In this document: one piece after another, positions 1 through 10,796 of the stretch
How positions within the stretch are numbered: position 1 is the first letter of the stretch
Layout of the letters: every line of letters starts with the position of its first letter
Origin: a bacterium
GTDB lineage: Bacteria; Zhuqueibacterota; Zhuqueibacteria; Oceanimicrobiales; Oceanimicrobiaceae
Direction of reading: 5' to 3'
Assembly (NCBI GenBank): GCA_046757165.1
Contig: JBHHXT010000170.1
Location: 1-10,796, forward strand
Length of the DNA stretch: 10,796 bases
Program-made: the position numbers and the translations under genes
Notes under the pieces: model-generated
Seen by the model: only the letters and a program-made list of their open reading frames with translations
Database searches by the model: none
What the model was told of the DNA's origin: nothing

Positions 1-33
1 ACGCAGAGCATGGGAACGAGAATCGAAAACTGA
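1..33 (+). CDS. Probable 3' end of an upstream gene of the same operon (partial, ...TQSMGTRIEN*)
   Basis: Frame 1 is open from base 1 to TGA at 31-33, followed by one base and then ATG at 35. The same TGA-N-ATG junction occurs at 3527/3529. Too short to assign a product. Confidence 0.45.
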   Translation, partial: TQSMGTRIEN

Positions 34-34
34 A

Positions 35-472
35 ATGGAAAACCCGTTTGAATTCTTGCGCATCGACCCGGCTGCGGACATTCACAAAATCACGGAAATC
101 TGTCAGCAGCGCAGCCAAACCGCGACAGAAGAAGAGCGCCGGCGGATCCAGGATGCGCTCATCGCCCTGCGGGATGAAAAACGCCGGCTGCAATTTGCGC
201 TGGGCACACCTCACAATCCGGAATATGAGGTCTCAGCCTGGGACCGGTTCATACAGGAGCACCGGCGGATGCCTTTCAAACAAAAAGATGTCATACCGCC
301 AGGTGTGAACAGCGCACAGCTCGAGGACATCGATCTCGCGCACCTGGAAATCCTGCTCAGCCAGCCTGATCCGGAGGAGCACCCCTTGAGCCGGCAAGAG
401 CTGCAGACACTGGCCGCGGCTTTTGATTTTGACAAGATGTTTCTGGATTATCTAAATCAGATCGAAGCATGA
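35..472 (+). CDS. J-domain-like protein lacking the HPD motif (145 aa)
   Basis: NPFEFLRIDPAAD resembles J-domain helix I (DPYEVLGV...AS). ATEEERRRIQDALIALRDEKRRLQF resembles helices III/IV (AEEKFKEINEAYEVLSDPEKRxxY). No HPD is present. Lies directly upstream of the GrpE-like and Hsp70 genes, with an ATGA overlap at 469-472. Confidence 0.7.
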   Translation: MENPFEFLRIDPAADIHKITEICQQRSQTATEEERRRIQDALIALRDEKRRLQFALGTPHNPEYEVSAWDRFIQEHRRMPFKQKDVIPPGVNSAQLEDIDLAHLEILLSQPDPEEHPLSRQELQTLAAAFDFDKMFLDYLNQIEA

Positions 473-978
473 AACAGCCTGAAGTATTCAAAATCACAGA
501 AGCTCCCAGGACCCTGCCGGAACACACCAGCGCTGGAACCTACCTGGTAGACCTGGTGCGTCTGGTGCGGGAAGGGGACCACGCAAAGCAGGCGGCTGAA
601 GAAAAAGCAACACGCCTGCAGGAGAAAATCGACACGATCTTGATTCAAGTTGCGGACGCGCTCTTTGACCTGCGCCGCATGCTGGAAAGGGACGATGAGT
701 CGAGGCTGACGGCGCGCATGCGGGCGCTCAGCCAGCCCCTGGAGGCCCTGCTGCAGAACAGCGGGGTCACCATCGAGGAGCCGACCGGGCAAATTCTGCA
801 AGAGGCGCTGCACCAGAAAGTCGAGCTGCACGGCTGGCTCCCCTCTGATGACACGGAGGAACGCGTGCACGAAACCATCGCGCCTATCGTTTTGCGCGCA
901 GGCCGGGTCATTCGGCCGGGACGGGTTATCGGCCTGTCCAGGAACGCAAACAACAAACCGGAGGCAGAAAGAGAATGA
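469..978 (+). CDS. grpE: Divergent GrpE-like nucleotide exchange factor (169 aa)
   Basis: N-terminal long helix (AEEKATRLQEKIDTILIQVADALFDLRRML), then LLQNSGVTIEEPTG...LHQKV...VHETIAPIVLRAGRVIRPGRV, matching the GrpE C-terminal pattern (L..GV..I...G..FDP..HEA...V.E....GY....RVLRPA.V). ATGA overlaps on both sides; adjacent to Hsp70. Confidence 0.8.
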   Translation: MKQPEVFKITEAPRTLPEHTSAGTYLVDLVRLVREGDHAKQAAEEKATRLQEKIDTILIQVADALFDLRRMLERDDESRLTARMRALSQPLEALLQNSGVTIEEPTGQILQEALHQKVELHGWLPSDDTEERVHETIAPIVLRAGRVIRPGRVIGLSRNANNKPEAERE

Positions 979-3527
979 TTGTAGACAAAGCCATCGGAAT
1001 CGATCTGGGGACCACCAACAGCGCCGTCGCTGTGCTCGACCTCACGGATACGAATCTCATCATCGCTGCGGACGAGCGGGGTCGCAATACCACGCCCTCG
1101 GCGGTCGCGGTCGACCCCAGGAACGGTGAGGTGCTGGTTGGCCGCGAAGCCCGCCGGCGCCGGGGCACCACGCCCGAGCCTGTTTTGTCCATCAAAAGAA
1201 AGATGGGCACCGCCGAGCGCGTTCGGCTGGGACAAGAAAAAGTCTCTCCGGTGCACGTCTCTGCGCTGATCCTGCGGGAAATGAGGCGCCAGATCGAAAC
1301 CCAGCTTACGCGCACCTATAACGACGTGGCGTTCGAGATCAAGCGGGCCATCATCACCAAACCAGCCTATTTCGGGTTTCAGCAAATAGAGCAGACACGC
1401 GATGCCGGGATGGCGGCGGAGCTGGAGGTGGTGGAGCTCCTGGAGGAACCGACGGCCGCAGCCATTTACTACTCCTGGAAGCATGGCCTGCAGGATGCCA
1501 CCTTCATGGTCTACGACCTCGGCGGCGGCACCTTCGATGTTTCGATCATCCGCCGAATCGCCGGCGAATACCAGATCCTGGGGGTCAGCGGAGACAACTA
1601 CCTCGGCGGCGACAACTTCGACCGCCTGCTGGCAAACCACATCCTGGACAATCTCATCGCCGACGGCTACGACCTGAAATTCGATACCAAAAACAGCCTG
1701 CAGGACAAACTGAACTTCGAAAAGCTGGTGATGAAGGCAGAAAGCAGCAAAATCGAGCTGAGCAGCACCGACGTCTACCAGCTCCACGCTGCGGATATCT
1801 TCTCGGACCGCCAGGGCCAAAGCGTCACGCTGGACATGCAAATCTCGGACAAAGAATTTGAAAGCCTGATCGCCAACGATATCGCCCGCACCATCCTGCT
1901 TTGTGGTGAAGCCATGGAACAGGCCAAACAGAAAGCCGACAAAGACGAACTCAAGATCGATCATATTCTCATGGTCGGAGGATCTTCCAAGATACCGTAT
2001 GTTCAGCGTCAGCTCGAGCAGGCGTTTGCCGCCAGGCCCCTTTTGGACGAGCCGGACACCTGCGTGGCCTTCGGCGCTGCCCTGCGCGCCGCGACCTTCG
2101 GCACAGCCATGACAGACGACAGCCGCAAAGTGCAGGTTTTCTTCCCCAAAGCCAGCGCGACGAGCCAGACTACTTACTCTCTCACCGGAGAGGTGAAAGC
2201 GCTCGACCCGGCGGTGGACCTGGAGAGCGCGACCGTTGAGGTCGTCAACCAGGTCTCGGGTGAAAAACGCGAAGAAGAGCTCGACGCAGACCACCGCTTT
2301 GTCATCGACAATCTCGCGTTAGATGAAGAGTTTACCAACAATTTCACGCTCAGAGTCCTCGACCAGGAGGGGCAGGAGCTGGTGCACCTGGCGCGCAACA
2401 TTGTGCAGAGTAAGACGCACACCAGCGCCGGTGGTGAGCTCTCGCGCGTCACGACCCTGGCGCGGCCCATCCAGCTCGAGATTTTGCGCGGCAACCAGGT
2501 GCGGAAGAAAGTGCTGCTGCGGCGCGGAACCTCGCTGCCCTGTGAAGAGAAGTTCAGACTGGCGACCGTGGACGAAAGCAATGAAATCCGCTTTCCGATC
2601 TACGACGAGCACATGCTGCTCAAAGAGGTCACCGTCAAGCTCGACCCGCCGCCCGCGATCGGCACGCAGATCGACTTCGTGATCCGGTGTGATGAAAAGT
2701 ACTTCATGACCATTCACGGCGACATCCAGGGCAAGAACTTTTCCGCCTTCATCGAACCGCCCCCGCCGCAGAAACCGCCGACACCAACGGACTGGGAGCG
2801 ACTGCAGCAAGAATTCGACGATGTGTGCCAGTCACTGCCCGAAGGTGAAAAGATCGTGTTCGAAGCCAGGCGGATGCGACTCGACCGCTCTCTGAAAGAA
2901 GCCTTCCAGGCCAACGACAGCCCCATGGTACAGAGCAAGATGGGTGAGTACCGTGACCTGGTTGAGGAGATCAAACTGCAAGCGAGCGAGACTCTGGAGC
3001 CGCCGTGGGAGGAGTTTATGAATGTTGCCAATGCCTGCAAGCAACTGGGCACCCTGGCAGCGCAAAAACTCCCTGGCTTCAAACCCGATGAATGGCAGCA
3101 AAATATCCAATTTCAGATCGACAAGGGGCAGGAAGCGTTTGCCAGCAAGAATCAGCAGTTGTATTCCCACTGCCACGAACGGCTTCTGAACTTTTATTTC
3201 TATCTGAAAGATCAACTGAAACCTGCCGCGCCGGTCGGCCAGGAGTCGGAACCGGATCCGGGCGCAGAAGCCATGCAGGTGCTGGGCCAACTGGCCAATG
3301 ATATCCAGAAGTTAGGCCAGGCGGCGCAGGCCAAGAATCGCCAGGACCTGGTCGAGCGGGTGCGGGAGCTGAACATGACGCTCAATCAGCTCTATCAAAA
3401 AGTTCCAACTGAACCGCAGGAAGTCATGACGCAAGCCAGAGTCATTGCGGCCGAGCTGAGCAAGATCGCGCAGCAATTGAAAATACCGGTCGACGCCATC
3501 GGGCTGGTGCAGGAGGTGAATCCCTGA
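975..3527 (+). CDS. Non-canonical Hsp70 family protein (850 aa); specialised DnaK paralogue, not housekeeping DnaK
   Basis: Hsp70 ATPase signatures: GIDLGTTNS, TPSAV, SIKRKMG, PAYF, EPTAAA, VYDLGGGTFDVSI, LGGDNFD, ILMVGGSSKIP, VAFGAA. SBD-beta-like region at aa ~491-594. GGAGG Shine-Dalgarno at 960-964. Confidence 0.95.
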   Translation: MIVDKAIGIDLGTTNSAVAVLDLTDTNLIIAADERGRNTTPSAVAVDPRNGEVLVGREARRRRGTTPEPVLSIKRKMGTAERVRLGQEKVSPVHVSALILREMRRQIETQLTRTYNDVAFEIKRAIITKPAYFGFQQIEQTRDAGMAAELEVVELLEEPTAAAIYYSWKHGLQDATFMVYDLGGGTFDVSIIRRIAGEYQILGVSGDNYLGGDNFDRLLANHILDNLIADGYDLKFDTKNSLQDKLNFEKLVMKAESSKIELSSTDVYQLHAADIFSDRQGQSVTLDMQISDKEFESLIANDIARTILLCGEAMEQAKQKADKDELKIDHILMVGGSSKIPYVQRQLEQAFAARPLLDEPDTCVAFGAALRAATFGTAMTDDSRKVQVFFPKASATSQTTYSLTGEVKALDPAVDLESATVEVVNQVSGEKREEELDADHRFVIDNLALDEEFTNNFTLRVLDQEGQELVHLARNIVQSKTHTSAGGELSRVTTLARPIQLEILRGNQVRKKVLLRRGTSLPCEEKFRLATVDESNEIRFPIYDEHMLLKEVTVKLDPPPAIGTQIDFVIRCDEKYFMTIHGDIQGKNFSAFIEPPPPQKPPTPTDWERLQQEFDDVCQSLPEGEKIVFEARRMRLDRSLKEAFQANDSPMVQSKMGEYRDLVEEIKLQASETLEPPWEEFMNVANACKQLGTLAAQKLPGFKPDEWQQNIQFQIDKGQEAFASKNQQLYSHCHERLLNFYFYLKDQLKPAAPVGQESEPDPGAEAMQVLGQLANDIQKLGQAAQAKNRQDLVERVRELNMTLNQLYQKVPTEPQEVMTQARVIAAELSKIAQQLKIPVDAIGLVQEVNP
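3511..3518 (+). promoter_or_regulatory. Shine-Dalgarno sequence for the TPR gene, embedded in the Hsp70 3' end
   Basis: AGGAGGTG ends 10 nt before the ATG at 3529. Confidence 0.8.
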
Positions 3528-3528
3528 C

Positions 3529-3993
3529 ATGGAACGTGACGCCAAACTGCTCTGTCCCCACCAGACGTGCGGACACCTGAACGCTTGGGACAAAACCGAA
3601 TGCGAGGCATGTGGTGCGGACTTGCGCACATTTGCCAGGCTGTATCTCATTCCTGCATTATTATATAATCAAGGGTTGCAGGCGTATCACGAGGGCGCGA
3701 CAGAAAAAGCGCTGCGCTACCTGCACCTGTCGAGCGAGCTCAATCCCAGAGACGTGCAGCCGCTGCTCGTGCTCGGCAAACTCTATGCGCAGCAAGAAAA
3801 GCTCGAGCTGGCGATGGACGTCTGGCTCGACGCACTCGAAGTCGATCCCAGCAACAAAACCGCCATGACCTGCTTGTATGAAGCGAAGAAACTGTTGACC
3901 GCGAAACGAACAAAGGCGAGCAAACCGAAACGCCGGGGCGACAAAAAATCGAAATCGCGTCGTCGCGCCAGCCGCGTGACTGCTCGCAAATGA
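3529..3993 (+). CDS. Zinc-ribbon + TPR protein with basic C-terminal tail (154 aa)
   Basis: CPHQTC...CEACG zinc ribbon. Two TPR motifs (YNQGLQAYHEGATEKALRYLHLSSELNP; LLVLGKLYAQQEKLELAMDVWLDALEVDPSN). Last 36 aa contain 18 K/R. Strong SD AGGAGGTG at 3511-3518. Confidence 0.88.
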   Translation: MERDAKLLCPHQTCGHLNAWDKTECEACGADLRTFARLYLIPALLYNQGLQAYHEGATEKALRYLHLSSELNPRDVQPLLVLGKLYAQQEKLELAMDVWLDALEVDPSNKTAMTCLYEAKKLLTAKRTKASKPKRRGDKKSKSRRRASRVTARK

Positions 3994-4037
3994 CGGAGAT
4001 AGGTGTGCATGTGGTTCCAATTTCGACTGCGCTTGTT

Positions 4038-4131
4038 GAACCCTTTCAGGGTTCGCCTGACATGTTCCTCTTTCCATCCCCAGGGTACGTCTTCGACGAA
4101 CCCTGGGCTTTGATGTCCGTCGCCTTCGGCG
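4038..4131. repeat. REP-like intergenic palindromic element (three hairpins)
   Basis: GAACCCT-TTC-AGGGTTC (4038-4054); CCCAGGGT-A-CGTC-TTC-GACG-A-ACCCTGGG (4079-4107); CGCC-TTC-GGCG (4121-4131). The hairpins are seen directly. Multi-copy status cannot be shown from this window. Confidence 0.7.
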
Positions 4132-4140
4132 TAAACAAAA

Positions 4141-4257
4141 AGCGAACTCGGGAATGAAATCATCTCATCGTCTTCGTCTTATTGTAACTCAAATCATTGT
4201 GGCGAAGTGAGAACGGGTAATGCCTAACTTAACTTAATCATCTATTGAGGGTGGATT
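4141..4257 (+). promoter_or_regulatory. AT-rich probable promoter/leader region for module 2
   Basis: Visibly more AT-rich than the flanking genes. TAACTTAACTTAA direct repeat with TAnnnT -10-like hexamers at 4225-4237. SD-like GAGGGTGG just before ATG 4258. No convincing -35 element found. Confidence 0.35.
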
Positions 4258-5541
4258 ATGAATGCTCGAAGAAAACTATTTCTAAACCTGGCGTTGCTCT
4301 CAGGCATGTTGATCGGCTGTGCAAGTCAAGCGCCACATACCACGCCGGTGACCTCTCCAAAGCCGGCGCCTCCGCCGGCAACGCAGGCCTGGGAGGACCA
4401 AATCTATTTCGAGGACAAAGAAACGGAAAAGCAATTTAGCTGGCAGCTCGAACCCAATGAACAGATGACCCTCCCTATGACCTTCACAACCAGGGGCAAG
4501 CTGGAGGTGGTGAATTATCACTCCAGCACCACGGACCTTTATTTCAACGAACAGGCCGAGGGGCGCCATTTCCGCTCAAAAAAACACAAACGGGAATTTA
4601 CCAAGAAAGTGACCCGAGGCATGCTCAACAGACGCTACTACCTGCATGTCATTTCCAACGCCACCACCCCAGCAGAAGCTGCTATCAAGATGGAATTCAG
4701 CCCGGAGCCCATTCAGGTCGTGAACAAGGAGCCTGTGGTGGTAACAAAACCCAAGGCAGCAGAAACGCGGCGCAAAAGGTCGAAGGAGTCTGCCACACCT
4801 CGCTCGCGAAAAAAAGAAAAGCGCCCGGCCAGACCACCGAAACCTGAACCGGCACCGCCGCCAAAACCGGCAGACGTCGCCAGCAAAAAAGATCCCTGCG
4901 CCACGGCACAGGATCTTTTCGACCGGGCGAAAACCGCCTACAACCAGGGGAATCTGGAGGAAGCCAGCCGCCTGGCCTCGACGGTCAGCGGCGACTGCCC
5001 GCAAATCCAGCGCGAAGCTGACGTTCTGGTCGAAGCGATCGCCAAACAACAACTGGAGCAGATGCAGAGCACCTTTCAGCGCATTGTCACGCTGGTGGAC
5101 ACAGACCGGTCCACAGAGGCGCGCCGGCTGCTGCCGAAACTCAGAAACTCGAGCGAGCTCTACGACCAGGCGCGCGAGCTGATCGAATCGGCCGAAAATA
5201 CCGGTGTGGTGCTCGGCAGTCTGGCGGTCAGCAGCGGAGTCCCGCGCAAAGGCCAGGGCGTGGACGCACGCGGGCGGTTGGCGCAAGGCCGGCAAACGAC
5301 CTATTCTCTCAACATCGAAAGCCGCGGCGACCTCGAGGCCATGGTGGATCTGGGCTACACCCTGCGTGGGGGCGGCCTGGAGCTCAAGGAGATCAAGCAG
5401 GTCAGGATCGGCAGTGAAAAGGTGGACAAACTGCGCTACGTCTGGCTCAACGTGAAACCAGGCACAAAATTGGACGTCACGGTGCGCAACCAGGACGGCA
5501 ACGCAAACTACGCCATCAATTTCTATCTCTATCCGAATTGA
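4258..5541 (+). CDS. Uncharacterised multidomain lipoprotein (427 aa)
   Basis: Basic n-region, hydrophobic h-region and lipobox LIG-C (Cys21). Then a Pro-rich tether, beta-rich domain, K/R/P-rich linker, TPR-like helical region with Cys214/Cys247, and a second beta-rich domain. Confidence 0.85.
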   Translation: MNARRKLFLNLALLSGMLIGCASQAPHTTPVTSPKPAPPPATQAWEDQIYFEDKETEKQFSWQLEPNEQMTLPMTFTTRGKLEVVNYHSSTTDLYFNEQAEGRHFRSKKHKREFTKKVTRGMLNRRYYLHVISNATTPAEAAIKMEFSPEPIQVVNKEPVVVTKPKAAETRRKRSKESATPRSRKKEKRPARPPKPEPAPPPKPADVASKKDPCATAQDLFDRAKTAYNQGNLEEASRLASTVSGDCPQIQREADVLVEAIAKQQLEQMQSTFQRIVTLVDTDRSTEARRLLPKLRNSSELYDQARELIESAENTGVVLGSLAVSSGVPRKGQGVDARGRLAQGRQTTYSLNIESRGDLEAMVDLGYTLRGGGLELKEIKQVRIGSEKVDKLRYVWLNVKPGTKLDVTVRNQDGNANYAINFYLYPN

Positions 5542-5557
5542 ATCACAGGAGAGTTGT

Positions 5558-7201
5558 ATGAACAGCTTGATCTTACACCGTCTCACGGGTGAAAAATCCG
5601 GTCTTTATTTGTTGCTGTTTTTGTCGTTGCTGCTGGTGAGCAGTGGCAGCGGATGCAGCGGCGATTCCGGCGCGAGAGAAATCTCGGTCGGCATTTCCCT
5701 GGAACCCAAGACCCTGAATCCCATCCTCGATTTGAACAACGAAGCCAGGCAGATCACCAGTTTGGTCTTCGACGGCTTGACAAATCCCATCGGATTGTCC
5801 GGCAATCTGCGCCAGGAGTACGAATACGCTCTGGCGCAAAAGATCGCGGAAACCGATCCACGCGACCGGCGGTTTCTGCGCGTCGAGCTGCGGCCGGGGA
5901 TCAAGTGGCACAACAACGTCGATTTTACCGCCGGCGACGTCCTGTTTACCTGGGAGGCCATTCACCAGAGCAACTCCCCGCTCAGGGTCCGGCTCGACCG
6001 CTTCGTCGACGACATCCGGGTGGTCGATGATCTGACCCTGACCATTCGGTTGCGGGAAGAACGCATCGCCGAGCGCGTGAAGGACATCCTGTCATTCAAA
6101 ATCCTGCCGCAGGTTTATGACCCGTCTGCCGGCGCAAGCGGGCACCTGCCCCGGAATCTCAACACGCAGTCCCCGATCGTGAGTCGGTTCAACTGGAAGC
6201 CGGTGGGCACCGGTCCCTACCAGGTCTCCGAACGCCCGGCCTCTTCTGAGATTTTTCTTTCCGCCAACCCGCTCCCGGTCCTGGGCGCGCCAAAGGTTCA
6301 AAAGGTGCAGCTCAAACGGTTTCCGGGATGGGACGTGATCACCAAAGCGCTGGCAGAAAAGAACATCAACCTGGCCGTCGATGTGCCGCCGGATTATTTT
6401 GCCCAGCTCGATAGGGAGAACCTGGCCAACCAGGTTTACTCGCCCTATAATTTCTATGTACTGGTCTACAATGTCTCCAGTCCGCCGCTGAACAGCCGGC
6501 GATTCCGGCGGGCGCTCACCCAGACGGTGAATCGCGAGCAGTTGGCCGCGACTTTTTTGCCCGACGAGCCCAATGTGGCGCAATTCATCAATGAAAGTAT
6601 CTACCCGTACAACTACGAGCACGTGCAGGACAACCCTGAGGCATTTCGCACCCGGCTCACCACCAACCCGGCTGCTGCAAAGCGGGCCTTGAGAGATTTC
6701 AGCGCCAGCAGCAAGAAGATTCGCTTGCTCTATTGCTCGCTCATCAACGGCGAAAACGCCAATCTGCTGGCCCAATCCTACAAACAAATGCTGTCAGCCG
6801 TCGGCGTGGAGGTCATCCTGGAAAACGCGCCCAACATCGCTATCTACCATTCGCGCCTGCGCAGTCGGGAGTTTCAGGTGGCCTTCGTTCTCTACGATGG
6901 ATTGGACCACTTTTATGAGCTGTACGACTTTTTCGAGCCTGATGGCAAAAAGAAACACTCCGGTTTTGTGCACCCGCGGCTGACCAATCTTTTGGCTGAG
7001 CTCAAACTGACGCTCGCCTTTGACGACGTCGGCCGATTGTCCGCGGAGATCCATCGCATCATCGACCGCCACGCGCCTGTCTGTCCGCTCTTTACGCTGC
7101 CGAAGCGGGCGTATTATTCACCCAATTTGCAGGATTTGATGATCAACCCGGAGTACTATTTTAATCAGTTGTATCTTGCAGACTTCTATCAGGGAGATTG
7201 A
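5558..7201 (+). CDS. ABC transporter substrate-binding protein, family 5 (OppA/DppA-like), probable lipoprotein (547 aa)
   Basis: EPKTLNP, LVFDGL, LRPGIKWHNNVDFTAGDVLFTW, VVDDLTLTIRL, PVGTGPY and RFRRAL...VNRE are all SBP_bac_5 patterns. Hydrophobic signal ends in SGSG-C. SD AGGAG at 5547-5551. Confidence 0.92.
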   Translation: MNSLILHRLTGEKSGLYLLLFLSLLLVSSGSGCSGDSGAREISVGISLEPKTLNPILDLNNEARQITSLVFDGLTNPIGLSGNLRQEYEYALAQKIAETDPRDRRFLRVELRPGIKWHNNVDFTAGDVLFTWEAIHQSNSPLRVRLDRFVDDIRVVDDLTLTIRLREERIAERVKDILSFKILPQVYDPSAGASGHLPRNLNTQSPIVSRFNWKPVGTGPYQVSERPASSEIFLSANPLPVLGAPKVQKVQLKRFPGWDVITKALAEKNINLAVDVPPDYFAQLDRENLANQVYSPYNFYVLVYNVSSPPLNSRRFRRALTQTVNREQLAATFLPDEPNVAQFINESIYPYNYEHVQDNPEAFRTRLTTNPAAAKRALRDFSASSKKIRLLYCSLINGENANLLAQSYKQMLSAVGVEVILENAPNIAIYHSRLRSREFQVAFVLYDGLDHFYELYDFFEPDGKKKHSGFVHPRLTNLLAELKLTLAFDDVGRLSAEIHRIIDRHAPVCPLFTLPKRAYYSPNLQDLMINPEYYFNQLYLADFYQGD

Positions 7202-7206
7202 ATAAC

Positions 7207-8004
7207 ATGGGTGCTTCTTTGTCTCGCATTTGTGGCCCTTCCTCGAAAGGGGTAAGCCTGGCGCTCTTCTGGCTCCTCCTGACCCTGCCTGCCGTGGCCG
7301 GCGCGCAGGGCTCGCCCACCGGTCTGACGGTCGAGATCACCAAAAACAACTGCCCGGTCTATGACCGGCCCGACCGGATGCGAAGCACCACCATCTTCAC
7401 GGTGCAGCCCGGAGACCGCTATCCGGTTCTGGATCTGCGGCACGTCGCCAACTGGCCCGCGCCATTCTACCAGATTCAATACGGCAACCCGGGAGAAGTC
7501 GGCTGGGTGTACGGCGGGTTCGTCAATGCCATCAAGCCCATACTGACCGGCGACACCGCCACCGACTCAGGCAGGAATGTCGCTCCACTTCATAAACGAA
7601 TCACTTCTTTGCTCGAAATGTACAACGATGAAAAGTCACAGCTCACCTCCGCCTACAATATCCGGCCGTTTCCGTCGCTCCACTTCGGGGCGACAGCCGC
7701 AGACAGCTCCGGCCTGTCCGTGGTCGATGGCAAGCTGACCCTGCCCCTGTTTTACGAAAGCGATGCCAGACGCCTGTACTTGCCCCGAGCGGACAAATTC
7801 CTGCTGCAGCTCATCATGCTCGAAAGTTTTAAAGAAGCGGCAGCGGGGGTAGAGCAGGTGGAACTCGCCCTCCACTTTCAAGATGGCAAGCCACCGGTTC
7901 GTTTGCTGTGTCGCTACCAGGACTGGCAGAGAGTCGGCCGCGCCAGCCTGGACCAGTTCTGGCGCATCCTCGAAGGAGAGGACAAAAACAGATTATGGCA
8001 ATGA
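7207..8004 (+). CDS. Secreted SH3b-domain protein
   Basis: ATG at 7207 preferred over TTG at 7198 because SD AGGGAG lies at 7191-7196. Signal peptide LALFWLLLTLPAVAGA/Q. SH3b pattern: VEITKNNCPVYDRP...TIFTVQPGDRYPVL...FYQIQY...GWVYGGFV. C-terminal alpha/beta domain unassigned. Confidence 0.8.
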   Translation: MGASLSRICGPSSKGVSLALFWLLLTLPAVAGAQGSPTGLTVEITKNNCPVYDRPDRMRSTTIFTVQPGDRYPVLDLRHVANWPAPFYQIQYGNPGEVGWVYGGFVNAIKPILTGDTATDSGRNVAPLHKRITSLLEMYNDEKSQLTSAYNIRPFPSLHFGATAADSSGLSVVDGKLTLPLFYESDARRLYLPRADKFLLQLIMLESFKEAAAGVEQVELALHFQDGKPPVRLLCRYQDWQRVGRASLDQFWRILEGEDKNRLWQ

Positions 8005-9242
8005 ACCACCAAGACAACAAAAGCGAAAAGGCGCAACAAACGCCGGTCGGGACAGGTGCCGCGCCATCGCGTGCCCCGGTGCCCGAAGTGCCAGCCCCGG
8101 CAAGTGCTCGGGAGGATCTCAGCGCGCTTGAACCGGGCGACACGCCCACCTCACAGAAGAACATCAAAACGTTCGTCTGGTTTCTGGCCAAGGAGGTGCT
8201 CGGCAAGACCGTGTTGTTGTGTTTGCTGGCAACGTTCGCGACCCACCTGCTCTTGATGCTCAACCCTAAGGCGAGCGCGGAAGAACGAATGACCCGCCTC
8301 ACCAGAATCGCAGACGCCAGCTCGGCCCGGAATGCTGGCGAAAAGCTGTTGCGGAGATACCTGGCAGGCGATGTTCATGCCAGGTGGATGAACTCCGATG
8401 GCGCGGAAATCGACCACCGCCGGCGCACGGTCATGAGCACCCTGATGACGCAAGACATGGCGGCCGCGCTGCAACGGGACCCCTCCATTGCGCGCAAAGA
8501 AAGCCGGATTGGACAACAAGAGTTTTTGTTTTATTTCGCCTGGCTGCGCGACCTGGTGACGGGCAATTTCGGCTACATCGAACAGGGGCTGGCGCTGAAG
8601 AGCGAATTGCTGGCACGCCTGCCCGTCACATTCGGTCTGGCCATCGTTTCCCTCCTTCTGACCGTGGCGCTCGCCCTTTACGGCGCCTTCTTTTACTATT
8701 TAAAAGAACGGCTGGCATTTGCCAAAGCCCAGGATTTGTCGTTCTACGCCATCTCATCGCTGCCCGCGTTCATCATCGGCTATCTCTTCCTGCGACTCTT
8801 CGGCGTGGGGGGCATCGGATCGCAGAATTTGTTGTTCCCGATCGTGACCCTGACCATCAGCAATGGCATTCTGGCCGAAATTCTGGTGGCGATGAAATCG
8901 AGCCTGCACAACGTCGCAGAGCACAACTACGTCGCTTTTGCCAGGTCCAAGGGTCTGAGCAACTGGCAAGTCCTGACGCGTCACATTTTCCGCAATGCGC
9001 TCATCGAGATTCTGCCGAAGGTGAGCCAGAAAATGGCCTTCATCGTCAGCGGTACCATCGTGGTCGAGAAGGTTTTCAGTATCAATGGCCTGGCGGACAT
9101 GCTGATCGATGGCCTGGGAAATCATGACCATGCGCGCGTGTTGATCGTCATTCTGGTGGCGACCATCCTGGTGCGCATCGGCACGGTGCTGGCCGATACG
9201 ATGCTCTATTTGTTGAATCCAAAGTACGGGGCAGGTAGATAG
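8001..9242 (+). CDS. Peptide/nickel-type ABC transporter permease (DppB/OppB-like)
   Basis: YFAWLRDLVTGNFG, RLPVTFGLA, SSLPAF, EAA-loop region YVAFARSKGLS...RHIFRNAL and GTIVVEKVFSINGL. Start placed at ATG 8001 (ATGA overlap with the upstream stop); ATG 7995 is an alternative. Confidence 0.92.
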   Translation: MNHQDNKSEKAQQTPVGTGAAPSRAPVPEVPAPASAREDLSALEPGDTPTSQKNIKTFVWFLAKEVLGKTVLLCLLATFATHLLLMLNPKASAEERMTRLTRIADASSARNAGEKLLRRYLAGDVHARWMNSDGAEIDHRRRTVMSTLMTQDMAAALQRDPSIARKESRIGQQEFLFYFAWLRDLVTGNFGYIEQGLALKSELLARLPVTFGLAIVSLLLTVALALYGAFFYYLKERLAFAKAQDLSFYAISSLPAFIIGYLFLRLFGVGGIGSQNLLFPIVTLTISNGILAEILVAMKSSLHNVAEHNYVAFARSKGLSNWQVLTRHIFRNALIEILPKVSQKMAFIVSGTIVVEKVFSINGLADMLIDGLGNHDHARVLIVILVATILVRIGTVLADTMLYLLNPKYGAGR

Positions 9243-9274
9243 GCTGTAGGACACCTGAATAGTGACGAAAAAAC

Positions 9275-10657
9275 ATGTTTAAAAGAAAGAAAAACAAGAC
9301 TGCGACTGGCAACGAGCCGAAAGAGGGCGGCGTCGACGCTACCCCCTCCATTGAGGAGGGTCATTCGGAGCTGACTGAAAAACCACAGCTAGATTATTTT
9401 ACGCCGGAGATGTTGCAGCCGCCGTCTGAACCGGACCAGGGGCCGGCGCTCGGGGATGGCGCGCACGACACCCTGCCCGGGCTTCTCAACAGAGAGCGGA
9501 GCCGCTTCTGGATGGTTTTTTCGTTCATTCTGTGGCCCGTCAGTCCGCTGTTGATCGTGGCTTACGGTTTGTTCACGAGGCTGCGTTCCAGGGGGACTGC
9601 CGCGCCGCGCAAGGTCTCGGTGTGGCAACTGCTGGGATTCTGGCTCTACCAACCCGTGTACTTGCTCAGCCTGGCCCGCCGGCGCCGGAACCTGCGCCTT
9701 GTGCTGGCCATTTGCCTGTTGTTGCCGCTCTTTCTGGCCACGTTGTGGGGGAGCTATGTTCTGATCTTTTCCAATTGGGATGATTTCGCCCGCGTGGGCC
9801 CCTCGCTTCAGTCACCGTTGCACCACCTCCCCATGGGCACGGACGGCCAGGGGCGCGGGCTGTTTACGCAGATCGCCGCTGGCGGTCGGCATTCGTATTT
9901 CACCAGCCTGCTGGCCGTGCTGTTTGCCGTCACCATCGGGGTCTTCACCGGCCGGGCCAGCGACAACCAGCGGCTGGACAGCGCGCTCGCCTTTGGCGCC
10001 CAGTTGATCGAGACCATCCCGCTGCTCTTTCTGTTCATGGTCCTGTTTGCGCTTTTCTCGGACTGGTCCAGCGGCCTGCCCGGCACCAACGCCAGAGACA
10101 GCTTGCGCATTTTGATCCTGGGGCTGGGTCTCGGCGTGAGCTTCTCCCCTCCTATTTTTCGCCTGATCCGCGATCGCATTCGACGATTCAAGAGCGAGGA
10201 TTTCGTCAACGCCACCAAGGCCCACGGCATCAGTCAATCAACGATCATCTGGCGCCATATCATCGGCAAGAACTCGACCTCGGACATCATGATCCTGGCG
10301 GCGCAGATCTGGGGGTTTGCCATGCTCATGGAGATCAGCCTGAGCTACGTCTTCAGCATTGGCTCGGCAAAACTCGGCGGTGAACCCTATGATAGCTGGG
10401 CGTGGATGCTGCTGACACCGGAGAGCAAGAATGCCTTGATCGGCAATGTCGACAGCATCGCGGTCAACTGGTGGGTCTGGTTTTTCCCGGCATTTTTCAT
10501 TGCTGTCACCATTGTCGGATTCTACCTGTTCGGCGAAGCGCTGAAACAGTGGCGCTCGCGGCATGAGCAATTCCGGTTGATGGAAAGGCCGCACAAAGCG
10601 GAGGAACTCTGGATGAACAACTTTCCTGTAAATGGGGGAAAGAAAACAACTTTTTGA
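9275..10657 (+). CDS. Peptide/nickel-type ABC transporter permease (DppC/OppC-like) with long N-terminal extension (460 aa)
   Basis: HLPMGTDGQGRGLF (HxLGTDxxGRD-like), IETIPLLFL, EAA-loop region FVNATKAHGIS...IIWRHI, EISLSY and WWVWFFP...FYLFGEAL. Confidence 0.92.
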   Translation: MFKRKKNKTATGNEPKEGGVDATPSIEEGHSELTEKPQLDYFTPEMLQPPSEPDQGPALGDGAHDTLPGLLNRERSRFWMVFSFILWPVSPLLIVAYGLFTRLRSRGTAAPRKVSVWQLLGFWLYQPVYLLSLARRRRNLRLVLAICLLLPLFLATLWGSYVLIFSNWDDFARVGPSLQSPLHHLPMGTDGQGRGLFTQIAAGGRHSYFTSLLAVLFAVTIGVFTGRASDNQRLDSALAFGAQLIETIPLLFLFMVLFALFSDWSSGLPGTNARDSLRILILGLGLGVSFSPPIFRLIRDRIRRFKSEDFVNATKAHGISQSTIIWRHIIGKNSTSDIMILAAQIWGFAMLMEISLSYVFSIGSAKLGGEPYDSWAWMLLTPESKNALIGNVDSIAVNWWVWFFPAFFIAVTIVGFYLFGEALKQWRSRHEQFRLMERPHKAEELWMNNFPVNGGKKTTF

Positions 10658-10660
10658 GCC

Positions 10661-10796
10661 ATGAAAGACAAGCCAGAAAAACAAGCGAGCCCGCCGAACG
10701 CTGAAGCCGCATCGGCCGGGGCAACCGACACACAACCTGAACGCACAGCCCCCGAGGGCCAGCCGGCACCCCCGCGGAGCCCGCGCGAAAGCGAGA
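10661..10796 (+). CDS. 5' end of next gene (partial; MKDKPEKQASPPNAEAASAGATDTQPERTAPEGQPAPPRSPRESE...), possibly the ABC ATPase by position only
   Basis: ATG follows a 3-nt gap after the permease stop and the frame stays open to the window end. Only a low-complexity N-terminus is visible, so the product is inferred solely from the usual dppABCD gene order. Confidence 0.6.
   Translation, partial: MKDKPEKQASPPNAEAASAGATDTQPERTAPEGQPAPPRSPRESE

Follow-up and report, generated by a model that had tools for sequence, protein, structure and literature searches.

Why should a bacterium with a housekeeping Hsp70 set also carry a divergent Hsp70 with partners of its own? The question is raised by the window, by which is meant the whole stretch of 10,796 nt from a member of the Oceanimicrobiaceae that was analysed, and for which a sequence-only reading had proposed a self-contained, insulated ATP-driven module of four chaperone-related genes. 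The housekeeping set does exist elsewhere in this genome, with a canonical dnaK on contig C21, grpE and an HPD-bearing dnaJ on C17, and hrcA-like and ClpB-like genes besides, and the window Hsp70 is not the only DnaK. Judged from its genes and their neighbourhoods, the locus likely belongs to an undescribed specialised Hsp70 system, a putative conflict or stress switch. The features of the window are as follows.

Positions 1-22, no strand assigned: half of a palindromic intergenic repeat with matches genome-wide.
Positions 35-472, plus strand: J-like gene, complete open reading frame of 145 aa; J-domain fold over residues 1-60, a two-residue loop replacing HPD, C-terminal half poorly ordered.
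Positions 469-978, plus strand: divergent GrpE-like gene, complete open reading frame of 169 aa, with PF01025 barely above cut-off.
Positions 975-3527, plus strand: atypical Hsp70 gene, complete open reading frame of 850 aa; nucleotide-binding domain (NBD) 1-375, inserted all-beta domain about 377-478, beta part of the substrate-binding domain (SBD-beta) about 499-593, three predicted three-helix bundles over residues 604-835, then a hydrophobic C-terminal tail.
Positions 3529-3993, plus strand: Zn-ribbon-TPR gene, complete open reading frame of 154 aa; Zn-ribbon, two TPR repeats and a basic tail, with Pfam TPR matches.
Positions 4047-4107, no strand assigned: inverted repeats after the operon, a hairpin or another dispersed repeat.
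Positions 4258-5541, plus strand: probable lipoprotein of a family without a name, 427 aa.
Positions 5558-7201, plus strand: family-5 solute-binding protein of an ABC importer (PF00496).
Positions 8001-9242 and 9275-10657: permeases of the ABC importer.

Open reading frame calls agree with the four complete plus-strand genes originally proposed, and the junctions are as described: neighbouring genes overlap by ATGA at 469-472 and at 975-978, and a single nucleotide separates the last pair (3527/3529). The probable fifth gene, thought to end across a similar gap at 33/35, is to be withdrawn: bases 1-22 are part of a dispersed palindromic repeat, presumably REP-like, of which bases 2-20 have 37 matches in the genome (up to 3 mismatches, both strands counted), and because this repeat is found genome-wide no gene end is placed at base 33. 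The TGA at 31-33 closes just 10 visible codons, and in one of four sequencing runs (X3) bases 1-22 are present twice, 28 nt apart, a spacing that is no multiple of three. The likely upstream gene encodes a 779-aa TPR protein on contig C376, its stop lying 19 nt before the contig end, and the description of the module as self-contained was therefore wrong as to extent. We infer, rather than read from the assembly, that C376 joins the window; no overlap between their ends was found, and contigs in the four sequencing runs extend 223-251 nt beyond base 1. A longer operon, divided among three contigs, thus likely has its 3' half in the window, with the likely order Clp-type AAA+, Ser/Thr kinase, TPR scaffold, J-like, GrpE-like, Hsp70 and Zn-ribbon-TPR.

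The J-like protein had been taken for a J-domain without HPD, and its four-helix fold is borne out by both family profile and predicted model. Helices in the model span residues 4-8, 16-29, 32-46 and 48-57; the profile of the 41-member family has the J-domain of DNAJC8 as its best PDB match (E 3.6e-4); and a fold search with the model gives a best Z of 9.0 (rmsd 2.5 over 63 residues), with 18 of the 19 rows at Z of at least 5 either titled as J-proteins or chaperone complexes or fitted to the same region 1-63. By Foldseek, the E value of the model was not significant. Among the conserved residues of the J-like protein are L45, R51 and P59. Between helices II and III, HPD is found in 0 of the 41 J-like rows, and it occurs elsewhere, after helix IV, in 3. 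In the accessible text of PMC8215388, HPD is treated as essential to J-protein action in every system tested. Long myxobacterial open reading frames had raised the suspicion of a J-Hsp70 gene fusion, which was ruled out, as the J-like genes are separate reading frames.

The larger partner is an Hsp70 by its NBD, which has the actin fold with catalytic residues, and by its beta-sandwich SBD. PF00012 matches up to residue 375 (E 3.5e-70); residues 1-596 of the predicted model (pLDDT 93) superpose on ATP-state BiP (5e84) over 459 residues (rmsd 3.5, Z 46.9); and a profile of residues 486-680 matches the SBDs of BiP and DnaK (E 1e-5 to 2e-4) and also that of HscA. The equivalents of DnaK D8, K70, E171, D194 and T199 are D10, K74, E158, D181 and T186, the first four being invariant across about 107 family rows and the last T in 106 of 107. 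The protein was rightly called atypical, as it departs from canonical DnaK in score (247 bits with TIGR02350 against a cut-off of 823), in its linker, in its R167 equivalent and in its placement in a separate clade, and its NBD shares about 32% identity with that of DnaK. In the family, the DVLLLD linker is interrupted by an inserted domain of about 110 aa, which in the window protein gives weak Ig-like fold matches (best E 0.07) and scattered Pfam beta-sandwich matches; despite this domain, the SBD is predicted to dock on the NBD as in ATP-state Hsp70. A hydrophobic tail motif ends 70 of 96 full-length members (shuffled mean 16, maximum 25), a pattern that was picked after the tails had been viewed and that counts related sequences without independence. 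The equivalent of DnaK R151, an allosteric relay residue, is R in 5 of 107 rows. That of R167 is E154 in the window and R in 1 of 107 rows, and of the 17 rows that share the operon type of the window, 15 have E or D there and 15 have R at the Q378 equivalent. In DnaK, R167 and Q378 are bonded by the HPD aspartate, according to the available part of PMC8215388. The paired loss of HPD and of the R167 equivalent supports the proposed insulation of the module, which in extent exceeds the four genes first assigned to it.

Both GrpE-like and Zn-ribbon-TPR proteins bear out their initial descriptions. The former is divergent, with a borderline PF01025 score of 26.3 bits against a cut-off of 25.8; the best two PDB matches of its 13-member profile are GrpE, weakly so (E 0.04 and 0.11), and 0 of 5 homologues scanned singly matched GrpE at E 0.01. 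It is likely a nucleotide-exchange factor. In the Zn-ribbon-TPR protein, a putative adaptor or sensor, the TPR matches are accompanied by four Zn-ribbon cysteines, conserved in 90% or more of the homologues in a 12-member alignment. Neither gene is universal among family loci, and a GrpE-family match is found in 0 of 39 loci of the myxobacterial clade. It is conceivable, if quite improbable in our estimate, that the operon Hsp70 acts as a nucleotide-state sensor or scaffold that processes no client, the HPD-less J-like protein being an inhibitor or structural subunit, for which mitochondrial Pam16 provides a parallel. The missing canonical-loop HPD, the rarity of R at the R151 position and the split linker all fit such a role, and many DnaK derivates are suggested to have lost J-protein activation in the accessible portion of PMC13580251. 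However, the catalytic residues do not vary, the SBD-beta persists, docking is predicted as in ATP-state BiP, and loci outside the myxobacteria still have the GrpE-like gene, implying that nucleotides are cycled.

The gene order recurs in other loci, which speaks for the co-conservation across genomes that the sequence-only reading had asked for. The Hsp70 family gave at least 121 matches, 80 with flanks, from which 1 duplicate, 20 loci of a different family (mostly of about 530 aa, from cyanobacteria and Ruminococcus) and 3 without an Hsp70 match were dropped; metagenomes supplied 29 loci, one below the score cut-off. Among the matches listed, the order J-GrpE-Hsp70-ZnR/TPR is found in 17 of 87 family loci besides the window, in Actinomycetota, Ktedonobacteria, same-phylum relatives and metagenomes, while myxobacteria have a form without GrpE; in the same list, 21 GrpE-bearing loci have enough DNA upstream to be judged, of which all carry a J-like gene and 19 a TPR gene. 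In one locus, L144, neither a J-like nor a GrpE-like gene was detected. In a quick tree the family forms one clade apart from DnaK (SH-aLRT 99); L075, which passed the score cut-off, lies outside it on a very long branch. Same-phylum copies are scattered, one of them among Chloroflexota and Actinomycetota sequences, and the reduced myxobacterial form is a single clade with partly conserved flanks and for that reason looks vertical. The Hsp70 family is patchy in distribution: it was found in none of the 20 genomes of the host's taxonomic family, in 3 of 166 others from the phylum, in at least 2 of 301 Streptomyces genomes and in at least 47 of 201 Polyangiales genomes (two weak), the last two counts being lower bounds from 13-20 candidates scored per genome. 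No relative was found in the viral contigs searched. By record titles, a good many of the named carriers have large genomes or are multicellular.

Downstream of the operon, the sequencing runs show increased read depth and contig breaks at 4079-4166, and when 3900-4320 was scanned for promoters and terminators no plus-strand signal exceeded the shuffles. Over its C-terminal half, the lipoprotein shares 41% identity with the gene that occupies this position in L148, the closest relative; it has one weak match among the 166 other phylum genomes, and a further homologue search added none to these two. The solute-binding protein is 59% identical to its L148 counterpart, where it is syntenic with the operon. 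Both genes may be operon cargo, the lipoprotein because it also lies 3' of the operon in the closest relative. That the window and L148 share these genes despite protein identities of about 40-60%, together with the single myxobacterial clade with its lineage-conserved flanks and the multicellular or large-genome habit of many carriers, would suit an assembly factor dedicated to some cellular or developmental structure or to an adjacent membrane complex, comparable to HscA or HscC with their narrow housekeeping clients and without a conflict role. However, downstream genes vary between loci, the operon is sporadic in Streptomyces and in the host phylum, and same-phylum copies take several positions in the tree, so that we think this role unlikely.

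The upstream genes bear on a further possibility. The TPR scaffold of this genome corresponds to only the C-terminal part of scaffolds of 1,400-1,650 aa elsewhere. In front of the conserved gene order there is often a Clp-type AAA+ together with a Ser/Thr kinase whose motifs are intact; these two are not constant, as neither lies upstream in L037 and L042 (9.4 kb visible). An accessory kit for general stress proteostasis, in which a private Hsp70 and an AAA+ disaggregase rescue aggregates under heat or chemical stress, as do DnaK-ClpB or mobile stress-tolerance islands, could draw on the observations that every part is a chaperone homologue, that the SBD-beta is kept, that Hsp90-like genes are found close to the operon in L013 and on C84, and that the AAA+ scores, weakly, with ClpB, ClpA, ClpG and ClpK models. 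These scores are far under the cut-offs (308 bits for the C84 copy, that of the window's genome, against 1232 with the ClpB model). Across the 8 aligned operon copies, all lack the middle domain, through which ClpB contacts DnaK in the available part of PMC8209680, and all lack the glutamate of the first Walker B; the first pore loop is lost and the first ring degenerate, while the second ring is intact. At the aligned position where the genome's C30 protein has GIGF, no IGF/L loop for ClpP docking is found. An ATPase so reduced, in a genome already holding the housekeeping chaperones, argues against the kit, which we consider improbable. To our knowledge, general disaggregases do not have giant TPR scaffolds, a kinase or a Zn-ribbon-TPR protein as parts. 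The AAA+ carries Clp-N repeats. A CHAT-like identity considered for a 360-aa protein on C84 was unsupported by searches.

Set beside known systems, the operon shares with DnaK-DnaJ-GrpE plus ClpB an Hsp70 that has both NBD and SBD-beta, partners of J-fold and GrpE-like type, and a Clp ATPase with two rings. It differs in lacking HPD and the R167 and R151 equivalents, in the beta-domain that splits the linker, in a longer helical C-terminus, in an AAA+ whose middle domain is missing and whose first ring is degenerate, in the added TPR scaffolds, kinase and Zn-ribbon-TPR protein, and in its sporadic occurrence on top of a housekeeping set. HscA-HscB and HscC-DjlB/DjlC are likewise specialised Hsp70s with their own J-protein, but at 550-620 aa and, in the accessible text of PMC8215388, described without use of GrpE, whereas the Hsp70 here has about 850 aa, often its own GrpE-like gene and a J-like partner without HPD. 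The window protein scores 241 bits with the HscA model against a cut-off of 709, and is set apart from HscC by length and context only, no HscC model being among the matches. GAP1-N2 GTPase-centric conflict systems, as far as the available part of Kaur et al. (2020; PMC7159879) describes them, are also predicted operons of multicellular bacteria with Hsp70 (sometimes two genes), GrpE and a DnaJ/TPR component. They are, however, defined there by DO-GTPase, GAP1 and FNIII-repeat proteins, whereas the conserved neighbours here are Clp-type AAA+, kinase and TPR scaffolds; no such cluster was found among the conserved neighbours of genome and metagenome loci, for which Pfam scans covered part of the flanking genes. 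An EACC1-CHAT pair, the C-terminal part of which has Clp-N-like repeats as the operon AAA+ does, adjoins three actinomycete loci and recalls the EACC1-caspase modules. The DnaK-like domain of those modules is fused to the protease, 50% identical to DnaK and without lid in the accessible parts of PMC7159879 and PMC12642450, in contrast to the stand-alone and more divergent Hsp70 here, and no EACC1 pair adjoins the window. Under PADLOC 2.0 models at E 0.001, the four window proteins and the TPR protein gave 0 matches, and the kinase and AAA+ domain-level matches only; literature searches turned up no description of the operon, and thus no match to an already characterised system came from either source.

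The suggested anti-phage or conflict role draws on the neighbours. In 7 of 18 loci (a raw count with no background rate) the Zn-ribbon-TPR gene has a conflict-type gene as its direct neighbour, namely TIR in two, a kinase-NB-ARC-TPR protein, a ZorAB-like pair with two Hsp90-like genes, and EACC1 with caspase-like CHAT in three, which may represent one event, all being actinomycetes. EACC1 is a protease-activated pore-forming death effector in the available portion of PMC12642450. The remaining 11 of 18, the window included, have no adjoining conflict-type gene, wider flanks are mostly ordinary metabolic genes, and the core holds no nuclease or toxin domain. The role is thus suggested by other loci, but the window's own downstream genes do not support it.

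Taken together, these data permit a model, built on sequence comparison and held with middling confidence, in which the private Hsp70 machine would be an ATP-driven clamp-and-release switch on a dedicated client, within a horizontally spread conflict or stress-signalling system. The client would most likely be the operon's own TPR scaffold or a linked effector. The J-like protein may trigger or target the operon Hsp70 via a new interface, and housekeeping DnaJ therefore could not drive it. The GrpE-like protein would reset the Hsp70, the hydrophobic C-terminal tail of which may be a docking or pseudo-substrate motif. Acting through its Clp-N repeats, and perhaps once phosphorylation has occurred, the AAA+ may dismantle the complex, a disassembly that would gate an output varying between loci. 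A more specific version, which we offer tentatively and regard as rather doubtful, is that multicellular bacteria have, as a class not described before, an immune or cell-death switch gated by chaperones, in which the HPD-independent J/Hsp70 pair would restrain a giant TPR scaffold until the kinase and a Clp ATPase active in one ring dismantle it and free interchangeable outputs (TIR, NB-ARC, ZorAB-like motor, EACC1-caspase).

The loss of both HPD and its Hsp70 contact residue, with ATPase site and gene pairing kept over several phyla, provides a direct test of whether an Hsp70 can be driven in another way. The operon family also touches on the role of many bacterial DnaK derivates, an open question in the accessible text of PMC13580251. 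Two carriers, Ktedonobacter racemifer DSM 44963 and Streptomyces litchfieldiae DSM 44938, have culture-collection numbers, and function is testable in them. If the defence reading is true, a chaperone-gated class would be added to bacterial immunity, and the switch would be a bacterial counterpart of the eukaryotic TPR-Hsp70-Hsp90 control over immune receptors.

The data describe a specialised Hsp70 system that is real, is built from known chaperone parts, and has a systematically altered J-Hsp70 interface. An ORF check of the window, which covers contig C170 of a 6.09-Mb genome (531 contigs) entirely, bore out the four open reading frames and junctions given by the sequence-only reading, and the products gave a Pfam GrpE match just above the cut-off (169 aa), an Hsp70 match on the first 375 residues (850 aa), TPR matches (154 aa) and no Pfam match (145 aa). 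A fifth gene, thought to end at base 33, did not hold up; bases 2-20 are a genome-wide palindromic repeat (37 genome matches at three or fewer mismatches), an extra 28-nt copy of which lies just upstream of the window start in one of four sequencing runs. This repeat is a likely cause of the contig break. With profiles made from homologous loci, further upstream genes were located in the genome, and the operon probably reads:

Clp-type AAA+ gene: at the end of contig C84 (profile match)
Ser/Thr kinase gene: on contig C376, ahead of the TPR gene (profile match)
TPR scaffold gene, 779 aa: ends 19 nt short of the end of C376 (profile match)
J-like gene, 145 aa: window
GrpE-like gene, 169 aa: window
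Hsp70 gene, 850 aa: window
Zn-ribbon-TPR gene, 154 aa: window

The four genes first recognised stand, and the system is larger than had been seen. C84 and C376 overlap by 55 nt. C376 and the window share no joining overlap. Their join is deduced from the closest relative, L148, where the TPR and J-like genes lie directly next to each other; its contig gives the top match both to the TPR protein and to six window proteins (38-59% identity). Palindromic or short direct repeats occupy every gap between the upstream genes (L137:9700-10000, L136:1264-1660 and window 1-22), and behind the AAA+ gene the gap contains, in addition, what resembles the remnant of a four-helix-bundle gene.

The proposed co-conservation of the genes was upheld, as the order J-like, GrpE-like, Hsp70, Zn-ribbon-TPR recurs in 17 of 87 loci, drawn from species genomes, metagenomes and three same-phylum loci among the matches listed. 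The species-genome motif scan gave at least 121 matches, 80 with flanks, which minus one duplicate comprise 56 of the family, 20 of another family and 3 without a match; a narrower metagenome scan gave 29 loci, 28 above the score cut-off, and the C-terminal half of the window Hsp70 matched 170 clusters (50% identity clusters, E <= 0.001). A GrpE-family match is present in 25 of the 87 listed loci, 21 of which carry the J-like gene while the remaining four end too early; the TPR gene lies upstream in 19 of these 21, and among loci of this type the kinase is found upstream in 11 and the AAA+ in 10. Neither kinase nor AAA+ was seen upstream in L037 and L042, and J-like and GrpE-like genes were not detected in L144. 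The 39 myxobacterial-clade loci among the matches listed have a reduced form, consisting of a 410-aa protein akin to the TPR scaffold's C-terminal portion, a J-like protein, Hsp70 and a helical-repeat protein; the J-like gene was found by a distance rule in 32 (the others: 4 truncated, 2 with it elsewhere in the locus, 1 with none), and a GrpE-family match in 0 of 39. Three loci (L070, L156 and L160; one from a planctomycete record, two from metagenome contigs) show a third order, in which Hsp70 is followed by a pair of TPR genes, a J-like gene (about 170 aa, judged by eye to lack HPD) and GrpE, with a second, shorter Hsp70 in two of them, and tandem family Hsp70 genes occur in seven (L012, L141, L144, L151, L153, L155, L161).

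A quick tree built from 96 NBD rows places the Hsp70 family in a single clade separate from DnaK (SH-aLRT 99, 58 rows), within which same-phylum copies are scattered over several places. Distribution is sporadic: the system is found in 0 of 20 same-family genomes, 3 of 166 other genomes of the phylum (a second search returned the same three and one weak match), at least 2 of 301 Streptomyces and at least 47 of 201 Polyangiales. The operon of L038, on a contig titled Melainabacteria, is nearly sister to the Actinospica copy, reflecting either recent transfer or a binning error.

A canonical chaperone set, expected elsewhere in the genome, was found there, with dnaK on C21, and grpE and an HPD-bearing dnaJ on C17 alongside an hrcA-like gene recognised by eye. 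The window Hsp70 scores 247 bits against the DnaK model (cut-off 823), and its system is additional to the housekeeping set. Beside this duplication of chaperones, the possibility that the operon is a general stress-proteostasis kit is considered unlikely. The same genome holds a second private chaperone cluster on C105 (L138:9659-15802), comprising GrpE, a 522-aa Hsp70, a J-like membrane protein and a 666-aa Hsp70 with a vWA-like C-terminus, both Hsp70s falling outside the window family in the NBD tree. On the minus strand of C84 (L172:1-14752), divergent from the Clp-type gene, lies a run with few family matches: a Clp second-ring-like AAA+ (743 aa), a MoxR-like AAA+ (336 aa) and a vWA-like protein (719 aa), the last two labelled by eye and lacking Pfam or NCBIfam matches, then 368-aa and 596-aa proteins of no known type, a probable anti-sigma/TPR protein with a zinc finger, another unknown of 360 aa and a 725-aa Hsp90-like protein. 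This run resembles a MoxR-vWA ternary system next to the chaperone operon.

The Hsp70 model (pLDDT 93) comprises an NBD, an additional all-beta domain (~377-478) with weak Ig-like matches only, a second beta domain (~499-593) and three three-helix bundles. Since its family profile matches BiP and DnaK SBDs, and the model superposes with ATP-state BiP (459 residues, rmsd 3.5), the second beta domain is taken as the substrate-binding domain; domain docking is predicted from the model. Of 96 full-length members, 70 carry a G-hydrophobic-hydrophobic motif in their final 26 residues (16 expected from shuffles); it forms a short strand in the predicted model. Six members of about 1,000 aa (P0012, P0025, P0032, P0034, P0074, P0077) carry a related insert of >100 aa within the NBD, after an SIKR motif.

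Catalytic residues are invariant in 108 aligned rows. In DnaK, R167 and Q378 form bonds with the aspartate of HPD, and the linker does so with its histidine (PMC8215388). At the position of R167, 1 of 107 rows has arginine; among the 17 rows whose operon is of the window's type, 15 have an acidic residue there, and 15 have arginine at the Q378 equivalent. Loss of R167 is not unique to the family, because both C105 Hsp70s also lack it. The equivalent of R151, a relay residue in DnaK, is mostly I, V or M. The best PDB match of the J-like family is a J-domain; the predicted model of the 145-aa protein shows the J topology with a loop of two residues, and HPD stands at the canonical place in 0 of 41 aligned rows. 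A slim chance is given to the reading in which the Hsp70 senses nucleotide and its J-like subunit is inhibitory. The GrpE-like family is divergent, its top two PDB matches being GrpE, and the Zn-ribbon-TPR family keeps four cysteines and two TPRs, often with a basic tail. The kinase has HRDLK and DFG intact in 8 of 8 copies. The AAA+ keeps the second ring; the middle domain, first Walker B glutamate and first pore loop are absent, and no IGF loop was seen. The ClpB middle domain contacts DnaK (PMC8209680), and the operon AAA+, without that domain, is therefore not a ClpB; a role in disassembly may be inferred.

Downstream, a called gene adjoins the Zn-ribbon-TPR gene in 18 loci (17 plus the window), and 7 of these neighbours, as a raw count, are of conflict type:

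L014, L141: TIR
L144: kinase-NB-ARC-TPR
L013: ZorAB-like pair, then two Hsp90-like genes
L016, L026, L068: convergent EACC1-CHAT pair

The other 11, including the window and L148, lack such a neighbour, and PADLOC has no model for the operon core. The window (4258-10657) and L148:5544-8067 share, after the operon, a lipoprotein, an orphan with essentially no further homologue, and a gene for an ABC solute-binding protein. Farther out, the flanks consist mostly of ordinary genes (scans of 91 proteins, and of 39 out of 80 metagenome neighbours that had no label). That the system is instead a dedicated assembly factor and plays no part in conflict is improbable, at the same level as the proteostasis kit. 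CHAT proteases at L016:5519-7555, L026:5257-7473 and L068:12425-14566 end in Clp-N-like repeats (Pfam Clp_N) that share a weak similarity with the N-terminal region of the operon AAA+ (E 5e-4), which hints in sequence at like-with-like coupling. EACC1 is a protease-activated pore (PMC12642450), and the DnaK-like fusions noted in that paper differ in architecture from the window system.

The operon is undescribed in the full text searched, which takes in few subscription papers and perhaps not the neighbourhood tables of Kaur et al. 2020, which could bear on novelty. That study ties HSP70-GrpE operons to GTPases and FNIII proteins (PMC7159879); in PMC13580251 the function of the DnaK derivates of bacteria is treated as an open question; and PMC11090510 and PMC11019930 concern other Hsp70 types. 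The nearest Atlas clusters are nameless Hsp70s of 828-858 aa.

Taken together, the leading reading, at even odds, is a private ATP-driven switch for conflict or stress signalling, with an output specific to each locus. The J-like protein would engage Hsp70 at a rewired surface, and the GrpE-like protein would reset it; the TPR proteins would be scaffold or client. Marking and dismantling of the complex by kinase and AAA+ would gate the output.

Follow-up and report, generated by a model that had tools for sequence, protein, structure and literature searches.

A bacterial Hsp70 with a weakly Ig-like insert and a putatively rebuilt DnaJ-sensing hub, encoded beside an HPD-less J-like protein

In the housekeeping DnaK-DnaJ-GrpE system of E. 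coli, R167 and Q378 of DnaK both bind D35 of the HPD motif, according to the portion of the source cited here (PMC8215388), and passages of three papers treat the HPD-R167 switch as near universal (PMC8215388, PMC13012618, PMC13580251). E. coli also has private Hsp70s with their own J partners, HscA/HscB and HscC/DjlB-DjlC, and HscC is described in PMC8215388 as not stimulated by DnaJ. The eukaryotic Hsp110/Sse1 and Ssz1 proteins have a degenerate linker and have lost J-domain stimulation, as stated in part of PMC13580251. Finally, the GAP1-N2 DO-GTPase conflict systems (Kaur et al. 2020, PMC7159879) include a private Hsp70 and GrpE, sometimes with a second Hsp70, and the excerpts available from that paper describe DnaJ/TPR and kinase links and multicellular-type bacteria as hosts. 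Here, we describe a locus that resembles each of these systems in part.

The window, by which we mean the whole stretch of 10,796 nucleotides analysed (contig JBHHXT010000170.1), encodes on the + strand a J-like protein of 145 aa (35..472), whose frame is open to the contig start and which has no Pfam match, and a GrpE-like nucleotide exchange factor of 169 aa (469..978; PF01025, E=6.8e-6, 26.3 bits against a gathering threshold of 25.8). The latter overlaps each neighbouring ORF by 4 nt, and is followed by a long Hsp70 of 850 aa (975..3527) and by a zinc-ribbon and TPR protein of 154 aa (3529..3993), a slot that is filled in 22 of 68 family loci. Hsp70s of this kind, which carry an Ig-like insert, form a branch of the bacterial Hsp70s that is widespread but has no name; a search of the open literature returned no paper on them. 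The core of their cassette comprises a Clp-like AAA+ protein, an S/T kinase, a giant TPR protein, the J-like protein, the GrpE-like protein, the long Hsp70 and the zinc-ribbon-TPR protein, in conserved order. The GrpE-like gene is present at 36 of the 68 loci, and 10 of 68 have a tandem pair of Hsp70 paralogues. Whereas DnaK-DnaJ-GrpE is a housekeeping system, the Ig-insert family is patchy, occurring in 4 of 167 genomes of the phylum; its culturable hosts include Streptomyces, Ktedonobacter, Thermosporothrix and Actinomadura. The genome studied here has canonical chaperones as well, one DnaK and two DnaJ proteins, encoded away from the cassette.

The Hsp70 has the features of its superfamily, namely an actin-fold nucleotide-binding domain (NBD) and an SBD-beta homologous to that of DnaK. 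Its NBD (aa 1-375, 975..2099, +) is 35% identical to that of E. coli DnaK and retains K74, E158, D181 and T186 at the catalytic positions K70, E171, D194 and T199. Between 1359 and 1436 (1359..1436, +) lies a remodelled allosteric stretch with K129 in place of V142, F135 of D148, I138 of R151, R142 of K155 and E154 of R167; the codons of K129, F135, I138 and E154 start at 1359, 1377, 1386 and 1434. The first-pass annotation had proposed the changes at 142, 148, 151 and 167, intact equivalents of K70, E171 and T199, and a further change, D481 to K575. Residue equivalences set by BLASTP against E. coli DnaK (NC_000913) and by profile-profile alignment (NBD P=100, E=2.5e-88) bear out those in the NBD. 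K575 (codon 2697-2699) lies beyond the BLAST alignment, and here MAFFT agrees with an hhalign comparison of the family SBD with 31 DnaKs plus HscA/HscC (P=96.4, E=1.4e-9), anchored on D573 (D479). Two more contacts of the J-domain are altered: R193 (1551..1553, +) replaces E206, which contacts J helix II, and R371 (2085..2087, +) replaces Q378, with which the HPD aspartate makes its second contact. HscA likewise has R at 206. All 31 canonical DnaKs used as a control keep V142, D148, R151, R167, Q378, D393 and E206; because the residues at 142, 148, 151 and 167 are kept throughout, the substitutions exceed chance. Position 481 is different, in that Asp is the E. coli residue only and 30 of the 31 have Asn. 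The NCBIfam DnaK model TIGR02350 scores the protein at 247 bits against a cut-off of 822.55.

To what extent are these changes shared by relatives? The main set was reduced from 147 Hsp70 ORFs at family loci to 86 and then to 75 at <90% identity; ORFs were dropped if the insert did not match at E<1e-3, if the N-terminus was not intact, if they were shorter than 620 aa or if they were identical duplicates. R151, R167 and D148 are lost in 75 of 75 relatives, as against 0 of 31 canonical DnaKs: position 167 is E, D, G or T and position 151 is I, V or M in every row (I in 71), and position 148 is never D. The Q378 position is mostly R and the D393 position is hydrophobic. Several replacements are themselves conserved (R155 and R206, each 73/75; H170, 63/75), and no row departs from the catalytic K74, E158, D181 and T186 or from the switch residues P130, Y132 and F133. 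A loss of the HPD-responsive surface, suggested earlier for the single protein, is thus seen family-wide. A second set, found by the C-terminal part (63 of 149 representatives with both segments), overlaps the main set in part and includes degenerate members (E171 lost in 6/63); K or R is kept at 151 in 15/63 and at 167 in 3/63. We reject V142K as a family trait, K129 being near-private (1/75 and 1/63).

The DVLLLD linker that directly follows the NBD in canonical DnaK is absent. Instead, an all-beta insert of ~95 aa (aa 386-478, 2130..2408, +) comes first, followed by a degenerate linker (aa 489-497, 2439..2465, +) in which L495 takes the D393 position, in a register set by eye from the PIQLEI/PLSLGI strand that comes after. 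The insert is weakly Ig-like: of 50 members, 8 match a Big_6 profile, with E=7e-4 at best, no match to PDB sequences falls below E=0.08, and a structure search with the whole model barely probes this region, which makes the Ig-like fold a lead only. The SBD-beta-like domain (aa 498-594, 2466..2756, +) has an invariant P522 (P419) and a loop after strand 4 that is 7 aa shorter. The helical C-terminal region of ~245 aa (2784..3524, +) is far longer than the DnaK lid. The idea of a conserved C-terminal pseudo-substrate came from a strand at 845-847 of the model and from GL-like motifs in many C-terminal tails of the family; set against it, the tails are variable.

An AlphaFold model of the Hsp70 (pLDDT 93.7, pTM 0.87) is predicted to keep the NBD-SBD-beta docking of ATP-state Hsp70s, in line with the first-pass annotation, though the program's knowledge of other Hsp70s may bias it towards this form; folding from the single sequence gave an unusable model (pLDDT 47.5). 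TM scores by target are 0.76-0.77 to 7kzu, 6zmd and 5o4p, which we take to be lid-truncated docked Hsp70s, and 0.51-0.63 to 2kho, 2v7y, 7a4v and 6hab, presumably in another state. Residues 1-598 of the model align to residues 25-528 of ATP-bound BiP (5e84; Z=45.9, rmsd 3.4 A over 458 residues), and the third and fourth hits of the structure search are 3d2e and 5mb9, of the Hsp110/Sse1, Ssz1 group.

The adjacent gene product is J-like and HPD-less, as had been proposed. Its helices I-IV align to the J-domain, with TEE in place of HPD, a loop ~10 aa shorter after that position and an extra tail of ~85 aa after the J-like part. The match to J-domains is tentative: hhalign gives P=80.8 and E=1.3e-5 for the family against only 4 canonical J-domains, an Atlas search ranks a DnaJ cluster eighth (score 0.90), Pfam DnaJ matches 0 of 65 members, and no PDB sequence matches the family. 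HPD is found in the helix II-III loop of 0 of 116 rows, and HPD strings in 4 loci fall after helix III. The proposed parallel loss of HPD in the J partner is so far a pattern of one clade. The net charge of helix II has a median of -2, compared with +3/+4 in the 4 canonical J-domains; the protein in the window is at +1 and not acidic. At the family median, the E206 to R change of the Hsp70 faces an acidic J helix II. A scan of viral contigs for the degenerate J-like motif gave 0 matches. Prediction of a complex of the Hsp70 (1-600), ATP, Mg and the J-like protein scored 0.00 with an uncertain J-like fold, and speaks neither for nor against binding.

Compared with DnaK-DnaJ-GrpE, then, this system shares catalytic residues, a homologous SBD-beta, predicted ATP-type docking and adjacent J-like and GrpE-like genes, but has lost R151, R167, D148, Q378, E206, D393 and the linker motif, and has gained the insert, the long helical tail and an HPD-less partner. 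HscA and HscC keep D148, R151, R167, Q378 and D393 and their partners carry HPD/HPE, whereas the window system has neither; they are also, at 550-620 aa, shorter than DnaK and have no GrpE. Unlike Hsp110/Sse1 and Ssz1, the Hsp70 here is bacterial, has its own GrpE-like and J-like genes, and carries its insert before the linker, not in SBD-beta. As to the GAP1-N2 systems, the recurring neighbour clusters (representatives only, 6-8 kb flanks) showed no recognisable GTPase pair, GAP1, tubulin or FNIII protein.

Our preferred reading, to which we give roughly even odds (about 0.5), is that the protein is a private Hsp70 with a rebuilt DnaJ-sensing hub, that it is likely not switched by HPD, and that it is predicted to pair only with its own J-like and GrpE-like partners. 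The residues through which DnaJ ordinarily switches an Hsp70 are replaced, and therefore the protein likely runs on its own helper proteins. A less likely alternative is that allostery has been lost rather than rewired, leaving a scaffold like Hsp110/Ssz1, a holdase or an uncoupled ATPase, with a structural, non-stimulating J-like protein. Nearly all known coupling residues have changed together, among them D148, on the path from substrate to ATPase, and the K414/D326 clamp; in DnaK, D481K increases basal ATPase 84-fold and does away with synergy, while changes at R151, K155 and R167 also increase basal ATPase (PMC4595643). The tandem Hsp70 paralogues recall the NEF-like role proposed for DnaK derivatives in part of PMC13580251. 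However, the conservation of the replacements (I151 71/75, R155 73/75, R206 73/75, H170 63/75), together with the invariance of the catalytic and proline-switch residues (75/75), suggests selection for a new network, and a private GrpE-like gene at 36/68 loci implies a regulated nucleotide cycle. It is highly improbable that the protein is an ordinary DnaK paralogue whose substitutions are tolerated drift and which canonical DnaJ still stimulates. In favour of this reading, both the fold and the docked arrangement resemble those of Hsp70s, P419 is invariant, and the part of PMC13012618 cited here indicates that HPD/AAA is not always enough to abolish stimulation; yet E206, D477, R167, Q378 and L391, which bind J helix II or HPD, are all replaced, the linker motif is gone and the DnaK model score falls far below its cut-off.

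The first-pass annotation had further proposed that docking is held by a salt bridge between E154 and K575, a reversal of R167-D481. The register of K575 holds, and with a docked model it is likely that E154 and K575 lie close to each other; the nearest relative (56% identical) likewise has E and K, and in a mostly Planctomycete subclade E occurs with K/R in 19 of 21 rows having data. As a family mechanism, though, the bridge is unlikely. Position 481 varies freely among orthologues (13 residue types in 75 rows, 15 in 63), an outcome that the first-pass annotation had itself named as refuting the bridge. It has changed at least 23 times on the tree as against 6 for position 167, and does not covary with it: the MI-APC Z is -0.4, which puts it 445th among the partners of 154, and no trend emerges from independent pairs (0.7 vs 0.4 of 8). 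Acidic 167 occurs with K/R481 in 23/58 rows of the main set and in 4/40 of the second, where K accounts for the 4/40 and D/E481 is seen in 8/40. Canonical DnaKs mostly have Asn at 481 (30/31), and D481 of DnaK mainly contacts the I168 backbone and R151, salt bridges with R167/K155 being put as something that 'may' form (PMC4595643). The grouping of the window protein with the Planctomycete clade (support 82) is gone in a larger tree. An E154-K575 contact may exist in the window protein, its closest relative and the Planctomycete subclade, but the reversed bridge is a minor, lineage-level detail.

On the alignment, R371 at the Q378 position is a candidate, unproven, for a better partner of E154. 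It is the top MI partner (Z=2.5), in an analysis that is underpowered (N=138, Neff 96) and whose top ranks are held by invariant columns. K/R378 accompanies acidic 167 in 55/58 rows of the main set, against 8/17 for other rows, and in 23/40 against 1/23 in the second. On the tree, 8 independent pairs give 3.1 in the same direction and 0.0 in the opposite, which is not significant (median p=0.25). Gly occupies position 167 in 16 of 75 main-set members, 8 of them with R378. Positions D326 and K414 are mutual best MI partners (Z=2.3); as a second charge swap they are not general, K/R with D/E occurring in 10/75 rows.

If the private Hsp70 has indeed been rebuilt, how might it work? The residues that split ATP are intact and the hub at R151, R167, D148, Q378, E206 and D393 is replaced family-wide, as read from the sequences, with the extra beta domain placed between NBD and degenerate linker. 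SBD-beta is predicted still to dock on the NBD, and a hydrophobic I138/L495 pair may substitute for the polar R151/D393 pair. E154 would find its partner in cis, R371 or R142 (K155) being likelier than K575, and such pairing would shut the pocket into which the HPD aspartate normally fits. The J-like protein may bind via helix II, charge-reversed in most of the family, and would target or sterically trigger the Hsp70. The chaperone probably acts on the TPR/kinase/AAA+ apparatus encoded with it in a conflict-type cassette, and not on misfolded proteins at large. It is also conceivable, if doubtful, that a fully orthogonal natural Hsp70 machine operates across many phyla: the Ig-insert Hsp70 would have sealed its HPD pocket by pairing E167 with R378 and reversed the charge of the face where J docks, an HPD-less J-like protein would activate it by a new route, and the AAA+/kinase/TPR conflict cassette around it would fold death effectors (TIR, caspase-like CHAT, STAND), or let them go, once infection occurs. 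No effector gene adjoins the cassette in the window, and the four cassette proteins have no match among PADLOC 2.0 HMMs at E<=0.1.

A 2026 review, in the part cited here, raises the question of what DnaK derivatives do (PMC13580251). With its whole hub exchanged as one, this natural set of an Hsp70, a J-like protein and a GrpE-like protein allows a direct test of J-domain activation without HPD, and of which other features could maintain the ATP state. If it is insulated from DnaK and DnaJ, the set would be a ready-made orthogonal chaperone.

The contig that forms the entire window opens with four tightly coupled + strand genes, encoding a 145-aa J-like protein (35-472), a GrpE-like protein (469-978; PF01025, E=6.8e-6), an 850-aa Hsp70 (975-3527) and a zinc-ribbon/TPR protein (3529-3993). 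A lipoprotein gene and then a peptide ABC transporter lie downstream. A canonical DnaK and two DnaJ proteins are encoded on other contigs of the host, making the window Hsp70 an extra copy. In the closest relative, locus L113, a lipoprotein and a peptide-binding ABC protein (4258-7201 in the window) are also found 3′ of the cassette, and the transporter operon may travel with the cassette in this lineage.

BLASTP aligns the window Hsp70 to E. coli DnaK (from NC_000913) with 35% identity across DnaK residues 5-386, which does not include the substrate-binding domain (SBD), and pairs K70 with K74, V142 with K129, D148 with F135, R151 with I138, R167 with E154, E171 with E158 and T199 with T186. 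When the family profile is aligned with that of 31 DnaKs, HscA and HscC, K575 falls at D481 (P=96.4, E=1.4e-9). The by-eye alignment of the first-pass annotation, from which an R167E/D481K charge swap and loss of R151 were proposed, was correct. V142, D148, R151, K155, R167, N170, E206, Q378 and D393 are retained in all 31 canonical DnaKs (E. coli and 30 other loci), while position 481 is Asn in 30 and Asp in E. coli only. E. coli HscA and HscC, whose J partners, unlike that of the window, bear HPD or HPE, likewise retain D148, R151, R167, Q378 and D393.

The C-terminal part of the protein is matched in 4 of 167 genomes of the host phylum, the host included. A motif scan that left out positions 151, 167 and 481 matched 90 stretches in genomes and 43 in metagenomes, and none in viral contigs; named hosts include Streptomyces, Actinomadura, Ktedonobacteria, Planctomycetota, Myxococcota, Bradymonadales, Calditrichia and Acidobacteriota. 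Our first family set began with 147 Hsp70 ORFs. Requiring the insert, an intact start and a length of 620 aa or more left 86 unique sequences, of which 75 remained at <90% identity. Across these 75 rows, K70, P143, Y145, F146, E171, D194 and T199 are invariant. Position 151 is I, V or M (71, 3 and 1 rows), position 167 is E, G, D or T (44, 16, 14 and 1), and position 148 is never D; K155 and E206 are each replaced by R in 73 rows, N170 by H in 63 and Q378 by R in 63, and V142K is seen once. Position 393 is mostly L or I, with the linker register set by eye, so that R151 and D393 are each swapped for hydrophobic residues, a concordant change. In a second set, recovered with the C-terminal 475 aa alone (best 150 of 171 matches; both sites covered in 63 of 149), 40 of the 63 among the matches listed have an acidic residue at 167 and 3 have K/R there, and position 151 is K/R in 15 of them. 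Loss of R151 and R167 is thus typical of the family, yet not absolute in its distant members. Long-branch relatives of the Planctomycete clade (P0131, P0151, P0160, P0180, P0181, P0222) have a decayed PAYF/EPT region and are probably ATPase-dead. We found no description of this Hsp70 family in the main text of openly accessible articles. Nearest in print are Kaur et al. 2020 (PMC7159879), on a different cassette, and PMC13580251, which reviewed DnaK derivatives in 2026; the accessible portion of PMC8265645 holds nothing relevant to the family.

The J-like protein has no Pfam or PDB match. Over 57 columns, its family profile can be aligned with a set of four canonical J-domains (P=80.8, E=1.3e-5); TEE takes the place of HPD, and about 10 residues are absent after it. 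An Atlas search with the protein listed a DnaJ cluster in eighth place, with a score of 0.90. HPD is present in the helix II-III loop of 0 of 116 J-like rows, bearing out the claim that the neighbouring partner lacks this motif. The gene was identified in 46 of 68 loci, many of the other 22 being short contigs or Planctomycete loci with the J gene far downstream. Helix II carries a net charge of +3 or +4 in canonical J-domains but a median of -2 in the J-like rows, where the R27 position is E/D in 102 of 116. Such an acidic helix would complement E206R of the Hsp70; against this, helix II of the window's own J-like protein is +1, and E206R also occurs in HscA. As for the suggested parallel loss of HPD and R167, both are indeed lost, but the family is one clade, so this counts as one event and not as a correlation. 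A second private Hsp70 cassette lies on host contig C105 (L142: 9659-15802, - strand), with a 227-aa ORF (GrpE-like by eye), a 522-aa Hsp70, a 331-aa ORF (J-like start by eye, no HPD) and a 666-aa Hsp70-vWA fusion. Its two Hsp70s retain R151 and D393 and have Q at 167, so that R167 may have been lost independently here, next to a partner that lacks HPD.

An AlphaFold2 model built with 74 family sequences (pLDDT 93.7, pTM 0.87) begins with the nucleotide-binding domain (NBD) at 1-375, followed by an all-beta domain at 386-478. Confidence is lower around 481-490; SBD-beta then spans 499-593, and helical bundles continue to 835. Among 50 members, the insert has weak matches to the Ig-like Pfam families Big_6 (8 members) and CarboxypepD_reg (4 members). 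Foldseek TM by target is 0.76-0.77 to lid-truncated Hsp70s taken as docked versus 0.51-0.63 to 2kho, 2v7y, 7a4v and 6hab, and VIA-align ranks ATP-bound BiP top (Z=45.9, rmsd 3.4 Å, 458 aligned, model 1-598). This preference for docked Hsp70s predicts that NBD-SBD docking survives, as had been proposed. The helical part departs from the DnaK ATP-state lid (rmsd 22-33 Å over full-length entries). At the extreme C-terminus (aa 845-847; window 3507-3515) the model has a short confident strand that could sit in the peptide cleft of the same protein; GL-type motifs lie at the C-terminal ends of many relatives.

The first-pass annotation ascribed docking to a reversed E154-K575 salt bridge. That this bridge is the key clamp is improbable, even though the closest relative (56% identical) likewise has E/K at 167/481 and, in the mostly Planctomycete clade, 19 of the 21 rows with data pair E with K/R; the window's grouping with that clade (support 82) is gone in a larger tree. 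Position 481 varies widely in the 75 rows (K 20, Q 11, L 9, H 7, N 7, R 5, S 5, plus six rarer residues), changing at least 23 times on the tree versus six for position 167, and K/R481 accompanies acidic 167 in 23 of 58 rows. Among the matches listed in the second set, 15 residue types occur at 481, and the 40 acidic-167 rows have K in 4 and D/E in 8. The proposed covariation did not emerge (MI-APC Z=-0.4, at low power; 0.7 independent pairs the same way and 0.4 opposite, of 8). In DnaK itself, D481 is described as bonded to R151 and to the backbone of I168, and salt bridges with R167 and K155 are given only as possibilities (Kityk et al. 2015, PMC4595643). The family does not depend on a reversed bridge, although it may be present in the window protein.

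Another partner for E154 fits better. In DnaK, the HPD aspartate is bound by R167 and Q378, and basic residues of J helix II meet E206, D211, E217 and D477 (PMC8215388); the switch role of R167 is covered in PMC7289447 and PMC13012618. Q378 is R371 in the window Hsp70, and R371 is the best MI partner of E154 (Z=2.5). K/R378 occurs with acidic 167 in 55 of 58 rows versus 8 of 17 with other residues in the first set, and in 23 of 40 versus 1 of 23 among the matches listed in the second. Corrected for phylogeny, the link runs 3.1 the same way and 0.0 opposite, of 8 pairs, which is not significant (p=0.25). As a lead, the residues that clasp the HPD aspartate in DnaK may now clasp each other.

Recurring neighbours in the 68 loci are a giant TPR protein (28), GrpE-like (36), zinc-ribbon-TPR (22), kinase and/or Clp-like AAA+ (17) and, in Planctomycete-type loci, a TPR pair (12). 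Two Hsp70s occur in 10 loci; at L009, L037, L072, L074, L099, L116, L121 and L129, family Hsp70s of different subclades stand in tandem in a single operon, a possible heterodimer. In the host, the end of contig C84 (16386-19187) carries a 933-aa Clp-like double AAA+ gene and overlaps contig C376 by 55 nt; C376 (1-4000) carries an S/T kinase and a 779-aa TPR gene. Together these genes correspond to the cassette's upstream half. C376 and the window do not overlap, and gene order in the closest relative suggests that C376 belongs upstream. What follows the cassette differs between loci: TIR, TIR-STAND, kinase-NB-ARC-TPR, CHAT with Clp_N (opposite strand in Streptomyces), CHAT-FGE, and MotA/OmpA-like pairs with HtpG. 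Locus L042 (410-3901) encodes one Hsp70-TIR fusion, with TIR at the C-terminus. A MotA-like/OmpA-like pair, presumably ZorA/ZorB-like, follows the cassette in L068, L045 and L031. L045 and L031 have a TIR protein between cassette and pair, and in L068 the pair is followed by HtpG (Hsp90) genes. This variable effector slot suggests that the cassette is a conflict system; against such a role, no PADLOC model matches the cassette and the window's own downstream genes encode a transporter.

How the window Hsp70 works can be read in several ways. An ordinary paralogue responsive to DnaJ is very unlikely. An uncoupled holdase, scaffold or NEF is a doubtful but more serious contender. We favor, at a probability of about 0.5, an active private Hsp70: HPD-type J-domains would be shut out, a rebuilt interface would hold the protein docked, and its own J-like and GrpE-like partners would drive it on clients encoded by the cassette.
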